Shown: positions 1-64,000 of the stretch, in pieces
Numbering within the stretch: position 1 is the first letter of the stretch
Layout: each line of letters starts with the position of its first letter
NCBI GenBank assembly: GCA_036141575.1
Contig: JAYZXF010000017.1
Coordinates: 78,077 to 142,076, forward strand
Reading direction: 5' to 3'
DNA from: Pseudomonadota bacterium
Lineage (GTDB): Bacteria; Pseudomonadota; Alphaproteobacteria; UBA2136; JAPKEQ01
DNA length: 64,000 nt
Notes under the pieces: generated by a model
What the model saw: only the letters and a program-made list of their open reading frames with translations
Told to the model about the DNA's origin: nothing
The model's database searches: none
Position numbers and translations under genes: made by a program

Positions 1-732
1 TTTATTGATCATCAATCCAGTGGTTTGCAGTCTGCTGCGTTTATTAACCATGACACAAAAAAGGTGATTATTGGTTTTGCATGCCTCAATGAGGCAAACG
101 CAACAGGCATTAAAGAAGCTTATGAAGCTGTTGGTAAAAATAGCCTCACTCAGGTAGAGATGGCGACACTTGAAGTACAGTACGCTATTGCAAACCTGAA
201 ACGTCATGCAGAAACAAAAGATTACGATATTGTGATTGCAGGGCAAAGCCTTGGCGGAAATGTGGCGAGCGGTATTGGTATGGAAGTGCTGAAACAGTTT
301 GATGGCGTTGAAATTCATAGCTATGACCCGCCAGTACTCCGTGTGAAGCCAAATTCTGCAACGCATATGGATCCATCTCTCCATAAAACATATGTGATTG
401 AAGGCAGTATTATTTCAGCAGAAGGTAGCTTTACAGACCGTGCAGGCCAGCTGCTTGGTCATGTAGATAAGGGTGCCAGTCGTGTAGGGACAGAAATTAT
501 TCTACCCGCAGCAGAATTACCAGAAGGTTCTTTAGAGTGGCGCATTGCTGAACGATTTAGAAAAGCCAACCCAATGGCGCGTTATAATGAGCATACTGCT
601 GGCTCTTTATTTGATGCTGCTTCGCGTGCCCATATTACCGGGCAAGAGCTCAAGGTCAATATCCATGAAATTGATATGGAAACAGAGCGTGATAGAGAAG
701 ACGCCATGGTAGAAATGGGTGCAAGGGGTTGA
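1..732 (+). CDS. alpha/beta-hydrolase, lipase class 3-like protein (5' partial; reading frame open to window start)
   Basis: GxSxG nucleophile elbow 'IVIAGQSLGGNVASG'. No in-frame stop before position 25. The ORF track starts at TTG 25. Confidence 0.55.
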   Translation, partial: FIDHQSSGLQSAAFINHDTKKVIIGFACLNEANATGIKEAYEAVGKNSLTQVEMATLEVQYAIANLKRHAETKDYDIVIAGQSLGGNVASGIGMEVLKQFDGVEIHSYDPPVLRVKPNSATHMDPSLHKTYVIEGSIISAEGSFTDRAGQLLGHVDKGASRVGTEIILPAAELPEGSLEWRIAERFRKANPMARYNEHTAGSLFDAASRAHITGQELKVNIHEIDMETERDREDAMVEMGARG

Positions 733-818
733 TCGTCTAAGCAATCATTCATATACCTTTTATATAACTGTATAAGACTCTCTTCGTTCCTTTCCTTATC
801 TAAGCGAGGTAACTTCCT

Positions 819-1184
819 ATGTCTGCTATTCTTGATCGTGCTGCACAGATGAATTGGAATATTCAGGATATCAATCTGGTTGGCGCGTCCTTCAACCAGA
901 TTCAGGCTTACTGGGGCCAAGATCTTCTGGCTCATGAACACACTTTTCCTGAGCGCCCGTTCGGCTGGAACGTGCATCTGCTCAAGTATGTTTTCACGCA
1001 CAGCAACTACCACAATGCCGTGAATGCGTTGCGCTACATGGTACGCTGCGGCTTGGTTGTTGATTGCGGGAACGGCCAAATCCGCTCTGCATCTGGCAGT
1101 GCTACGCGGGATTTTCTGAACACGATGGTTGGCGCGCCGCCACCGCTTCAAGGCTCAGGCGTTCAGCCAGCACAAATGCACTAA
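819..1184 (+). CDS. hypothetical protein
   Basis: 121-aa ORF. GC is slightly above the window average. A hairpin follows at 1195-1217. Confidence 0.4.
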   Translation: MSAILDRAAQMNWNIQDINLVGASFNQIQAYWGQDLLAHEHTFPERPFGWNVHLLKYVFTHSNYHNAVNALRYMVRCGLVVDCGNGQIRSASGSATRDFLNTMVGAPPPLQGSGVQPAQMH

Positions 1185-1194
1185 CGATGCAAAA

Positions 1195-1217
1195 AGGCTC
1201 CCCCAAATGGGGAGCCT
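1195..1217. terminator. stem-loop 'aggctcccc-aaat-ggggagcct'. The T-run is on the minus-sense side, so it probably terminates the 1233-1667(-) gene.
   Basis: Perfect 9-bp stem between convergent genes. Confidence 0.5.
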
Positions 1218-1232
1218 TCTGCATGTGATCGA

Positions 1233-1667
1233 TTATCCTTCTGTTTTGTGCATCTTTTGAGTGATGCTATCTTTCAGAAGTTTGTAAATTTCAGCAACCA
1301 TGCGAATGCTGATCTTTTGGTCATCAGAGCGATTGTCATTATCGCTGATGATATCTGCGCTATTTTGCCAGTGCATATGGGTTTTGCTGGTTTCATGGAG
1401 CATGCTGGCCACATCTGCGCGTTTGATTTCAAAAATAGGCGCAACGTCCAGCGGATCGCCACCTGAGAGCAAGTAAACCTCAAGGGTTTGTCTGAGTGTC
1501 AGCATGGCAGCCGCAGCGTTGGCTTGATTGCTTTCATTGCCATATTTATGGCGCCAAAGCACACGCATCAGGTCTGTTGCGCGGCGCCTTTCAATATGCA
1601 TATGCAGAGAGTTGAGCATAATTGTGGGTTGAGTCATTGGAAAGTCCGTACAATGAGGAAACGTCAA
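1233..1667 (-). CDS. hypothetical protein (start may be the internal Met 'MTQPTIML' near 1637)
   Basis: 144-aa ORF at the 3' end of the minus-strand cluster. Confidence 0.45.
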   Translation of the reverse strand: MTFPHCTDFPMTQPTIMLNSLHMHIERRRATDLMRVLWRHKYGNESNQANAAAAMLTLRQTLEVYLLSGGDPLDVAPIFEIKRADVASMLHETSKTHMHWQNSADIISDNDNRSDDQKISIRMVAEIYKLLKDSITQKMHKTEG

Positions 1668-1774
1668 AAGAGATGTGGTGTGGGCTGAATGTAACGGCCT
1701 TTGGCTCTTGCAGCAACTTCTTTTCCTGAAAACAAAATCACCCCACGTAAAACGCAGGGTGAAAAATCGATTTT

Positions 1775-2488
1775 TTAAGGGTAGATCTGATCTCTGAAAT
1801 ATTCACGAACAATCGAGACAATTTCAGCTTTCAGGTTCCAGTAGGACTTAACCTGCGGATTGCTTTCTGCCTCTGCATGTGCACGGCAATTGCGAACCAG
1901 ATCCAGCAAGTTTGTCAGCAGTTCATTCGGCGTATCGCCAGGAACATTCATCATGTTCACCAGCTTTTCAGCGCTTCCTGCGGTGGAGATAAAGCTCTCT
2001 AGCCGTGAGCGAGCCTTCTTGAGGCTCCAAATACTGCCATCAATGTCCAGTTCAGGGTTATGACCATCCTCAAAGTGTCTGAGGAAGGTGGTCATGTATT
2101 GATCCTGCATCTGGGTGCTTTCAGGCTCTTTATCGGCATTCTCATCAAAGATGGTAATGGTAAAGCCAAGCACCATACCCAGATCCACAAGGTCTTGGAT
2201 AATGGTATTGCACACCTTCAGGTTTTGCGTATCGCCCATATAGGCAAGTGCCATTTGCTTTTCCAGCATCAGGCTGAGAGAACCATACAGAAAATTCACA
2301 GCATCAGGGTCACCAGCAAACGGGTTGGTTTCGCCTTTTTCATGGCTTGCGACCAGTGTGTCCAGCGCCTTTCTTGCAGATTGGCGTTTCAAGGACGCGG
2401 TACCCATTTGATCGTGGTAGAACTCTATGGCAGCATCGCCAAGGCGTTCAAAAACCAAGTTTGTCAGTTCAAAGAGGTTTTGAGACAT
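1775..2488 (-). CDS. hypothetical protein
   Basis: 237-aa ORF with no recognisable motif. Lies on the same strand as the RuBisCO-like cluster. Confidence 0.5.
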   Translation of the reverse strand: MSQNLFELTNLVFERLGDAAIEFYHDQMGTASLKRQSARKALDTLVASHEKGETNPFAGDPDAVNFLYGSLSLMLEKQMALAYMGDTQNLKVCNTIIQDLVDLGMVLGFTITIFDENADKEPESTQMQDQYMTTFLRHFEDGHNPELDIDGSIWSLKKARSRLESFISTAGSAEKLVNMMNVPGDTPNELLTNLLDLVRNCRAHAEAESNPQVKSYWNLKAEIVSIVREYFRDQIYP

Positions 2489-2499
2489 CTGAAAACCTT

Positions 2500-2889
2500 T
2501 CAGGAAGGATCAAAGATAGAGGAAAGGCGGCATGATTCATCATAGTAATCACACAGCTTTTTAAAGAAGCTTAGCAGCTTGTTATAGAGAGACTCGCCAC
2601 AGGTTCCCGGAGGGGGGAGCACTTTGAGTGTTTCACCAATCACTTGGACCATAAGCCCGATGCGTTCAATGTTGGTTCGGAACTCATCGTCTTTTTCAAA
2701 CATATGCTCAAACGCAGGATGTTTGGCTTTCAGTGCAAGCGCTTTATCCATTTTTACAATGGCCAAGTCCAGTTTCAAGCTCGCAACGCTAAAATCCTCA
2801 GCTTTGATGAGGGTGAGTGACTCTCCCCAGAGTTCAATAGACTCTGCAGCAATAGCCATAATGTCAGTGGTTGACATGGTGGGCCTCAT
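2500..2889 (-). CDS. hypothetical protein
   Basis: 129-aa ORF. Only an 11-nt gap to the 1775-2488 gene, suggesting co-transcription. Confidence 0.5.
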   Translation of the reverse strand: MRPTMSTTDIMAIAAESIELWGESLTLIKAEDFSVASLKLDLAIVKMDKALALKAKHPAFEHMFEKDDEFRTNIERIGLMVQVIGETLKVLPPPGTCGESLYNKLLSFFKKLCDYYDESCRLSSIFDPS

Positions 2890-2999
2890 AAGTTGGAGAA
2901 AAAGAAAAACAGATATTGAATAAAGCCACCCTACGAGTGGAAAATGTATACGTCAAATGAAAAGCAGCCCTTGAAAAAGGGCTGCTTCGAAAAATCGAT

Positions 3000-3422
3000 T
3001 TATTTGCCTCCAGGGTTCAGCAGACCAGTCAGAAAGTTTTCAAAAATTTTCTGTTGTTGGGCCACATAGGCCTGAGCCAGCATGCCGGCCATCACAGACA
3101 TGTTCTTCAGCTGCTGCAGTTGTGCAGAACCGAGGCCATTGGCTTTGACGGTTTTTTCGAAGTCTTCAGCGAACTCGTTCACAGCGGCTTTGGCTTCTTC
3201 AAACATTTCCAGTGGCGAACGCGGACCTTGCGCCAGAGCTTTCATCAGCTCAAGGAAGTCAACATCGTCACGCTTCAGATACTCTTCCAGCAGAGCAATC
3301 AGCTCTTCTGAGGTGGTATTGGCGGCTTCAAATTCGCCTTCGCTACCATGTTCCGTCATGCGGCGGGTTGTCTCTTGAATAGCTTCCAAAAGCTCTTCAT
3401 TTGTGCGGGTATCAGTCATCAA
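3000..3422 (-). CDS. hypothetical acidic helical protein
   Basis: 140-aa ORF, Glu/Ala-rich. Similar in size and composition to the neighbouring 3482-3895 ORF. Confidence 0.5.
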   Translation of the reverse strand: MMTDTRTNEELLEAIQETTRRMTEHGSEGEFEAANTTSEELIALLEEYLKRDDVDFLELMKALAQGPRSPLEMFEEAKAAVNEFAEDFEKTVKANGLGSAQLQQLKNMSVMAGMLAQAYVAQQQKIFENFLTGLLNPGGK

Positions 3423-3481
3423 ACTCTCCAGTCAATGGGGTGAGGGAAACAGGCTCTTACTTGTTAAGAGCCTGAACAGAT

Positions 3482-3895
3482 TTAGCCAATGCCGTTGGCT
3501 TCCAGGAAGGCGTCGTAGTATTTGGCGCGCTCTTCAAACAGGGCTTTGGTCAAAATCACAAGCAGCTGCATGGTGCTATTAACCACCTGCAGTTCAGCTT
3601 CGCCAGCTTCGCCTCTGGCCTGCAGTTTTGCTTTTTCTTCTGCATATTCTGGCAGGAGGTATTCCAGCTGTTGCAGAACCTCAAAAGCTTCACCACTGAA
3701 AACGGTTTGTGCAAGGTTCGAGACGGTGGTATTGGGCAGAGCTACATACTCCTGACAAAGTGCAACCAAATTGGCCAGAGGCTCAATTGCGCCAGCATCA
3801 TCGTCGCGTTCTGCAGCAGCCATCATATTGGAGGCTTCCACTTGAATTTTTGCCATCAGCAGTTCAGGGGATTGTTCAGACATAAGAATCTCCAT
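3482..3895 (-). CDS. hypothetical acidic helical protein
   Basis: 137-aa ORF. Probable paralog or partner of 3000-3422. Confidence 0.5.
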   Translation of the reverse strand: MEILMSEQSPELLMAKIQVEASNMMAAAERDDDAGAIEPLANLVALCQEYVALPNTTVSNLAQTVFSGEAFEVLQQLEYLLPEYAEEKAKLQARGEAGEAELQVVNSTMQLLVILTKALFEERAKYYDAFLEANGIG

Positions 3896-4029
3896 TGTCT
3901 AAAAAAAGGGAAGGGTGATAGATCAAAATCACCCCTGTTGTATACGCCAAGGTGTTGCATTGTCAAACTTAAATGGGAAATGAAAAACAAAAAAGCTCCC
4001 CAAATTGGGAAGCTTTGCTTTCGAGTGAT

Positions 4030-4263
4030 TTAGAAGGACTGGCCAATGGCTTTGGAAAGCGTGATGGTGTTTTCAGTCTGCTGCTGGATGAGTGCTGCAG
4101 CCAGCTTGGCTGGTGGCGTTGGTGCAAAGTTCACCATCAGGGCACTGCATTGACGCATAGGCGTAAAAACAAGTTGTTCTTGCGCTTGCCGTGTTACGTT
4201 GGCGTAAGCCTGCGTGTAAGTATGCATGGCTTGAAGAGTACCCAAAGGCGTAAATAGAGTCAT
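4030..4263 (-). CDS. small hypothetical protein
   Basis: 77-aa ORF inside the cluster. Weakly supported. Confidence 0.3.
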   Translation of the reverse strand: MTLFTPLGTLQAMHTYTQAYANVTRQAQEQLVFTPMRQCSALMVNFAPTPPAKLAAALIQQQTENTITLSKAIGQSF

Positions 4264-4380
4264 AGAACCTCTCTGTAAAACGGTATGGTGGGTTGTTAGG
4301 AGCGCAGAAAGTAGGGGAAAGCAGGAGATCTGTCAATATATAAAAACAGCCCCCTTGCGAGAGCTGTCTTTGATTTCGAT

Positions 4381-4959
4381 TTAACCGAGGCCTTGGCCTT
4401 CTTCTGGCCAGAGGCGTGCACTGGCGCGGTCGCAGTTGCCAACATGGGCTGCAAGCGGGCAAGAGACACGGTGGGTGTTGGTGTAATCATCACCTTCACC
4501 ATGGGTATATTTCAACGCGTTCCACTCATTATCAGTCAGTTCAAAATCATAAGTTTTCATGAGCTCAAGAATGATACGCTTCTTAATGAATTCCCAATAT
4601 TTTGGAACAACATGTTGAAGCTCTGTATGCCAGTGTGCCACGCGCGGATCAGTAGGGTCTGCAAATTTGAAGATCTTCTCAATGTCATGGAAGAAAAACG
4701 TAACCGCAGCACTGCCTTTGGTAAAAGGCAGTGGACGAATCTGTTCCATGCCGTCATAGGTCACATCGTTAATGCGAAGGCCTTCTGCAATATGGTCTGC
4801 ATAGCCGCCAGGCCAAGCTTGGTGGTTATGGGTAGAGCCTGGAGCAGTATGGAAGAGGTCGTGGAAATCACGGTAAATTTGCAAGAGGACATTCTGGCGC
4901 GGATCATTGATCTGCTGAATGAGCCCTTTAAGCTTTGTGTCTAACAGAGACATAAGCAT
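4381..4959 (-). CDS. hypothetical protein with a His-rich motif, possibly an HD-type phosphohydrolase
   Basis: Motifs 'STHNHQAWPGGYADH' and 'FFFHDIEK' (H...HD pattern). The call is tentative. Confidence 0.45.
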   Translation of the reverse strand: MLMSLLDTKLKGLIQQINDPRQNVLLQIYRDFHDLFHTAPGSTHNHQAWPGGYADHIAEGLRINDVTYDGMEQIRPLPFTKGSAAVTFFFHDIEKIFKFADPTDPRVAHWHTELQHVVPKYWEFIKKRIILELMKTYDFELTDNEWNALKYTHGEGDDYTNTHRVSCPLAAHVGNCDRASARLWPEEGQGLG

Positions 4960-5107
4960 CTCCTTGTATAAAACGTGTTCAAAGATTGAAGAGTTCTTTT
5001 TTTATATCGTGGCTTTAAACATGTGGCAATGAAAAAGCCCCTTTATAGGAAGGGGCTTTATCTCGATTTAGCAGTACTGCGTATGGTCTCCTAAGGTAAG
5101 GGTGGGG

Positions 5108-5461
5108 TTAGCCGCGGGCCAGCTCAAGGAACGTGCGCATGGCTTCTGCCAGCGGGTTCAAACCAATCAGAGCACCAGGGTTCTCAGTTTTGGTTCTTTC
5201 AATCAGATCCTCAAGGCCTTTCAGGCCTTTTTCGCCGGTTGCCAAGGCATGTGCTGGCATACCAATCATAGTGGCAATCTCTTCAGCGCTCACTTCACCG
5301 CGGACAATCATGTTTTTCACTTCGGAAAACAGGCCAAGGGCGGCTTCTGCAGTTGCAGTGAGCATAGCAAGATTATCGGCTTTGAGTGCTTTACTGGCTT
5401 CACGTACAGCCATTTGGGCTGCACCAAGAAAGTTTTCAGCTTTAGCAAGATTCATATTCAT
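5108..5461 (-). CDS. hypothetical helical protein
   Basis: 117-aa ORF. A terminator-like hairpin lies downstream at about 5037-5060. Confidence 0.45.
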   Translation of the reverse strand: MNMNLAKAENFLGAAQMAVREASKALKADNLAMLTATAEAALGLFSEVKNMIVRGEVSAEEIATMIGMPAHALATGEKGLKGLEDLIERTKTENPGALIGLNPLAEAMRTFLELARG

Positions 5462-5636
5462 AGGAATATCTCCTGAGAAAAAAGGAAAAAGAAACAGATT
5501 TATAAAACAGAGCTGACCCTACGGGGCAGAGTCGTATACGTCAAGCGTAATGCTGAAACTTGAAGATGATCAAAATAATACCCAGCCATATAGGCTGGGT
5601 ATTTCAAGCTTAAGCTTTATTCCAAGAGATATGAAG

Positions 5637-5951
5637 TTAGTTCATTTCCAGTGGAATTTTCACAAGGAAGCTCTGACCGTATGTTTTCTTCTTCGGATCA
5701 AATCCGCTGAGTTTAACGTACGAGTACGGGAAGCGACGGCTGCAAGCATCAACCTGCGTCATCACCCAGCTCGCGCTGACTTCTTTGTGCTCTGGAATTG
5801 GCCAGATTTTCCAGTACACCTCTTCAGGTGTTGGTGCATCTGAGAACTCAATCATTGGCACTTGGCCTTCTGCAAGCATGTTTTGTGCTTGCATGTGCAC
5901 TTGGTTACTCGTCAGAGGCGGTAGGAATGAAAATGTTTCAAAACGTCTCAT
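5637..5951 (-). CDS. RuBisCO small-subunit-like protein (divergent RbcS/CbbS homolog)
   Basis: 'ETFSFLPPLTSNQV...IEF...YWKIWPIP...VKLSGFD' aligns with RbcS 'ETLSYLPPLTTDQ...LEF...YWTMWKLP...IRIIGFD'. Located 15 nt downstream of the large-subunit-like gene. Confidence 0.8.
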   Translation of the reverse strand: MRRFETFSFLPPLTSNQVHMQAQNMLAEGQVPMIEFSDAPTPEEVYWKIWPIPEHKEVSASWVMTQVDACSRRFPYSYVKLSGFDPKKKTYGQSFLVKIPLEMN

Positions 5952-5966
5952 TGTTTTTATCCTTTC

Positions 5967-7670
5967 TTAGTCATCCAAACCTGGACGAGTGTCATCAGTT
6001 ACGGGTTTCAGTGGGGTTACAACTTTTGGCGCTGTTGTTGTTTCTTCAATCTTAGCACCTGTTGCTGCGTCACCTTTCACAACACCAAACAGGAAGGCTC
6101 CTTCGTTCCAGAATTCTAGAGCGGCTTTCAGTTCGCTGTTGTAGCGGGCTGCACGTTGTAGAATTGTACGACCGTCAACACTTAGGTTATGACCTTCACC
6201 ACGGGCTTGTGCAATGGCTTCAATCGCCGTACGGCAAGCTGTTGCACCGCTGCCTAGGCCCCAAGGGTGACCCATTACTGATCCACCACACTGGATGATC
6301 ATGTCATCGCCCATTGCGTCCATCAGGCGAGGGAAGTGCCATGGGTTGTGTCCACCACCCACAGCAGGCCATACAGTGGCACCACCTACAGAGGGTTGGT
6401 CAAACATGATACCTGTTTCAACAGATGTTTTTGGTGCATCTTCAACAAGCATATCAACAATACCTTTCACGTGACGGCGGTTACCCGTATCACCACGCAG
6501 TGGACTACCGATACTTACCATGTCACAACCTGTGAAGCGAAGAAGCTTCGCAATCAGGCCTTCTGTCATTGTTGCGCTCATGAGGCTACGTCCGCCCATG
6601 GCACCAATAATCACATCGTTGTTCTGACACCAGTTCACCATGCTTGCAAGAGCACTCCAGCCGACAGCAGAGCTATCAACAATCATCATGTTGATGCCAA
6701 GCTCTTTTGCATATTCTGCACGAGCTGTCATATCTTCAACTGTTGGGGCACTAATGTTCACAGCGTGGTATTTCACTTCGCCCGTTTCTTGCTGTGCAGC
6801 AAAGGCAGCTTCAGCCACAAAACGGAAGCGACGGCGCCAGCTATTGTCTGGCAGGCTGTGCATCATGGTTGGGTCGGCAGTCATATCTACACCGCCTTTA
6901 AGTGTTTCGTACACCGCACGGCCGTACATCTTAGGTGATAGGCCGTTCATTGGGCGCATTGTGCTACTTAGCAGTGGGCGACCGTACTTGCTGGCAAGGT
7001 CACGCATACCAATCACACCGTATGAAGGTGTTTTAAATGTACGTGCAAGCCCAACAGGAATGCGGGCATCAACAATACGTGCACCTGTAGATGTAATAGG
7101 GGCACTGATCACGCTAATAAGGCTGACCATAGAGCCTGCTTCTACCATTTCTTGTGGGATGATCAGGCTTACGTTAACTGTAGAGCTATCTACGCGCTTT
7201 GTTTCAAGCAGTTTTACTTGTGGCACTGTCTCGTGGTCTACAAGAGAACCTGTCCAGCTTTCCACCCAGTCACCGTTTGCTGCGCTTACAAGAAGGTTAC
7301 CGCATTCGTTTTGGCTGAATGTTGTGTTCTCGTACTGGTAGCTAACAAGGATGTCTTGTTCTGGGTTAAAGCCTTGGTCTTCCTTACGGCGACCACGTGA
7401 GTCTGGCTTTTCATCAGTCGTTGGGGCTGCTACGGCTGCAAATGATGTCGTGCCGCCTGTTAGGCTGTCTAGCGATACACCAAGAACCGTGGCGATTTTA
7501 ACCACGTTATCTAGAGAAGGGCTTACTTGTCCGCCAAGGATGCGTGAGAGCGTTGCCATCGACACACCAGACTGGCGAGACAGGTCAGATGCAGACATGC
7601 CGTTCTTTTCCAAAATCTTTTTTAGAGCCTCAGGTAGGTTGTAAGGGCTCTCTGTTGTTTTCTTTGTCAT
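5967..7670 (-). CDS. fusion protein: N-terminal XRE-family HTH domain plus RuBisCO large-subunit-like domain, with carboxylase active-site residues substituted (the ORF could alternatively start at 7715)
   Basis: HTH_3-like segment 'SASDLSRQSGVSMATLSRILGGQVSPSLDNVVKIATVLGVSLDSL'. RbcL-like blocks 'DILVSYQ', 'KYGRPLLSSTMRPMNG', 'YGRAVYETLKGGVDMTADP', 'GGGHNPWHFP', 'QCGGSVMGHPWG'. SD 'AAGGA' lies 7 nt before the ATG at 7668-7670. Confidence 0.85.
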   Translation of the reverse strand: MTKKTTESPYNLPEALKKILEKNGMSASDLSRQSGVSMATLSRILGGQVSPSLDNVVKIATVLGVSLDSLTGGTTSFAAVAAPTTDEKPDSRGRRKEDQGFNPEQDILVSYQYENTTFSQNECGNLLVSAANGDWVESWTGSLVDHETVPQVKLLETKRVDSSTVNVSLIIPQEMVEAGSMVSLISVISAPITSTGARIVDARIPVGLARTFKTPSYGVIGMRDLASKYGRPLLSSTMRPMNGLSPKMYGRAVYETLKGGVDMTADPTMMHSLPDNSWRRRFRFVAEAAFAAQQETGEVKYHAVNISAPTVEDMTARAEYAKELGINMMIVDSSAVGWSALASMVNWCQNNDVIIGAMGGRSLMSATMTEGLIAKLLRFTGCDMVSIGSPLRGDTGNRRHVKGIVDMLVEDAPKTSVETGIMFDQPSVGGATVWPAVGGGHNPWHFPRLMDAMGDDMIIQCGGSVMGHPWGLGSGATACRTAIEAIAQARGEGHNLSVDGRTILQRAARYNSELKAALEFWNEGAFLFGVVKGDAATGAKIEETTTAPKVVTPLKPVTDDTRPGLDD

Positions 7671-7684
7671 TAAATTTTCCTTAT

Positions 7685-7702
7685 ATGGTAGCGAGCTACC
7701 AT
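7685..7702. promoter_or_regulatory. perfect 18-bp palindrome ATGGTAGCGAGCTACCAT immediately upstream of the RBS of the HTH-RuBisCO-like gene; candidate operator
   Basis: Read directly: the halves atggtagcg and cgctaccat are exact reverse complements. Confidence 0.5.
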
Positions 7703-7916
7703 TACGGTTATTCATTTACCTATTAAATGTAGTATCGCACAGGCTGTGCTTTTGCACAAATGGAAATATTGCAGATGTGGAAGAATTTCAAGGGCTGAAA
7801 TCAAAAAAATATCAAAAAAATAAAGGTGACTTTGTTTTTGTTGACAAATTAAAGGTGGATTGTATGCTGCCCTGCAACATTTATCTTCTCTTTCTTTTTC
7901 TAGGAGTACTTAATCA

Positions 7917-8381
7917 ATGGTATTCAGCTTTCTTGAGCCGTTGCTGCCTTATGTTGGTTTGGGGTTTCAAATCTTTGGAATGTGGATTGCTGCCTCGTGG
8001 CTTATGGAGCAGGCCTTCCTTAAAGTAAACGCTTTTTATGAGGCCCGGCAGCCTGAAAGGGACAAAGAGCGCTACCGGAAAAGCTTAGACCATTTTGCCT
8101 GCTATGATGAAGACATTGTTTCTGGAAATGGTGAACACTACAACCGGTTAACCATTGTGGAGCAGATTACAAAAACGCCTCGTAAGCAGAATTCGCGTTT
8201 TAAGCCTGTTGTAACAGAGGTGCGCTATACGTTTCTGACCCTGGATGAATCCGAATGGTTTTGGGAGGAGACGATGGAAAAAATGACGGCAGAGTCAAAA
8301 CCATACTCTAAAGAGCGTGTTGAACGCATGCTCGCGCGTTATAAAGCTGGCAAAATTAGACATGTTGATGCTGCAAAATAA
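7917..8381 (+). CDS. hypothetical protein, divergent from the RuBisCO-like gene
   Basis: 154-aa ORF. Confidence 0.4.
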   Translation: MVFSFLEPLLPYVGLGFQIFGMWIAASWLMEQAFLKVNAFYEARQPERDKERYRKSLDHFACYDEDIVSGNGEHYNRLTIVEQITKTPRKQNSRFKPVVTEVRYTFLTLDESEWFWEETMEKMTAESKPYSKERVERMLARYKAGKIRHVDAAK

Positions 8382-8420
8382 ACAGTATATGGCCCCCCTT
8401 TACAGGGCGGTCTTTTTCTT

Positions 8421-8657
8421 TTGTGGTTGACAGGTCTGGGAAATCCAGTATATTCGCCCATTCTGAAATACTTATTGAGTACCTGTTTACCTTTTTATTT
8501 GTCACCTGCTATGGAGGATAACTTGCTAACACCTGTTGCATTTTGCGTTGGACTGGCTTTTGGATATTTCGTGCTTCCGCTTTTGCTTGCCGCTCGGGCT
8601 TTGCCTGACTCAAGCCTAAGCCTGATGCCCGAAAAGGACGAAGAAGGCACGCCTTGA
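8421..8657 (+). CDS. small hypothetical membrane protein (start uncertain)
   Basis: Hydrophobic segment 'VAFCVGLAFGYFVLPLLLAA'. A terminator hairpin lies at about 8686-8710. Confidence 0.3.
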   Translation: MWLTGLGNPVYSPILKYLLSTCLPFYLSPAMEDNLLTPVAFCVGLAFGYFVLPLLLAARALPDSSLSLMPEKDEEGTP

Positions 8658-8769
8658 TGCCTGTATGTGATTGAATCGAAATGGAAGTCGCCCTGTTGGG
8701 CGGCTTTTTTATTTGTGTTACGCTCTATAAGAAATCAGGTTGGTTATAAATGACTAAGGGAATATCTTA

Positions 8770-9582
8770 ATGAGACACACAGTATGGATTGCGTCGTTGG
8801 CGCTTTTGTGTGCAGTAAATGCGCAAGCTTCAGAAGGAATTGCAAGGCAAATTCAGTCTCTTAAAACAGCAATGGATGGGTTTGCAGCAACTGCAAGAGC
8901 GCAAATTGCGTCCAATACAGCGAGTATTACTGAAAACGTAAGAATTATTGACTCTTTTGAGACCTGTGCTGAAAGCGGGATGATGTATGCCCCTGATGAT
9001 GTGACAGCGAATGCAGATGGCTGTAAGCGCGTCACCTCAACACAAGCGCTCAATGAAATTGATGTGTCAAGCCAGCTTGTGGCAACAGGCCGGTGGCTAC
9101 ACCCTTATAACTTTAGTGAGCATTCATCAAATGGGTCTCCATCAAAACGTGGCCGTTCTTATGCGCAGATTTATCGTATTAATGATCCTGATAATTATAA
9201 CAACTACCTGATTTCTGGTAATCTTTTTGGTGGTGGTAGTCGTTCTCATGATGAGGGTCAGTTCAGTTGTTGGAATGCTAATACTTATGTAAAGATTGGT
9301 AGTGGTTGGGTTTCTACAAACGGTGATTCTATTAAAATTGAACAGCTTGCCAATGTGTCTAAAACGCGTGTGGCAGGCCATGTTTATAATGGCACATTCC
9401 AAAACCAAATTGCGATTGTAAAGCGTACATCTCATAGCTGTTATAATAACGGAGGGGATTTAAATATGGGAATGAAGGTTAATTACATTACGTATCACAA
9501 TGGTATGAATGCACGTGCATCTTATCATGATAGTGACTCGCGAGCTTCAACACTGCGTGTGACAAACATTATTGGTTTTTAA
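8770..9582 (+). CDS. secreted protein, member A of the 'EG-ARQ' family
   Basis: Signal peptide, then 'SEGIARQIQSLKTAMDGF', then the two-Cys loop 'FETCAESGMMYAPDD...DGC'. Paralog of 12161-13015. Confidence 0.7.
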   Translation: MRHTVWIASLALLCAVNAQASEGIARQIQSLKTAMDGFAATARAQIASNTASITENVRIIDSFETCAESGMMYAPDDVTANADGCKRVTSTQALNEIDVSSQLVATGRWLHPYNFSEHSSNGSPSKRGRSYAQIYRINDPDNYNNYLISGNLFGGGSRSHDEGQFSCWNANTYVKIGSGWVSTNGDSIKIEQLANVSKTRVAGHVYNGTFQNQIAIVKRTSHSCYNNGGDLNMGMKVNYITYHNGMNARASYHDSDSRASTLRVTNIIGF

Positions 9583-9633
9583 ATTAATGGAAGTTCCTAT
9601 AAATAAGCATGAAATGGGAGGTTTATAGATTTC

Positions 9634-10206
9634 ATGAGTAAAGTATTTAAAGGGAGTGCAGCTGTTGGCGCTTTAATGGCGGCGACAAGTGCTGCTGCAC
9701 ATGACCACGACTTTCCGAACTTGAATTACGATGCCAATGCACCTGTGCCTGATGGCATGAGCGAGGTGTGCTCTCCAAGTGATCTGGAATACTTGCAGTG
9801 GCAAGCCAATGATTTTGTGGTTGATAATCAAGTTCAGTTTCAGCCTAAAGATGATGCGGCACAGGGCTATATGCAAGCTTATGCCGAGCTCCATGAAGGG
9901 GACAATGCATTTGAGGCTTATAAAGGTTATAGTGATCGTGCTTTTGAGCACTATAAAGAGTTTGATAATGTTGCTAAGCAGGTTGAGCGCGGCATGGTCA
10001 GCTATGATGAAGTAGATCAACAGATTCTTGGTCGTATTAATGAGCTTGGTCACCTTGAGCAGTTTTATATTAATTCTATTCAGGCTGAGAAGATTGCAGC
10101 AAACTTTGAAATGCAGTACGGCGAGGGGTCTTTTGCCCGTTACGCTGGTATGCAGGTTGAAGTGGAGCTTGGAGAGCTCAACTGCGATATTGAAGCTGAG
10201 CGCTAA
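9634..10206 (+). CDS. hypothetical secreted protein
   Basis: N-terminal signal-like 'AAVGALMAATSAAA'. 190 aa. Confidence 0.5.
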   Translation: MSKVFKGSAAVGALMAATSAAAHDHDFPNLNYDANAPVPDGMSEVCSPSDLEYLQWQANDFVVDNQVQFQPKDDAAQGYMQAYAELHEGDNAFEAYKGYSDRAFEHYKEFDNVAKQVERGMVSYDEVDQQILGRINELGHLEQFYINSIQAEKIAANFEMQYGEGSFARYAGMQVEVELGELNCDIEAER

Positions 10207-10217
10207 AGGATTTATCT

Positions 10218-10255
10218 AAAAAAAAGCCACCCCGAAGGGTGGCTTTCTTTATTTA
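10218..10255. terminator. bidirectional rho-independent terminator 'aaaaaaagccaccccgaagggtggctttcttt'
   Basis: 10-bp stem with a GAAG loop, an A-run on one side and a T-run on the other. Lies between convergent genes. Confidence 0.75.
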
Positions 10256-10275
10256 CGTCGATTTGCTTTGGCGTT

Positions 10276-10851
10276 TTAGTCGTTGTTGCCGAATGGGTTG
10301 ACGCCGCCATCTTCACCAGTCTCGAAAGTCTGGCTGGTTGCGGCGCTGACCACCGGAGCACAGACGCTGCCGGGCTCTTTTTGCTTCGGGTCGACCTTGG
10401 CCGGGAAGTTCATCAGGCCGTAGACCAGGTTGCCGGGGAATTTCTCCAGCGAGTTGGTGTAGGCGACGCACTTGTCAATCAGCAGTTTCTGCGCATTGGC
10501 GAAGGTGGTCCGGCCGATTTCGATCTGATCCTGAATGGTTTTGTACAGGGTCATGTCGACTTCGGGGTTGTCTTCGGTCAGGGCCAGCAGCAGGGCGCTG
10601 GCACCGCCATCACCGTAGCGGTTCTGGAGTGCACCAGAAATCACTTCTGCGACCGCGTCCTTGTAGGCATCGGCCACGCCAGCGGATTCGGTCACCGACT
10701 GAGCGAACGCGTTGTATTTGATTTTGTTTTCATCGTAGGTGCCCATGATGCCATTCTCATGGCTGATGCCGGTGTTGTACGTGGAAATGGCCACGCCACC
10801 TGCCAGAGCCAGAGGGACTGCGACGATTGCTGCGATAATAAGACCTTTCAT
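10276..10851 (-). CDS. hypothetical exported protein encoded by a markedly GC-rich gene (ORF extends to 10920; likely start is 'MKGLIIAAIVAVPLALAGG')
   Basis: N-terminal hydrophobic signal or TM segment. GC is visibly about 58-60% against about 46% for the window. Confidence 0.5.
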   Translation of the reverse strand: MKGLIIAAIVAVPLALAGGVAISTYNTGISHENGIMGTYDENKIKYNAFAQSVTESAGVADAYKDAVAEVISGALQNRYGDGGASALLLALTEDNPEVDMTLYKTIQDQIEIGRTTFANAQKLLIDKCVAYTNSLEKFPGNLVYGLMNFPAKVDPKQKEPGSVCAPVVSAATSQTFETGEDGGVNPFGNND

Positions 10852-10942
10852 GATGATTCTCCATGATGTGAAAGGTTGAGAAGGAAGGGTGAAAGCTTGG
10901 CCGGAAAACCGCCCAAGCAAGTATTATATTTCCTGTGTGCTC

Positions 10943-11998
10943 CTAGAGGAAACGCACGTCGTTGCGATGGAAGTAACGGGTTAGACCGAGACTTGCGCCC
11001 ATCCCAACAAGGAAAAGCATGACCAGAGCCCATGTTGGTGGGTTGATCTGGGATTTGAGGTAGGCAAACTGTTTCATCTGTGGGCGTACAAAGTGTGCGT
11101 CCACCTCTTCGGAGATGGCGTGCACAATTGCATGCGGGTCAGAAATAGTGCCAATGTTTTGAAGTTCATCACGCAGATACACTGCCATTTCTTCGTTGCC
11201 GTATCCGCCAGCCCAAGTGAGCACATGGGCCCAATTGATAGTGTCGGTTGCGTCAACACTCAGAATAACCACCACATCATTCTTGTTGAGACCATCCCAT
11301 GCGGCTTCAACTTTGAAGACATATTCACGGGATTTCTCTGTGGTGATGATCAGGTTCACGTTGGCCTGTTTACTTGGGCCAAGGTGAATCAGTTCCTGAT
11401 TCAGCAGATCTTGCCAGTGGTCAGCATCTTTCAAGCTGAAGCCTGAAGTCAGCACCCGGTGTGCACGGTAGTAGTCGAACACGCGTGGGTACTCAGGCAC
11501 GTCGGCCAGATGCTCATAGTCCAGCATTTGCGTTTTGTAGAGGCTGCCGTTGGCGGCCTGTACGTAGTTATCATAGGTGTGCTCAGTTGCAGCAGGTTCA
11601 CCAATAACCACTTCCGTGAAACGGGGTGGCTCTTTGGTTCCCTGACGGTTGATACGCCGAATGTTGAAGTCGCCAACATTGGTGTAAACACGCCAGTCAT
11701 AGTCGTGAGAGTGCTCATAGCATGTTTGGCAGGTCTGTTTACCGTCTTTGTCGGTGACACAATTGCATTGGTAGCTGTGTTCGCAGGAAACGCGAACACG
11801 CTTTTTGTCTGCAATTGAGCCGTTCCAAATTTCGGTATCAGCCATCATGCCTTTTTCGGTCAGCTTGTAGCCGCCAAAAACCAGCGCTGTCACGAGAACG
11901 AGCTGCATGAGGATTTCTTGCCAGTTCAGGTCATACTTCAATGCTTTTGCAATGAGAGGTGTGAGAAGGGGCAAGAGAAGAAGCCATGCAAGATACAT
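10943..11998 (-). CDS. hypothetical membrane protein with a Cys-rich extracytoplasmic segment
   Basis: N-terminal and C-terminal hydrophobic helices. Cys-rich stretch 'SCEHSYQCNCVTDKDGKQTCQTCYEH'. Confidence 0.55.
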   Translation of the reverse strand: MYLAWLLLLPLLTPLIAKALKYDLNWQEILMQLVLVTALVFGGYKLTEKGMMADTEIWNGSIADKKRVRVSCEHSYQCNCVTDKDGKQTCQTCYEHSHDYDWRVYTNVGDFNIRRINRQGTKEPPRFTEVVIGEPAATEHTYDNYVQAANGSLYKTQMLDYEHLADVPEYPRVFDYYRAHRVLTSGFSLKDADHWQDLLNQELIHLGPSKQANVNLIITTEKSREYVFKVEAAWDGLNKNDVVVILSVDATDTINWAHVLTWAGGYGNEEMAVYLRDELQNIGTISDPHAIVHAISEEVDAHFVRPQMKQFAYLKSQINPPTWALVMLFLVGMGASLGLTRYFHRNDVRFL

Positions 11999-12160
11999 GT
12001 GTTTTCTCCTTAAAATGTACGAAAGATTACAGTAGTGATGAAATTGTGATCATCCCTTTAATGAAATTCAAGGTTTTGGGTGTTTTTTTTAGGAGATATG
12101 AGCTTGTGTGTTAACCTATAAGAGAAAGCAGGGTTATAAAAAAGAGGGGTCCCTTACAAA

Positions 12161-13015
12161 GTGAGGCATATGCTTAAAGTATCAGCATTAACTGCTGTGT
12201 GTGTGATTGGAATCGTGAATTATGTGCAAGCGAGTGAAGGAATTGCTCGTCAAGTACAAGCCTTAAAGTCCTCTATGGATAGTTTTGCTGCGACTGCTCG
12301 TGCTCAGCTTGCTGCTCAGGCGGTAAGCATTACAGAGAATGTACGTATGATTGACGCTTTTAAAACCTGTGCAGATAAAAACATGCTGTATACGCCTGAA
12401 AATCAGGCGGCAGATGTGGATGGCTGTTCTGCGATGTCTGGCTCTGGGGAAGTAAATGAAATTGATATGGCAACAGAGGTTGTGCCAACAAACCAATATT
12501 TTAATGTGGAACATGGCAGGGAGCAAACTGGAGGCGGTGGAGTAACTCGTGGCTCTCCTGCACGTATCTATCAGATTAATGACTCTGGAAATTATCAAAC
12601 ATATCAAGTTGTCGGTAATATCCGAGGCTGGGGTTGGCAATGGGATGATGAAGATCATGCTTATGACCATTGTTATGCTTATCAGCCTTATGTGAAAATT
12701 GGCGGGAGATGGCATGTCTCTGACTCTGATACTGTGACAATCCGTACTGTTGCAAACCAAAATAAAACCATTCTAAATGGCCGTATGGTGAATGGAAGTT
12801 TTGATAAAAGAATAGCTGTTGCTAAAGGAACAGCTTTCAGATGTGGTCGTCGTGGGGATACAAATGCTTTATATCAGATTTTTAATGATATGCGTAAGAG
12901 CCATGTGACTTGGTCTGATGCTTTAGCTTCTGGTCAAAGGGCTTGTTCTCATCATGACCCTCTTAATTGCAGAAATAGTGCATCGCTTGGTATACACTAT
13001 ATTGTTGGCTATTAA
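12161..13015 (+). CDS. secreted protein, member B of the 'EG-ARQ' family
   Basis: Signal peptide, then 'SEGIARQVQALKSSMDSF', then 'FKTCADKNMLYTPEN...DGC'. Shares 'IY(R/Q)IND..NY' and 'YVKIG' blocks with member A. Confidence 0.7.
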   Translation: MRHMLKVSALTAVCVIGIVNYVQASEGIARQVQALKSSMDSFAATARAQLAAQAVSITENVRMIDAFKTCADKNMLYTPENQAADVDGCSAMSGSGEVNEIDMATEVVPTNQYFNVEHGREQTGGGGVTRGSPARIYQINDSGNYQTYQVVGNIRGWGWQWDDEDHAYDHCYAYQPYVKIGGRWHVSDSDTVTIRTVANQNKTILNGRMVNGSFDKRIAVAKGTAFRCGRRGDTNALYQIFNDMRKSHVTWSDALASGQRACSHHDPLNCRNSASLGIHYIVGY

Positions 13016-13114
13016 GTTAAAAATTAAAAAAGAACTACCCAATTTTAAAAAACGCCTTTAGGTTAGAGATATCTTAAATCTTCTTTAATGTTTCCTAACT
13101 GACGAGGCGTTATC

Positions 13115-14146
13115 ATGCGCTATACAGTTCCTGCTGGGCGCAATGAAGCGCCCTATGCCCTATGGCATGAAAAAAGCATACAGGCGCGAAGCTGGTATTT
13201 AGCTTTAGGTATGATGTATCCCGTGATTATATGTATTGCCCTTGGGCTGCATGGCGGGGTAGGAACCTTTATGAGTGCCATTTTCTACGCAGTCTTGCTT
13301 TTTGGTGTTTCTCGCTTTCAAGCCTATAAAACGGTGCGCTCAGCACCTGAAGAATTTGCGCGTAAGGCTATTCCTGAAACCTCACCTCAATATCGTCAGG
13401 CTCTCCTTATGATTGAGGAGCTTTGCCAGCGTGCAGGTGTGGATTGGAGGCCTCAGCTTATTGTGTTTGAAAGTGAAGGCTTTGACGGTTTTGCAAGCCA
13501 TCCCCCTGGACGGGACCCCTATATTATCCTGAGTACAGGTGCTTTTCTTTATGGGAAGAGAAGTGTACGTGCTGTGATCGCTCATGAGCTGTCTCATATG
13601 CTGCACGGGGATATGACCCTTGTTGAGAGGGCAACCATCCTGCATATGGTGACAATGGCTATGCTTGCTCTTATTTTGTCTGTTCCAATGGCTATGGCTG
13701 GTGGAGAGTCTGCTGACAGTGTTTTCTTTCTTGTGTTTTTATTGGGGTTTACCTTCATCTATTTACGTGGATTGAAGATTGCGCTCAATACGCACTCACG
13801 CTACCGAGAGTATTTGGCTGATGGTGGTGCTGCCGCTTTAATTGGCTGGGAAAACCGTATGGATATGGCGGTTGCACTGCACTGGACTTTTGTTGCCTTT
13901 AAAGAGCTTCTGAAAAAGAAGGTGAGGCAAGGGCAGCTCTACAAAGATTTCCGTCACCCTCAAACTGGGGCACCCCCTAGAGAAGGATGGCTTGAAGACA
14001 TGCAACAAAAAGCGCTGGATGCGATTGATGAAATGGAGGAAACCTCTTCCATTATGAATACGCACCCAACCAATAAAGAGCGCTATGCTGCGCTCGATAT
14101 TACCGAAGACGAGCTGAAGCAAGCTCTTGAGGATCATGCGCTATAA
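13115..14146 (+). CDS. M48-family zinc metalloprotease (HtpX-like), membrane-associated
   Basis: HExxH motif 'VIAHELSHMLHGD' plus multiple TM segments. Confidence 0.75.
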   Translation: MRYTVPAGRNEAPYALWHEKSIQARSWYLALGMMYPVIICIALGLHGGVGTFMSAIFYAVLLFGVSRFQAYKTVRSAPEEFARKAIPETSPQYRQALLMIEELCQRAGVDWRPQLIVFESEGFDGFASHPPGRDPYIILSTGAFLYGKRSVRAVIAHELSHMLHGDMTLVERATILHMVTMAMLALILSVPMAMAGGESADSVFFLVFLLGFTFIYLRGLKIALNTHSRYREYLADGGAAALIGWENRMDMAVALHWTFVAFKELLKKKVRQGQLYKDFRHPQTGAPPREGWLEDMQQKALDAIDEMEETSSIMNTHPTNKERYAALDITEDELKQALEDHAL

Positions 14147-14149
14147 AAA

Positions 14150-14185
14150 ATCGAGAAGCCCCCTGTGTTGGGGGCTTTTTATTTG
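14150..14185 (+). terminator. rho-independent terminator 'gaagcccccTGTGTTgggggctttttatttg'
   Basis: G/C stem followed by a T-run after the M48 gene. Confidence 0.7.
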
Positions 14186-14326
14186 CGCGCTGCTGAAGTT
14201 TTTTTTAAATAGTTTTTTTCATTGAAAGGTATAGAGCGGCTCTGTAAAGTTGACGCATTCTATAGAAAATATGTCTTCCGTTTTCTTATCCTTGATCTGA
14301 GGTGTTTCTATTTTTGTGAGGTCATT

Positions 14327-14827
14327 ATGCTTAAGACCTGTCTGCGCGGCTTTTTGCTGCTCTCTTTTCTTGTTCTGTCTGCTTGTGCCGTCGCTATTCC
14401 TGAAGAAGACTGGTATATCACTCTTGCCAAACGCAATACACAAAACGGTGTTGTTACCATTACTGAAGATGATGGTGGGCTGGTTTATCCGCGTATTCAT
14501 TACATTGAAAATGTGATTGAGGCCCGTAACCAAAGTGTACGTATTATTGCACCTGAATGCATTTCGGCTTGTACGATGTATCTTGGGGTCAGCAATGTGT
14601 GCACTGCGCCTTATACTCGCTTTATGTTCCATGGCCCTTGGGATAGTTCAGTAGCTAACTATACTGAAACGCCTGCATTTCAGCATACGTCACGTGCCAT
14701 TGCACGTTACTATCCAGCGCCTATCCGTAGAGCCTTTATGAAAAGTTATCGTCATTTGGGACCCTATGAGTTTCATACAATTACGGGCGAAGAGCTTATT
14801 GCCGCAGGGCATATAAGAGCCTGCTAG
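14327..14827 (+). CDS. putative lipoprotein (the ORF track starts upstream at 14222)
   Basis: 'MLKTCLRGFLLLSFLVLSAC' with a lipobox-like LSAC. Terminator hairpin at 14848-14872. Confidence 0.5.
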   Translation: MLKTCLRGFLLLSFLVLSACAVAIPEEDWYITLAKRNTQNGVVTITEDDGGLVYPRIHYIENVIEARNQSVRIIAPECISACTMYLGVSNVCTAPYTRFMFHGPWDSSVANYTETPAFQHTSRAIARYYPAPIRRAFMKSYRHLGPYEFHTITGEELIAAGHIRAC

Positions 14828-14886
14828 ATGAATCGAACACAACAAAGCCTCCCAAATGGGAGGCTTTGCTTTATCGATGAAAAGAG

Positions 14887-15465
14887 TTACATGCGGAAGC
14901 GGGTTGCTTCTTTCACTGTGCCGTAGACCCATTGGAACCACATGATGCCAGCCAGAGCCGGCAGAACCCAGTCCATTTCATTGGTGATAGCGTCAGCATG
15001 AACATGGCCAGATGCGGTGGTCAGCCAAAAGGCAAACAAGCCTGCCATCAGGTAGAGCTCATTGGGCTCCATGGCACGCACGGCGGTAATTGCACTGGTA
15101 AGCGCAATGGCGCCAATCCAGATCATAGCAAAGATACCAGCGTTTCCGAAGGTGTTCAGCATGTAGCCAGTACCAAAGTAACCTGCAACACTGATCGCGA
15201 TGGTCAGCAAAAAGCGCAGGCCCAGATTCTCCAGACGGGTAATCTTGGCAATCAGGCGGGCAGCACTGCCAACAACCCAGTCCCAGCCGATCAGAAAGAT
15301 GGTTGGAACCAGCTCGCCAGATGTTTTGTGGCTGGTGGTTGGGCGTTCTTCATCCAGTGTGGTATTGCCGACCAAACGGTCAAATAGGATGAACGCGCCG
15401 ATGATCAGGCCCACAAGAAGGAGCACAAAAAGGAAGGGGTTTGAGAAAATCACAACAGACCTCAT
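14887..15465 (-). CDS. hypothetical polytopic membrane protein
   Basis: Five or six hydrophobic helices. Confidence 0.5.
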   Translation of the reverse strand: MRSVVIFSNPFLFVLLLVGLIIGAFILFDRLVGNTTLDEERPTTSHKTSGELVPTIFLIGWDWVVGSAARLIAKITRLENLGLRFLLTIAISVAGYFGTGYMLNTFGNAGIFAMIWIGAIALTSAITAVRAMEPNELYLMAGLFAFWLTTASGHVHADAITNEMDWVLPALAGIMWFQWVYGTVKEATRFRM

Positions 15466-15569
15466 AGGTTAGGGAAGCGTTAATTCAGATGATAGATACT
15501 TTTTGTATACGTATTATGTATTTAAATGTCAAGGGGAGGTGAGAAAACAAATAAAATCAGAAAAATCTA

Positions 15570-15598
15570 TTGACTTTTTATCCTACTTCACCTAAATA
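15570..15598 (+). promoter_or_regulatory. candidate sigma70 promoter for rplM-rpsI (TTGACT, 17 nt, TAAATA)
   Basis: -35 'ttgact' at 15570-15575 and -10 'taaata' at 15593-15598, about 105 nt upstream of rplM. Confidence 0.4.
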
Positions 15599-15704
15599 CA
15601 CAGAACATGTGCGAAAACCCTAGCTTTTTAGGGGTATAAGAAATTATATAAGTGGCACAAAAAATATTTGTTAAAACGACCATTATAAAAGAGTAAAGAC
15701 CGTC

Positions 15705-16169
15705 ATGAAACTGACTGAAAGTTTGAAACCTGCAAACGCTGAAAACAACTGGTACGTTGTTGACGCGACTGATGTGCCTCTAGGCCGTCTATCAACTGTA
15801 ATCGCATCACACCTACGTGGTAAGCATAAGCCTAGCTTCACTTCACACGTTGACTGTGGCGACAACATTGTTGTTGTAAACGCTGAGAAAGTACGTCTTA
15901 CAGGCCGTAAGATGGGCACAATGGAATTCTTCTGGCACACAGGCTTCCCAGGTGGAATCAAATCTGTGATCGCAGGTAAAGAACTTGAAGGTAAGCACCC
16001 TGAGCGTGTTGTTCAGCGTGGTGTGAAGCGTATGCTTCCAAAAACTAAGCTTGGTCGTGCTCAGTTTGGTCGTCTATACGTGTACGCGGGTACTGAACAC
16101 CCACATACTGCACAAAAACCTGAAACTCTTGATGTAGCCGGCATGGTTGCTAAGAAAAACCACAAGTAA
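15705..16169 (+). CDS. rplM: 50S ribosomal protein L13
   Basis: 'WYVVDATD...LGRLS...VVNAEKV..TG.K' is a typical L13 sequence. Confidence 0.95.
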   Translation: MKLTESLKPANAENNWYVVDATDVPLGRLSTVIASHLRGKHKPSFTSHVDCGDNIVVVNAEKVRLTGRKMGTMEFFWHTGFPGGIKSVIAGKELEGKHPERVVQRGVKRMLPKTKLGRAQFGRLYVYAGTEHPHTAQKPETLDVAGMVAKKNHK

Positions 16170-16184
16170 GCGGGGAATAAGTAA

Positions 16185-16610
16185 ATGAGCATTGCACAAA
16201 ACATTAAAGCCGCTAACAAAAAAGCTGGTAAGTTTTACTCAACGGGTAAGCGTAAAGACGCTGTCGCTCGTGTATGGCTAACTAAAGGTAAAGGTGAAGT
16301 GACAATTAACGGTCGCTCTATGGAAACTTACTTTGGTCGTCCAGTATCTCGTATGATTGTTAGCCAACCTTTCCAAACTGTGGAAATGGAAGGCAAATTT
16401 GATGTGAACGTAAACGTACACGGTGGTGGTCTATCTGGCCAAGCTGGTGCAATCCGTCACGGTATCACTAAAGCGCTTATCGAATACGATGAGAGCCTAC
16501 GTCCAGCACTTAAAGCACGTGGCTTTATCACTCGTGACTCTCGTGTTGTTGAGCGTAAGAAATACGGTCTTAAGAAGGCTCGTCGTAGCCCTCAGTTCTC
16601 GAAGCGTTAA
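16185..16610 (+). CDS. rpsI: 30S ribosomal protein S9
   Basis: C-terminal '[18 protein letters not shown]'. Conserved rplM-rpsI pair. Confidence 0.95.
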
Positions 16611-16633
16611 TCTTTCGAGACCGACACATTCAA

Positions 16634-16662
16634 AAACCTCCGCACTGCGGGGGTTTTTTGTT
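16634..16662 (+). terminator. rho-independent terminator after rpsI ('cctccgcactgcgggggttttttg')
   Basis: GC stem followed by T6. Confidence 0.6.
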
Positions 16663-16745
16663 GCTTAAATATTTTCATTTGTATACAGTGTGGAAGATTT
16701 CATCTTTATCTGACTTTTTTCTCGACTCTAACGGAGGATATATCC

Positions 16746-16994
16746 ATGTCGAATCTTTGGACCCTTGTTGAAAAACAAGAAGCCCGTGCCACAAACCCCA
16801 ACCGTACCCGCGCTGAAGAACTGATCAGCCATGGCCAAAAAACGGGGCGCCTGTCCAACTCGGACTACCGTGACCTGAAGAGCGCACTGCGTTCTGGCAA
16901 TCTGTGCTATGAAGATTTCGGTGTTCACAAAGGCAATGTGAATGACTGGAATGCACGCTGGATGGGCGAAAACGGCTGTGGTCCTCGCGACTAA
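16746..16994 (+). CDS. small hypothetical protein
   Basis: 82-aa ORF. GC is elevated relative to neighbours. A terminator follows. Confidence 0.4.
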   Translation: MSNLWTLVEKQEARATNPNRTRAEELISHGQKTGRLSNSDYRDLKSALRSGNLCYEDFGVHKGNVNDWNARWMGENGCGPRD

Positions 16995-17015
16995 GCTGTG
17001 CGTAATCGAAAAAAA

Positions 17016-17048
17016 GAACCCCGTAGCTTATGCTGCGGGGTTTCTTCT
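17016..17048. terminator. bidirectional terminator 'aaccccgtagcttatgctgcggggtttcttctt'
   Basis: Stem ccccg(c/t)agc/gctgcgggg. Between convergent genes. Confidence 0.65.
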
Positions 17049-17055
17049 TGTCGTT

Positions 17056-17577
17056 TTATTTTCCGCGCACGTGAATGATGCGGATAATGGATGTGTCGCT
17101 CAGATCAGAGACATCGCCAAGCGACATGACTTGGCGCCGAATGAGGTTTCGAAGAAGTTCTTCTTCTTTATAGCTCACATCAATGAAAGGGTTGTGGCTG
17201 CTTCCAGCTTTGAAAAAAGTGCCGCCATATTGGTTGTCTTTGAGGGCAATATAAAAATATTTATGAGTCGCCGATTTCAAAAACTTCATTTCTTCAGATG
17301 TAAAGGGCACCAGTTCAATGCCGTTGTCCTTAGATTTTTCTGCCATGGCTTGCATGTAGCTTTTACCCTCTACCACACGGCAGATATTGGGTTTAAGTGC
17401 GCTATAGCCAGCGTTAATGACATCGCACAGTGCTTGCCACTCTCTCGGCGGAATGGGTTTAAGTTCATCGCCTTTGTGGGCATCGCGGTAATAACCGTGC
17501 TCTTCATTCACAAAGTAGAAACGCTGATGCGTATAAATGCGGGCGTAAACCAAAAGGGCGTCGTTGTTGAGTCGTTT
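17056..17577 (-). CDS. hypothetical protein, tandem paralog 1 (EWQxLC family; ORF extends to 17655)
   Basis: 'PIPPREWQALCDVI' and 'EEELLRNLIRRQVMSLG' are shared with the next two genes. Confidence 0.55.
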   Translation of the reverse strand, partial: KRLNNDALLVYARIYTHQRFYFVNEEHGYYRDAHKGDELKPIPPREWQALCDVINAGYSALKPNICRVVEGKSYMQAMAEKSKDNGIELVPFTSEEMKFLKSATHKYFYIALKDNQYGGTFFKAGSSHNPFIDVSYKEEELLRNLIRRQVMSLGDVSDLSDTSIIRIIHVRGK

Positions 17578-17667
17578 CATGGAGAGGCTCCAGAGAAAAA
17601 GAAAATCAAAGATATGAGTTGCCTTATTTTTACAAGGAGTAGAGAGGCTTGGCAAGGTGTTTCCTGC

Positions 17668-17700
17668 AAAACAAAACAGCCCCGAAGGGCTGTTTAGGTT
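17668..17700 (-). terminator. terminator hairpin 'aacagccccGAAgggctgtt'
   Basis: Perfect stem downstream of paralog 2. Confidence 0.6.
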
Positions 17701-17703
17701 CGT

Positions 17704-18276
17704 TTATTGGTCCCAGTAGACCCGCTGGTGCGGTTCTTGGCTCCAATAGTCTTCAAATGTGCCACCTGTATGGAGCAGGCCACGTTTGACGAGCTGCTGA
17801 ATGCCTTGTATCTCTGTGGGAGAAAGCTGGCTTTCGCGACGGCGAGGGGAACCTTCCTCTACCTCATAAAACCAGTGATAAATGCCCGTTTCCGGCTGAA
17901 AAATGAGAGCGCTTGCTTCACGGTGCTGAATGGCACGCAGAAGAGGAATCACGTTCTGTTCTTCTTTGCTGAAGGCGCGAGGGGTCACAAATGGTTCAGG
18001 GTTTGCGTGGATATAGTTCCCCAAAATAACCTGAAAAAGGGGCAGGCCTTCTACGTAACGGCCTTTTGTTGAGAGGGTTGTGAGTGCGTTACAAGCAAAG
18101 GCTTCGCACAGCACTTGCCAGTCTCGCAGGCTAATAGCAGGCAGTTTGGATTCACCAAGATGACCCTGCTTTTTAGGCTGGTTGATGTAAACGCCATGTG
18201 AGACTGTGATGAAGAATTGAACATCCATCTCATGGATGCGCTTCACCATTTCAGCAACCGCTTGAGATTGAGACAT
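17704..18276 (-). CDS. hypothetical protein, tandem paralog 2 (EWQxLC family; ORF extends to 18396)
   Basis: 'ISLRDWQVLCEAF' and 'TEIQGIQQLVKRGLLHTGG'. The likely start 'MSQSQAVAEMV' places the 18365-18380 hairpin in the intergenic region. Confidence 0.55.
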   Translation of the reverse strand: MSQSQAVAEMVKRIHEMDVQFFITVSHGVYINQPKKQGHLGESKLPAISLRDWQVLCEAFACNALTTLSTKGRYVEGLPLFQVILGNYIHANPEPFVTPRAFSKEEQNVIPLLRAIQHREASALIFQPETGIYHWFYEVEEGSPRRRESQLSPTEIQGIQQLVKRGLLHTGGTFEDYWSQEPHQRVYWDQ

Positions 18277-18357
18277 GTGAGATCCTTTCAGAAAAGGGAG
18301 GGAGATGTAAGATGTTGGGATTGTATTCAGTTTGGTGGTGTTATGCAAGTACACAAA

Positions 18358-18388
18358 TGAAAAACAGCCCCGAAGGGCTGGTAATAAT
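18358..18388 (-). terminator. terminator hairpin 'cagccccGAAgggctg' after paralog 3
   Basis: Same hairpin type as at 17675. Confidence 0.55.
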
Positions 18389-18392
18389 CGCT

Positions 18393-19121
18393 TCAATCAT
18401 CTGCCGTCCAGAACGAAAAGATGCTCTGAGCTTCGAGGTGATAGTAAGGGGTCTTTTCACCAAGGGTGACAACGCCTTTATCAATCAGGCTTTGTAGAAT
18501 GACCATTTCATTCTCATCAAAGTCAAGCTCAACGCCCCAGTCGCCTGCAAACCAAACACCATGGTAGGGTTTGTTGTCTCTCCATTTATGGATCAGGCAG
18601 CAGGCATTCATATGCTCTGATGTAGAGTAAGCGTCATGGTCTTCCATGAGGTGAGAGGTGTCTTCGCCTGCATCCTCTGCGGCGTAGTACTCCTTAATGC
18701 ACCCCCGCTTAACATGCTGACCAGCAGGGAAGTGCCGTACGCGCGGGCCTGCGCCTGTCATGGCTTTAAGGAGCATGATCTCATCATTGCTGAGAGCTGT
18801 TGGCGAGGCTGGAGGCGGCGTTTCGGGCCTGTCGAGCGCGGACGCCTCAAGAATTTGATAGAATGTGGCGCCTTGCTCTTTCATGAGGCTAAGCTTCCAG
18901 TTACTATTTAAATGGGCGCGACCATCAGAGATGATTTTGCAGAGAAACTGCCACTCTTCAAGTGTAACGGGGAGTAGGTCGTCTTCATTGACGGGCACAT
19001 TTTCTTGGGTGTTCTGTGCAGCAAGTTTATATGCTCTTGTGTCTGACACAAAGTAGTAGCACAGCTGTTTTTCAATGCTGGCAACAATGTACTCTTCAAG
19101 GGCGATGCCTGAAAGTTTCAT
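18393..19121 (-). CDS. hypothetical protein, tandem paralog 3 (EWQxLC family)
   Basis: 'VTLEEWQFLCKII' and 'ENEMVILQSLIDKGVVTLGEK'. Confidence 0.55.
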   Translation of the reverse strand: MKLSGIALEEYIVASIEKQLCYYFVSDTRAYKLAAQNTQENVPVNEDDLLPVTLEEWQFLCKIISDGRAHLNSNWKLSLMKEQGATFYQILEASALDRPETPPPASPTALSNDEIMLLKAMTGAGPRVRHFPAGQHVKRGCIKEYYAAEDAGEDTSHLMEDHDAYSTSEHMNACCLIHKWRDNKPYHGVWFAGDWGVELDFDENEMVILQSLIDKGVVTLGEKTPYYHLEAQSIFSFWTADD

Positions 19122-19239
19122 AAGAGAGCCTCCAAAAGAAAAAGGGAAAAGATAGATTTTGTGTATCCCTTTGTTACCTGAGAGGTTTTATTTTGCCAAG
19201 TGAATTATTTGAAAATGAGCATGGAAAAATCGGCATAGT

Positions 19240-20031
19240 TTGTGTATCATCCGGCTCATGGCATACCACATTACCATCTTCACACAAGATAACACCAGCA
19301 GAGGCGGGCGTCATTTTAAGATCCGTAAACCTTTGTTTTGGATATGCTTAATGCTGTTTTTGGTGCTGCCATCTCTGGCGCATTACACAATTATTTTCCA
19401 CATTATGCCAACGTACGCCGTTAAAAAGGCGCAGGGTATGGAAGAAGAGATTACAGGCCTAGCCAGTGGTGTATATACTCTGGAAGAAGAGAACACTCTT
19501 CTAAAGGCGAGGCTCAAGAGCATTACAACAGAGCTTGAAGAAGAGCAGGCTGTACGTAGTGAGCTTGCAGCCCGCATTGCCATTGCTGAAAATGCGCGTT
19601 CATCTTTTGCCAATAAAGCCCAGCAGCTTGAGCAAGAAGTGATTGATCTACGTGCCAGCACCAAGTTTTACGAAGATATTCTAAACCCATCAGAAACAGT
19701 GGGTGAGCTTCAATGTTATAACATTACCACCAGTCTGAATAAGGGAACGCTTAAGTATGGCGTCAATTTCCTCCATCAAAACCAGAACAATACAACGTCT
19801 AAAAAATATAAAATTGTTGTCAATGTGATGAGTGGTGTGAAAGCATCAGATCTTGAAAATATGGAAATTCAAGACGGCGATGATGTGAAAGAAGTGAAGT
19901 TCAAGAAGTCTTACACAATGAAGGGCAGTCTCGATGTGACTTTGCCTGATAATAAGCTCCGCATGCTTGATGTGCGTGCTTACAAAGATGGGACAAATGA
20001 GCTTGTCGGTCATTGCTGGAAAGCTTTCTAG
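19240..20031 (+). CDS. hypothetical coiled-coil protein (start uncertain)
   Basis: Heptad-like stretch 'LEEENTLLKARLKSITTELEEEQAVRSELAARIAIAE'. Confidence 0.45.
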   Translation: MCIIRLMAYHITIFTQDNTSRGGRHFKIRKPLFWICLMLFLVLPSLAHYTIIFHIMPTYAVKKAQGMEEEITGLASGVYTLEEENTLLKARLKSITTELEEEQAVRSELAARIAIAENARSSFANKAQQLEQEVIDLRASTKFYEDILNPSETVGELQCYNITTSLNKGTLKYGVNFLHQNQNNTTSKKYKIVVNVMSGVKASDLENMEIQDGDDVKEVKFKKSYTMKGSLDVTLPDNKLRMLDVRAYKDGTNELVGHCWKAF

Positions 20032-20142
20032 CATATATAAAAATCATCTTTTACACGCTTCATTGCTTATGTATTGGTCCATACATGGCGCTCTTTATCC
20101 TGCAAAAATTGCTTTTTTATATATGCTAGAAATATATTAAAA

Positions 20143-20348
20143 GAAGTCTTCGTGGTGCTTCATAAACGAGTGCGTAGTGAAGCGGAGCCAAAACCTTAAG
20201 AGGTTTTGAGCGGTTTAAAGCATTTAAAAATAAGGCGGAGCATTATTTTTGAAAGTAAGGGGTTTAAACCAAGACCATGCTTTGCGAGTTATCGCCTTTT
20301 TGGAGCAGCGTAGCGAATGAAAAAAGCGAGAACATGAAGCAAAGAATT
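20143..20348. repeat. intergenic repeat element, module B copy (near-identical to 58357-58555)
   Basis: Shared string 'gagccaaaaccttaagaggttttgagcggttt(a/g)aagca.ttaaaaataag...ggtttaaaccaagac...ctttgcg.g.tatcg.ctttttgga/agcag...gaatgaaaaaagcgaga'. Confidence 0.8.
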
Positions 20349-20467
20349 AAGAAATCTCTGATTGGAATTTATCCGCATATTTGCTATATTAAGAAGGTTA
20401 AGGGACGCGCATTCTGTAGCGTTCTTGGGGAAAAATAACAATTATAATGCGTTAAGGGAAACACTTC

Positions 20468-21058
20468 ATGTGGCCATTTAAGAAGAAAGAGAACACAGGC
20501 TCACTCGACATTGTAGAAGAGCCAGGTCTACACGACGGACACTGCTATATGGCAGGGAGCATGCGTGTAACCGGTGATGTTGTCTTTTCTGGTACATTCC
20601 GTATTGACGGCCGTATTGACGGTAAAGTTGGCGTACATGCAGGTAAAAACGGCTCTGTGATCCTCTCTAAAGGGTCTGTTGTTAATGGCCCTGTGCAGTG
20701 TAGCAATTTGGTGTGTGACGGTGCAATCCTTGGCGATGTAAATGTTTCTGGACGCTTAGAGTTACGTGCAAGCGCAGTCATCCGCGGTTCTGTACAGTAT
20801 GGTTCAATCCACATTGCTGAAGGGGCTCGCCTAGAAGGTCGTTGTGTTCAGCATAGCTCAATTGCTAAAAACTCTGGCCCTGTTCTGCAAAAGAAAGCGC
20901 CAACGCATGGCGGTTTTGAAAAGGCAGCAGAACAGCTTTCACAGCAAACACCTCGCGTGGTTGCAGGAACATCTCTAAATACACAAGAAACGCAGCAGAA
21001 AACGGCTTCAACAGCTGAAGCGCCAGCAAGTTTCCTGAAAAAAGCGCAGAATTCTTAA
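20468..21058 (+). CDS. bactofilin family cytoskeletal protein
   Basis: Bactofilin/CcmA (DUF583) beta-helical repeats 'VTGDVVFSGTFRIDGRIDGKVGVHAGKNGSVILSKGSVVNGPVQCSNLVCDGAILGDVNVSGRLEL'. Confidence 0.8.
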   Translation: MWPFKKKENTGSLDIVEEPGLHDGHCYMAGSMRVTGDVVFSGTFRIDGRIDGKVGVHAGKNGSVILSKGSVVNGPVQCSNLVCDGAILGDVNVSGRLELRASAVIRGSVQYGSIHIAEGARLEGRCVQHSSIAKNSGPVLQKKAPTHGGFEKAAEQLSQQTPRVVAGTSLNTQETQQKTASTAEAPASFLKKAQNS

Positions 21059-21061
21059 AAT

Positions 21062-21580
21062 ATGGCGTTTATCCTACCATTCAAGGGAACGCTTCCAGCT
21101 ATTGATGAAACAGCTTACGTGGCGCCAAGTGCCACAATTGCGGGTGATGTCCACATTGGGGCAGGGACCAGCATTTGGTTTAATGTTGCCATTCGTGGTG
21201 ATGTGCATCATGTGCGTATTGGTGAAAACGTAAACATCCAAGATGGCACGGTTTGCCATGTAACAAACAAAAAGTTCTCTCTTGAAATTGGTGACCGTGT
21301 CACGGTTGGGCATGGCGCTATCTTGCATGGCTGTGTGCTTGAAGAGGAATCATTTGTTGGTATGGGTGCAATTGTTATGGATGGAGCGCGTGTAGAAAGT
21401 GGTGCTATGGTTGCTGCTGGTGCACTCGTTAGCCCGGGTAAGGTTGTTAAAAAGGGCGAGCTTTGGAGTGGAATGCCAGCGAAAAAGATGCGTGATATGA
21501 CACAAGATGAGATTGACTATCTTCCTTGGTCAGCTGAGCATTACAGGGTGCTTGGTGCTCAATATAAGTCTGAAAGCTAA
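21062..21580 (+). CDS. gamma-carbonic-anhydrase-like / hexapeptide-repeat (LbH) protein
   Basis: Left-handed beta-helix repeats 'AYVAPSATIAGDVHIGAGTSIWFNVAIRGDV...VRIGENVNIQDGTVCH'. The start is 4 nt after the bactofilin stop. Confidence 0.75.
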   Translation: MAFILPFKGTLPAIDETAYVAPSATIAGDVHIGAGTSIWFNVAIRGDVHHVRIGENVNIQDGTVCHVTNKKFSLEIGDRVTVGHGAILHGCVLEEESFVGMGAIVMDGARVESGAMVAAGALVSPGKVVKKGELWSGMPAKKMRDMTQDEIDYLPWSAEHYRVLGAQYKSES

Positions 21581-21685
21581 AAAGACTTAAAGTTTAAATA
21601 CTTTACCCTGTCAGGAATGGCAGGGTTTTGCTTTTTCTACACACTATAAATACTCAGGGTAGTTAGGTTTAGGAGGAATCTGCAC

Positions 21686-22255
21686 ATGCGTGATCAAAAT
21701 GGATACAGATCCGTAAAAGGAGAAATGGTCGTTGGATTTACCAACGACGGTAAGATGTATTCTACTCCTTTTAAGGAACATGACCCAAACTATGTTGGGC
21801 TTTCACATGAGGATAAAACAAGAGAACGTTACGTTGTGACGTTTAAAGAGCATGAAGATGGTAAGCTTGTTGTAAATTCACTTACACGTGACGATGCCTA
21901 TACAGATGAGATTAAAGCAGCCTTTGCAAGAGGTGAGGCCACAGAGCGTGATGTTGAGTATCATGTTAAGCCTGAAGGAAAAGAAATTCATGGTATGCTC
22001 CTTAAAGAAGGTCATGAAATTACCATGGTAGATCCAGATAAAGCAGGGGATTACCAAGCACAGCGAGAATTCGATGAAATGCGCGCAGATTTTAGTCAGT
22101 CACAGGAAGCTTTCGGTGAAAAAGTCCCTGTCACTGTAGATATGAATGAAATGGTTGTGACTCAATCACGCCAACAGTGGAGTGAAAGGGTGCACGGTAC
22201 AGAAGACCGTGATGCTGGTAACCAGCCAACTCGAGAATTTGAACAGTCTATGTAG
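21686..22255 (+). CDS. hypothetical acidic protein
   Basis: 189 aa, D/E-rich. Confidence 0.5.
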   Translation: MRDQNGYRSVKGEMVVGFTNDGKMYSTPFKEHDPNYVGLSHEDKTRERYVVTFKEHEDGKLVVNSLTRDDAYTDEIKAAFARGEATERDVEYHVKPEGKEIHGMLLKEGHEITMVDPDKAGDYQAQREFDEMRADFSQSQEAFGEKVPVTVDMNEMVVTQSRQQWSERVHGTEDRDAGNQPTREFEQSM

Positions 22256-22276
22256 GCCTTAGGGAGGAACAGTAAA

Positions 22277-23194
22277 ATGTCTGAAAAGCACACAATGGTT
22301 TTTGAAAGAGATCTGGATAACGGAACTTTTGAAGCTTTGCACAAAGGTACAATGGAGCAGCGCGCAAAAGCGACTGAAGGTCAGGCTATGTCTGCTGCTG
22401 ATGCTCCAAACAAAGATACCTATTACATTACTGGTTCTAAAGGTGAGGATGGTGCATTTGTTATTGATGAAATTCATCGCTCTGGTGCATCTACAGTACG
22501 TTTTGCTCAACGCATGCAAGCTGATGAAGGCCTAAGCCAAGACCGTAGAAATGAAGAGTTTGAAGCTTATACACATCCAGAACATGTTGATGTTGAAGGT
22601 GTACGTTTTTCTGTTGGTGGCCCCATGTCTGGTGAGGTAAAGGACCTTGAACTTGCGACCTCTGACAGAGCGTATAAAACATTTGAAAATGCGGAGAAGT
22701 ATCTAGAGACTGCTGCCGTACATATTAACCATGGTGTTGGTGAAGCAGTACATGCGAATCAAAAAGCAGAGCGAGAGGCACCTGGACATGTATTTGAGAA
22801 GCAAATTGCATTTGGTCTAGAGCAAGATGGCCAGCTGTTTGCTGAAGAAGTATATAGCCAAGATCATATGCCTGGTAGAGATGAGTGTATGATGCAGCTT
22901 GGAAGAGATCATGACGGTCAAGTTGTTGTGACTCAGCTTTCTCGTAAAAGTGCTGTTTCAGGTGAGGAACCTCAGCTACAAGATTCAGTACATTTTATGG
23001 GGCAAAAGTTTGAGGTCGGCCAGCCGGTTGGAGAGCTAGAAGCGCATGGTAACTTTAGCCCGGAGCAAGCTGAAAAAGTACAGGCAGTGATGACGAATAT
23101 GCGTCATAGCTACATTCGTACAACAGGTGAAGCCCCAGAGCTTAAGCCGGGACGTGAGATGGAAATGCAAGTTGACGACGGTATGTCTCGTTAA
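22277..23194 (+). CDS. hypothetical acidic protein
   Basis: 305 aa, with an RBS-like 'ggagg' upstream. Terminator at 23205-23232. Confidence 0.5.
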   Translation: MSEKHTMVFERDLDNGTFEALHKGTMEQRAKATEGQAMSAADAPNKDTYYITGSKGEDGAFVIDEIHRSGASTVRFAQRMQADEGLSQDRRNEEFEAYTHPEHVDVEGVRFSVGGPMSGEVKDLELATSDRAYKTFENAEKYLETAAVHINHGVGEAVHANQKAEREAPGHVFEKQIAFGLEQDGQLFAEEVYSQDHMPGRDECMMQLGRDHDGQVVVTQLSRKSAVSGEEPQLQDSVHFMGQKFEVGQPVGELEAHGNFSPEQAEKVQAVMTNMRHSYIRTTGEAPELKPGREMEMQVDDGMSR

Positions 23195-23321
23195 TATCAA
23201 AATATTCAAAAGGCCTGCTCGTCAGGCCTTTTTTACGCCGAGAAGCTATTGCTTGCGTCAATGGCACTTTAGGCGTACCCTTTTAACCAATAATTTTTAA
23301 CAAGAAGAAGGCACATCTCTT

Positions 23322-24377
23322 ATGGATAAAGCAGCTCTTAAAACCACCGCAGATAATCTGGTGAAATCAGGAAAAGGTATTCTTGCCGCTGATGAAAGCA
23401 CAGGCACAGCTGGTAAGCGCCTTGCGAGCATTGGTATGGAAAACACAGAAGATAACCGTCGTGCAATGCGCGATCTATTCTTTAGCACAAGCGGTGCAGC
23501 TGAATACATTAGTGGTGTAATTCTATTTGATGAGACTCTTCGTCAAGAACGCCTAGACGGCAAAATGACATTTGCAACAGATATGATGGCGCATGGTGTC
23601 ATTCCAGGTATTAAAGTTGACCAAGGTCTAGAAGATGCTTTTAAGCCGGGTGAAAAAGTAACAAACGGCCTAGATGGTTTACCTGAGCGTTTGGCTGAGT
23701 ACTTTGAGCTGGGTGCACGTTTTGCCAAGTGGCGCAGCGTATTTAGCATTACAGATACGCTGCCAAGTGCTGAGTGTGTTGAAGAAAACTGTGACCGCCT
23801 CGCGCGCTACGCAAAAATGTGCCAGCAGGCGGGTATTGTGCCAATCGTTGAGCCTGAAATGCTGATGGATGCCGCAGATGCTGTTCATACAATTGACCAA
23901 GCTTACGCAGCAACAACACGTGTGCATAAAGCACTCTTTGCTAAACTTAAAGAGCATGGTGTTTACCTTGAAGGTGTTCTGCTAAAGCCGAGCATGGTCA
24001 TTGAAGGTCATGTGTGCGACGTGTGCGCGACAACGCAGCAAGTGGCAGAGATGACTGTTAAATGCCTGAAGGAAAGCGTGCCTGCAGACGTTGCTGGTGT
24101 TGTGTTCCTATCTGGTGGTCAAACAGATATCCAAGCAACTGAGCACCTGAACTTGATGAACAAACTTGATGGTGACCTACCTTGGCCACTCAGCTTCTCT
24201 TACGGACGTGCACTTCAAGGTGCGGCTCTACAAGCTTGGGGCGGACGTGATGATGCTGTTGAAAACGCGCGTGCAACATTCCTGCACCGCGCTAAAATGA
24301 ACAGCCTAGCCACAAAAGGCCTGTACACTGCAGATAAAGAAGACGGCCTTTGCCTTGGCAAATGTGCGTGCGCTTAA
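23322..24377 (+). CDS. fba: fructose-bisphosphate aldolase, class I
   Basis: 'KGILAADESTGT..KRL' and the overall class I FBA pattern. 351 aa. Confidence 0.85.
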   Translation: MDKAALKTTADNLVKSGKGILAADESTGTAGKRLASIGMENTEDNRRAMRDLFFSTSGAAEYISGVILFDETLRQERLDGKMTFATDMMAHGVIPGIKVDQGLEDAFKPGEKVTNGLDGLPERLAEYFELGARFAKWRSVFSITDTLPSAECVEENCDRLARYAKMCQQAGIVPIVEPEMLMDAADAVHTIDQAYAATTRVHKALFAKLKEHGVYLEGVLLKPSMVIEGHVCDVCATTQQVAEMTVKCLKESVPADVAGVVFLSGGQTDIQATEHLNLMNKLDGDLPWPLSFSYGRALQGAALQAWGGRDDAVENARATFLHRAKMNSLATKGLYTADKEDGLCLGKCACA

Positions 24378-24393
24378 GTTCTTAAAGAACACA

Positions 24394-24424
24394 GAAAAGG
24401 GGCCTCATGGGGCTCCTTTTTTAT
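24394..24424 (+). terminator. rho-independent terminator after fba
   Basis: 'aggggcctcatggggctcc' followed by T6. Confidence 0.6.
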
Positions 24425-24515
24425 GAATAGCATTTCAGTTTGACAGCGTCGTAGTGAATCTTTACGATGAGGGTGTATCTCAATCTAATTCTTTCTTTTT
24501 CTAAGGACTAACCTC

Positions 24516-24902
24516 ATGCCTTTAGGTTTTGAACGGTGGGAAGACGCGACGCTAGAGCAGCTTTATGAAGCGATTATGACGTATTTTGACGTAGTGCTCA
24601 AAGAGGCTGAAGAGCTTGACTTTGAAATATTTAGCGTAAGCGAAGACGGAGCTGTGACCCATAAAGGGACCACCACTTTAAATTTGATGTTTGTTTGCCT
24701 TGCTGTAGACGTGCTGCGTAAACATCACCAGATGAGCAGTGCCAGTGTGGCTCATGCTCTGAGTGATCTTGGTTATAAGCCGTGCCGCGAGGCCGTGCTC
24801 AAACTCATTGATGCTTATGATGGTGACGGTGTTGAATCAGAGTTCAAAGTAAGCCGTGATCGCGTATTTGACGTGGCACGCCTTTTGAGCTCTGCAGACT
24901 AA
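24516..24902 (+). CDS. hypothetical protein
   Basis: 128-aa ORF. Terminator at 24906-24935. Confidence 0.45.
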   Translation: MPLGFERWEDATLEQLYEAIMTYFDVVLKEAEELDFEIFSVSEDGAVTHKGTTTLNLMFVCLAVDVLRKHHQMSSASVAHALSDLGYKPCREAVLKLIDAYDGDGVESEFKVSRDRVFDVARLLSSAD

Positions 24903-25015
24903 ATCGAGAAAAGCCCCTTTTGTGTAAGGGGCTTTTTGTTTGACGTTACATGAGTGGCTCGCTATGTTGAAATCAATTCTGATCTCTTATCTTTTGTTTT
25001 CAAGGAGTTTTTCTG

Positions 25016-25381
25016 ATGCAGTTTTCACTTCCTCAGAAGATTAAATTCGCACTTTTTGACCGTAAAGGCAAAAAGGCGGCTAAACGTATCCAAGTGTTGT
25101 GTGAGACAACAATGGATTTGTATAAATCTGGCCCGGGTCATGATAAGGGCATGTTCTTCGTTATGAGTACTATGGGTTTATCTCATGCTGTTGCTGTGCT
25201 GAGAGCTCGCTTTGGTGATGATGAATCCTTGCGTATGTTACGTGCCCAGAGCTATGCCATTGACGGTGATGATGTGGACAAGATTATTGCCACCTTGGAC
25301 GGTGTAAAAGAAGGTAATGCGGAGCGTGAGGCCATTGTGATAAACCTGACGTTTTTGCGTAGTGCCTTTAATGGGCAGTAA
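25016..25381 (+). CDS. hypothetical protein
   Basis: 121 aa. Stop/start overlap TAATG with the next gene. Confidence 0.45.
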   Translation: MQFSLPQKIKFALFDRKGKKAAKRIQVLCETTMDLYKSGPGHDKGMFFVMSTMGLSHAVAVLRARFGDDESLRMLRAQSYAIDGDDVDKIIATLDGVKEGNAEREAIVINLTFLRSAFNGQ

Positions 25382-25764
25382 TGGAGGGTCGTATCCAAGA
25401 ACGCCATGTGAAGGCGCTGATCCATTGCGCCAATGAAGCGTTTCGTCTCGCGAAGCAGCATCATTATAGGTTTTTCATCCCGCCTTACAAAGACACGCAA
25501 GCCCTCATGCATTTGCATTTTGTGCCTTTCTTTTATGAAGGGGCAGTCAACATTATGGGTGAAGCATTTGTAGAGAAGGAGCTTGCGATTTGTTTCCAGT
25601 ATCGGGGCAAAGACGTGAAGACCTTCAAAAGAGCTTATCAACGCCATCTGGAAGAGTTTCCTGATAAAGAAACACCAGAAGCTATTGCTGCGGCATATGA
25701 AGCCTTAAACCTGCTTGGAGCTGTTCTTCAGTCTCCCCATCGAAAGAAAAAGTCCCGTCAGTAG
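25381..25764 (+). CDS. hypothetical protein
   Basis: 127 aa, translationally coupled to the previous gene. A terminator follows. Confidence 0.45.
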   Translation: MEGRIQERHVKALIHCANEAFRLAKQHHYRFFIPPYKDTQALMHLHFVPFFYEGAVNIMGEAFVEKELAICFQYRGKDVKTFKRAYQRHLEEFPDKETPEAIAAAYEALNLLGAVLQSPHRKKKSRQ

Positions 25765-25788
25765 CGGGACTTTTTAAATTTTGAAGGC

Positions 25789-26373
25789 TTAGAACTCTTC
25801 AGGCATGTCATCTGTGAGTGAGTCCATCATCGGCTCATTCATTGGTTCCATCATCGGCTCCATCATTGAGTCCATGTGAGTATCCATAGAAACTTTATCA
25901 GGTGTAAGACCTGTCATTTCCATCATGCTGTCTTCCATCATTTTAAGCTCTTTACTGATTTCTTCCATTTGCTCGCTTACGTCTTCGCCGCGTGCTTCAG
26001 CTTCTTCAAGCTCTTTTGCTTTTATAGCAAGTTCATCAAGAACCTTCATCATGTCGTCAACAATGCTCAGGCTGCTGTTCAGTTCATCTAGGCTACCTTG
26101 TAGGTTATCTAACTGTGGGCCACCAATGGCGTCTAGGCTAATTGGAGCAGGGATTTCATTGTTCATGTAAACGCTTTGTTTTGCTTCAAGCTGGCCAAGA
26201 GATTTTGAGAAAATATCAAGGTTAGACTCAAGGCGGGTAATTTCTTGCTGAGCAATTTCAATTTTTACTTTCTGGCTCATCATTGTGAAGAGCAGGTAAG
26301 CGACCGCAATTGAAAGTGCCAGAATAATCACAGATACAATATTAATTTGGCGCTTTTCTGATTCGTAAGACAT
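25789..26373 (-). CDS. membrane-anchored coiled-coil protein with a C-terminal (M)(M)EP repeat tract
   Basis: N-terminal TM 'IVSVIILALSIAVAYLLFTMM', a long heptad region, and C-terminal 'MMEPMMEPMNEPMMDSL'. Confidence 0.5.
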   Translation of the reverse strand: MSYESEKRQINIVSVIILALSIAVAYLLFTMMSQKVKIEIAQQEITRLESNLDIFSKSLGQLEAKQSVYMNNEIPAPISLDAIGGPQLDNLQGSLDELNSSLSIVDDMMKVLDELAIKAKELEEAEARGEDVSEQMEEISKELKMMEDSMMEMTGLTPDKVSMDTHMDSMMEPMMEPMNEPMMDSLTDDMPEEF

Positions 26374-26485
26374 GGTTTATGTTCTTTTTCTTGTTCAAAA
26401 TTAGGTTTGTTACCATACTAGTAAAAACGAATTTTCTTAAAAGAACAAGCGCCAATAGATAAATTGGCCAAGGGGAGAGATAAAA

Positions 26486-26818
26486 ATGCTACTCACAACA
26501 ACACCTTATGTTGAAGGTTACACCATTCGCCGTTACGGCCCAATGGTAGCCAGTGAAGCGGTCATGGGTACCAACCTGTTTAAGGATTACTTTGCAAAAG
26601 TACGTGATATTGTTGGTGGACGCTCTGGTGCGTTCCAAAATGCTCTTGCAGATGCGCGTGAATCTATTCTTCATGAAATCCAAGTGCAGGCTCAGCAATC
26701 TGAGTGTAACGCCATTATCGGTATTGATATTGACTACGGTGAGGTATCAGGTGGTGATAAGACAATGCTTCTTGTTGCTGCAACAGGTACAGCGGTTTAC
26801 ATTGAGCCGATTACTTAG
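26486..26818 (+). CDS. YbjQ/UPF0145 family protein
   Basis: 'MLLTTTP.VEGY.I..Y.G.V.SE.V.G.N.F.D......D..GG.S..' and a C-terminal 'ATGTAV' pattern. 110 aa. Confidence 0.75.
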   Translation: MLLTTTPYVEGYTIRRYGPMVASEAVMGTNLFKDYFAKVRDIVGGRSGAFQNALADARESILHEIQVQAQQSECNAIIGIDIDYGEVSGGDKTMLLVAATGTAVYIEPIT

Positions 26819-26825
26819 TTTTTTG

Positions 26826-27012
26826 TAGCTTGCTTCCTGTCTTTTATTTTTCAAATATAAAATTTGTAAAATAAAATTCAACGCAAGCTAGAGTCTTGGT
26901 TTAAAACCTTCCTTGTAAAAACAGTACTCCGTCCTGCTTTTAGCTTTTTTAAACCGCCCAAAACGCCTGAACGTTTTGGTTCGGCTACTCGCCTCACACT
27001 CTCATAGGCCAA
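26826..27012. repeat. intergenic repeat element copy: module A hairpin core (26842-26876) plus an inverted fragment of module B (26973-27012)
   Basis: 'ttttatttttcaaatataaaatttgtaaaataaaa' matches the palindromic core of the 58160-58220 hairpin. 'gttttggttcggctactcgcctcacactctcataggccaa' is the reverse complement of 58357-58396. Confidence 0.7.
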
Positions 27013-27295
27013 CACTTCTATTGTGTCCTAGTACTTTGCGGAGCAAAGCGCAGCCGGCGCTTAAGGGCGCCGAGCGCAAAGGTACAAAGTAGGGTAAGCT
27101 GCAGAGCAGCCGTGCCTTTGCAAGATATAAATAAGGTGTTAAATGGCAGGCAGTGTGTCTGTGCGCAGGGCACCGCCTCAACCTGACAGGCCGAGAGTCA
27201 AGAAAGGAAAAAATAACCAAAACAGCTCTTGTCACTTAGGCAGATACACGTTAGTTTATTCCACATTCAAAAGTTTCAAAAATAAGGGATAAGTC

Positions 27296-27544
27296 ATGCA
27301 TATCGAGTCTGATCACGATAGACAAAAAGTAAAAGAATATTTCAAGCAAGCGCTGAACGTAAACCGCAGTGTTGAAGAAGCAAAAGCTGAACTGAAAGAT
27401 ATTCTAGACGTTCTTAACGAACAGCATGAAATCAAGCCATCAATTGCACGTAAAGTGATTAAAGCTATGGAGAAGGGCAACATGCCTGAGATCCGCCATC
27501 AGAACGAACAGTTCGAAGATCTTTACCAAGCAGTGATTCGCTAA
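27296..27544 (+). CDS. small hypothetical protein
   Basis: 82 aa with RBS 'aagggataag'. Terminator at 27569-27588. Confidence 0.4.
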   Translation: MHIESDHDRQKVKEYFKQALNVNRSVEEAKAELKDILDVLNEQHEIKPSIARKVIKAMEKGNMPEIRHQNEQFEDLYQAVIR

Positions 27545-27563
27545 GGTTGAATTGATCTTGACT

Positions 27564-27594
27564 TAAAAAGGCGCCACATTGGCGCCTTTTTAAA
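27564..27594. terminator. bidirectional terminator 'aaaaaggcgccacattggcgcctttttaaa'
   Basis: Perfect 8-bp stem between convergent genes. Confidence 0.7.
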
Positions 27595-27608
27595 TGCGAC
27601 ATATCCCT

Positions 27609-27923
27609 CTATTGTAGTGGTATGCATGAGGATCCATTAAAAAGCATGCCATTATTGGCACATGAGTGAGAATGGCTCTGATTACTCGAGATGCGATCAG
27701 CATCAGCTCTCAAACTTGAGAGTTCTGTATCTAAGACATCAAGCTGACCTGCCAGCACGGTCTTCCAGCTTTTTAGAGCAATACTGAGCGTATTCACTTG
27801 TCTTGAAAGGTTTTCTGTTTCTGCTTTTTGTGCAAGGGCGTCTGCAGGGAATGCCAGCAGTGCCGGTGCTGTAAGTAGAATAAAGGCTTTCTTGAGTTTC
27901 ATATCATGCACTCTTTTTAGCAT
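27609..27923 (-). CDS. secreted protein, member C of the 'EG-ARQ' family (short form)
   Basis: Signal peptide, 'LSRQVNTLSIALKSW', then the C-terminal loop 'HSCANNGMLFNGSSC'. Confidence 0.55.
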   Translation of the reverse strand: MLKRVHDMKLKKAFILLTAPALLAFPADALAQKAETENLSRQVNTLSIALKSWKTVLAGQLDVLDTELSSLRADADRISSNQSHSHSCANNGMLFNGSSCIPLQ

Positions 27924-28579
27924 TGCGTGCCGCTTGTGCAGCTTGCAGTTGGGTTTGAGATATTATTTGTATTGGCGTAGTTTAGATAATTGACTGTTTC
28001 TTCCACAGACATAGCACCTGTTGTGGCTTCATTAGAGCCTGCAATATGTTGGCGCACTTCTGCAGCGGCTTGCGCTGCTGTCATGCCTGAACCTTGAAGT
28101 CTGTCCATCTCACCTTGCCAAAAATGTGCTCCAGCTTGGTCTGGTGCGCGGCCGAGCTCATCGCTATAAATTGCGCAAAGCTCAGGTGATGCTGTGCATG
28201 TGTTTTGTGTTGGAGTTGGTGCTGAGGCAACAGTTGGTGCTGAAGCTGATGGGGCAGGCGCTGCGCTGGCTGTTGGTAGCCCTATGCAGTGCGAACCATT
28301 ATAAAGCATATGGCTGTTGGCACAGTCATATGCATTACTTTGTTGCTGAAGCAATCTATCTGCCTCTGTTCTCAATCCCGAAATACTATTGCTGAGTGCT
28401 GTAAGCTCACTGTTTACATTTTGACGAAAGCCGTCAATGGTATTTCTAAGTGAGCCAACTTGCCTAGAAACACCCTCAACAGGCGTGAGCTGTGCTTGAG
28501 ATTCTAGCGTTGTAAGTAGTAGTGTTGGTGTAATAGCAAGTAATGCTTTTCTAAGTAATGCTTTTCTGTTTTTTGACAT
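27917..28579 (-). CDS. secreted protein, member D of the 'EG-ARQ' family
   Basis: Signal peptide, 'VEGVSRQVGSLRNTIDGF', then 'YDCANSHMLYNGSHC', followed by an Ala/Pro/Ser-rich linker. Confidence 0.6.
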   Translation of the reverse strand: MSKNRKALLRKALLAITPTLLLTTLESQAQLTPVEGVSRQVGSLRNTIDGFRQNVNSELTALSNSISGLRTEADRLLQQQSNAYDCANSHMLYNGSHCIGLPTASAAPAPSASAPTVASAPTPTQNTCTASPELCAIYSDELGRAPDQAGAHFWQGEMDRLQGSGMTAAQAAAEVRQHIAGSNEATTGAMSVEETVNYLNYANTNNISNPTASCTSGTQC

Positions 28580-28801
28580 ATCTAACCCCTAATAGTTCCT
28601 TAAGGTCTTATAGGTGCCACAACAACTATAGGTATCACTTTGCTGACAGTGTGAAATTTTATAAATAGTACATGTGTTGTGCTATTTTAAAGCTTGCTAT
28701 ACAAAATTCTCTCATGTATATGTTGAAGTACGCATAAAAACGCTCTATTGTGAGCACACTAAATTTTGGTTTCTAAAGATATATAAAAAAGAAATAACCA
28801 T

Positions 28802-29917
28802 ATGAGCTTAACATTTGGATTTGTAAAAGAAACAGCAAAAGGCGAGTGCCGTGTGGCGATGACGCCTGAAGGCATTGGTAAGCTTCTTAAAAGCTACCCA
28901 GACGCAAAGGCTGTGATTCAAAAAGGTGCCGGTGAGGGCGCAGATTTTTCTGATGACGCTTACAAGAAGGCAGGCGCGATTCTTGTTGCCAGCGCAGACG
29001 ATATCTACGCGACATCTGACATTGTGGTGCGCGTAACGCCACCAGCAATGGGTGTGGCTGCACAAATGAAAAAAGGTGCACTTCTACTTGGTAACCTAGA
29101 CCCATTTAACAGCACGAAGCTTTTTGCAGCTCTTGCTAAAAATAAAGTGAACGCGCTGTCTATGGAGCGCATTCCACGCACAAGCCGTGCACAGGCAATG
29201 GACACGCTATCGTCTCAGGCCTCACTTGCAGGCTACCGTGCGGTTATTGAAGCCTCTAGCCTCTACAAAGGCTACTTCCCACTGATGATGACCTCAGCGG
29301 GGAGCTCTCGCCCAGCAAACGTGATTGTGCTAGGTGTGGGTGTTGCGGGCCTTCAAGCCATTGCAACAGCGCGCCGCCTTGGTGCTGCTGTACAAGCGTT
29401 TGACGTACGCCCTGAAGTGAAAGAGCAGGTAGAAAGCCTTGGCGCTAAGTTTATTGATATTGACCTTGGTGAAGATGGTTCAGGTGAGGGCGGTTACGCC
29501 AAAGAGCTGAGCGCTGATGCCAAAGCAAAACAGCAAGCGGCTCTACAAGAGGTTCTGAAGAAGGCTGACGTTGTTGTGACAACAGCGCTGATTCCAGGCC
29601 GTGAAGCCCCTGAGCTGATTACAGAAGACACTGTAAAAGGTATGAAGGACGGTAGCATTATTGTAGATATGGCTGCTGCTGCAGGCGGTAACTGTAAGCT
29701 GACTGAAGCAAACAAAATTGTGATTCGCCATGGTGTTAGCCTTGTGGGTCACACTAACTACCCAAGCATGGCGGCAACGGATGCCAGCCACTTCTACGCA
29801 GGTAACGTACTGAACCTTATGGCGCTCCTTGTGAAGGATGGCCGTCTGGTTTACGACCGTGAAGACGATATTGTTGATGCGGCTCTGAGCGTGTTTGAAG
29901 GGAAGGTGGAATCATGA
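28802..29917 (+). CDS. pntAA: NAD(P) transhydrogenase subunit alpha part 1 (dI, AlaDH/PNT domain)
   Basis: N-terminal 'FGFVKET..GE.RVA.TPE' and the NAD-binding GxGxxG 'VIVLGVGVAGLQAIATA'. Confidence 0.9.
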   Translation: MSLTFGFVKETAKGECRVAMTPEGIGKLLKSYPDAKAVIQKGAGEGADFSDDAYKKAGAILVASADDIYATSDIVVRVTPPAMGVAAQMKKGALLLGNLDPFNSTKLFAALAKNKVNALSMERIPRTSRAQAMDTLSSQASLAGYRAVIEASSLYKGYFPLMMTSAGSSRPANVIVLGVGVAGLQAIATARRLGAAVQAFDVRPEVKEQVESLGAKFIDIDLGEDGSGEGGYAKELSADAKAKQQAALQEVLKKADVVVTTALIPGREAPELITEDTVKGMKDGSIIVDMAAAAGGNCKLTEANKIVIRHGVSLVGHTNYPSMAATDASHFYAGNVLNLMALLVKDGRLVYDREDDIVDAALSVFEGKVES

Positions 29918-30351
29918 TGATGCCTTGGTATTTCTTTGCAAGCTGGGCTGTTGTTGGTATTGCCATCTTTAACATTGCAGCAAAAAGCATTACAGGCCTT
30001 ACGCCAGCGCTGTTTAACATGCTCTACAGTGGTGTGGTGCTACTTGTGTCTATTAGCTACTTTGCGTTTAGACACTTTACAGGTGAGGCACCGTTTAACG
30101 TGCCAACAGATGCAAAAAGCTGGATGTATGTGATTCTTGCTGGTGTGGGTGTAAACATGATTAACCTTGGTTATGCCGAAATGTATGGCCGTGGTGTTGA
30201 AATTAGTATCGGTGCCAATGCCATTATTATGGCCAGCCTCGTAACCGCCACTCTTATTGGTGTATTTGTATTTAAAGAGCAACTGTCGATGATGAAAGGC
30301 CTTGGTTTATTCCTTGGTGTCATCGCCCTTATTTGCTTCATGAAAGGATAG
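29914..30351 (+). CDS. small 4-TM membrane protein (DMT/EamA-like) inserted between pntAA and pntAB
   Basis: 145 aa with four hydrophobic helices. ATGA overlap with the pntAA stop. Confidence 0.5.
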
Positions 30352-30353
30352 AG

Positions 30354-30677
30354 ATGATGGAACTTTCAATGCTAACCGTACTGATTATGGTTTTTGTTCT
30401 GGCCTGCTTTATTGGTTACTTTGTTATTTGGAATGTAACGCCAGCGCTTCACACGCCGCTTATGGCTGTAAGTAATGCCATTAGTGGTATCGTTATTGTG
30501 GGTGCCATTCTGGTGGCAGGTACAGTGGTTTACACAGATGCTCAAGTGATGGGTATCGAGCTTTACAAAATTATCGGTTTCCTAGCGGTCTTCTTTGCAA
30601 GCATTAATATTTTTGGCGGCTTTACAGTCACGCGCCGCATGCTTGCGATGTTTAAATCTAAGTCAAAACCACGCTAG
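30354..30677 (+). CDS. pntAB: NAD(P) transhydrogenase subunit alpha part 2
   Basis: '[26 protein letters not shown]' is the characteristic PntAB / PntA C-terminal segment. RBS 'aaagga' upstream. Confidence 0.85.
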
Positions 30678-30824
30678 GACATGGCTGCAAATGATCGCTT
30701 GCTCCACTTCCGTTGCTCATGTATCTCAAATACACTGCGCTACGGCTCTCGCAAGCCCTCATTTTCGCTCATGCCTACCATATTTTGAAATGAAATTAAT
30801 ATTAAACTGAAAAGTTAATTTGAT

Positions 30825-32240
30825 ATGCTAAATAGTTATTTTGAAACAATTAAAAACACTTTAAATCTAAATGCAGATGCCTTTGCGCTGCTGTATCTAG
30901 CTTGTGGTGTTCTCTTTATTCTTGGCCTGAAAGGTCTCTCACACCCACGCAGTGCTCGCCGTGGTAACTTGCTTGCGATGCTCGGTATGGGCCTTGCGAT
31001 TCTCACAACGCTGATGCATCCAAGTGTCACTGACTACACATGGATCGTTGCGGGTATTGTTGCTGGTGCCATTGTGGGTGTGCCGATTGCCCTTAAAATT
31101 AAAATGACCTCTATGCCGCAGCTTGTGGCAATCCTCAACAGCTTTGGTGGTCTTGCTGCAGCCCTTATTGGTATCGGTATGCACTTTGCGCTGGCTGGTG
31201 ACACAGCAGGGGACCGCACAGAGATCTTTATGGGTGCATGGATTGGTCTACTTACATTCAGTGGTTCTATCATCGCTTTCTCTAAGCTGAGTGGCTACAT
31301 GAAGAGCGCAGCGATTACCTTCCCAATGCAGCACGTGTTTAACCTACTTGTTGGTTTTGCGATGATTGCAACGGGTGTGCTCTACATTCAGCACGGTGAT
31401 GTCAACATGCTGTACGCATTTGCAGCCATCGCTTTTGTACTTGGTATTCTCATTATTATTCCAATCGGTGGCGCAGATATGCCAGTGGTTGTGAGCCTTC
31501 TCAACAGTTATAGTGGTTGGGCAGCTGTGGCAACAGGCTTCACGCTTGAAAACACGCTTCTTATCATCACTGGTTCTGTTGTCGGGTCTTCTGGTGCCAT
31601 CCTGACGTACGTAATGTGTAAAGCGATGAACCGTAGCTTCTTTAACGTTCTGCTTGGCGGTTTTGGTGCTGACGATGATGCAGGCGCAGCAGCTATGGCG
31701 ACAGGTGGTACAGTTAAGCAAGCCAGCGCAGACGATGCAGCCTTCATGATGGAAAACGCAAACAGCGTGGTTGTTGTACCGGGTTACGGTATGGCGGTGG
31801 CGCAAGCACAGCATGCTCTACGTGAGGTGATGGATATTCTGGATGAGAAGAACATTAAAACACGCTTTGCCATTCACCCTGTTGCGGGTCGTATGCCAGG
31901 GCATATGAACGTTCTTCTCGCTGAAGCAGATGTACCATATGAGAATGTGGCTGAAATGGATAATATCAACGCAGACTTCTCAACAACAGATGTTGTGTTG
32001 GTAGTGGGTGCAAACGATGTTGTGAACCCTGACGCCAAAAATGTGAAGAGCAGCCCACTATACGGTATGCCGATTCTTGAAGCGTACAAAGCGAAGACAG
32101 TTTACGTTGTAAAGCGTAGCATGAACGCAGGTTACGCAGGCGTAGATAACGCACTCTTTACAATGGATAACACCTCTATGATCTTTGGAGACGCCAAGGA
32201 AGTTGCAGAACGCCTTGCCGCCGCTCTTAAGATGAACTAG
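30825..32240 (+). CDS. pntB: NAD(P) transhydrogenase subunit beta
   Basis: 471 aa with a polytopic N-terminus and a C-terminal dIII NADP-binding domain ('VVVPGYGMAVAQAQH', 'VLLAEADVPY'). Confidence 0.9.
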   Translation: MLNSYFETIKNTLNLNADAFALLYLACGVLFILGLKGLSHPRSARRGNLLAMLGMGLAILTTLMHPSVTDYTWIVAGIVAGAIVGVPIALKIKMTSMPQLVAILNSFGGLAAALIGIGMHFALAGDTAGDRTEIFMGAWIGLLTFSGSIIAFSKLSGYMKSAAITFPMQHVFNLLVGFAMIATGVLYIQHGDVNMLYAFAAIAFVLGILIIIPIGGADMPVVVSLLNSYSGWAAVATGFTLENTLLIITGSVVGSSGAILTYVMCKAMNRSFFNVLLGGFGADDDAGAAAMATGGTVKQASADDAAFMMENANSVVVVPGYGMAVAQAQHALREVMDILDEKNIKTRFAIHPVAGRMPGHMNVLLAEADVPYENVAEMDNINADFSTTDVVLVVGANDVVNPDAKNVKSSPLYGMPILEAYKAKTVYVVKRSMNAGYAGVDNALFTMDNTSMIFGDAKEVAERLAAALKMN

Positions 32241-32251
32241 AGAGATACAAA

Positions 32252-32288
32252 AGAAAAAGCCCCTGCAATAGCGGGGGCTTTTATCGAT
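32252..32288. terminator. terminator 'aaaaagcccctgcaatagcgggggcttttat'
   Basis: Stem-loop with flanking A and T runs. Between convergent genes. Confidence 0.7.
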
Positions 32289-32613
32289 CTTCAATGATCC
32301 AGAAAAATTTAGCAATTTCTGGAATCGGTTGGCCAAGGAGGCGTCTTTCAATGATGTGATCTGGCGCGTGCCCACTTATTCCAAAGAAATGGCAGGCGTC
32401 AAAATAGCCCATAAATCTAAGAATAAGAAGATGCCCAACAAACAAAAAGAAAGAGGGGACAATAAAAACCATAAGGAGTGCTTCACTATACCCAACAAGG
32501 AGGCTAGAAAAAATAAGCATCACCAGCAAAACACCTTCACCATAGGTTTTATATTTGCGAACTTCGAGGCCTTTTCGAATGGTCTTTTTATATTCAGGGA
32601 TTTTATCCCACAT
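32281..32613 (-). CDS. small membrane protein, member of the 5-gene tandem family (ORF extends to 32703)
   Basis: C-terminal 'ACHFFGISGHAPDHI' resembles 'LCKQYDIPHYYNVFAI' and 'LCKERGIKPHWNVFAV' of the neighbours. Confidence 0.4.
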   Translation of the reverse strand: MWDKIPEYKKTIRKGLEVRKYKTYGEGVLLVMLIFSSLLVGYSEALLMVFIVPSFFLFVGHLLILRFMGYFDACHFFGISGHAPDHIIERRLLGQPIPEIAKFFWIIEDR

Positions 32614-32743
32614 AAGGATTGCTCCTGAGACTTGGAAAAGGAAAACATATTTGAATGACTCGAGTGTAGGGGAGATAGGCTGGAATGAAAAGGGGAAAAG
32701 CAAAACACCCCGCTTTTAGGCGGGATGTTCTGGTTGTCGAGTG

Positions 32744-33049
32744 TCAGGCGATGGCCCGGGCGATGGCAAATACATTGTAGTAATGCGGAATATCATACTG
32801 TTTGCACAGGGCATCTGCACGATTCCTAACGTGCATGAACTTGAGGTTCATGGCGAGTGCGGCCAAACCGGCAATCACAGCAATAGAGTTGTTGAAGCCC
32901 ATGAAGCTCAGAGCCACACTGATGGTCGCAATAACCACCAGAATGTAGGCGACAGTTTGAAACAGAACGCCTTTGGCGATGGCGCGACGATCTTCCATGG
33001 GGATGGGGTGTGCGTTGGACATGTTGTCCTCCTTTTGAAAACGGTGCAC
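32744..33049 (-). CDS. small 2-TM membrane protein, tandem family member
   Basis: '...ALCKQYDIPHYYNVFAIARAIA' at the C-terminus. Own terminator hairpin at 32704-32730. Confidence 0.5.
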   Translation of the reverse strand: MHRFQKEDNMSNAHPIPMEDRRAIAKGVLFQTVAYILVVIATISVALSFMGFNNSIAVIAGLAALAMNLKFMHVRNRADALCKQYDIPHYYNVFAIARAIA

Positions 33050-33151
33050 TGAGTGAGAAAGTACCTATCATATGGTGATAGTTCTTTGAGAATTCAAGAC
33101 TTTCATAGATAGCAACACCCCACATAAATGCGGGGTGTTGTAGAAGTTCGC

Positions 33152-33430
33152 TTATTTGGATGTGCTTTTGATGACAGCAAAAACGTTCCAGTGGGGCTTG
33201 ATGCCGCGCTCTTTGCAGAGTTGGACGTATTTCCGGTCATTGCGGTGCGCATCCATTTTGATGCAAAGCGCGACGCCAATGATGAAATAGGGCAGGTACT
33301 GGTAGTAAATGCCGAACATCCAGTTGCTGAGCAGGTAGAACAGGGTAAAGCCGACCAGCGCGTAGTACATCAACAGGGTGCGAACACCTTTATTGAGCAC
33401 TTTGCGCTCAGACTTCGTGAGCTTAGCCAT
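33152..33430 (-). CDS. small 2-TM membrane protein, tandem family member
   Basis: 'QLCKERGIKPHWNVFAVIK'. Terminator hairpin at 33113-33137. Confidence 0.5.
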   Translation of the reverse strand: MAKLTKSERKVLNKGVRTLLMYYALVGFTLFYLLSNWMFGIYYQYLPYFIIGVALCIKMDAHRNDRKYVQLCKERGIKPHWNVFAVIKSTSK

Positions 33431-33442
33431 AGGGATGATCCT

Positions 33443-33751
33443 TTAAAGCTTGATGCGAAAGGCTTTTACACCTTGCCAGATTGTGAGCACAGGGTTCCAA
33501 CCATACGTTTTGCATACAGAAAAGAAGTCTGTCATGGTGAAAACGCATGCAGTGACAGTGCTCAAGGCGATGGCAAGCGTGATAGTGTTAATCTTCAGGG
33601 CTTCCCAAATGCTTAAATCTGCAATGAAGCACATGTACAGCATTGAGATTACTGTCACAATGCACATTGCATGGATAGAAGCGGCAAAAGCAAATAACCC
33701 TTGCTTGAAAGCCTTGAACTCATCTTGCGAGAGAACTTCAGAGAGTTGCAT
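33443..33751 (-). CDS. small 2-TM membrane protein, tandem family member
   Basis: 'SVCKTYGWNPVLTIWQGV'. Only a 12-nt gap to the next gene. Confidence 0.5.
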   Translation of the reverse strand: MQLSEVLSQDEFKAFKQGLFAFAASIHAMCIVTVISMLYMCFIADLSIWEALKINTITLAIALSTVTACVFTMTDFFSVCKTYGWNPVLTIWQGVKAFRIKL

Positions 33752-33873
33752 GAGTTATCCTTTCAGGATGAAAACGGTGAACAGAATAGGTCGTATGCAA
33801 TATATGGTTCTTAAAATCTTTGTTTTCAAGCCTATAAAAGCAAAACACCCCCGAAGGGGTGGCTTGCTCGCTT

Positions 33874-34170
33874 TTATAGCCAGTTTGGAAGACCAAACTT
33901 ACGGAACAAAATTGCAAGATTTTCATTCCCTTTAAGGCCATACTCTTGGCAAGCTTCTTTAAAAAAGATGCTGCGGAGTTTCCAGTGGAAGAAAGCGAGT
34001 TGCGCAGCGATGCATAGCAGGATGGTCAGTGTTGCGGTAAGGCTCAACAGACCGAAGTAATTGCCAGCCACCATCATGGCACTCAGCGCAGAGCTGAACA
34101 TAAACTGCATAATTTTCAACTCAATTCCTTGTTGGATGGAGCTTTCAGTAATTGTCATAACTGTCCTCAA
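33874..34170 (-). CDS. small 2-TM membrane protein, tandem family member
   Basis: 'EACQEYGLKGNENLAILF'. Terminator 'acacccccgaaggggtggc' at 33846-33866. Confidence 0.5.
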   Translation of the reverse strand: MRTVMTITESSIQQGIELKIMQFMFSSALSAMMVAGNYFGLLSLTATLTILLCIAAQLAFFHWKLRSIFFKEACQEYGLKGNENLAILFRKFGLPNWL

Positions 34171-34286
34171 CGGTAAACAGGGTGATTTTATTAAATTATG
34201 GTTATGGTTTATGATTTTTCAATGTGAGGTAGCAGAATCTTTTTGAGTTGTGCTAAACTTTGCCAACTAAAAAAGAAAGAATAAAT

Positions 34287-34601
34287 ATGTCTCTCAAGCT
34301 GGTTTACACAACATGTAGCGCACAAGATAACCCTCATGCATGGGCAGAGGACCTCATTGGCCAAGGCCTTGCGGCTTGCGTAAATATTTTGCCAACGGTC
34401 GATAGTGTTTACATGTGGCAAGGCCAAGTGGCTGATGCCCAAGAACGCCCATTGATTATTAAAACACGTGCTGATAAGATCGCGGCGCTGGAAAATGAGA
34501 TCAAACGACTCAGCCGTAATGAAAACCCAGCCTTCATGATTTTAGATATGACAGCAGGAGAGGAATTTGGCACATGGATGCATCAGGTATTGGGTTCATA
34601 G
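34287..34601 (+). CDS. cutA: divalent-cation tolerance protein CutA
   Basis: The 104-aa CutA1 fold signature 'KLVYTTC...AACVNILP...S.Y.W.G' matches. Confidence 0.75.
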   Translation: MSLKLVYTTCSAQDNPHAWAEDLIGQGLAACVNILPTVDSVYMWQGQVADAQERPLIIKTRADKIAALENEIKRLSRNENPAFMILDMTAGEEFGTWMHQVLGS

Positions 34602-35059
34602 ACCAGCTTGTACTGCAAGGCTTTTTTAGAGGGACAATCGTAGCAGCGACTCTCATTATACTTTGCACATTTGTGCATTTCTATACGTTTGCATCACTTA
34701 ATAAAGTGTTGAAAAAGATTGAGAAGAAGCATCACCTTAAGCAAACACTTGTTTTGCTCTTCGCACTCTTTTTCGCGCATAGCATTCAGGTTTGGTTATT
34801 CGCTGGCGGTTATATGATACTGATCAACGGTTTTGAAATTGGCCATTTTGTGACAGAGAGTGGTGATATGTATCACGCAGGCTTTGTTGATGCGTTGTAT
34901 TACTCTATCGTGACTTATACCTCTCTTGGCTTTGGGGATATTATTCCAACACAGGCAGTGCGCCTTCTTACAGGAATTGAGGCCTTGCTTGGTCTCTTGA
35001 TGATTGCTTGGTCAGCATCGTTTACATACATCTCTATGGAAAAACGCTGGCGCAACTAA
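34574..35059 (+). CDS. 2-TM potassium channel (Ion_trans_2 family; start uncertain, overlaps the cutA 3' end)
   Basis: Pore/selectivity filter 'SIVTYTSLGFGDIIP' flanked by two TM helices. Confidence 0.65.
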   Translation: MDASGIGFIDQLVLQGFFRGTIVAATLIILCTFVHFYTFASLNKVLKKIEKKHHLKQTLVLLFALFFAHSIQVWLFAGGYMILINGFEIGHFVTESGDMYHAGFVDALYYSIVTYTSLGFGDIIPTQAVRLLTGIEALLGLLMIAWSASFTYISMEKRWRN

Positions 35060-35085
35060 GCGTAGAAGCTAAAAAAGAAGAGCAA

Positions 35086-35676
35086 TTATTGCTCTTCTTT
35101 TTCAGCCTTATCAAGATCAGGATTATAATTTGTAATACTAAACAGCTTTTTAGCAAGCTCAGGAGAGCAGGGCACAACATCACCAGATGCGATAAACTTC
35201 TTCAGTTTATCCTTGGCAATTTCAAGTGTTGGTGAGTTAGAAATCAGTTTTGTGAAGACCATGTTCTGCAGCTCGTTGAAGCGCTTTGTCATCACGTGAC
35301 CCGCATACTCAAGCAGTTTAATAGCGATCATTGGGTGTTCGCTACGAATCTTCAGGAAGTCATCATACTCAAGCATAAAGTACTTGGCTTGACGGCTGAC
35401 CAGAATGGTTGCGTTACGCTCTTGTTGAAGTAGAAGGTTACCTTCTCCAAGCAGAAGAGGGGCTTCAAGGCTGGCAACTTTAAGGGCCGCAAGGCGGTTA
35501 GAATATTGAACTTTACGGTAAATTTCATAGTTACCACTAATCAGAAAATAGAGGTCACGATCTGTCTGACCATATTCGATCAGAATAGACCCCACTGGGG
35601 CGGTCTTCGCTTTAAAGTACGGCTTTAGAATTTGTCCTTCTTCTGGAGTAAGGCCTGGTATGAGCTTTTCAAGCAT
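35086..35676 (-). CDS. cyclic-nucleotide-binding domain protein
   Basis: cNMP-binding-like 'GQTDRDLYFLISGNYEIYRKV......LLLGEGNLL'. Convergent with the K+ channel. Confidence 0.6.
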   Translation of the reverse strand: MLEKLIPGLTPEEGQILKPYFKAKTAPVGSILIEYGQTDRDLYFLISGNYEIYRKVQYSNRLAALKVASLEAPLLLGEGNLLLQQERNATILVSRQAKYFMLEYDDFLKIRSEHPMIAIKLLEYAGHVMTKRFNELQNMVFTKLISNSPTLEIAKDKLKKFIASGDVVPCSPELAKKLFSITNYNPDLDKAEKEEQ

Positions 35677-35886
35677 CTTGTTTTTCTATCCCGTATTCAA
35701 TTAACCTGCCCATGATATTATGTTTCTTTCTCCAAATATCCAAGTAAAAATTTTTAACCCTAAAGAGTGGTTGTGCCCTATATGCAACGGATTTTTGCGG
35801 TTTTCGTTGTCTAAGTGCTTGCCAAATATCAGACTTCGCTGCATATTGTTCTGACAAATAATACGAAATGAGTACTCTATTTTATT

Positions 35887-36465
35887 ATGACTGAAGATGT
35901 AATGACAATCCGCACCGAGCGGACACCTAACCCTAACAGCCTGAAATACAAGCTAGGTAAACTCATTTTGCCGGGCGGTAGCGCGAACTTTCCAACACCT
36001 GGAACAGCAGAACGCTCACCTCTTGCAAAGCGTTTGTTTACAGTGTCTGGCGTAACAGGTGTGTTTATTGGGAGTGATTTCTTCACCATTACAAAAGATG
36101 AAGAGTTTCTATGGCCGGCCATTAATGAAGGGATTGCTCCAGTCCTTGAAGAGTTCTTTGAGAGTGGGGACCCTGTACTGCAAGGTTCAGCGGAAGCACC
36201 AAAGCTAGAAGATATTGGCGATGGCGACGCGGACCCTGTTGTGATTTCTAAAATTAAAGAGCTGATTGATACGCAAGTGCGTCCTGCTGTGGCACAAGAC
36301 GGTGGTGACATTGTTTACCGTGGTTATGATGAAGGTATTGTTTACCTAGAAATGCATGGCGCATGTAGTGGTTGCCCAAGCTCTAGCGTAACGCTTAAGC
36401 AGGGGATTGAAACCATGCTTCAGCATCACTTGCCTGACGATGTGAAGGAAGTACGAGCAATTTAA
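35887..36465 (+). CDS. Fe-S cluster scaffold/carrier protein, NifU/Nfu-type
   Basis: Nfu_N-like N-terminus plus a C-terminal 'VYLEMHGACSGCPSSSVTLKQGIE' CxxC motif. Confidence 0.8.
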   Translation: MTEDVMTIRTERTPNPNSLKYKLGKLILPGGSANFPTPGTAERSPLAKRLFTVSGVTGVFIGSDFFTITKDEEFLWPAINEGIAPVLEEFFESGDPVLQGSAEAPKLEDIGDGDADPVVISKIKELIDTQVRPAVAQDGGDIVYRGYDEGIVYLEMHGACSGCPSSSVTLKQGIETMLQHHLPDDVKEVRAI

Positions 36466-36495
36466 AAAAGCGCCCTTGCGGGCGTTTTTTTTTGA
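36464..36495 (+). terminator. terminator 'aaaaaagcgcccttgcgggcgttttttttt'
   Basis: GC stem followed by T9. Confidence 0.75.
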
Positions 36496-36529
36496 AAAGT
36501 TAATTTTTAAACTAAGCAAATAAAACAAG

Positions 36530-38041
36530 CTATCTTTCTATAGCTTGTTCTTGGTCTTCTAACCAATCTGAAACCCGTACAGAACCATCAGGATAAGCTT
36601 CCGCCATTGGAGTATGATAAAAGTAAACAGTCTCTTCTGGCGGTGCACCTTCTAAGCTTTCAAGCTGGCTTGTATCAAAGTCAAGGCATCCAGTAATATC
36701 TTGGGCAACACCTTTCAAATCACGAATATTGGTTTTGCCAGCATAGTAAGCGCCCTTGACTACCTGTGGTCCTCCTTCTAGAGACTCAAGTGGGGTACAA
36801 GAGCAATCAAAAGAGCCCTCAACAATTTCTGGGCAGCCTTTTAAGGTTGTAAGCTGTGTTTCTGACAGGTTCAAACCTTTATTGCGGACATCGCGCATAT
36901 CTGGTAGCTGCATAATCTGCTGGCCTTTGAGGTCAATCACATCTGGCACATGAATTGTACCGTCTTCATGCTCCGTGTAAGGCATCTGGAAGAAATCTAA
37001 AAACTCTTCAGCTGTACAAGCACCATGGCGAATATAAGAAGGGATGAGCTTTGCTTTTTCACCTGTGACTGGTGTGAGCGTTCCTTCATCATTTAGCTTA
37101 AACTCGCTGATTCCATCTGTTTGTATGTTATTGATCTTTTTAAAGCTGCCTGTTAGGCCTGCATTATGTTCTGCACAAAAAGCATCCATGGCTTTACAGA
37201 AGTACATATCACTAATGCCGTAATCCTTATCAGCCAGTAGAGCAACTTGGCCTTCATGGTTCATAAAAGGTTTCAGCAGGATGCGAGACCTGGGGTTATG
37301 AAGGTCAGGGTCGCTCTTTGTGGTTAGGTAAGCGATCATGCTGCCTTCTTCTGCGAGGGGAATCAGTTTATCTGCGTAACCATCTTCTGAGCGTTCATCA
37401 ATGCAGCTTGTCCAACGGCGTGCTGTGCTGGCGCGGGCGATGTCACCCGGGTTACGGCTTAAAACCACCATACCATCTTTTTGTAGACCGCCTGTCGCTT
37501 TAGACCAGTCTTTTAGGAGGTCATCTTCACCAAGGCGTCTGAGAAGTTTGCCAACTTTGGTATTGTTCTTACCGCCGTCATCTGTGGCAGTGCGCTCTTC
37601 CATGTTTGTTTCGTAGCCGTGCTCAGCAAGGGCGTCTGTTACTTTACGAGATGTGCGTGTCATGAAAGGTGAATCTTCCACCTCAAACTCAAAGTAAAGG
37701 CGGTCATTGCCTTCACCAAAGATTTTCTCAAGGTGAGGGGCGCGTGACATGGGCATATTGCGCACATGATTCAGCGTTTTAGATTCAATATTTTCTGGAA
37801 GGTCTGTTATTTCTTGCTGAATAGCCTCAGTGTCAAGTTCTGCCATAGATGTGAGGGCTTGAACCGAAGGAAGCTTGCCTCTGCTTTCTAAAAAAGCATC
37901 CGCATACGCGAGGCTGTAATCCATGAGGGCGTCTTTTTTCTCAGGAAAGTGAGCGCATGCCTCATCTACGCGGCGTTCAATTTCATCCGCGACCTCAAAA
38001 CCAAGAGCCGTAACCTCTCTGTTTTCTAAGGGTTTTTGCAT
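36530..38041 (-). CDS. large hypothetical protein with C-terminal Cys-containing leucine-rich-type repeats
   Basis: 503 aa. C-terminal repeats 'LKGCPEIVEGSFDCSCTPLESLEGGPQVVKG..' and 'LKGVAQDITGCLDFDTSQLESLEGAP'. Confidence 0.55.
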   Translation of the reverse strand: MQKPLENREVTALGFEVADEIERRVDEACAHFPEKKDALMDYSLAYADAFLESRGKLPSVQALTSMAELDTEAIQQEITDLPENIESKTLNHVRNMPMSRAPHLEKIFGEGNDRLYFEFEVEDSPFMTRTSRKVTDALAEHGYETNMEERTATDDGGKNNTKVGKLLRRLGEDDLLKDWSKATGGLQKDGMVVLSRNPGDIARASTARRWTSCIDERSEDGYADKLIPLAEEGSMIAYLTTKSDPDLHNPRSRILLKPFMNHEGQVALLADKDYGISDMYFCKAMDAFCAEHNAGLTGSFKKINNIQTDGISEFKLNDEGTLTPVTGEKAKLIPSYIRHGACTAEEFLDFFQMPYTEHEDGTIHVPDVIDLKGQQIMQLPDMRDVRNKGLNLSETQLTTLKGCPEIVEGSFDCSCTPLESLEGGPQVVKGAYYAGKTNIRDLKGVAQDITGCLDFDTSQLESLEGAPPEETVYFYHTPMAEAYPDGSVRVSDWLEDQEQAIER

Positions 38042-38188
38042 GGCCCGTTTGTCCTTTTCCTCGGTTCCATAAGTAAATAAGAAGGAAAACTGCCTATTTC
38101 AAGGGCAAAGCAATAAAAACTGCACTTGAAAAAATGGCGGATAACTCCCATAATATAAGTTAATAAATAACTCAAGAGGGATGAGAAA

Positions 38189-38656
38189 TTGGCTCATATG
38201 GATAAGGGCGCTATCGACAGACGCGGACTAGATGAAAGTACAGTGAACAAGCTCACTGAGGCTTACCGTATGGGTTGGCTCCATAATGTCCTGTCTCGTA
38301 TTACTCCTCTTACAATGCGTCGTCGTGATGATTACCTTAACATGGCAGACCTGTTTATTGATACACCTGAAGCAGCTCACAAGCTGTTAGATCGCTTTGA
38401 TGCAGACCTAGAAATGTTCTGCTCAGTGGCAGAAATTCAAGTAACAGAGCACATGACAAGCAAAACGGTTTCAGATGAGCTGAAAGCGCACGTTGAACTC
38501 TACAACGACATTGCTGGTGTTCTTTACGGTAAGTTTAAAGGTGACGTTGAAAAGCGTGATCCTATTCAAAGTCTCGCAATGACGCCGATTACAACGGATA
38601 GCACAAACCCGTTTATTGCAGAATTCATGAAAGAGAAATTCCCGAAAAAAAATTAA
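38189..38656 (+). CDS. hypothetical protein
   Basis: 155-aa ORF with an RBS-like 'aagaggg' upstream. Confidence 0.45.
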   Translation: MAHMDKGAIDRRGLDESTVNKLTEAYRMGWLHNVLSRITPLTMRRRDDYLNMADLFIDTPEAAHKLLDRFDADLEMFCSVAEIQVTEHMTSKTVSDELKAHVELYNDIAGVLYGKFKGDVEKRDPIQSLAMTPITTDSTNPFIAEFMKEKFPKKN

Positions 38657-38727
38657 ACGGCGCCTTTAAGCGAAGTTTTATGGTATCTGTCTCGTGTTGT
38701 GATAATAAACTCTGCGCTCAGATTTTT

Positions 38728-38890
38728 CTTTGCTTGCTTTCCATCTTTTATTTTTCAAACATAAAGTCCAATGCAAGCTCTTGGAAAGCGTGAAGCATTC
38801 AACAGCATGGGCATTTTCAAGATAACCTTCACGGGGGCTATCATTTTACAAATTTTACATTTGAAAAATGATAGGGTGAGAGTGAAGAAG
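38728..38890. repeat. intergenic repeat element copy (module A forward segment plus an inverted hairpin at 38827-38887)
   Basis: 'ttgcttgctttccatcttttatttttcaaacataaa' matches 26830-26870. The hairpin 'cttcacgggggctatcattttacaaattttacatttgaaaaatgatagggtgagagtgaag' is the reverse-orientation equivalent of 58160-58220. Confidence 0.7.
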
Positions 38891-38895
38891 AATAA

Positions 38896-40164
38896 CTATC
38901 TAAAATATCTACCCGCATGCAGTGTGAGGCCAACACCGACACTCCCAAACGCATCACCTGTTACCACATGTGCATGTGGAAAAGGCTCAAGCAGGGCTGC
39001 ACGAATCATTGGGAGTTTTGTTGAGCCACCAGTGAGGAATACGCTTGAAATTTGTTCGGCTGTCACGCCTGCATCATCAAGAGTTTCCTGTACTGTACGC
39101 TGCAATGAGTCACACGAATCAGACAAGCTCGGGCGAAGGTGATTGTTGTTTGTTACAGGAACACTTAGGCCTTTTTCAACAAAGTTCATATCAAGAATAT
39201 TCTCATCAGATGCAGACAGGGCAATCTTGGTTTCTTCAACCTTCATGGCCAGCGTGTGGCCGCTTTCATCCTCAAGAACGTTCAAATAGCGTTCAAGCTT
39301 GTCAGGGTCTAATGCATGGTTGAGTGTGTCTTCAACAAGGCGTACTGTCTTTTGGTTATACAGCGTGTGAATTTTTGGCCATGTCGCCAGCGTAAAGAAC
39401 AGCCATGGCGCAATTTCAATATCTTTATCAGAAAACGGTGCACGCATAAGGCCTTTATGACCAAGCTCAGGCATTGCACACATCAGGCTGAGAGCTTTAT
39501 CAAAGTCTGTACCACCAATATGTACACCGTGGTTAGAAAGAATGTCTTCTGAGCGGTTCTCTTTGTGTTTATGCTCTGGTGACAGGCGAATCACTGTAAA
39601 GTCAGACGTACCACCGCCAAGGTCAATAATCAGAGCGAGTTCTTCTTTCTTGAGCGTATCTTCGTAAGTATAAGCAGCGGCCAGAGGCTCAGGCAGGAAG
39701 GTTACATCTTTAAAGCCTGTGCTTTTTACAATCTCTTCCAGCATGTTTTGCGCCTCAGCGTCAGCCTTAGCGTCCCCATCAATAAAGAAGACCGGTCGAC
39801 CAATAGTTGCACGCGTGAGCTCTTCACCTGCGGTGGTGTCTACATGCTTTTTAATGTCGGCAATAAAGCTCCCAAGAATATCTGTAAAGGCAACTTGGCG
39901 GTTTCCAATACGTGTGCTTTCACGGGCAAGGTCTGTCCCTAGAATACTTTTAAGAGCGCGCATAAAGCGTCCATCATCCCCGCGTGTGTAGGCTTTTACA
40001 GCTGATCGACCAAAGCTTCTTGTGCTGTCATCATCAATAAAAATGGCACTCGGAATAGTGTTTTCATCGCCTTCCAAGTTACAAAGTGTTGCTGTGCCGC
40101 CTGTGAATAGGCCTGCTGTTGAATTGGATGTGCCGAAATCAATACCGCAAACTGGGGACGTCAT
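38896..40164 (-). CDS. Hsp70-family ATPase (YegD-like: actin-like ATPase domain only)
   Basis: 'CGIDFGTSNSTAGL', 'IIDLGGGTSDFTVI' and 'VFLTGGSTKLP' are the Hsp70 phosphate-1, phosphate-2 and adenosine motifs. 422 aa with no substrate-binding domain. Confidence 0.8.
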   Translation of the reverse strand: MTSPVCGIDFGTSNSTAGLFTGGTATLCNLEGDENTIPSAIFIDDDSTRSFGRSAVKAYTRGDDGRFMRALKSILGTDLARESTRIGNRQVAFTDILGSFIADIKKHVDTTAGEELTRATIGRPVFFIDGDAKADAEAQNMLEEIVKSTGFKDVTFLPEPLAAAYTYEDTLKKEELALIIDLGGGTSDFTVIRLSPEHKHKENRSEDILSNHGVHIGGTDFDKALSLMCAMPELGHKGLMRAPFSDKDIEIAPWLFFTLATWPKIHTLYNQKTVRLVEDTLNHALDPDKLERYLNVLEDESGHTLAMKVEETKIALSASDENILDMNFVEKGLSVPVTNNNHLRPSLSDSCDSLQRTVQETLDDAGVTAEQISSVFLTGGSTKLPMIRAALLEPFPHAHVVTGDAFGSVGVGLTLHAGRYFR

Positions 40165-40527
40165 TTGATAAGCCTTTCTTTGGAAAGCATGGAAACTATC
40201 AAAGTTTCAGGCGTTTGTCATGAGAAAGTTCTTAAAAACGGTGAAGACTTCTTCTTTGAAGTGCCCAAGCACCCTGCCAACAAAATGTTTGCAGATCGCT
40301 TGCAGCACCTTGGCTTTGAGCGTTCCCCTCTGATTGCTCATGACGATTGTGATCGGTTCTATATGCCTGAAGGCACAGACTTGGCGCAAGTCACGCTGGA
40401 ATATCAGGAATACTTCAAAGCTGGCGAAGCGCCGACACCAGCCATTGTTCCACTGGGGCACTTGTCGCCCACGGTACAGGATAAGTCTCGTGGTATGGAT
40501 GTCGAAGACTGGCCGCCTGAGAATTGA
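40165..40527 (+). CDS. hypothetical protein
   Basis: 120-aa ORF divergent from the Hsp70-like gene. Terminator at 40549-40578. Confidence 0.4.
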   Translation: MISLSLESMETIKVSGVCHEKVLKNGEDFFFEVPKHPANKMFADRLQHLGFERSPLIAHDDCDRFYMPEGTDLAQVTLEYQEYFKAGEAPTPAIVPLGHLSPTVQDKSRGMDVEDWPPEN

Positions 40528-40624
40528 TTTGAAAACGAAAATAAAGGCACCCCGTCAGAAACGGGGTGTCTTTATTTTTGTGGGGGACTCATAAACCTTT
40601 AAGGTTGTAAGGGAGGTTCCTGTA

Positions 40625-41143
40625 ATGGGAGAAACTTTAGGCTATATATCACTTATCCTTTATGTAGTCGCATTATTATTTCATAAGCCACGCCATAGCT
40701 TTATTTGCTTTATTATCGCGAATCTCTTCTTTATTGCACAATGTATTGTTTCAGAAATGTATGTTGCAGTTATGGGACCTATTGGGCTAACAGCTCTTAC
40801 TGTCTTTATTTTAAATGTTAAGAAGAAAAATTGGACTGCTTATGTAAAAGGTTATGCAACTTTTACTGTATGTGTTGGGGTGTATTTTGCGTCTAGTGTA
40901 AGTGAGTATATTGTTGTAAGTGCTATGTGTATAGATGCTCTATCTCGCCTAGGTAGAGACCATTTTTACCTATTTAGAACCTTGTCTTCTTTAGGAAATA
41001 TACTATGGTTTACATCTTTTTACATAGAGGGAGTAACTTCTATTATGTTGATGAGCGCTTTGATGGTTTCTTTAAATGTGATTTATATGGTCAGACATGC
41101 GTTGAGAGATGAGGTGCTCTTTAAGCAAAAGGTAAATGAATAA
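40625..41143 (+). CDS. hypothetical membrane protein
   Basis: Several hydrophobic helices and AT-rich codon usage. Confidence 0.4.
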   Translation: MGETLGYISLILYVVALLFHKPRHSFICFIIANLFFIAQCIVSEMYVAVMGPIGLTALTVFILNVKKKNWTAYVKGYATFTVCVGVYFASSVSEYIVVSAMCIDALSRLGRDHFYLFRTLSSLGNILWFTSFYIEGVTSIMLMSALMVSLNVIYMVRHALRDEVLFKQKVNE

Positions 41144-41268
41144 AAGCATGAGATGTTTTTGCACCTCTATTCAATTTGAAAACATTTATTTTAGAGTGAG
41201 ATACCTGTAAGTTTTATATTTATAGTATACTACATAAATAGATGTAAACGTTTATGAGGTAATTTTTT

Positions 41269-42108
41269 ATGAGGTTATTTGCAATTGTATGTATGTGTTG
41301 CGCACTGTTTGTCAGTGTGGCAGCCGTTTCTCAAACACGTGCAGGTGAAGGACTTTCACGCCAACTTCAATCTGTAAAATCAATGCTTGAGAGTTTCCGT
41401 AGCCATATAGATGGTGAAATCGCTCGTGTGGATAGTGAAATTAATACAGTGGATAGCAGAGTAGATGCTGCAAATACTAGAATGGATACCATGGACGGTC
41501 GTATGGATGGTATAGACACTCAGATTGGTGGCCTAAACTCGAGTATTAATTCACACGATAACCGTATTACAGCCCTAGAAAATGGGGAAACAGGTGTGCA
41601 AGTTTACAGAAACTGTGCACAACGTAATGTGACATGGGGCAGTGGAAATTGCCGAGGTACGCAGGGGCCCATTCCTCATGGCACAAGTATAACGGTTAGA
41701 GACACCGTTCAAGGTGATATTTGTACAAATAGATATCAATATGTTGGCTATGCTGTGTATAGTTGTAATGATGGTGTGGTAACGCGTAACGGGCAAGCTT
41801 GTCAGCGAACAGATTTCTACAATGAAAATCTATGTGAATCTGGCAGTGGTGGCGATAGCTATGCAAACTGTCAAGGTACAACAAGGACATGGTCAGAAAC
41901 GTATAATGGTCTAACTTCAACCTGTTCTGGATCAATTGGTTCTGTGCCACATGGTACAACCGCTACAGCAACAGACCCTAGAACTGGTTGTGACCGTCGA
42001 GACTTCACAGGTGGATCATCGACTTGGCTATGTGATAATGGTACTCTCAGAAGACAAGGTACTGCAACATGTAGAACCTGGGGCAGCTGGGGTAGCGACT
42101 GTCGATAA
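41269..42108 (+). CDS. secreted protein, member E of the 'EG-ARQ' family, with two Cys-rich ~65-aa modules
   Basis: Signal peptide, 'GEGLSRQLQSVKSMLESF', a coiled coil, then modules 'C..RNVTWGSGNC.G..G...HG....D..C......G.....C.NG.......C' twice. Confidence 0.7.
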   Translation: MRLFAIVCMCCALFVSVAAVSQTRAGEGLSRQLQSVKSMLESFRSHIDGEIARVDSEINTVDSRVDAANTRMDTMDGRMDGIDTQIGGLNSSINSHDNRITALENGETGVQVYRNCAQRNVTWGSGNCRGTQGPIPHGTSITVRDTVQGDICTNRYQYVGYAVYSCNDGVVTRNGQACQRTDFYNENLCESGSGGDSYANCQGTTRTWSETYNGLTSTCSGSIGSVPHGTTATATDPRTGCDRRDFTGGSSTWLCDNGTLRRQGTATCRTWGSWGSDCR

Positions 42109-42288
42109 TTGAATAAATGAAAGCAGAAAAGGAGGGCACATGCCCTCCTTTTTGCAACAGGGGATATATTTATTTTTCTTGAAGTATCAATGTATTGCAA
42201 TTTTTACTCACCTATTTGTCAGGGATATGTTTATTTAAAGTTGTGGTTATATATATAAATAAAATGTGATTTATAAAAGGGGTTTAAA

Positions 42289-43374
42289 ATGAGAGCTTTT
42301 CCGATAGTAATGATTTTATCCTGTTTAGTTTTACTAACAGGCGTAGCTGGTGCGCAGAGCACGCGCTCTGGTGAAGGTATTGCAAGGCAGTTAATGTCTG
42401 TTAAAAGTATGATTGAAAATTTTGCTGATAACATCCGCACACGTGTGCAGACCGTTGAAAATGAAATGGATGCGGTAGAAACACGTATGGATACAGTGGA
42501 AGCTGATGTTGCAAGCGTACTTGCAACCGTTGCAACACATGAAACACGGTTGAGCTCGCATGATTCATCTCTATCTGGCCATGGTCGCCGTATTCGAGCA
42601 CTCGAAGAGCGCGAGCCAACAGGTGGTGGAGGTAGTACAGCACCAACACCAAGTGCGTGTAACGGTAGAAACATGTCATGGGGAGGGGGATGTAGTGCTT
42701 ATGTACAATCTCTACCTGATGGGGGTGCTGTCGTTCTGAGAGATCAAGTTGCTGGTGATGTATGTACAAATAGACAGCAGTATGTTGGTCAAGTTCGTGT
42801 GGCTTGTAACAATGGTCAAATTTCTACAAAGAACGCCTCTTGTGAGCTGAGAAACGTTTATAACGCAACTCAGTGTAGTGGTGGCACAACACCAACACCG
42901 AAGAAGAGATGTGCAGCAAAAGATGTGAGCTGGAAGAACAATGCTGGTACAGTCACATGTCGTGGTAGAATTGTTGCAGCTGATCATGATTCAACACGTC
43001 GTGTAACATTTGATAACAACAATACAAAACCTGGTGGAAAACGTATTACTGGTGCAGCAAACTTTATTTGTGACAACGGTGTGTTCAAACGTACATCTAA
43101 GAACTGTAAAGAAACTGTTAACCCTGAGCCTCCTAAGCCTTGTGCAGGCAAGTCTGTGAGTTGGACTAGTAATGGTGTTACATGTCGAGGAACTGTTTCG
43201 AATACGCCACATGGTTTAACTTCAAGTGTAACAGACCCTAACCGAACACGAGAGTGTGAGAACATTATAGATACAACAGGTAGCGCAAGCTTCAGGTGTA
43301 CAAATGGATCGTTCAAGAAGGTCTCTGGCTCTTGCAGGCAGGTACGGAGTCGTCGAACAGGTGACTGTCGATAA
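42289..43374 (+). CDS. secreted protein, member F of the 'EG-ARQ' family, with three Cys-rich modules
   Basis: Signal peptide, 'GEGIARQLMSVKSMIENF', then three modules ('CNGRNMSWGGGC...', 'CAAKDVSWKNNAGTVTC...', 'CAGKSVSWTSNGVTC...'). Confidence 0.7.
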   Translation: MRAFPIVMILSCLVLLTGVAGAQSTRSGEGIARQLMSVKSMIENFADNIRTRVQTVENEMDAVETRMDTVEADVASVLATVATHETRLSSHDSSLSGHGRRIRALEEREPTGGGGSTAPTPSACNGRNMSWGGGCSAYVQSLPDGGAVVLRDQVAGDVCTNRQQYVGQVRVACNNGQISTKNASCELRNVYNATQCSGGTTPTPKKRCAAKDVSWKNNAGTVTCRGRIVAADHDSTRRVTFDNNNTKPGGKRITGAANFICDNGVFKRTSKNCKETVNPEPPKPCAGKSVSWTSNGVTCRGTVSNTPHGLTSSVTDPNRTRECENIIDTTGSASFRCTNGSFKKVSGSCRQVRSRRTGDCR

Positions 43375-43384
43375 GGACTCTATA

Positions 43385-43416
43385 AAAGAAAGCGGCGCAA
43401 GAGCGCCGCTTTTTTG
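43385..43416. terminator. bidirectional terminator 'aaagcggcgcaagagcgccgctttttt'
   Basis: Perfect 8-bp stem between convergent family genes. Confidence 0.75.
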
Positions 43417-43434
43417 TAACTCGAACGGCTCGCT

Positions 43435-43992
43435 TTATTTACATGGATCTGATGAGTAAGAACAAACTGGATTAGAAATAACAAAGTCACCATTACGACA
43501 AGTTACTGTAGCAGAGCCTGAAATATGGTTACCACAACGTGGGCGTGGGTGGGTAACTGTTGCAGTATCACCTTCATTGGCACCCCATGCAGTACTTGTA
43601 CATGTTGGATTACCATAGGCACCAGTCCATTGCACAGGTCTGCTTGTACAGCCAGACACTGTTCCAGAGCTGCCTGTCATATCATCGTGGGAAACGCAGC
43701 CTCGTCCATCTGCATCTGGGTGTGTTGGCCAGTGAATGCTTGGATCACCAGATGTATTGATACATGCTGTTCGTTGGTTCTCTCGTGTTTCAAGATTTGT
43801 TACACTGTTTTCAACGTTTGTCATGCGGGGTCTCATATCATTTGCAAATGCTTCCATCATATTTTTAAGAGATGTAAGCTGTCTGCTGATACCTTCACTT
43901 GTACGTGTCTGTGCATCAGAGTTAGAAATAACGATGAGGGATGCTGTTGTGAGAATTGCCGTAAAAATGAGGCAAGATTTTTTCAAATTCAT
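43435..43992 (-). CDS. secreted protein, member G of the 'EG-ARQ' family
   Basis: Signal peptide, 'SEGISRQLTSLKNMMEAF', 'TACINTSGDPSIHWPTHPDADGRGC', then one Cys-rich module. Confidence 0.65.
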   Translation of the reverse strand: MNLKKSCLIFTAILTTASLIVISNSDAQTRTSEGISRQLTSLKNMMEAFANDMRPRMTNVENSVTNLETRENQRTACINTSGDPSIHWPTHPDADGRGCVSHDDMTGSSGTVSGCTSRPVQWTGAYGNPTCTSTAWGANEGDTATVTHPRPRCGNHISGSATVTCRNGDFVISNPVCSYSSDPCK

Positions 43993-44104
43993 AATCTTTA
44001 TCCTTTACTTTTACCGGTTGATGCTACGCCTGTGTATGGGGGTGGTCAAATTAAAAAATGAAAAAGACCTAGAAAAATCTAGGCCTTATCACGTTTAAGT
44101 TGTT

Positions 44105-45106
44105 TTATTGAGGTTCACCATTATGCTCTTTAGAGAGTGGGTATTTTCCTTTTTTGTCTGGAATAGAGCCGTGGACAAGAATACCGTTTGCATAGTAAGT
44201 GTGGTCACCATCTAGCATAAGGTTGTAGAGGCGGCGGTCTTCTTCTTCCTGTGGGACAATCATGATGGATTCAATAAGCTGACGCTTGCCTTGTGCCATA
44301 ATGAGTGTTTGGCCAATTTCAAGCTGACCAATGTTACCAGAAAGTTGGTCGTAAGCTTCTTTCTCAGCCATATCTGGGTTAAGGGCCTTCCAGCCGTCTG
44401 TTGTCATAAGAGGGTGGTTATCTGTTGTAAAGGCAGTTTCACCGTTAATCTCAATAAGGTGCTGGTTTTTACCTTTGCGCAGAAGAGGGCGGTCAAGGTC
44501 TAGCACGGTGTTAATTGCACCGTCACGGCCCATCAGCTTATCACCAATTTTAACTTTATGAATTTCAAGGTCACTACCATCCGCCATAAGTACTTTTGTT
44601 TCAGCCGTAAAGCATGAGCCGCGGCAAACTGCTGCACAATTTTCCATACTATTAGGCGTTAGGTTTGTATTACAGCGGCAGGCACATCTCCACCCCACCC
44701 AAACTTGGTCGCTTGGGCATGTAGGAGGCGTGTAGGTGCCACCACCTGTTGGGCCTTCAATATCTGTATGTGTTACACAGTTATTGCTATCAGCATCTGG
44801 ATGGTTTGGCCAATACAGGCTTGTTGTTGATCTGTTATGGCAGAACGTTTGCCTATTAATAACTGTCTGGAGGTCTGAAATATCCGTTTGTGCTGTTGAG
44901 AGCTGTGTTTCTAGAGTGCTAATTCTAGAGCTCATGCCAGTAGACATGCTTTCCATCATGTTTTTAAGGGAGAGAACTTGCCTTGAAAGTGCTTCACCCG
45001 CACTTGTTTGTGCCCATACATTGGCAGCTAAAATGATTGTGCAAAGAGAGAGAAAGATTGCAATGGATTTAAGTATTTTACCCTTGAAAAACATAGTGGC
45101 CACCAT
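44105..45106 (-). CDS. secreted protein, member H of the 'EG-ARQ' family, with a C-terminal Hint (Hedgehog/intein-like, BIL-type) domain
   Basis: Signal peptide, 'GEALSRQVLSLKNMMESM', 'QTFCHNRSTTSLYWPNHPDADSNNC'. Hint blocks 'CFTAETKVLMADGS', 'TTDNHPLMT' and 'YNLMLDGDHTYYANGILVHGS'. Confidence 0.7.
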   Translation of the reverse strand: MVATMFFKGKILKSIAIFLSLCTIILAANVWAQTSAGEALSRQVLSLKNMMESMSTGMSSRISTLETQLSTAQTDISDLQTVINRQTFCHNRSTTSLYWPNHPDADSNNCVTHTDIEGPTGGGTYTPPTCPSDQVWVGWRCACRCNTNLTPNSMENCAAVCRGSCFTAETKVLMADGSDLEIHKVKIGDKLMGRDGAINTVLDLDRPLLRKGKNQHLIEINGETAFTTDNHPLMTTDGWKALNPDMAEKEAYDQLSGNIGQLEIGQTLIMAQGKRQLIESIMIVPQEEEDRRLYNLMLDGDHTYYANGILVHGSIPDKKGKYPLSKEHNGEPQ

Positions 45107-45197
45107 ATGTAGTTGTTAATTATTAACAATAGCTTATGCATACCTGCACAAAGGGTCAATATTTTTTATATAGAGTAGAAAAAGAAAGAGAGAAGCG

Positions 45198-45527
45198 TTA
45201 CTTCTTGATACTGACAACAAGACTGTTTGTCGGTGCATCTTTAAGCTCTTCTTCAAGGACGATGTTTGTCTTGAGTTTGCCCTCAAGGATGTCGCGTAGC
45301 ACGATCAGGCGCTCAATAGATGTATTACGATCAGTATCATCAGGAAGGGCAACCATAAAGTAATCTGCTTTTTGCTCTTTTGCAGCCTTTAGGAATGCAC
45401 GCAGAGACTTTGCATCATCCTGTGCCACCCAGTGGTTGCTCTTTTGATATTGAAGCGTGTAAGACTCAGCAAAAGAAACAAAAGGAGCCAGCACCAGAAC
45501 AGTCAGTAAAGTGAATGTACGTTTCAT
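45198..45527 (-). CDS. small secreted hypothetical protein
   Basis: Signal peptide 'MKRTFTLLTVLVLAPFVSFA'. 109 aa. Confidence 0.5.
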   Translation of the reverse strand: MKRTFTLLTVLVLAPFVSFAESYTLQYQKSNHWVAQDDAKSLRAFLKAAKEQKADYFMVALPDDTDRNTSIERLIVLRDILEGKLKTNIVLEEELKDAPTNSLVVSIKK

Positions 45528-45565
45528 ATGCGGTGGCTCCTTGTTTTTATTCTTTAAATCCAGTG

Positions 45566-47452
45566 TTATAGCGCGTTCAGACGGAAGTCTGGACCAAACA
45601 CCTGGCGGAGTAGGTTGCCGTTTGGCTTCACACTCGCTTCAGCGCGCTTTTTAACAATATACTGGAATTCAAGGTCTTGACGCAAGCTTGCAGATAGCTG
45701 CTGTTGCATGGCTTCAACTTGAGAGGCCGTTGGGTTTGGCGTATTTTTAGCGTTTAGCTTAAGCAGAGCGTAGCCTGTAGGCGTTGCAACAGGGGTTGCG
45801 TAAAACTCATTTGCATCGAGGCTAAACAGCTTAAGTAGAGCTGCCGCGTTCACCCACTGAGGTGCATTTGTACGGCTGCGCGTTACACCCATCACAGTAT
45901 CAAGAGGCTTTGTCAGGTTTAGTTCACGCTCAACCTGAGCAAATGTCTTACCTGCTTTAAGGTCGCTCAATGCTTTGTTTGTTGTACGCAGTAGCTTTTC
46001 TGTACGTGCTTCATCCTGAAGGGTATCAATAATATCAATTTGAGACTCTTCAAAAGATTTTGTACGGCTTGGCGTTACAGCTGTTACATGCACAACATGT
46101 AGAACGCTCTCATCTGTAATAGGGTCAGATACATCGCCATTATTGAGGTTGAAGATTTCATCACGTACCACAGCAGCAAGTTCACGCTCTGCTTGAGTAA
46201 TGCTATCAACTTTAGTCACTTCAAGGTTAAGGGCTTCTGCAATAGCGGCAACACTTTGGCCTTCAAGAACCATGGCATCAATTTCGTTCAGTGCATTGTC
46301 AAACGCGTTTGCAGCTTTATCTTCAGACATCATCGCAATGATCTCTTCACGTACGTCTGCAAGGGCAGGGATAGCCGGCGCTTTCACTTCTGTCACTTCA
46401 ATAAGGTGGAAACCAAATGGTGTTTCAACTGGCTCAGATACCATGCCTGTTTCTAGAGAGAAGGCTGCATCAGCAAATTCAGCAACCATGTCATCACGTT
46501 TGAAGAAACCTAGGTCACCGCCTTTAGCTTTACTAATTGGGTCATTACTGAATTCAGTTGCAAGTTCAGCAAAGTCAGAGCCATCTTTAAGTTGTTGGTA
46601 TAGCTTTTCAGCTTCAACGTAGTCAGATACAAGAATATGACGTGCTTTACGCTCTTCTTCAGTTGTAAAGTCTGTTTTGTTGGCTTCGTAGTAAGCCACA
46701 AGCTCTTCTTCAGGGATGTCTATACCTTCAGCAAGCATGTCGTAAGAAAGAGTGATCACATCAGCGCTACGCATTTCAGGTACAACAAATGAAGCTGTGT
46801 ACTTGTTGTAGTACTCACGTTGAGCATCTTCAGTTGGCACGTCTACGTCTTTAATATCAGCTGTGTTGATGTAAAATACGCTGAGGTCTAGGCTTTCTAG
46901 GCCTGTTTTAGCCAGCTGTGCAGCTGTCTGCTCTGAAACAGGTAGGTTTAGAAACGCACCACTCATAAGAGACTTGGTGAGGTCTTTACGGATTTGCGCT
47001 TCAAAGCTTTCAGTTGTGTAGCCTTGCGCACGAACCAGGTTTTTATACACAGTTGCGTCAAACTCACCGTTTTCGCCGTTAAATGCGCCTGTGTTTACAA
47101 TGCTGTTGTGCAGCTGTTGGTTTGAAACACGCAGGTCAAGGTCGCTCGCAGCACCTGTAATGAGGGTATCTGTAATCAGGCTCTCTAGAACTTGTCTATC
47201 AATGCCAGCAGCGCTAATAAGCTGTGGCTCAAGCTTACGACGGTATTGTTTTTCAAGCGCCTGTACGCGATCTCTAAACTGGCGGTTTACGTCGTAAACA
47301 GAAATGCCTTCACCATTCACTTCAACAGCTGTTGTGTTGTTTGCGCCTGTGAAAAAGTCACTTGCACCCCAAGCCACAAAGCTAAGAGCCAGAATAATAA
47401 GGAAGGCTTTAAAGAAATTTGAATTTGAACTATTGCGTAGAGCTTCTAGCAT
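45566..47452 (-). CDS. ppiD: periplasmic chaperone PpiD (parvulin-type PPIase domain; ORF extends to 47572)
   Basis: N-terminal 'MLEALRNS...FLIILALSFVAWG' TM anchor and the parvulin motif 'GGDLGFFKRDDMVAEFADAAFSL..GMVSEPVETPFGFHLIEV'. Confidence 0.8.
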   Translation of the reverse strand: MLEALRNSSNSNFFKAFLIILALSFVAWGASDFFTGANNTTAVEVNGEGISVYDVNRQFRDRVQALEKQYRRKLEPQLISAAGIDRQVLESLITDTLITGAASDLDLRVSNQQLHNSIVNTGAFNGENGEFDATVYKNLVRAQGYTTESFEAQIRKDLTKSLMSGAFLNLPVSEQTAAQLAKTGLESLDLSVFYINTADIKDVDVPTEDAQREYYNKYTASFVVPEMRSADVITLSYDMLAEGIDIPEEELVAYYEANKTDFTTEEERKARHILVSDYVEAEKLYQQLKDGSDFAELATEFSNDPISKAKGGDLGFFKRDDMVAEFADAAFSLETGMVSEPVETPFGFHLIEVTEVKAPAIPALADVREEIIAMMSEDKAANAFDNALNEIDAMVLEGQSVAAIAEALNLEVTKVDSITQAERELAAVVRDEIFNLNNGDVSDPITDESVLHVVHVTAVTPSRTKSFEESQIDIIDTLQDEARTEKLLRTTNKALSDLKAGKTFAQVERELNLTKPLDTVMGVTRSRTNAPQWVNAAALLKLFSLDANEFYATPVATPTGYALLKLNAKNTPNPTASQVEAMQQQLSASLRQDLEFQYIVKKRAEASVKPNGNLLRQVFGPDFRLNAL

Positions 47453-47566
47453 GAGTATGTACCCTAATTTTTTATCTTGTTTCAGTAGCTTCTTATGAAA
47501 AGCCGTGGCATGATGCCAACGTTTATAAAAAAATACAACGCCAAACAATAAAAAAGGTGCAAAAAC

Positions 47567-48337
47567 GTGCAAGATTTTGTGAGACCTCTGCTCGCTGGAA
47601 ACTGGAAGATGAACGGAAACGTTGGCTTTTGGCGCCAGCTGACAAGAGATATTGCAGAAACAACGCTTGATTTTGATACCTTAGATATGATGGTGGCTCC
47701 ACCGTTTGTTGGTCTTGGCACAGTCTCAGATGAAATTTCAATGAACATGGGCACAAGCCTTGCTCTTGGTGTGCAAAACATTCATGCCGAGAAAGAGGGG
47801 GCTTACACGGGGGAAACCTCTCTACCGATGCTACGCGACTTTAAAGTCTCTTACGCCATTGTTGGCCATAGTGAGCGCCGTGAAATGTTTGGAGAGAGCA
47901 GCATTGATGTGGCAACCAAAGCTCGTGCGTCTCTTATGGCTGGTGTCAAACCTGTTGTGTGTATTGGTGAGCCGCTCTCTATCAAAGAAGGCGGTAAAAC
48001 AGAAGATTACATTCTGCATGAACTTGCAGAAAGCTTGCGTGGTGTGTTTATTCGCAGTGCAGATGATTTGGTTGTCGCTTATGAACCTGTATGGGCCATT
48101 GGCAGCGGGCACGCAGCAACACCGCATGATATTGCGCCAGTTATGCTGTCTATCCGCAATTACCTTATTAGCAAATATGGTGAAATGGGCTCTGGCGTAC
48201 GTATTCTATATGGTGGTTCAGTTAAGCCTGAAAACACTGAAGAGCTGATGGCGGTGCCAAATCTAAACGGCTTCCTTGTGGGTGGCGCAGCATTGAAATC
48301 AGAAAGTTTTCTTGGCATTGCTGAGAAAATGCGTTAA
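47567..48337 (+). CDS. tpiA: triosephosphate isomerase (GTG start)
   Basis: 'AGNWKMN', 'IVGHSERR' and 'YEPVWAIGSG' are canonical TIM motifs. Confidence 0.9.
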   Translation: MQDFVRPLLAGNWKMNGNVGFWRQLTRDIAETTLDFDTLDMMVAPPFVGLGTVSDEISMNMGTSLALGVQNIHAEKEGAYTGETSLPMLRDFKVSYAIVGHSERREMFGESSIDVATKARASLMAGVKPVVCIGEPLSIKEGGKTEDYILHELAESLRGVFIRSADDLVVAYEPVWAIGSGHAATPHDIAPVMLSIRNYLISKYGEMGSGVRILYGGSVKPENTEELMAVPNLNGFLVGGAALKSESFLGIAEKMR

Positions 48338-48413
48338 AAAACAAACCGACTTATATAGATAAGAGATAAAAAATTAGCCTAAAACGGCAGAATAAAAGGA
48401 TTTAGAGAACATC

Positions 48414-48818
48414 ATGCTTTACGATATTCTTATGCTAGCTCAAGTTATTATTGCAGCTTTTCTTGTGATTGTAATTCTCCTACAACGTAGCGACGGTGGT
48501 ATGGGTGCCCTTGGTGGTGAAGGTGGCGGCGCGCTTATGAGCGGTAAAGCTGTTGGTGACACTCTGACACGCGTAACAACATGGCTTGGTGTAGCGTTTA
48601 TGGGTATTTGCCTTGTTCTTGCAACACAAAGCAGCGGTAAAGGCGCTGAAAGCAGTGTTGTTGACGCAATGGTCGCTGAAGAAGCTGCTATGGAAGAGAA
48701 GTCAATGACGCCAACTATTCCAGCAGCAGTAACAGACGCTGCCACTGATGCGAAGGACGCAATCGGTGGCCTACTAGAAGGCGCTGAAGCAGCTCCACTG
48801 AACCCAGTTGATCAGTAA
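48414..48818 (+). CDS. secG: preprotein translocase subunit SecG
   Basis: 'AAFLVIVILLQRSDGGMGALGG' signature. Conserved tpiA-secG adjacency. Confidence 0.85.
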   Translation: MLYDILMLAQVIIAAFLVIVILLQRSDGGMGALGGEGGGALMSGKAVGDTLTRVTTWLGVAFMGICLVLATQSSGKGAESSVVDAMVAEEAAMEEKSMTPTIPAAVTDAATDAKDAIGGLLEGAEAAPLNPVDQ

Positions 48819-48845
48819 TTTTCTTTAAAAGACGAGGGATACACA

Positions 48846-49646
48846 ATGGCAACTCCAAAACTCGTCGATTTTTACGAAAAGAAATATGAAAATGAAGCAG
48901 GTCGGGATTACACAATCCCGACCTTTGATTTGGTTAAAAACCCACATAACCGTTTTGAAGCTACAGTGGATGCTATCCACAAGCACTTTAAAGGCGGTAA
49001 AATTCTAGAAGTGGGTGCAGGTAGCGGTATCGTTGCCTCAAGCCTTCTTAAAACAGGTTTAGAGTTTGAGAGTTACACGCTTTCAGATCTCTCTTCTCCA
49101 CGTATTGAAGCCGCGAAGCAAGCCATTGGTGATGAGCGCTTTACAACGGCTGTACTGGACGTAGAAGGGGATAATTGGCCATTTAAAGAAGATGAAAAGT
49201 TTGACTGCATCCTTGTTGTAGCCCTTATTGAGCATCTGATTGACCCAATCAGTGCGATGAGCCGCCTGCGTAATCACCTGAGTGAGGACGGCTTTATGTA
49301 CGTTCTTACGCCTAACGTGGCCCGCTGGGTGAAGCGTATTCGCCTGATGGGAGGATATTTCCCAGCAACGGCAAGCCGTGATGAAGGCCTCACAACATAT
49401 GACGGCAAGCCTGTAAGCTTGCATGATGAAGGACACATCCATTATTTCACATATCGCTCTCTTGATAAGCTGCTCACCCAATATTGTGGCTTTTCTCACA
49501 CAGTGAAGGCGCCATACTTTGAGGGGACCCGTATGGGACCTAAAGGATTTGAGTCATTTATGGCACGTCTATGGCCTGAGATGTTTGCAGAACTTGCCCT
49601 TGTCGCTTACAATAAAGCCAATGGGGAAGAGTCTGAAACAGCTTAG
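48846..49646 (+). CDS. class I SAM-dependent methyltransferase
   Basis: Motif I 'KILEVGAGSGIVASSLL' and a motif II-like 'FDCILVVALIEHL'. Confidence 0.7.
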   Translation: MATPKLVDFYEKKYENEAGRDYTIPTFDLVKNPHNRFEATVDAIHKHFKGGKILEVGAGSGIVASSLLKTGLEFESYTLSDLSSPRIEAAKQAIGDERFTTAVLDVEGDNWPFKEDEKFDCILVVALIEHLIDPISAMSRLRNHLSEDGFMYVLTPNVARWVKRIRLMGGYFPATASRDEGLTTYDGKPVSLHDEGHIHYFTYRSLDKLLTQYCGFSHTVKAPYFEGTRMGPKGFESFMARLWPEMFAELALVAYNKANGEESETA

Positions 49647-50175
49647 TCTATTACTGGGAGCATCTGCTCTCCTTTCTGGCTGTTTTCTCCTGCCACAAGA
49701 AACTATTCAAACCCGTAACAACTTTGGTAACTATAACCATGCACGCGATACATTTGATCGTGTAGTTCTTGGTTATACCAGTCGTGATGATCTTGAAATG
49801 TTTGGTTTTGCGCCTGGGCGTGCAGCAAACGTCCATGTGTTGAACTATTTGCAAGTGGCAAACCGTTTAAGTCCGTTACTACGTGGTAACCTGCCGTACG
49901 GGGTTCAACAGTGTTTTAAAGCACAAGACCATTGCCAAGCTTATGTGGTTTCTGTCAACGATATCAATAAGAGACGTTACGGTAACCCAGCGTTTGACCT
50001 TATGAATTTCCAACGTAAAACCCGTACAACAGGGTGGAAAATGGAAGCGATGTTTGTGATGGTTGGCGATATTGTTGTGCATAAGAGTTGGGATGGTACG
50101 CCTGAAATTGAAGAGTACCGTAAACGTACAAACCCACTGGGTCCTTTCCAGAACGCCAGGGGGCTTATTCGTTAA
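49621..50175 (+). CDS. putative lipoprotein (paralog of 50186-50752)
   Basis: 'MGKSLKQLSLLLGASALLSGC' lipobox. The C-terminal half aligns with the convergent neighbour ('NYLQVANRLSPLL', 'KSWDGTPEIEEYRKRTNPLGPFQNARGLI'). Confidence 0.5.
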   Translation: MGKSLKQLSLLLGASALLSGCFLLPQETIQTRNNFGNYNHARDTFDRVVLGYTSRDDLEMFGFAPGRAANVHVLNYLQVANRLSPLLRGNLPYGVQQCFKAQDHCQAYVVSVNDINKRRYGNPAFDLMNFQRKTRTTGWKMEAMFVMVGDIVVHKSWDGTPEIEEYRKRTNPLGPFQNARGLIR

Positions 50176-50185
50176 TCTTTAGGGC

Positions 50186-50752
50186 TTAAGTGCCTGGAAT
50201 CAATCCACCTACATTTTGCATAGGGCCAAGCGGTTTCACTTTTTTCTCGTACGCCTTAATAGATGGCGTTCCGCTCCAGCTTTTATAGACAACGATGTCA
50301 TCTACAAAGAGCAGTGTACTTGAGGCTTTCCAGCCTGAAATCTCTGTATTACGCCTAAATGCGAGGAAATCGACAACAATATTACCGTATCGATCACGTT
50401 GAATATCACTCACATCAACAACGTAACCAACACATTTCAGCTCTGCATCGAGGCATTTTTTAACACCTTTTGGTAGTTTGCTCTGGAATAGAGGGCTCAT
50501 GCGGTTAATCACGTCTACATAATTGAGAATCTCTATATTGGGAAGATTATCTAAATCAATATCAAAATTTAAGAAATCAGCTTTTGAAGTTTTATCCACT
50601 TCAATAAGGTCATACGCGGCTTTTGCCGCTTCATAGCTTTCCCAAATGCTATCGGTATGTGTGCTTTGTTGAGGAAGTACTCCTCTACAACCCGTAATAG
50701 AAAGGCCTAAAATCAAACACATAGCCAAACGGCTTGTTAAATACCTCTGCAT
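50186..50752 (-). CDS. putative lipoprotein (paralog of 49621-50175)
   Basis: 'CLILGLSITGC' lipobox, plus 'NYVDVINRMSPLF' and 'KSWSGTPSIKAYEKKVKPLGPMQNVGGLI'. Confidence 0.55.
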   Translation of the reverse strand: MQRYLTSRLAMCLILGLSITGCRGVLPQQSTHTDSIWESYEAAKAAYDLIEVDKTSKADFLNFDIDLDNLPNIEILNYVDVINRMSPLFQSKLPKGVKKCLDAELKCVGYVVDVSDIQRDRYGNIVVDFLAFRRNTEISGWKASSTLLFVDDIVVYKSWSGTPSIKAYEKKVKPLGPMQNVGGLIPGT

Positions 50753-50848
50753 ATAGCATTTTCTCCCTCTTATTCTACAATCTTATGTATGTGAACAAAA
50801 ATGGTTCTATATATGTCATTTTGGCACAGTGCTTGTATGTAAAATCAC

Positions 50849-52951
50849 GTGATGGCTATAAAAAGAACAAGAAATATCGTCCTAAGCGCTGTTTTAACGG
50901 CGGTTTTCTTGCATTCTGAAAGCCTTTACGCACAAAATTTCCCAGATAGCGCTCGTACAGAAAGCATTCTAAAGAGCTTAGAGCCTGTCAAAACACCTGA
51001 TGCAGACCTTGAGAGAAGCACGCTTCCAGATAAACCTGAGCCTATAGCCACACAACCAAAGGCACAGGAAAAGTCTGACAGCGAGCCACAAAAGGCTGAT
51101 ACAAAAGATGAAAAACTTCCTGACGTAGAGACAGAGGATATCAGTAGCGGTCTTGGTATCGCCAAAATTCAAAAAGCTGTGCCGTCTGAGCCTGAGTTTG
51201 AGGTAAAAACCATTGAGGTGAAGGGAAGTACTGTATTTGATGAGCGGGCACTTCGTCCATACCTTGCTGCGATGGAAGGAGACTGGCAAACCTTGTCTAA
51301 ACTTAAAGGCCTAGCCGACACACTGACACGCTTGTACCAATCTGAAGGGTACATTTTGTCGCGTGTGGTGGTGCCAGCGCAGGAAATTACATCTGGCCAC
51401 GTTGTTCTACAAGCGGTGGAAGGCAGCATTCAAGATATTCACTTTGTGGGTGATCTCCCAGAAGAGGGACGCTTGATCCAGAAGTATGCAGAAGAAATTA
51501 AAAAGTCAGTGCCTCTTAACATTAAGCAACTTGAGCGCTCAACGCTTCTTATGAATGACCTACCGGGTCTGAGCGCAAAGGCGGTACTTAGCCCTGCAAA
51601 AGATGTGACACAGCGTTTTGAAACGGGTGTAGATACAACGCAGCAAAGCTATAAGCTTCGTCAAACGCTCAAAGCGATGGGGCTTACTGAAAACCAAATT
51701 GGTAACTATGTGGATATTGTTGGCGCTGTACAGGCTGCTAATGTGAAGCAAGTTCAAGCGACAGACCTATCTCTCATCCTGCAAGGTATGGGTATTCCTG
51801 ATAACCAACGTAAGATTCTTGTAAAGAAAGCTGTTGAAGCTTCAGACCGTAACCGCTTGCAAAGCAATACACAGCAAGTGACAGAAGCACTCGTGTCTCT
51901 ATCTGACCTCAATATTTACATTGAGAGCAAAGAGAAAACAGCAAGCCTAGCCATTGATAACTTCGGAACCAAGTTTGTGGGCCCAATTCAAGTGACGGGT
52001 GCGCTGAGTATTGCCCATGACGATGAGGCCCGTAGTGAAACCTCTCTAGGCTTTAGTACATCTGCTGATATGAAAGAGATGAAGTTTGGTGAAATTAAGC
52101 ACAAACGCCAAATTGGCGATAAAGGAACCACTGTAGAAGGGACATACAGTATTGCACGCTCTGAGCCGGGCAGCACGCTTGCTGACCTTGAGTTTGAAAG
52201 TGCATCTGATGTAATTGGCGTAACGGTAGAACATCCTGTAATCCGTAGCCGTAGTAAAAACCTAAAGGTTCGTGCCACAGCTGATGCGCGTAGCAGTGAG
52301 GTGAAAACACTTGGTGACCGCTTTAGTAAAGATACCACGCGTAGTGTGCGCCTTGGTGCAACATATGACTTTGCTGATGAGTACAAAGGAATCAACCTTA
52401 TTGATGTGGAATTGAGTAAAGGCCTAGATATTCTTGGTGGTGACGATAGATCAACAACGTCACGTGCAGATGGCCAGCAGGACTACACAAAGGTTGCTGC
52501 TCAGCTTTCGCGTCTGCAACGACTTGGTAAGTTTACCAACCTTCTCGCCACTGTACGCGGTCAGTATGCCTTTAACCCACTTCTAGCGAGTGAAGAGTTT
52601 AGCTTTGGTGGCGCGTCTCAGGGGCGTGGATTTGACCCAGCAGAGCTTACGGGTGACCATGGTATTGGCGGTACACTACAGCTTTCGTATGACTTGCCAA
52701 TGTGCCGTAAGTGCCTGAAAGATATTAGTATGTACGGTTTCTATGATGCGGGTATGGTCTGGGAAGAAAATGGCGGTACTGGTGATGATAGAAGCTTTGC
52801 TTCAAGTGCGGGTCTTGGTGCAAGTATGAACTTTACAGATAAGCTTAGCGGTAAGATTGAGTTTGCCAAGCCTTTGGTTGGTTCGCGTGGCAATGATAGC
52901 GAAGATGCAAAAGCACCTGTGGTGTTAATGCGCCTAAAAGGACAATTATAA
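50849..52951 (+). CDS. two-partner secretion outer-membrane transporter (TpsB, ShlB/FhaC/HecB family)
   Basis: Signal peptide, POTRA-like region ('IEVKGSTVFDERAL', 'VVLQAVEGSIQDIHFVGD'), a C-terminal beta-barrel, and position immediately upstream of a TPS-domain exoprotein gene. Confidence 0.8.
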   Translation: MMAIKRTRNIVLSAVLTAVFLHSESLYAQNFPDSARTESILKSLEPVKTPDADLERSTLPDKPEPIATQPKAQEKSDSEPQKADTKDEKLPDVETEDISSGLGIAKIQKAVPSEPEFEVKTIEVKGSTVFDERALRPYLAAMEGDWQTLSKLKGLADTLTRLYQSEGYILSRVVVPAQEITSGHVVLQAVEGSIQDIHFVGDLPEEGRLIQKYAEEIKKSVPLNIKQLERSTLLMNDLPGLSAKAVLSPAKDVTQRFETGVDTTQQSYKLRQTLKAMGLTENQIGNYVDIVGAVQAANVKQVQATDLSLILQGMGIPDNQRKILVKKAVEASDRNRLQSNTQQVTEALVSLSDLNIYIESKEKTASLAIDNFGTKFVGPIQVTGALSIAHDDEARSETSLGFSTSADMKEMKFGEIKHKRQIGDKGTTVEGTYSIARSEPGSTLADLEFESASDVIGVTVEHPVIRSRSKNLKVRATADARSSEVKTLGDRFSKDTTRSVRLGATYDFADEYKGINLIDVELSKGLDILGGDDRSTTSRADGQQDYTKVAAQLSRLQRLGKFTNLLATVRGQYAFNPLLASEEFSFGGASQGRGFDPAELTGDHGIGGTLQLSYDLPMCRKCLKDISMYGFYDAGMVWEENGGTGDDRSFASSAGLGASMNFTDKLSGKIEFAKPLVGSRGNDSEDAKAPVVLMRLKGQL

Positions 52952-53016
52952 ACAACTGACAGGCGGAAACATTAATAAAACCGCTTATAAGAACTTAAGG
53001 AAAGTAAAACATTAAC

Positions 53017-56000
53017 ATGCTGAAAATGTTGAGGGAAAGTAAGAGTCTAACGGCCCGTTATATCCGTGGTCTGCTTTCTGCTGTGCTGACATTTTCACCG
53101 GTACTTTCTTATGCTGGCCCAACTGGCGCGGCAGTTCAAAGTGGCAATATCATTATTTCTCAGCCAGATGCAGCAAGTACACTTATCCAGCAAGGTACCC
53201 ATAAAGGGATCATTAACTGGCAAGACTTTTCCATTGGTGCAGGTGAGAGTGTTCAGTTCCAAGTGCCTTCAGCTCAGGCAAAAACATTAAACCGTGTAAT
53301 CGGTCATAATGTTTCTGATATCCAAGGCGCACTCAGCAGTAATGGACAGCTTTATCTTGTAAACCCGAACGGGGTGATCTTTGGGGCTGGCTCTCGCGTA
53401 GATGCGGCAGGCCTCCTGGTTACAACTTCTAATGTTTCAGATGAAGATTTCCTAAATAACTTTTTGAATTTACAAGAGGCTTCTGAAGGTTCTGCCATTG
53501 TGAACAATGGTGATATCTCGATTAAAGATGGCGGCTTTGCCTTGCTTGTTGCCCCACAAGTGGTGAACAACGGAACCATTATTGCGCGCTTTGGTAAAGT
53601 GGGTATTGGTGCAGGTTCTAAAGGAACCATTGATCTTTATGGTGATGGGTTGATTCAGTTTGAACCATCAAGCGATGTTGCAAATCTTGTGAATAACGGC
53701 GTCATTCGCGGTGGTTATGTAGAGCTAACCGCAGCAGATGTAGACGCCCTCCTTAAAGGTGTTGTGCGTGTAAACGGTTTTGTAAGTGCAGACCATGTGG
53801 TGATTGAAGGGGGCGAAAACTCTATTGTACGCCTGAATGGTTCAGTCATAGCGCAGCGTGAAGCTGAGCAAATTGGTGGTCGCGTAGATGTACTGGGTGA
53901 CCTAGTTTCTCTACTTGAAAATACTGATATTGATGTTTCTGGTGAACTTGGCGGTGGTCAAGTCCATGTGGGTGGAGACTACCAAGGTAAAGGTACGCTT
54001 AAAACAGCTACAACTACATATATGACTGCAGGCGCAGAGATTGATGCCAGTGCTATCCGTATGGGTGATGGTGGTAAAGTGATTCTTTGGGCTGATGGCA
54101 CCACACACTTTGCAGGCGATATTGTCGCGACTGGTGGTTCTGATGGCGGTGATGGTGGTTTTGTTGAAACCAGTGGTAAGGGGCAACTTGCCTACCGTGG
54201 TGCAGTGGATGTAACTGCTGAAAATGGTGATATTGGTTCACTGCTTCTTGACCCTGAAAATATTACAATTTCATCTGATCCATTTACACCAACTGATCTG
54301 GCAGGTGGTGTGTATTGGTTTGACCCAAGCGCCGTTGGTGGTGTGAACACAACGGGTAGCAATGTGACTCAGATTAATGACCTGATTCCAGGCGTGGGTG
54401 GTTCTAATAACGCCACGCAAGGCTCTGCAGCTCTTCAAGCTGAACTTGTAGCAGCAGGCCTTAACGGTCGTGATGCGCTCGATTTTGATGGCGCAGATGG
54501 TTATGACATGGCCAACAATGCATCTATCAACACCTCAGGAAGTACCGACCGTATTATCCTCATTGCCTTTAGAACAGGCGCAGACGTAACAAGCCAGCAG
54601 TACCTGTATGAGCAGGGTGGTGGCTCTAACGGTTATGGTATGTATATTGAGGCAGGGCAACTTGTTGTCGCGGGTTGGCGTAACAGTAGCGGTAGCTGGA
54701 ACAACTACGCAACAACTGCAGTTACACCAAATACCACTTACGTGGCAGGTTTAAACCTAGATAACAACACCATGAGTGCATGGGTAAACGGCGATAAGTT
54801 CCAAACATATAACAACACCAATGGCCAAAATGCCCATAGTGGTGGTATTGACCTCGGTCGTAACGGAGATACCCGTGACGCTTCAGGGAGCCTTGGCGCT
54901 TGCTGTAACTTCCTTGGTCAGATAGGTGAAGTAATTCAGTACAACACAGCCGCAACAGATGCTGAAATGCAGGAAGTGTCTCAGTATCTTGCGCTTCAGT
55001 GGGGTGCAACGCTAGATTCACCAGGCACAGATTACACAATTTCACTTGAGAACCTAGAGGCACAGCTTGCTGGCGCAAACATTACCCTTCAGGCTGAAGA
55101 TAACATCACCATTGATGATATTGCTGATGATAGCCTAGACCTTGCCATGGACGGCACAGGCAGCTTTACACTGATTGCTGATAATGATGCAGACGGTGTG
55201 GGTACCATTAGTATGGACGCCTCAGACGCCATTGTGACCCAAGGTGGTGATATCACCATGACGGGTGCCGTGATTGATGTGAATAATATTACAAGTAACG
55301 GCGGTGACGTAACACTCAGCGCAACAGCAGCCCTTACAGCCGATGTAATTAATGCCGGTGCAGGTAACATTGCCCTGACAGCTGACAGCAATAACGATAG
55401 CGCAGCTGTGGCTCTTACAACGTCTGATCTGACTGCTGATGGCATTACGCTAACTGGTGGGTCGGATAATGATGATATTCTCAACCTCTCTGGCACCATT
55501 AGCAGTGGAGCGGGGGGCTTAAGTCTCAATAATTTTGCAAGTGGTGACCTCGATAACGCCACAATTGATACAAATGGCCAAGCCTTTAACAGTGCCATTA
55601 ACTTTACGCTAAGCGGCGCAGGGGTAAGTACGATTCAAACTGGCGGTGGTGATATTACGCATTCTGGAACCTTTGATGGTACGGAAGGACTTATTTTAAA
55701 CGCTGGCGCTGGTAATATTGACCTCAGTGGTGCAGCTGGTGGTGGTACAGCTCTAACCAGCCTCACAGCAACAGGTTCTACTATTCAGCTGGATGATGTG
55801 ACAACGGTTTGGCATCAAAACTATACGGGTGCAACCACAACCAATGGCGACCTTGCTGCCACGGGTGCAGGTAATGTGCGCTTTGTAAATAATGTTACGT
55901 TGGGTGCGGATACCAACATCACAACCAATACTGGAGATATTGACTTTGGCGGCACGGTTGATGGTGGGCAAGCGCTTGTGCTAAATTCGACATCTGGTGA

Positions 56001-57291
56001 TTTGATTACGACAGGTGACTTTGGTGGCGGTGCAGCACTGACATCTTTGAATGTGGGCACAGCCAATGCCGACCTACAAGAAGTGACAACAACGGGCGGC
56101 ATTACAGTTTCTGGTATTACAACATATAACGATGACCTTAACGCTGGCGGCGCATTAAATCTATCAGGTACAGGTACGCTTGCTGCTGATACAGTCTTCC
56201 AAAGTACGGGCGGCGGTATTGTAACGCTTGGCGGCACTCTTAATGGTGCCCAAAACCTAACGGTTACAACAGGTGGGCTTTTAAATCAGGGCGCAACAAT
56301 TGGGGGCGGTACACGCCTTACAAGCCTTACTTTAAATGGAGCAAACACACAGCTTACCGGTGATATCTACACAGCGAATGCTCTCAGCTTTGGCCTGAAT
56401 ACCAACCTTGGTGCACGTGTGGACTCTCTAGATACGGTCATATTTAACAACGCCCTAACGCTTGCGGGTGCAAGTACTGTTGTAGGAGCTAATGGTATTA
56501 CCTTTAACGATACCGTTAATGGGGCACAAGATCTAACTGTAGAAAGTTCAGCAGGTGACATTAGCTTTGCAGGTAATGTGGGGAATAGTTCTGCCCTGAA
56601 TACGCTGACAATTACAGATACAGGCAACCTTACATTTGGTGCCGATGTGACCCTTGCAGCGCTTGACCAGCAAGCTGGCCGTGCAACAACAAGCCTTGGC
56701 TCTAACTTTAACAGTACTGGTAACGTAGATATTCTTGGTGTGAATATTAATGGTGATATTCTCAGCGCTGGGGATGTGATGTTTAATGTAACAGGGAGCG
56801 TCACAGGTCAATTGTTTGCAAACAGCTTTGCACTCCAAGCAGAAAACAGTGACCAAACCGGTGAAGTGAATAGTATTGGCGGCTTGGATGCTCTAAAAGA
56901 GATTCAGTTTACGCAGTTTGGTGCAGGCCCACACTTGTTTAACGGCTTTATTCTACCGTATGAAACCATTATTCAAGCCACATCTACTGGATATGAAACA
57001 ACGCAAATTAACCGTGCGGGTCGCTCGCTATCTGGTGGCTTTGTAAGAACCATTTCAGATCTACCAGATCTTGAGATTCTTAAGAGTGCAGGGCGTGCAC
57101 GTGTAAGCCGCATTGCGCCAACAGATGCCAGCTTTGCTAAACTTGCTCTAGGTTCAGATAATAGCCTCGTTGTGAACCCTTTCCTTATGGACTTTAGAAG
57201 TGTGGATATTGAACCTGGCACAGAGCTCTTCTATAACCCATACCCATACCTAGAAAAGAGCGTGTGGAACTGGCTCTCTTACAGAGACTAA
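53017..57291 (+). CDS. large exoprotein of a two-partner secretion system (TpsA, filamentous-haemagglutinin-like) with an internal laminin-G/ConA-like domain
   Basis: N-terminal TPS domain ('INWQDFSIG', 'LNRVIG', 'LYLVNPNGVIFGAGSRVDAAGLLVTT'), long Gly/Thr/Asn beta-helical repeats, and a LamG-like segment 'RIILIAF..GADVTSQQYLYEQGG...GMYIEAGQLVVAGW'. Confidence 0.85.
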   Translation: MLKMLRESKSLTARYIRGLLSAVLTFSPVLSYAGPTGAAVQSGNIIISQPDAASTLIQQGTHKGIINWQDFSIGAGESVQFQVPSAQAKTLNRVIGHNVSDIQGALSSNGQLYLVNPNGVIFGAGSRVDAAGLLVTTSNVSDEDFLNNFLNLQEASEGSAIVNNGDISIKDGGFALLVAPQVVNNGTIIARFGKVGIGAGSKGTIDLYGDGLIQFEPSSDVANLVNNGVIRGGYVELTAADVDALLKGVVRVNGFVSADHVVIEGGENSIVRLNGSVIAQREAEQIGGRVDVLGDLVSLLENTDIDVSGELGGGQVHVGGDYQGKGTLKTATTTYMTAGAEIDASAIRMGDGGKVILWADGTTHFAGDIVATGGSDGGDGGFVETSGKGQLAYRGAVDVTAENGDIGSLLLDPENITISSDPFTPTDLAGGVYWFDPSAVGGVNTTGSNVTQINDLIPGVGGSNNATQGSAALQAELVAAGLNGRDALDFDGADGYDMANNASINTSGSTDRIILIAFRTGADVTSQQYLYEQGGGSNGYGMYIEAGQLVVAGWRNSSGSWNNYATTAVTPNTTYVAGLNLDNNTMSAWVNGDKFQTYNNTNGQNAHSGGIDLGRNGDTRDASGSLGACCNFLGQIGEVIQYNTAATDAEMQEVSQYLALQWGATLDSPGTDYTISLENLEAQLAGANITLQAEDNITIDDIADDSLDLAMDGTGSFTLIADNDADGVGTISMDASDAIVTQGGDITMTGAVIDVNNITSNGGDVTLSATAALTADVINAGAGNIALTADSNNDSAAVALTTSDLTADGITLTGGSDNDDILNLSGTISSGAGGLSLNNFASGDLDNATIDTNGQAFNSAINFTLSGAGVSTIQTGGGDITHSGTFDGTEGLILNAGAGNIDLSGAAGGGTALTSLTATGSTIQLDDVTTVWHQNYTGATTTNGDLAATGAGNVRFVNNVTLGADTNITTNTGDIDFGGTVDGGQALVLNSTSGDLITTGDFGGGAALTSLNVGTANADLQEVTTTGGITVSGITTYNDDLNAGGALNLSGTGTLAADTVFQSTGGGIVTLGGTLNGAQNLTVTTGGLLNQGATIGGGTRLTSLTLNGANTQLTGDIYTANALSFGLNTNLGARVDSLDTVIFNNALTLAGASTVVGANGITFNDTVNGAQDLTVESSAGDISFAGNVGNSSALNTLTITDTGNLTFGADVTLAALDQQAGRATTSLGSNFNSTGNVDILGVNINGDILSAGDVMFNVTGSVTGQLFANSFALQAENSDQTGEVNSIGGLDALKEIQFTQFGAGPHLFNGFILPYETIIQATSTGYETTQINRAGRSLSGGFVRTISDLPDLEILKSAGRARVSRIAPTDASFAKLALGSDNSLVVNPFLMDFRSVDIEPGTELFYNPYPYLEKSVWNWLSYRD

Positions 57292-57302
57292 GTACAGAAC
57301 AT

Positions 57303-57336
57303 GCGAAAGCCACCCCGAAGGGTGGCTTTCTTTTTA
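57303..57336. terminator. bidirectional terminator 'aaagccaccccgaagggtggctttcttttt' (28 nt identical to 10221-10248)
   Basis: Perfect stem with a GAAG loop. Between TpsA and the convergent GC-rich gene. Confidence 0.75.
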
Positions 57337-57342
57337 TATCGC

Positions 57343-58062
57343 TTACGCCGCCTGAGCGTGCATGCTGTCGAAGTGTTCTTTGCGCAGATATTCCAGCAGC
57401 GGCCCGAAGACGTGGTCTCCATAGGTCGTGCGGTTCTCTGAGTTGGAACGGACGGCATCGTGCACCAGATGGCAAGCTTCCAGGCGTGCTTGGACGTGAG
57501 GCTTGCGATCTTTGGCGTTGTAGATGCACTCATCATCAGAGCTCAACTGTTGTGTGTAACGGCTGTAAGCCGTCATCACGAAGTTGAAGCGCTGACGCAT
57601 CATGTACGACATCATGGGGTTGGCCAGATGCACCATGGCATCAGCAACCCAGTCGGCGAACATGAAGGGAATGGTGTGGTCGTTGCGGCTGATCAGGTTC
57701 TCGTACTTGTCGAGGTGTGCGGCCATGGCGGCATCAACGCGTTTCTGTTCAGCAAGCAAGCGCGCCCGACGGGTGTCTTCATTCTCTTGCATGTCATCTG
57801 CAATTTGTGCGCAGATAGCATTGGAGAGGGGAGACGGGGTTGGCACCACAGTGGGCATCGACAGCCGGCGCAGTGCGGCCATGATTTGGCGTTTGGTATT
57901 ATCCGGAACGCTCATGGCGTTATAGAACACTTCAACACCGTAGTAGGTGAAGGTTGCGGTGTTCTCCGGCAACTGCGTAACAGCCTGTTTGGCTTCCTCC
58001 AGAAGTTCATCCAGAGCGCGCTGAGTTTGGCCGTAGCCAGACCAAAGTTTCATGAGAGCCAT
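57343..58062 (-). CDS. hypothetical protein encoded by a GC-rich gene
   Basis: 239-aa ORF. GC is visibly about 55%, above surrounding genes. Confidence 0.5.
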   Translation of the reverse strand: MALMKLWSGYGQTQRALDELLEEAKQAVTQLPENTATFTYYGVEVFYNAMSVPDNTKRQIMAALRRLSMPTVVPTPSPLSNAICAQIADDMQENEDTRRARLLAEQKRVDAAMAAHLDKYENLISRNDHTIPFMFADWVADAMVHLANPMMSYMMRQRFNFVMTAYSRYTQQLSSDDECIYNAKDRKPHVQARLEACHLVHDAVRSNSENRTTYGDHVFGPLLEYLRKEHFDSMHAQAA

Positions 58063-58154
58063 AGCGGCCTCCTGTGTCTAAAGTGAAGTTAAAGATAGTT
58101 CTAGTGAATAAATTATGGTGATGGTGAGGTGTTTATTCAAGATGTGTTGTTTTT

Positions 58155-58565
58155 TTACTCTTCACTTTCATTCCACCATTTTTCAAATTTAAAATTTGTA
58201 AAATGGTGGACCCCGTGAAGTAAGTCTTGGTGCGCAAGTTTTTAAGTATTTTAGGTCTGCTTACATCCCTAAAATAGCTCTTGTGCACCGCCGTAGCGTC
58301 TGAACGCTACGGCTCGCTTTTTCAGCTCGCGAAGTACTAGGAGATAACAGAGATATTGGCCTGATAGAGTGTGAGGCGAATAGCCGAGCCAAAACCTTAA
58401 GAGGTTTTGAGCGGTTTGAAGCAGTTAAAAATAAGACAGAGGATTATTTTTACTATAAATGCTTTAAACCAAGACTGTACTTTGCGGGCTATCGTCTTTT
58501 TGAAGTAGTGAAACGAATGAAAAAAGCGAGAGCGTAAAGCAAAGAGAGAAAAAGAGAGTCTAGGA
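58155..58565. repeat. full-length intergenic repeat element (module A hairpin 58160-58220 plus module B 58357-58555)
   Basis: Long hairpin 'cttcac tttcatt ccaccattttt caaatttaaaatttg taaaatggtgg acccc gtgaag'. Module B is near-identical to 20160-20345. Confidence 0.8.
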
Positions 58566-58596
58566 AGCGCCAAGGTGCAGGCTTGATCTCCAACAT

Positions 58597-58633
58597 ATAA
58601 AAAAGCCACGCAATTGGCGTGGCTTTTTCTGGG
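58597..58633. terminator. terminator 'aaaaaagccacgcaattggcgtggctttttc' downstream of the helicase gene
   Basis: Perfect 9-bp stem, an A-run and a T-run. Confidence 0.7.
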
Positions 58634-58645
58634 GTTTAGGAACCG

Positions 58646-60676
58646 TTAGTTAAACACAGCAGTTGGGCCTTTGGCACCTGTGCCGCCTTTAAAACGTGCT
58701 TTTTTGAAAGCTGCGTTTGAGCCAGCGCCTTTGCTACCTTTAAAGCTACCGCCTTTGCCCTTAAATGGCTTGTTGCCAGCAGATGAACGATCATCGCCAT
58801 CACGCTTATTGAAGCCACCGCTCATGCGCTTACCAGCTGGTGTACCGCGTCCGCGTGTACCGTAAGTGCGTGCGCCATCATCCTTTTTGAATGGGCTCTT
58901 TTTACGTGTTGAGTCTGTTTGCGTCATGCGCTTCTTCTGCTTGTCGTGCATTTTAGCTGGTGCGCGAGACTCACTGCGATCTTCTCCGAAAGAACGGTTA
59001 CCATCGCGGTCGCCGAAGCTGCGCTTCTTGTCGCCGTAAGAGCGGTTACCATCGCGGTCGCCAAAGCTGCGCTTCTTATCGCCGAAAGAGCGGTTACCAT
59101 CGCGGTCGCCAAAGCTGCGCTTCTTGTCGCCGAATGAACGGTTGCCATCACGGTCACCAAAGCTGCGCTTCTTGTCGCCGAATGAACGGTTGCCATCGCG
59201 TTCGCCAAAGCTACGCTTCTTGTCACCGTATGAACGGTTGCCATCACGGTCACCAAAGCTGCGCTTCTTGTCACCGTAAGAGCGGTTGCCATCGCGGTCA
59301 CCAAAGCTACGCTTCTTATCACCGAAGTCGCGCTTGTTACCAAACTCACGCTTGTCGCCAAAGTCGCGCTTTTCAAATGAACGCTCACCATCTTTACGGA
59401 AGCTCTTACGCTCGCCGTCTTTTTTGAATGAACGTCTGTCATCTCTATCGCCGAAGCTACGCTTCTTATCGCCGTATGAATCACGGTTACCATCTTTAGC
59501 GCCGTAGCCGCCTTTGCGGTGTGATTTTGCCTTACGATCTTGGAATGTACGCTCTTTGCGAGGCTTAGATGTTGGTGCGTTAGATGTTTCACCACCCCAT
59601 ACAAGGCGTTCAATTGCTTTCCACTTGCCGTTTTCTTTCTTGGTAATGTACGCCAGAGCGTGACCCGTAGCACCGGCACGTGCTGTACGGCCAATACGGT
59701 GGATGTAATCTTCTGGGCATTGTGGAAGGTCATAGTTAATCACGTGCTGAATGTGAGGAATATCAAGACCACGTGCCGCAACGTCTGTTGCCACAAGGAT
59801 TTGGTATTTCTCTTTTCTGAATGCATCTGTTACGCGCTCACGTTTGTTGTGACGAAGGTCACCGTGGATTGCAGCTGCTTTAAAGCCTTCTTTCTTCAGC
59901 TTATCAGCCATGCGCTCAGTGCCGTACTTTGTCTTTACGAACATGATGATTGAGCCTTCACGGCCTGAGAGTTCACCAAGCAGGTCGTCGTACTTCTCAG
60001 CATCAGTCACGCGTTTTGTTTGGTGATCAATGTTTTCAGCAGGCTTTGTTGTTGCGCCAATGGCAATACGCTCAGGGTTGTTGAGGTAGTTCTTCGCAAG
60101 AGACATGATGTTCTTTGGAAGTGTTGCACTAAATAGAAGCGTTTGGCGCTCGGCTGGCATGTGGCTCACAATTTCTTCAATCTGAATGCTGAAGCCCATG
60201 TCGAGCATGCGGTCTGTTTCATCAAGAACCAGGAAGTGGCAGTTGTTAAGCTTGAGGCTGCGACGGTTCAGGTGGTCGTTAATACGGCCTGGTGTACCAA
60301 CAATAATACGTGGACGGAATGAAAGGCTTTTCAGCTGTTTGTGCATAGAGTCACCACCAATAAGTAGGCATGTGTTAATGCCAGAGCGGTGAGGGAGGAA
60401 GCCTTTAATGTTGTCTTGTACCTGCGCGGCAAGTTCACGTGTTGGTGTCACAACAATAGCTGTGTCTTCTTCGTTTTCAAGGAGGTGGTTCACCATCGGA
60501 ATACCGAAAGCACCTGTTTTACCCGTACCTGTTTGGGCAGAACCAAGGATATCGCGACCTTGCATCGCGAAAGGAATTGTTTTTTCTTGAATTGGAGTTG
60601 GAGATTCAAAACCCAGTTTTGTTAGGGCATGAGTCAAATCTTCAGAAAGCCCAAGTTGGGCGAATGTTTGCGTCAT
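58646..60676 (-). CDS. DEAD-box ATP-dependent RNA helicase (RhlE/DeaD-like) with a long repetitive RG/D-rich C-terminal tail
   Basis: Q-motif 'FESPTPIQ', motif I 'AQTGTGKT', 'DEAD' context 'LVLDETDRMLDMGF', motifs 'SAT' and 'ARGLD'. About ten tandem 'KRSFGDRDGNRS(F/Y)GD' repeats. Confidence 0.9.
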   Translation of the reverse strand: MTQTFAQLGLSEDLTHALTKLGFESPTPIQEKTIPFAMQGRDILGSAQTGTGKTGAFGIPMVNHLLENEEDTAIVVTPTRELAAQVQDNIKGFLPHRSGINTCLLIGGDSMHKQLKSLSFRPRIIVGTPGRINDHLNRRSLKLNNCHFLVLDETDRMLDMGFSIQIEEIVSHMPAERQTLLFSATLPKNIMSLAKNYLNNPERIAIGATTKPAENIDHQTKRVTDAEKYDDLLGELSGREGSIIMFVKTKYGTERMADKLKKEGFKAAAIHGDLRHNKRERVTDAFRKEKYQILVATDVAARGLDIPHIQHVINYDLPQCPEDYIHRIGRTARAGATGHALAYITKKENGKWKAIERLVWGGETSNAPTSKPRKERTFQDRKAKSHRKGGYGAKDGNRDSYGDKKRSFGDRDDRRSFKKDGERKSFRKDGERSFEKRDFGDKREFGNKRDFGDKKRSFGDRDGNRSYGDKKRSFGDRDGNRSYGDKKRSFGERDGNRSFGDKKRSFGDRDGNRSFGDKKRSFGDRDGNRSFGDKKRSFGDRDGNRSYGDKKRSFGDRDGNRSFGEDRSESRAPAKMHDKQKKRMTQTDSTRKKSPFKKDDGARTYGTRGRGTPAGKRMSGGFNKRDGDDRSSAGNKPFKGKGGSFKGSKGAGSNAAFKKARFKGGTGAKGPTAVFN
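58975..59335. repeat. 45-bp tandem DNA repeat (about 8 units) inside the helicase 3' region, encoding the 15-aa repeat
   Basis: Unit 'gtcgccgaa(a/t)ga(g/a)cggtt(a/g)ccatc(g/a)cggtc(g/a)cc(g/a)aagctgcgcttctt' repeats head-to-tail. Confidence 0.8.
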
Positions 60677-60869
60677 ATCAATTTTCTTTCATGTGCGGCA
60701 GGATGTCTCCCTGCGGCATGTCTCAGTTTTGGGGTATGCGACCGAGAGCGAAAACGATTTTTATTAAGACGCAAGCGGTGGCATCAGTGGCATCTATTGC
60801 CGACTGGAATTATTTTTTGTTGAAGAAGGCGGGGGCACTTGCTCCCGCCTTTTCACAAAGGGAAACGAA

Positions 60870-61076
60870 TTAGTTTACCTGTAGGTTTGTCGCAGAAGTT
60901 TTGCCGCGACTCTCTTCAAGTTCAAATGATACTTTTTGACCATCTTCTAGAGTTTTCAGGCCAGCTTTTTCTAGAGCTGTAATGTGCACAAACACATCGT
61001 TGCCGCCGTCTTCAGGTTGAATGAAGCCGTAGCCTTTAGTTGTGTTAAACCATTTTACTGTGCCAGTTGTAGACAT
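60870..61076 (-). CDS. cold-shock protein, CspA family
   Basis: '[27 protein letters not shown]' RNP motifs. 68 aa. Confidence 0.9.
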
Positions 61077-61261
61077 TATCTTAGTACTTTCTTTGCAGGA
61101 GAGGTATTTTCCTGCGGATCTTTAATTGATGAGTCTATTCTTGATCTTTTGGATTACCTTTACCCTGAGATCATTTTCCTAAAATAGGAGCCTGAAAAAA
61201 CTCTACTGACTCTGTGTATAGGCTATGTTGAATACAATTACAAGGGAGGAATGAAAATTAA

Positions 61262-61657
61262 TTATTCGCCCATGACAGAACTAATGAGTTCTACAACGCC
61301 AACAACGCCAAGCATATGGCCGTGTTCCGTTACAACAGGTAGGTGACGAATTTTATTTTTAGACATCAGAAGAAGAGCTTCTTGTGCGTCCGTTAAAGGC
61401 GGGGCAACAATCAAACTCTCTGTCATAATTTCATGAATGGAGATTTCGGCAGCTTCTTTACCAAACTTACCTACGGCTTTTACAATGTCGCTTTCGCTGA
61501 CCATGCCAACTAGGTCGCCGTTGTTTTCAGTTACAAGAATAGCCTTACGCTTCGTGTCCAGAAGTTTGTCGATAATATCGCTGAGCTTCTTATGCTCATT
61601 AATGGTCATCAGGCCCAGATTTTGTTTTTGGAGGACCTGGTCGAGAGTTGTACTCAT
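61262..61657 (-). CDS. CBS-domain pair protein
   Basis: Two CBS-like segments ('AILVTENNGDLVGMVSESDIV' and 'HLPVVTEHGHMLGVVGVVELI'). Confidence 0.7.
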   Translation of the reverse strand: MSTTLDQVLQKQNLGLMTINEHKKLSDIIDKLLDTKRKAILVTENNGDLVGMVSESDIVKAVGKFGKEAAEISIHEIMTESLIVAPPLTDAQEALLLMSKNKIRHLPVVTEHGHMLGVVGVVELISSVMGE

Positions 61658-61665
61658 TGACGCGT

Positions 61666-61971
61666 TTACCTTTCTGCGCTTTTTACTTCGAGGGCATCAG
61701 CCATTCTTGTTATATCAGAAAATGAAATTTGTTTAACGCTGTCGTCGGCACGCTTTTCAATGTAGCCAATACCACGGCGGAAAATATCTTCTTTAAATTC
61801 TTTTAAAAGGGCGTCGCTTTTGCATTCAAACTGCATAATCCACCCGAATGGATTTTTATTACATTCTTCAAACCATGTACGAACAGGTGCATCAAAGCCA
61901 TGTTTGAACTCAACTTGAATAGTTTCAGTTCTTTCAACACGTTTGAGACGATTCCTGAAAACAGCTTCCAT
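61666..61971 (-). CDS. hypothetical protein
   Basis: 101-aa ORF, 8 nt upstream of the CBS gene. Confidence 0.4.
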   Translation of the reverse strand: MEAVFRNRLKRVERTETIQVEFKHGFDAPVRTWFEECNKNPFGWIMQFECKSDALLKEFKEDIFRRGIGYIEKRADDSVKQISFSDITRMADALEVKSAER

Positions 61972-62151
61972 GCTTCGTTTTCGACCTTATTTAATTGAAT
62001 ACTCTGAAAGTGTAGCATCCCCTGACGGCATGACAATCTTTCCATATATATTTATGGGGGTAGAGAGTAATGAAAAACTCACGGTGTGTGTTATGTATGC
62101 AAAAAGCCCCTCGTTAGAGGAGCTTAATGCATTTTCGATTCCTGACAGGCT

Positions 62152-62868
62152 TTATTTGTTGCCAATCAGGCAGAGAAGCAAGATGAACTTGAAAGCATCA
62201 CTTTCAAAAACGCTGTCATCAATAGCGCCAATGATACCTGCGCCTGCAACGCATTCTTTCTGCTTGTCTGTCAGATTATTCCAACGCCCATAGTTGCCAC
62301 CTCGCTGTCTGCGATCGTAGCGACGGTCATAGCCAAGTTCACGAACTTCACCATTGCTGCAGTTGGTGGTATTGATCCGGCAGCTGGTGCGCACCTCATA
62401 GAGGTTGCCATTGCGACGGGCAAACTTGACCCACGCAGACTCACGGTTTCCGCGAATCCTATAATTGCGTTGGCTGATATAGCGGTCATCTGTATTGATG
62501 GGCTTGCGGGCCACGGTGCCGTTGCCAGTGTATGGCGTGGGCTCAGGTACAGATGTTGCGCCGCGAAGCTCTACCACGGTATTTTTGGCCGAACAGCGGC
62601 GGGGTTGGTCTAGTTGGCACCATGTGTAACGCTTGTAGCGAGACCCATTGGGACGCTCCCAAACAATATGCGCTGTTTCGTAGCGTTTGCCGTCTGTGGA
62701 GCTTCTGAACGTGCGATACCCTTCTTGCCGAATCAATTGGTGATTGGAATGAAGGCGCCAGTTGTAGATGCCGTTGTTGCCGATATTGGCGGCAGCACTT
62801 GTTGCAATGAATGCGGTTGCCAGGCTTGCAAGCACTGTGAGTGTTCTCAAAAAGCGCATGAAATGCAC
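62152..62868 (-). CDS. hypothetical secreted Arg/Asn-rich protein
   Basis: Signal peptide 'LRTLTVLASLATAFIATSAAA' plus multiple Cys. Confidence 0.5.
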   Translation of the reverse strand: MHFMRFLRTLTVLASLATAFIATSAAANIGNNGIYNWRLHSNHQLIRQEGYRTFRSSTDGKRYETAHIVWERPNGSRYKRYTWCQLDQPRRCSAKNTVVELRGATSVPEPTPYTGNGTVARKPINTDDRYISQRNYRIRGNRESAWVKFARRNGNLYEVRTSCRINTTNCSNGEVRELGYDRRYDRRQRGGNYGRWNNLTDKQKECVAGAGIIGAIDDSVFESDAFKFILLLCLIGNK

Positions 62869-63021
62869 TCCTTTGTCTGAAAAATGAAAGAAGAGATAGG
62901 TGTATTTAAGAGTGTTATAGGCCTGAATACTCTTTTTTGCAAGGGCTTCGCAGATTGTGTGCCTATCTTCATCATAGGGTTACCTCAACCATATAGATGT
63001 AAGAAGATAGGGAGAATACAT

Positions 63022-64000
63022 ATGCCTGCTGTTGTTGTTGCGGCTGCTGGATACGCAGCTGCTCAAGGAGCTGCCGCTCTTGGACTCAGTGCAGCCACTG
63101 CTGCTTTTGCTGCTACTGCTGCCAGTACTGTGGTTGCAGCCTCTATGGCGCCAAGCAGAAGTGCATTAACTGGAAATCCTGGCCTTTCAACAACACTTAG
63201 AAGCAGCACCGAGAGCCATAAGGTGATTTATGGAACAGCCCGTACCGGTGGCGTGATTGTGCATATTAATACGGCAGATTCAACCGTGTACCCTGTTATG
63301 AATATAGAGGGGGAGGAAGAAGATTTCCTATATAAGCGTACCAACGGTATCCTTTATATGGTTGTGGCCTTTGCAGGCCATGAGGTTGAGAGTCTAGAGA
63401 CGATTTACCTTGATGGTATTCCCCTTACATTAGATGCAGAAGGAAATGTGACCAATACAGACTTTATTGGCCCAACAGATCAACATCTTGTGAATGTGAA
63501 GTTCTATACAGGGGAGAGTACTCAAACCGCAGATCCTGATATGATCCGTGATTTAGAGGAGTGGACAGACGCACACCGTCTGCAAGGTATCGCCTATGCC
63601 CGTATTAGACTTATCTATAATGATAAAGCCTACCCAAACGGTATTCCAAACATTACCGCTAAGATTAAAGGCAAGAAGCTTTATGACCCACGCACAGGCA
63701 GTACGGCTCACTCAGATAACTGGGCCCTTGCTGTAAGAGACTATCTAACGAACCCTACATATGGCCTTGGGTGTCATATCGATGAAATTCATGAAGACTC
63801 TATTATCGCCAGTGCAAATATCTCAGATGAGAGTATCCCCCTTAAAGAAGGAGGCACGATTAAGCGCTACACAGTGAATGGTGTTCTGGATACAGGGAAT
63901 ACACCGCTTATGCTCCTTGAAACTCTTACAGGGGCAGGTGCGGGTGCCTTGCCATATATTGATGGAACCTTCCGTGTGCTTGCTGGGGTATATGATATGC
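63022..64000 (+). CDS. phage-tail / host-specificity protein J-like protein (GTA ORFg15-like), 3' truncated by the window end
   Basis: Ala-rich N-terminus 'MPAVVVAAAGYAAAQGAAALGLSAA' and 'SDNWALAVRDYLTNPTYGLG', which matches the lambda gpJ / GTA g15 block '..NMAWCLWDMLTHPRYGMG'. No stop before 64000. Confidence 0.6.
   Translation, partial: MPAVVVAAAGYAAAQGAAALGLSAATAAFAATAASTVVAASMAPSRSALTGNPGLSTTLRSSTESHKVIYGTARTGGVIVHINTADSTVYPVMNIEGEEEDFLYKRTNGILYMVVAFAGHEVESLETIYLDGIPLTLDAEGNVTNTDFIGPTDQHLVNVKFYTGESTQTADPDMIRDLEEWTDAHRLQGIAYARIRLIYNDKAYPNGIPNITAKIKGKKLYDPRTGSTAHSDNWALAVRDYLTNPTYGLGCHIDEIHEDSIIASANISDESIPLKEGGTIKRYTVNGVLDTGNTPLMLLETLTGAGAGALPYIDGTFRVLAGVYDM

Follow-up and report, generated by a model that had tools for sequence, protein, structure and literature searches.

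Three neighbouring genes in the analysed stretch of DNA from an uncultured proteobacterium (64 kb in all; the window) encode proteins that end in two, three or one copies of the same cysteine-rich module. The repeat belongs to a wider family, is under purifying selection and has no match in curated domain collections. Judged by profile comparison of their sequences, the modules of genes E, F and G represent, in this genome, a bacterial module family that is wider and uncurated; their predicted fold is of a known type. The three open reading frames are as given in a preliminary description of this DNA, which had not stated the strand of G (minus). The genes and their parts are as follows; the bit scores come from an HMM built outside the E/F/G protein family.

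41269..42108, plus strand: gene E (279 aa), with signal peptide, SEG-motif, coiled-coil stalk and two modules; C-terminal end ...GSDCR
41269..41607, plus strand: signal peptide and heptad coiled-coil stalk of E (aa 1-113), seen from the heptad register and weak coiled-coil matches in Pfam and PHROGs
41608..41838, plus strand: module E1 (aa 114-190), six Cys, first-position class, 45.5 bits
41863..42105, plus strand: module E2 (aa 199-279), six Cys, terminal class, end C-R, 39.8 bits
42289..43374, plus strand: gene F (361 aa), with signal peptide, SEG-motif, coiled-coil stalk and three modules; C-terminal end ...TGDCR
42652..42879, plus strand: module F1 (aa 122-197), six Cys, first-position class, 40.5 bits
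42904..43134, plus strand: module F2 (aa 206-282), four Cys (without C3 and C6), internal class, 48.7 bits
43135..43371, plus strand: module F3 (aa 283-361), six Cys, terminal class, end C-R, 61.3 bits
43389..43412, no strand assigned: GC-rich hairpin between an A run and a T run, read from the sequence
43435..43992, minus strand: gene G (185 aa), with signal peptide, SEG-motif, short coiled coil, Cys neck loop and one module; C-terminal end ...SDPCK
43696..43764, minus strand: neck loop of G, C77-x8-IHWPTHPDAD-x3-C99, common to H and metagenomic relatives by sequence comparison
43438..43656, minus strand: module G1 (aa 113-185), six Cys, terminal class, end C-K, 35.8 bits

E, F and G are real genes, and their products, which have a cleavable signal peptide, appear to be exported via Sec. 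A GAGG ribosome-binding site precedes the ORF of E, and the hairpin is likely a bidirectional terminator for the convergent genes F and G. Neither Rfam nor a tRNA scan gave any match in the window. Most genes neighbouring E, F and G have no Pfam match, so they point to no functional partner.

When the six modules are aligned (MAFFT), as the preliminary description proposed, they do not align poorly: the cysteines are in register, and no copy departs from C1, the Trp, C2, one Gly, C4, C5 or the Gly of C-x-[ND]-G. Pairwise, the modules are 12-44% identical (BLASTP E 1e-22 to 0.3). The copy numbers reported for E, F and G are borne out by this alignment and by a six-frame HMM scan of the whole window, which found no seventh copy in the 64 kb. 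Some details of the motif as first described need correction. The start, given as C-x3, is C-x4-[VMR]-[STQ]-W, and the interval from the Trp to C2 spans 3-10 residues instead of 3-6. The length had been put at ~65 aa and is ~73-81 aa; five to six cysteines had been described, and six are present in five copies, but F2 has four. The PHG stretch occurs in E1, E2 and F3, whereas the other three modules have PDG, DHD and NEG.

The six-copy profile matches 236 protein clusters at E<=1e-3 among 1.84 billion representatives (92 at E<=1e-10 and 15 at E<=1e-30), with E-values down to 1e-70. Most of these clusters are exported proteins of large size in which a ~62-aa core with four cysteines is repeated 3-27 times in tandem. 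Such arrays occur in other Proteobacteria, on pilin-like proteins too; the relatives as a whole carry 1-27 copies following a signal peptide or a prepilin N-terminus, with up to 27 matched stretches in one protein. We collected 767 module instances in 153 proteins, and four cysteines are present in 502 of the 554 that are full length. The core consensus is C-x6-W-x3-10-C ... [HS]G ... [DN] ... G[ST]A-x-[FY]-x-C-x-[ND]-G-x-[WLF] ... C. Across 532 instances from outside the E/F/G protein family, residues C3, W10, C17, G41 and C47 of the ~62-residue unit are invariant, G50 is nearly so, and C60 is present in 98%. An independent HMM of these 532 instances, which come from unrelated proteins and leave out the E/F/G protein family, scores the six window copies at 36-61 bits, compared with at most 12 bits for shuffles (200 per copy), and all six match the signature derived from the outside instances. 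The module had been called novel. Pfam-A, NCBIfam and PDB sequence families indeed hold no match to it, but its core recurs in at least 236 protein clusters elsewhere, so it is uncurated and not unique.

All relatives are metagenomic proteins, with no annotated homolog among them. A narrower alignment (A4) led to five proteobacterial MAG loci in the genome collection. Prepilin N-termini were recognized by motif in 24 of the 153 relatives (about 1 in 6 of the best 150), and Pfam and NCBIfam hits bear this out for P0012, P0019 and one L005 ORF. This motif (G-F-[ST]-L-[IL]-E) is confined to distant proteins with the module and is absent from E, F and G, which have classical signal peptides with A-x-A type sites instead. 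Domains that co-occur with the module in relatives are RCC1 propellers, TSP1 and Hint. Neither the 136-module alignment nor the stalk alignment found a match in word-indexed protein searches, and GTDB species representatives contain no relatives of F. Viral contigs lack the module; tblastn found nothing in phage records, and its matches in plasmid records are limited to the RCC1 part of P0005. A degenerate DNA pattern for the stalk motif gave 11 matches in JGI metagenomes, all unrelated (e.g. glutamate-kinase-like ORFs). We found nothing relevant on such a domain in the literature.

The locus is syntenic in a second MAG. Measured against a genome whose proteins are about 86% identical, dN/dS is 0.09-0.17, in stalk and modules alike (by gene, 0.16 for E versus its ortholog in L001, 0.15 for F and 0.14 for G). 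In a word-indexed protein search with F alone, the close relatives were its own cluster and the 86% ortholog P0002; the ortholog of G is P0056. E1 is 61% identical to module 1, and E2 61% to module 4, of a four-module relative, P0006, and F2 is 36-39% identical to the two internal four-Cys modules of that protein. Because the module classes are position-specific in E, F and P0006, the comparison supports a change of copy number by insertion or duplication of internal four-Cys modules, in keeping with the duplication proposed earlier.

C3 and C6 are present in five of the six window copies. C6 lies 6-11 residues beyond C5; E, F and G each have it as their last residue but one. F2 lacks both cysteines, as do the two internal modules of P0006. 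Wherever the C3 position is a Cys, another Cys follows C5 (21 of 21 instances); C3 never stands alone. The joint absence of C3 and C6 from F2 suggests a C3-C6 disulfide. This third bond, from C3 to the tail C6, would be an addition by this lineage, placed in each protein's first and last module. The core disulfides are probably C1-C4 and C2-C5, by analogy with the I-III and II-IV pairing of Sushi modules. Cysteine conservation together with the signal peptides points to a module that is disulfide-bonded and extracellular.

Sequence features also place E, F and G in one family with genes A, B and H of the window. The N-terminal part is common to its members (signal peptide, conserved SEG[IL][AS]RQ motif, heptad coiled coil), whereas the C-terminal heads are different.

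8770..9582, plus strand: gene A, with the same signal peptide and SEGIARQ stalk start, a different head of ~190 aa and no module
12161..13015, plus strand: gene B, a paralog of A; stalk family member without a module
44105..45106, minus strand: gene H (333 aa), with signal peptide, SEG-motif, stalk, neck, short Cys-rich stretch and C-terminal Hint domain

Gene A has no Pfam or PHROGs match, and the HMM finds no module in H. In E, F and G the motif SEG[IL][AS]RQ..[SA][LV]K is located near the predicted mature N-terminus and is followed by a heptad coiled coil of 50-85 residues. The stalk of E keeps a single heptad register across 85 aa (72% hydrophobic at a/d versus 31% overall) and differs from that of its ortholog by exactly one heptad. 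Anchoring as lipoproteins was rejected because the signal peptides have no lipobox. The same plan of N-terminal segment, heptad coiled coil and C-terminal head is seen in collectins, phage tail fibres and needles, and Lpp-like coiled coils. The stalk has weak matches to a phage tail adhesin, a tail needle and a hepatic lectin N-domain (E 1e-5 to 0.1, below all cut-offs), but these are at the level of coiled-coil composition. The heads have no homology, and the analogy is one of function alone. A phage origin was likewise rejected, the PHROGs matches being limited to the coiled-coil level in the stalk.

In the AlphaFold models of a canonical module (pLDDT 95.7, pTM 0.76) and of F3 (pLDDT 81.4), the same five strands appear; the predicted fold is a stack of beta hairpins, probably of the Sushi/CCP type. 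Like Sushi/CCP/SCR domains (complement factor H, DAF, poxvirus VCP/SPICE), the module has four core cysteines, and it may share their ~60-aa beta-sandwich or hairpin-stack fold. The spacing is different, with C1-C2 ~13 and C2-C4 ~29 in the bacterial module versus ~30 (I-II) and ~13 (II-III) in Sushi. The invariant Trp stands between C1 and C2, whereas in Sushi it precedes the last Cys (III-IV); at that Sushi position, W occurs in 43% of the outside instances, while the window copies have V, L, I, F, F and F. Moreover, the family described here is bacterial, and this lineage has the extra C3-C6 pair. Sequence searches give no significant link: the Pfam scan of E, F and G does not reach the gathering threshold for Sushi (PF00084), the PDB profile search returns factor H at E 0.3, and comparison with fH CCP1 by hhalign yields a probability of ~1%. 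A structure search of the PDB with Foldseek finds nothing below E 0.9. HormR (PF02793), the hormone-binding domain of class-B GPCRs (VIPR2 2x57, PAC1R 7jqd), is among the closest known modules; the bacterial module does not combine a match to its Pfam HMM with its N-terminal helix and six cysteines paired 1-3, 2-5 and 4-6. Fibronectin type I (finger) modules are shorter (~45 aa) and align over 39-45 residues at 9-15% identity, with no sequence match.

What the module is could be read in other ways. The suggestion that it might be a variant of a known domain such as EGF or PKD finds no match to either, by HMM or by fold. More generally, it could belong to a curated domain (EGF, PKD, bacterial Ig-like, SCPU) and have diverged too far for HMMs to recognise it; the hits that favour this, SCPU in 9 of 136 modules (best E 0.01), Sushi in one (E 0.021, not significant) and an Ephrin cysteine-rich domain in one, are scattered weak matches at E<=10 that we regard as noise, and we consider it very improbable. 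Descent from a common ancestor with Sushi/CCP and HormR is doubtful. The module would then be a true bacterial branch of that class, carried on an oligomeric stalk and, in some paralogs (H and its relatives L001_H2 and P0087), matured by Hint; it could be a prokaryotic relative, or even the donor, of the animal complement-control and hormone-receptor modules. That the six segments resemble each other through chance or through a composition rich in Cys, Gly, Thr and Asn, or that the ORFs are not real genes, has a negligible probability. Low-complexity composition (rich in S, T, N and G) and the 12-25% identity of some pairs speak for it, but the shuffle scores, the database-wide E-values and the low dN/dS refute it, and purifying selection acts on the orthologs, whose locus is syntenic; ribosome-binding sites and terminators are in place.

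For function, we favour with moderate confidence a reading of E, F and G as oligomers in which a coiled-coil stalk displays disulfide-stapled binding heads. We infer disulfide pairing, oligomeric state, location and binding function as follows. The proteins would be exported via Sec and their module disulfides would form in the periplasm; the stalk may then oligomerise, presenting several copies of the head together, and the variable C2-C4 segments could serve as ligand-binding surfaces. E, F and G would thus act as multivalent adhesin- or lectin-like molecules, or as recognition heads on a spacer, the same stalk carrying other heads in paralogs A and B and a Hint domain in H. The modules might instead be inert, disulfide-stapled rods that set the length of a surface fibre and bind no ligand of their own. 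Distant relatives have long uniform arrays (up to 27) between a pilin-like or signal-peptide N-terminus and RCC1, TSP1 or Hint domains, as is typical of spacer repeats, and Pro/Thr-rich linkers separate the modules of F. Yet the first, internal and terminal classes are conserved separately, as in the identity between E and P0006, and the modules show the same low dN/dS as the stalk, which argues for position-specific roles; we consider spacers unlikely. No outer-membrane anchor, sorting signal or secretion-system gene was found in the E/F/G neighbourhood, so the proteins could also stay in the periplasm, as Lpp-like coiled-coil struts or tethers whose Cys modules dock to the cell wall or outer membrane from inside. 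A classical Sec signal peptide without lipobox, a coiled coil comparable in length with periplasmic spans and the conserved C-terminal C-[RK] would fit such a role, the last being reminiscent of Lpp, which has a C-terminal Lys. But E and F end in Arg, not Lys, and the module also occurs on prepilin-type proteins and on very large exported ones with several domains, such proteins being as a rule exposed at the surface. We find the strut distinctly improbable.

The stalk family of the window offers a compact natural system, one N-terminal chassis with exchangeable heads (one of them Hint), for studying how bacteria diversify exported recognition proteins. The domain family defined here falls outside Pfam-A 2025, NCBIfam 2026 and PDB sequences, and explains large unannotated stretches in several hundred bacterial surface and pilin-like proteins. 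The family now has a structural model of high confidence and a signature at the sequence level, together with a disulfide map that can be tested, in which the pairing is a proposal. Sushi and HormR modules are usually seen as an animal (and poxvirus) innovation. If the resemblance reflects common descent, it bears on the origin of this class; if it is only convergent, the module is still worth cataloguing among bacterial extracellular repeats, though as an ordinary case.

The Hint head of H matches Hom_end_hint (PF05203) at 50.2 bits (cut-off 32.1) and falls just under the cut-off for PT-HINT (26.0 versus 27.7 bits). At the junction ...CRGS|CFTAETKV, a nucleophilic Cys at position 1 follows a small residue and precedes Phe. 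By this match and the Cys-Phe start, H resembles Hint/Hedgehog-type and bacterial intein-like domains and belongs to the Hint/Hedgehog-intein superfamily, with putative autoprocessing activity. Unlike in other Hint systems, only ~20 residues extend beyond the domain; thus there is no toxin or extein for release, and the product of interest would be the N-terminal stalk protein. Under common descent with Sushi/CCP and HormR, a Hedgehog-like Hint cut or carrier transfer would occur exactly two residues after the C-[RK] end that is native in E, F and G. In L001_H2 and P0087, one module stands directly before the same C-R-G-S|C-F-T junction.

E, F, G and H form a four-gene region with a convergent arrangement, and A and B are further members of the same exported stalk family.

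8770-9582, plus strand: gene A, further stalk-family gene
12161-13015, plus strand: gene B, further stalk-family gene
41269-42108, plus strand: gene E, 279 aa
42289-43374, plus strand: gene F, 361 aa
43435-43992, minus strand: gene G, 185 aa
44105-45106, minus strand: gene H, 333 aa

Ribosome-binding sites are plausible for E, F and G. F and G, which converge, are separated by a strong GC hairpin (43389-43412) bordered by runs of A and T, and this hairpin resembles a terminator acting in both directions. H, too, is followed by a terminator-like hairpin (44064-44087), and thus G and H appear to be separate transcription units. The surroundings are housekeeping genes (Nfu/NifU, Hsp70-like, SurA/rotamase-domain (PpiD-like), TpiA and SecG), together with ORFs that have no Pfam matches (36530-38041, 503 aa; 38189-38656; 40165-40527; 40625-41143). 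The last of these is hydrophobic and membrane-like. An M48 peptidase gene (13115-14146) adjoins B.

All six proteins start with a signal peptide, its cleavage site being of the A-x-A type, and carry a SEG[IL][AS]RQ..[SA][LV]K motif close to the predicted mature N-terminus, followed by a coiled coil. In E and F one heptad register runs across ~85 residues, with 72% hydrophobic residues at a/d positions versus 31-34% overall; stalk matches in Pfam and PHROGs are weak and exclusively of the coiled-coil type. The E stalk (41269-41607, plus strand) and that of its ortholog in L001 (8959-9819), a syntenic locus in a second metagenome-assembled genome (MAG; GCA_035092205.1), differ in length by exactly seven residues, one MDAMDTR-type heptad, as expected if the coiled-coil register is under constraint. 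On this shared start A and B carry a ~190-aa head unlike the others, with no match in Pfam, NCBIfam-type models or PHROGs.

The heads of E, F and G consist of repeated Cys-rich modules, whose cysteines we number C1 to C6 by order.

E1, aa 114-190 of E: six Cys
E2, aa 199-279 of E: six Cys
F1, aa 122-197 of F: six Cys
F2, aa 206-282 of F: four Cys, without C3 and C6
F3, aa 283-361 of F: six Cys
G1, aa 113-185 of G (43438-43656, minus strand): six Cys

The cysteines are in register on alignment, as the preliminary description had proposed. C1, a Trp, C2, a Gly, C4 and the Gly of C-x-[ND]-G are invariant and C5 is present in 6/6, at pairwise identities of 12-44%. C6 lies 6-11 residues past C5 and is penultimate in the last module of each protein (E and F end ...DCR, G ...PCK). 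An independent HMM, built from 532 module instances, all from proteins outside the window stalk family, scores the six copies at 36-61 bits and their shuffles (200 per copy) at no more than 12 bits. A six-frame module-HMM scan of the whole window finds exactly these six, confirming the 2, 3 and 1 copies first counted. Other details needed amendment: the initial Trp/Cys pattern holds once C-x3 ahead of [VM][ST]W is changed to C-x4 and the distance from the Trp to C2 from 3-6 to 3-10 residues; five modules have six cysteines and F2 four, instead of "five to six" throughout; the full module spans ~73-81 aa instead of ~65 aa; and G was placed correctly, its minus strand having been omitted.

The module is not unique to this genome. 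A word-indexed protein search with F retrieved only its own cluster, which contains MEC9292353.1 from a "Pseudomonadota bacterium" MAG, and one 86% ortholog, in L001. A six-module profile searched against 1.84 billion cluster representatives matched 236 proteins at E<=1e-3 (92 at <=1e-10 and 15 at <=1e-30). In a census of the best 150 of these matches plus relatives fetched earlier, we counted 767 module instances; exactly four Cys occur in 502 of the 554 full-length instances, and the commonest full-length module has 62 residues. Across the 532 outside instances, alignment columns C3, W10, C17, G41 and C47 (column numbers, not Cys order) are invariant, with C60 at 98% and G50 at 94%; the signature also includes G27 (82%, usually [HSN]-G), D or N at position 34, [ST]-A-x-[FY] at 42-45, and W, L or F at 52. 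Carriers in the census set are mostly 400-2300 aa long with signal-peptide or lipoprotein-like N-termini. Prepilin-type N-termini occur in 24 of 153 carriers, backed by Pfam or NCBIfam in P0012, P0019 and one ORF of L005, a locus from another Pseudomonadota MAG. RCC1 propellers, a TSP1 repeat and Hint domains co-occur on carriers. The five genome loci with core modules are all in proteobacterial MAGs (Pseudomonadota, Rickettsiales, Alphaproteobacteria, a betaproteobacterium and Acidovorax facilis). In L005 (2148-7080, plus strand) three further module-bearing genes lie downstream of a one-module prepilin-type gene on the same strand; this group of paralogs recalls E-F-G-H. The module was absent from the phage, plasmid and viral collections searched. 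In some remote array proteins (P0025, P0060 and P0077) it is interleaved, at a period of ~117 aa, with another Cys-containing unit, ~56 aa long, that begins ...[VI]-x-G-x-C-G-x-A-x-G-G and for which a scan of P0060 found no Pfam model.

The claim of novelty stands insofar as the module lies outside every Pfam-A and NCBIfam model, in the window proteins and in near-pure array proteins alike, and a literature search found no corresponding described domain. Among PDB sequences, factor H comes closest, at E 0.3. An AlphaFold2 model of F3 (136-sequence module alignment) has a mean pLDDT of 81.4, the C3 loop and tail being the low-confidence parts, and one of the canonical four-Cys module of P0007 (78-sequence alignment) reaches pLDDT 95.7 and pTM 0.76. 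Five strands are identical in both (6-12, 15-21, 29-34, 40/46-48/56, 51/59-61/70), and the predicted fold is Sushi-like. Structures listed with it include CCP modules of complement C6, C7, SPICE, factor H, DAF, PAPP-A, VCP and C1s, the ectodomains of GIPR, PTH1R, PTH2R and CRF-R1, and FnI fingers. The C-terminal [FY]-x-C-x-x-G-x-[WLF]-x7-8-C parallels the Sushi CysIII-x-x-G-x-W...CysIV, and hhalign aligned it to the matching segment of factor H CCP1 (sequence in agreement with PDB entry 3gau) at a probability of ~1%; the module departs from Sushi in how its Cys are spaced and in where the invariant Trp sits. By analogy, the core disulfides should be C1-C4 and C2-C5. Sequence-based membership tests failed for PF00084, for HormR and for the EGF and PKD alternatives named in the preliminary description. 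Given the predicted Sushi-type look and these failed tests, we treat the module as an uncurated family, bacterial and with a fold of known type: not categorically new, yet not an already described domain in the libraries and literature searched. In predicted look and working it may be likened to a Sushi/CCP-type bead.

The six-Cys form is largely limited to SEG-stalk proteins: besides E, F, G and their orthologs, these are P0006 (four modules), P0087 (one module plus Hint), P0141 and P0144, all metagenomic relatives. In the full set of instances, every Cys at the C3 position (21/21) comes with another after C5, none occurring without it, and both C3 and C6 are missing from F2, P0006-2 and P0006-3. 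This argues for a C3-C6 disulfide, although the instances are phylogenetically related and co-occurrence is not proof. By position the modules fall into three classes.

First-position class, D-x-x-x-G-[DN]-[IV]-C-[TQ]-N: E1, F1, P0006-1, P0087
Internal four-Cys class: F2, P0006-2, P0006-3
Terminal class, ending C-[RK]: E2, F3, G1, P0006-4, P0141, P0144

E1 is 61% identical to P0006-1, as is E2 to P0006-4, so that P0006 looks like an E-type protein with two inserted internal modules; this comparison directly supports the earlier proposal of copy-number change by insertion or duplication. The window modules would represent a lineage-specific three-disulfide variant, carried by a family of coiled-coil stalks whose heads can be exchanged.

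The repeat, its wider family, purifying selection and the lack of a curated match are established by these data; the Sushi-like fold is a prediction, and the reading that follows is inferred. On balance we favour, with moderate confidence, a reading of E, F and G as exported, oligomeric, disulfide-stapled recognition heads; that the domain is real is much more certain, the binding role less so. Export would be via Sec, given the signal peptides and the absence of a lipobox, and because the cysteines are invariant, disulfides would form in the periplasm. The coiled coil would mediate oligomerisation and present the modules as multivalent heads, with the variable C2-C4 stretch probably contacting the ligand. 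That the module also occurs on prepilin-type and giant exported proteins agrees with a function beyond the cytoplasmic membrane, as binder and/or spacer; in E, F and G pure spacers are less likely, since the modules form the extreme C-terminal end. These recognition heads could also be periplasmic rather than exposed, as E, F and G and their neighbourhood show neither an anchor or sorting signal nor a secretion gene.

In H, stalk and neck loop are followed by a short Cys-rich segment and, at the C-terminus, a Hint domain (PF05203, 50.2 bits). The neck, a putative disulfide loop between its two Cys, adjoins the end of the coiled coil and has the consensus C-x8-9-[IL][YH]WP-x-HP-[DESA]A[DN]-x3-C in G, H, P0087, P0141, P0144 and the two L001 Hint paralogs, H1 and H2; A and B have a variant (C-x7-Y-[AT]-P...DGC), and E and F lack the loop.

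43696-43764, minus strand: neck loop of G, directly after the coiled coil
44777-44842, minus strand: neck loop of H, C-x9-LYWPNHPDAD-x3-C
L001 11812-12786 and 12906-14087, minus strand: Hint paralogs

In H, both L001 Hint paralogs and P0087, ...C-R-G-S|C-F-T precedes and spans the Hint nucleophile, and in L001 H2 and P0087 a first-class module ends, at its C6, with the C-R of this junction. The Hint-less E, F, G, P0006, P0141 and P0144 all end ...C-[RK]. Hint self-cleavage would thus leave a product only two residues longer than the E/F/G end, which would point to the Hint paralogs maturing into an equivalent product; transfer of the activated C-terminus to another molecule is possible. Only ~20 residues follow the Hint domain of H, so the product of interest would be the N-terminal stalk protein.

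Stalks, modules and the Hint domain have dN/dS of 0.09-0.17 against the L001 orthologs, a mark of purifying selection; these are working genes. For G, dS is 0.10 in the module (43438-43656, minus strand) versus 0.71 in the stalk (43657-43992, minus strand), and E and F likewise show module dS below stalk dS, a pattern that may be explained by recent recombination or gene conversion in the part coding for the module, or else by codon constraint. Module copy number is the same in the window and in this ~86%-identical relative. L001 has the extra paralog H2 (stalk, neck, one module and Hint) between H and a 109-aa gene, with no counterpart in the window, and the cluster therefore gains and loses paralogs between close relatives.

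What the first reader, a model, noticed from the sequence alone, without database searches (positions are those of the whole stretch)
58155..58565. About 400-bp intergenic repeat element family (four or more copies) whose hairpin core shows compensatory stem changes between copies
Related non-coding sequences occur at 20143-20348, 26826-27012, 38728-38890 and 58155-58565. The full copy consists of a long hairpin (58160-58220) built around the palindromic core 'tttcaaatttaaaatttgtaaaat', followed by a roughly 200-bp module ('gagccaaaaccttaagaggttttgagcggttt...gaatgaaaaaagcgaga'). The stem flanking the core differs between copies but stays complementary: 'ccaccat/atggtgg' at 58 kb, 'ctatcat/atgatag' at 38.8 kb and 'tttatttt/aaaataaaa' at 26.8 kb. 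This kind of covariation indicates selection on a hairpin structure, either RNA or single-stranded DNA, rather than on a duplex protein-binding site. Copies occur in both orientations and in partial or rearranged forms (26.9 kb carries an inverted module-B fragment). This is consistent with a MITE or IS200/IS605-type hairpin-end element, or with a structured sRNA family.
Basis: seen in the sequence. Interest (0 to 1): 0.7.

Follow-up and report, generated by a model that had tools for sequence, protein, structure and literature searches.

The report
Structured, mobile intergenic repeat doublets
The four loci are copies of a previously undescribed non-coding repeat made of about 190-base units, often paired head-to-head. 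Each unit folds into the same four hairpins despite very different sequences, and the units come and go between closely related strains, so this looks like a new small mobile element or RNA whose mechanism is still unknown.

Summary
The four loci share sequence far beyond chance (BLAST E 1e-14 to 1e-41).

The "hairpin plus 200-bp module" at 58.1-58.6 kb is two divergent units, A1 (-) and A2 (+), whose 5' ends lie 20 nt apart. Each unit is: leader, P0, GAGCC, P1, GAGCGG, P2 enclosing P3, CCAAGAC, a long P4 hairpin, and an A-rich tail.

- **Covariation:** all helices covary. In 19 units, 94.5% of cells are paired and 26 of 32 pairs change on both sides.
- **Other loci:** 26.8-27.2 kb is a second doublet. 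20.0-20.4 kb is one unit plus a remnant. 38.7-38.9 kb is two P4 hairpins only.
- **Turnover:** relatives at 96-77% identity show insertions, empty sites and different variants at the same site.
- **Searches:** nothing in Rfam, plasmids, phages or viral contigs. No transposase was seen in the DNA inspected.
- **Distribution:** the family is confined to a narrow clade of uncultured bacteria labelled Magnetococcales.

Best reading (confidence about 0.4): a non-autonomous mobile element selected to fold as a single strand, organised like REPIN/BIME elements but with far more complex arms. A structured-RNA function is a serious rival.

The parts
58145..58340 (-). Unit A1, a type-1 arm. The core (leader, P0, GAGCC, P1 CCGTAGCG/CGCTACGG, P2 GGTGCACAA/TTGCGCACC, P3 TATTTTAGG/CCTAAAATA, CCAAGACT) lies at 58340->58221. 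The short tail runs into an A-rich flank.
   Evidence: The covariance model scores 104 bits, E = 2.6e-22. RNAfold gives -75.3 kcal/mol, z = -7.3, with the same architecture as A2. This arm is absent from the orthologous site in the 96%-identity strain.
58341..58360 (.). 20-nt centre between the 5' ends of A1 and A2 (GAGATAACAGAGATATTGGC). Its sequence and length are conserved in other doublets.
   Evidence: The same 20-nt gap occurs at 27008-27027 and in L063 at 4036-4055 and 10523-10542.
58361..58556 (+). Unit A2, a type-2 arm. Core at 58361-58479, P4 (CTTTGC...GCAAAG) at 58480-58548, then a purine-rich tail.
   Evidence: The covariance model scores 131 bits, E about 1e-28. RNAfold z = -4.6. 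A bidirectional terminator at 58600-58628 follows 45 nt downstream.
20160..20356 (+). Unit B2, a type-2 arm. Core at 20160-20279, P4 at 20280-20348, then the tail.
   Evidence: The covariance model scores 105 bits. The same site holds a different full doublet in L063/L089 and no unit in L064/L073.
20030..20159 (-). Remnant of a partner unit: AAGACTT (20150->20144) followed by a different long hairpin (20127->20030; outer stem AGCATATATAAAAA/TTTTTATATATGCT). The hairpin starts right after the stop codon of the DUF6776 gene, whose final G is position 20031.
   Evidence: An inverted self-match links 20040-20132 with 20116-20025. The interpretation as a 5'-truncated unit is inferred.
26816..27007 (-). 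Unit C1, a type-2 arm. The tail abuts the stop codon of the YbjQ-family gene.
   Evidence: The covariance model scores 123 bits. The orthologue in L063 is conserved. The site holds a terminator instead in L064/L070.
27008..27027 (.). 20-nt centre of doublet C.
27028..27233 (+). Unit C2. The leader and P1 are type-1. The 3' half is type 3: AAGATATAAATAA followed by ...GCAGGGCAC.
   Evidence: The covariance model found it although it was not in the seed alignment (31.5 bits, E = 2e-5). The 3' limit was taken from the comparison of filled and empty sites.
38723..38785 (-). D1: a 5'-truncated unit consisting of CCAAGAG, a shortened P4 (GCTTGC...GCAAGC, 38778->38732) and the tail.
   Evidence: 84% identity to 26819-26861.
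38816..38895 (+). It ends at the stop codon of the Hsp70-like gene.
   Evidence: D1 and D2 are conserved in L081. They are replaced by a terminator plus a 40-nt P4 remnant in L084/L085.

Best explanation
The loci belong to a lineage-restricted family of non-coding, non-autonomous mobile elements.

**What the element looks like (shown).** The full element is a doublet of about 400 bp: two homologous arms of about 190 nt placed head-to-head around a conserved 20-nt centre. Each arm is selected to fold on its own into P0, P1, P2 enclosing P3, and a long terminal hairpin P4. Single arms and forms with only the two terminal hairpins are deletion derivatives.

**How it probably moves (inferred).** The element is copied to new intergenic places, typically just after stop codons or beside terminators. 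A factor encoded elsewhere in the genome would do this by recognising shape and a few conserved junction bases (GAGCC, GAGCGG, CCAAGAC) on one folded strand. This would resemble the way REP/REPIN sequences are thought to be handled by RAYT (Y1/HUH) transposases through single-stranded DNA.

**Status of each step.** The fold, its covariation, the doublet layout and the turnover between strains are shown. The single-stranded intermediate and the trans-acting enzyme are inferred.
For: **Fold and covariation**
- A1 and A2 have the same four-helix architecture, with every helix different in sequence.
- Across 19 units, 94.5% of cells are paired, against 70.7% when shuffled and at most 46% when slid. 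26 of 32 pairs have changes on both sides.
- P4 covaries on alignments that were not fitted to any structure.

**Doublets**
- The 5' ends are exactly 20 nt apart in A, in C and in the site-B doublet of L063.

**Mobility and turnover**
- A single unit is present in L063 (96% identity). Both the window and an 89%-identity outgroup have the empty site, so it is a derived insertion.
- In L068 a doublet sits between two pnt cistrons that are adjacent in three other genomes.
- In L084 a unit lies between the pntB stop codon and its terminator. That site is empty in the window and in L064.
- The A1 arm is absent in L057.
- Sites B and C carry different variants in strains of 94-96% identity.
- The orthologous 20 kb of L064, L073 and L076 has no units, although the organism of L073 has three elsewhere (L005).

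**Partial copies**
- Most partial copies keep the outer hairpins (locus D, the remnant at locus B, L004).

**Strand asymmetry**
- Unpaired positions are 68% purine (40% A).
- G-U outnumbers A-C by 27 to 14.
- The P0 loop is GARNA.

**Not coding, not a known RNA**
- No ORF longer than about 12 codons was seen on reading A1 and A2 in unit orientation (no systematic ORF scan), and there are no Rfam hits.
Against: - The arms are about five times larger than REP sequences and far more complex. Their helices differ so much in sequence that one sequence-reading transposase could not recognise them all.
- The two arms do not pair with each other as REPIN arms do.
- No Y1/HUH, DDE, IS110, TnpB or reverse-transcriptase gene appears among the 30 window ORFs scanned or in the gene tables of relatives' loci. 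Whole genomes could not be searched.
- No common flank motif and no consistent target-site duplication were found. Filled and empty alleles are never a clean cut-and-paste: 24-85 nt of the empty allele is replaced each time.
- A-rich loops, a GNRA-like pentaloop and conserved loop motifs are more typical of a functional RNA than of a transposition intermediate.
- The orthologous copy C evolves no faster than other intergenic DNA (4.0% against 4.2%).
Confidence: 0.4

Rival explanations
1. A family of structured non-coding RNAs or cis-acting RNA modules. Each unit would be transcribed, from read-through of neighbours or from a weak promoter in the centre. It would act as RNA, for example as a protein-binding scaffold or an mRNA-end stabiliser or insulator. 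Copy-number change would come from recombination between copies rather than transposition.
For: - Four covarying helices with conserved junction and loop bases.
- A GARNA pentaloop in P0, and unpaired positions that are 40% A.
- A G-U excess on one strand.
- By my reading of the downstream sequences, 6 of 16 units are followed within about 50 nt by a rho-independent terminator on the unit strand.
- At sites C and D the element stands where relatives have a terminator.
- At site F the purine-rich tail lies just before the start codon.
- The divergence of copy C equals that of other constrained intergenic DNA.
Against: - No sigma-70 promoter within or before the units. Single units lack the centre altogether.
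- The orientation relative to neighbouring genes is arbitrary.
- Truncated copies persist.
- Derived insertions occur at new sites, including inside an operon.
- There is no Rfam relative.
Confidence: 0.3
2. A classical MITE: an internal-deletion derivative of an insertion sequence, with the two arms serving as long diverged terminal inverted repeats, moved as double-stranded DNA by a DDE transposase.
For: - Inverted arms, a conserved centre that could be a deletion junction, non-coding sequence of 400 bp, and minimal forms that keep both ends.
- One 8-nt direct repeat (GAAACTAT) flanks the L068 doublet.
Against: - A DDE enzyme gives no reason for compensatory changes in four internal helices across diverged paralogues.
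- I found no target duplication on inspecting the junctions at sites A, B, C and E. Those junctions are imprecise, because part of each empty allele is replaced.
- Single arms insert on their own.
- The arms of one element are only about 60% identical.
Confidence: 0.1
3. An RNA-mediated mobile element: a SINE-like retroposon, or the RNA part of an unrecognised RNA-guided recombinase or nuclease, copied through an RNA intermediate.
For: - Defined 3' ends with short A-rich tails of variable length (9-12 nt; C9A10 in L005), set against ragged 5' ends of single units.
- Most partial copies keep the 3' part.
- The strand asymmetry is RNA-like.
Against: - No reverse transcriptase, TnpB, IscB or IS110 gene was seen.
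- Part of each A-rich tail belongs to the target, which is the A-tract beside a terminator.
- The conserved doublet centre argues that doublets are inherited as one piece.
- Retention of the 3' ends is equally explained by deletions spanning the centre.
Confidence: 0.1
4. Segments of rRNA-operon spacers, decayed genes or chance AT-rich palindromes.
For: None found.
Against: - No rRNA or tRNA in the window.
- BLAST E-values down to 1e-41.
- Stop codons in all frames, and compensatory changes in the stems.
- Exact matches to the AT-rich core in metagenomes lack the flanking stems, and so serve as the chance controls.
Confidence: 0.01

Closest known systems
REP / BIME / REPIN elements mobilised by RAYT (TnpA_REP) transposases (PMC3116915, PMC3337134, PMC8266576)
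   Same: - Extragenic and multi-copy, with palindromic units whose stems show compensatory changes.
- Units are paired in inverted orientation with a defined spacer, and the doublet is the likely replicating form.
- Single copies are decayed forms.
- They sit next to gene ends.
- No transposase lies inside the element.
   Different: - The units here are about 190 nt with four or five helices and conserved junctions, not a 20-40-nt hairpin.
- The two arms fold separately and do not pair with each other.
- The helices are hypervariable between copies in one genome.
- No GTAG-like 5' tetranucleotide was seen, and no RAYT gene was found in the inspected DNA.
IS200/IS605-family ends and their gene-less derivatives (PATEs), including TnpB omega-RNA scaffolds
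   Same: Hairpins near the ends, no terminal inverted repeats in a single unit, no evident target duplication, and strand-specific folding.
   Different: - No shared 4-5-nt target motif 5' of the units.
- The hairpins differ in sequence between copies and between the two ends.
- Inverted doublets are not a feature of this family.
- No tnpA or tnpB gene was seen, and there is no Rfam hit to HEARO or IS605-associated motifs.
Bacterial MITE-like structured repeats (ERIC, Correia, BOX, RUP; review PMC10969869)
   Same: Size of 100-400 bp, intergenic, modular or mosaic copies, stable predicted folds, and effects on neighbouring transcripts are possible.
   Different: Those families have recognisable terminal inverted repeats, usually with target duplications, and near-identical copies. 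Here the copies share shape and junction bases while the helices differ.
Class C group II introns (from my own knowledge, not tested through a paper here)
   Same: Insertion just downstream of intrinsic terminators, and a structured RNA as the mobile agent.
   Different: The units are far too small, they lack domains V and VI (no Rfam hit), and there is no intron-encoded protein.

Membership tests
REPIN/REP-RAYT | Unit is a short (about 20-40 nt) imperfect palindrome with a conserved 5' tetranucleotide | tested here: not met
   The units are about 190 nt with P0-P4.
REPIN/REP-RAYT | Two units in inverted orientation with a defined spacer, together forming one long hairpin | tested here: inconclusive
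   Inverted doublets with a fixed 20-nt centre are present. The arms are only about 60% alike and fold separately.
REPIN/REP-RAYT | A single-copy RAYT (Y1 transposase) gene flanked by the repeats | not testable with these tools
   None was found among the 30 window ORFs scanned or in the gene tables of the fetched loci. Whole genomes could not be searched.
IS200/IS605-type element or PATE | Insertion 3' of a conserved 4-5-nt target, which flanks the left end of every copy | tested here: not met
   The left flanks of six single units share no motif.
IS200/IS605-type element or PATE | Similar subterminal hairpins at both ends on the same strand, recognised by TnpA | tested here: not met
   P1 and P4 of one unit differ from each other, and each differs between copies.
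IS200/IS605-type element or PATE | Autonomous relatives that carry tnpA and/or tnpB | not testable with these tools
   None in the inspected DNA.
DDE-type MITE | Terminal inverted repeats plus a target-site duplication of fixed length | tested here: not met
   I saw no duplication at sites A, B, C and E. One 8-nt repeat occurs at site F.
Known RNA family (Rfam 15) | A match to a curated covariance model | tested here: not met
   No hit at gathering score in the window. Only chance-level hits appear at lenient thresholds in loci A, C and L005.
Independent sRNA gene | Its own promoter and terminator, defining a discrete transcript | tested here: inconclusive
   No sigma-70 consensus lies within or before the units. 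By my reading, a terminator follows 6 of 16 units. No expression data were available.
Integron attC site | R''-L''/L'-R' structure with a GTTRRRY core, in cassette arrays beside intI | tested here: not met
   The loci are scattered among housekeeping genes. No such core is present.

The most novel reading that the evidence does not exclude
The roughly 190-nt unit may be a new class of compactly folded bacterial RNA: four helices, a GNRA-like pentaloop and conserved purine junctions. This RNA would itself be the agent of its own spread. It could be retro-copied like a SINE, or it could serve as the guide or scaffold RNA of an unrecognised RNA-dependent recombinase. The head-to-head doublet would be its genomic form.
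Probability: 0.15. Interest if true: 0.9.

Novelty: new variant of a known kind. Interest (0 to 1): 0.62.

Why it matters
Intergenic repeats selected for shape are known mainly as short REP hairpins. Here each arm is a multi-helix fold as elaborate as a small riboswitch or guide-RNA scaffold. Every helix is rewritten between copies in one genome, and the copies turn over between strains that are 96% identical.

If the fold is read as DNA, it would extend structure-dependent transposition to much larger substrates. If it is read as RNA, it would be a new structured RNA class tied to mobility.

The family is dense: 4 loci in 64 kb. It breaks short-read assemblies of this uncultured lineage, and it can sit inside operons and in place of terminators, so it probably shapes gene expression and genome structure there.

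Tried and rejected
- **Known RNAs:** Rfam at gathering and at lenient thresholds found nothing. The tRNA/tmRNA scan found nothing.
- **Genome-contig scan** for the P1-junction motif: only two MAG loci, L004 and L005.
- **Metagenome scans:** the unit motif gave 0 hits. The AT-rich hairpin core gave 51 hits, all chance matches in AT-rich DNA without the flanking stems.
- **Viral contigs:** 0 hits, then 2 chance hits inside coding DNA that the covariance model rejects.
- **Plasmid and phage BLAST:** no match.
- **Coding potential:** only trivial ORFs of 12 codons or fewer, by reading A1 and A2 in unit orientation. A type I toxin-antitoxin reading was rejected.
- **Promoter and terminator scans:** no unit promoter. 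The only promoter-like site at locus A belongs to the neighbouring 239-aa gene, just outside A1.
- **Substitution-rate test on orthologous copy C:** 4.0%, the same as other intergenic DNA (4.2%) and below four-fold sites (12.2%). It is uninformative about special constraint.
- **Motifs rejected by eye:** hammerhead-like CUGAUGA in the leader (not conserved), group II domain V resemblance of GAGCCGUA (wrong helix geometry, no Rfam hit), CsrA-type GGA loops (absent in the L005 units), and an IHF site in the AT-rich core (no match).
- **Literature:** a search for the assemblies and runs found nothing.
- **Extending beyond the left end of the window:** two protein look-ups were not on record. The SecG look-up returned only the same strain.

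Full report
**Context**

The window is a bacterial chromosome segment of about 45% G+C. It carries housekeeping genes: ribosomal proteins L13 and S9, class I aldolase, pntAB, TIM, SecG, a DEAD-box helicase and a two-partner secretion pair. Identical short-read contigs exist in Logan and NCBI assemblies. One contig of the same strain (L001) ends inside the repeat at 58415, and another (L066) starts inside unit B2.

The closest genomes are uncultured MAGs. One relative at about 79% nucleotide identity comes from the same run as a MAG labelled Magnetococcales (L005, L073-L075). Aldolase orthologues drop from 84% to 62% identity beyond this small clade.

**Observation**

Within the window, BLASTN gives E = 3e-41 (58.4 kb against 20.2 kb), 3e-32 (58.4 kb against 27.0 kb, inverted) and 9e-14 (58.2 kb against 38.9 kb, inverted). 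The quoted stems are correct.

**Anatomy**

Folding and alignment show two homologous units on opposite strands instead. On the + strand, 58361-58556 (A2) reads as follows:
- leader CUGAUAGAGUGUGA
- P0 (GGC-GAAUA-GCC)
- GA
- P1 (GCCAAAACC-UUAAGA-GGUUUUG(A)GC)
- P2 (GGUUUGAAGC/GCUUUAAACC) enclosing P3 (UAAAAAUAA/UUAUUUUUA)
- AAGACUGUA
- P4, a long hairpin with a 6-bp outer stem, an internal loop and an inner stem
- a purine-rich tail

On the - strand, 58340-58145 (A1) has the same order of elements, but every helix is rewritten:
- P1 is CCGUAGCG/CGCUACGG.
- P2 is GGUGCACAA/UUGCGCACC.
- P3 is UAUUUUAGG/CCUAAAAUA.

Both units fold far better than shuffles, z = -7.3 for A1 and z = -4.6 for A2.

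I built a covariance model of the core from six units. It recovered an unseeded seventh unit, C2 at 27028-27130, with E = 2e-5. It found nothing else in the window; the next hit had E = 0.16. The loci therefore read as follows:
- **58 kb and 27 kb:** both are head-to-head doublets, in opposite orientation. In each, the 5' ends of the two units are exactly 20 nt apart around a conserved centre. The same 20-nt spacing occurs in the site-B doublet of a relative.
- **20 kb:** one full unit (B2) plus what I infer to be a 5'-truncated partner, AAGACT followed by a different long hairpin.
- **38.8 kb:** two terminal hairpins with CCAAGA stubs and about 30 nt between the stubs. I read this as an internal deletion of a doublet.

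A third unit type occurs in relatives and in the 3' half of C2. It reads GAGCC-P1-GAUGC-P2-CUAAAUAUAAA...GCAGGGCAC.

**Covariation**

On 19 units aligned to the model:
- 94.5% of cells form pairs, against 70.7% in shuffles and at most 46% with slid partners.
- 26 of 32 pairs change on both sides, in 108 cells.

That alignment is fitted to the model, so I repeated the count for P4 on plain MAFFT alignments:
The outer helix is 100% paired, with 4 of 6 pairs doubly changed.
- The second P4 type (7 copies) is 92.1% paired against 85.6% shuffled, with 5 doubly changed pairs.

The conserved bases lie in junctions and loops. They are GAGCC, GAGCGG, CCAAGA, a GARNA loop on P0, a UHAG-type loop on P1 and GRCGKAGYA in P3.

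**Which strand folds**

In unit orientation, unpaired positions are 40% A and 27% G. G-U pairs outnumber A-C mismatches 27 to 14 once two loop-closing positions are set aside (p about 0.06, and the cells are not independent). The GARNA loop makes sense only on this strand. This points to the unit strand as the folded one. It does not separate RNA from single-stranded DNA.

**Turnover between relatives**

I fetched orthologous loci through proteins of the window. Nucleotide identity to the window is about 96% for L057, L063 and L081, 94% for L069, 89-90% for L064 and L068, and 77-79% for L073 and L076.

| Site | Window | Relatives |
|---|---|---|
| A (58 kb) | Doublet A1 + A2 | The 96% strain lacks A1 and carries a different, type-3 unit where A2 is |
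| B (20 kb) | B2 plus remnant | The 96% and 94% strains carry a complete doublet with different P1-P4. The 89% and 79% relatives have no unit |
| C (27 kb) | Doublet C1 + C2 | Conserved in the 96% strain. The 94% strain has a different unit. The 89% relatives have a rho-independent terminator instead |
| D (38.8 kb) | Two P4 hairpins | Conserved at 96%. In a relative whose Hsp70-like protein is 88% identical, it is replaced by a terminator plus a 40-nt P4 remnant |
| E (28.75-28.79 kb) | Empty | The 96% strain has a single unit. The 89% outgroup is empty too, so this is a derived insertion |
| F (30.35 kb) | Empty (adjacent cistrons) | L068 has a doublet between two pnt cistrons, with both reading frames kept. 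The purine-rich tail lies just before the ATG, and an 8-nt repeat GAAACTAT lies at both junctions. Three other genomes are empty |

In L084 a single unit lies between the pntB stop codon and the A-tract of its terminator. That site is empty in the window.

No units occur in the orthologous 20-21 kb of L064, L073 and L076. Yet the organism of L073 has three units within 1.2 kb elsewhere (L005).

Outer ends often lie within 10 nt of a stop codon or beside a terminator. Filled and empty alleles never differ by a clean insertion: 24-85 nt of the empty allele is replaced each time. I could not define a general target duplication or a flank motif.

**What it is not**

- There are no Rfam matches.
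- There is no rRNA or tRNA nearby.
- There is no coding capacity.
- There are no matches in plasmids, phages or viral contigs.
- Exact matches to the AT-rich hairpin core in metagenomes are chance hits without the stems.
- No transposase, recombinase or reverse-transcriptase domain was found among the 30 window ORFs scanned or in the gene tables of the fetched loci.
- No sigma-70 promoter lies in or before the units. The promoter-like site at 58140-58112 belongs to the neighbouring gene and sits just outside A1.

**Interpretation**

The following points are shown:
- This is a lineage-restricted, dense family, with 4 loci in 64 kb.
- It consists of non-coding units kept in a four-helix fold by compensatory change.
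- The units are usually arranged as asymmetric head-to-head doublets.
- Gain, loss and variant replacement occur between near-identical strains.

I think the most likely reading is a non-autonomous mobile element whose arms are recognised as folded single strands by a factor encoded elsewhere. In organisation it resembles REP/BIME/REPIN elements, which are thought to be moved by RAYT transposases (PMC3337134, PMC3116915, PMC8266576). It fails the membership tests on four counts: unit size and complexity, arm-to-arm pairing, a 5' tetranucleotide, and a cognate gene, which could not be searched for genome-wide.

The main rival is a structured RNA with a function of its own. The A-rich unpaired regions, the GNRA-like loop, the conserved loops, the frequent downstream terminators and the replacement of terminators at two sites all fit that reading. 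The substitution rate of the orthologous copy C (4.0%) equals that of other intergenic DNA (4.2%) and is below four-fold sites (12.2%), so it does not discriminate. A DDE-type MITE and an RNA-mediated (SINE-like or guide-RNA) element remain possible at lower probability.

**Verdict**

The finding is real, and its structure claim is strongly confirmed and enlarged. It is a new family and an unusual variant of the structured intergenic repeat. Its mechanism is unresolved but testable with a whole-genome census and strand-specific transcript mapping.

Noticed in passing
window 58935-59511 (- strand gene 58646-60676): The DEAD-box helicase has a C-terminal tail encoded by 7-9 tandem 48-nt (16-codon) repeats at 66-100% identity. 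The orthologue in the 96% strain is 660 aa instead of 676, so the length of this tail probably varies.
   Followed up: partly
window 5967-7715 (-), with 5637-5951 (-): The ORF as listed joins an N-terminal Cro/C1-type HTH domain to a RuBisCO large-chain catalytic domain (582 aa here, called as 567 aa in relatives). A RuBisCO small-subunit gene lies next to it. This is either an unusual fusion or a start-codon artefact.
   Followed up: partly
window 17673-18393: An extra 230-aa gene (17704-18396, -) is bounded by 33-nt direct repeats of a terminator hairpin (AAAACAGCCCCGAAGGGCTG, spaced 688 nt apart). The 96% and 89% relatives have one terminator copy and no such gene. The gene is a weak paralogue (22% identity) of its neighbour at 18393-19121.
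   Followed up: partly
window 32234-32249 compared with L063 15894-16262 and L064: The window lacks a segment of about 370 nt, a small ORF lying between two similar GC-rich terminators, that both relatives carry. This looks like a deletion by recombination between the terminator hairpins.
   Followed up: partly
window 10223, 14844, 33843, 57306; 5028, 24904, 32250 (repeat families D5, D10, D11, I3-I11): Short GC-rich hairpins with A and T tracts (for example AAAGCCACCCCGAAGGGTGGCTTT) recur at gene ends. These are ordinary bidirectional rho-independent terminators, not part of the repeat family.
   Followed up: yes
window 41269-42108 and 42289-43374 (+); 44105-45106 (-): Two adjacent paralogous coiled-coil genes share repeats D9, D12 and D16. 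A Hint-domain protein lies nearby, and this region varies in gene content among relatives (L081 compared with L084).
   Followed up: no
L068 4338-4689: The doublet inserted between the pnt cistrons is flanked by an exact 8-nt direct repeat, GAAACTAT. It is the only candidate target-site duplication seen, and it may be chance.
   Followed up: partly
L005 300-330 and 1150-1180: In the Magnetococcales-labelled MAG, both units end in a C-run followed by an A-run (C9A10 and C6ACA7) before the next terminator. These homopolymer tracts are not seen in the window's copies.
   Followed up: no
P3 loops and the apical loops of the second P4 type (e.g. window 58510-58520, 20308-20320; L005 205-215): The same loop motif, GCG(G/U)AGC, recurs in P3 and at the tip of one P4 type. 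It includes TAGCGA and TAGCGT. It may be a shared binding site, and its significance was not tested.
   Followed up: no
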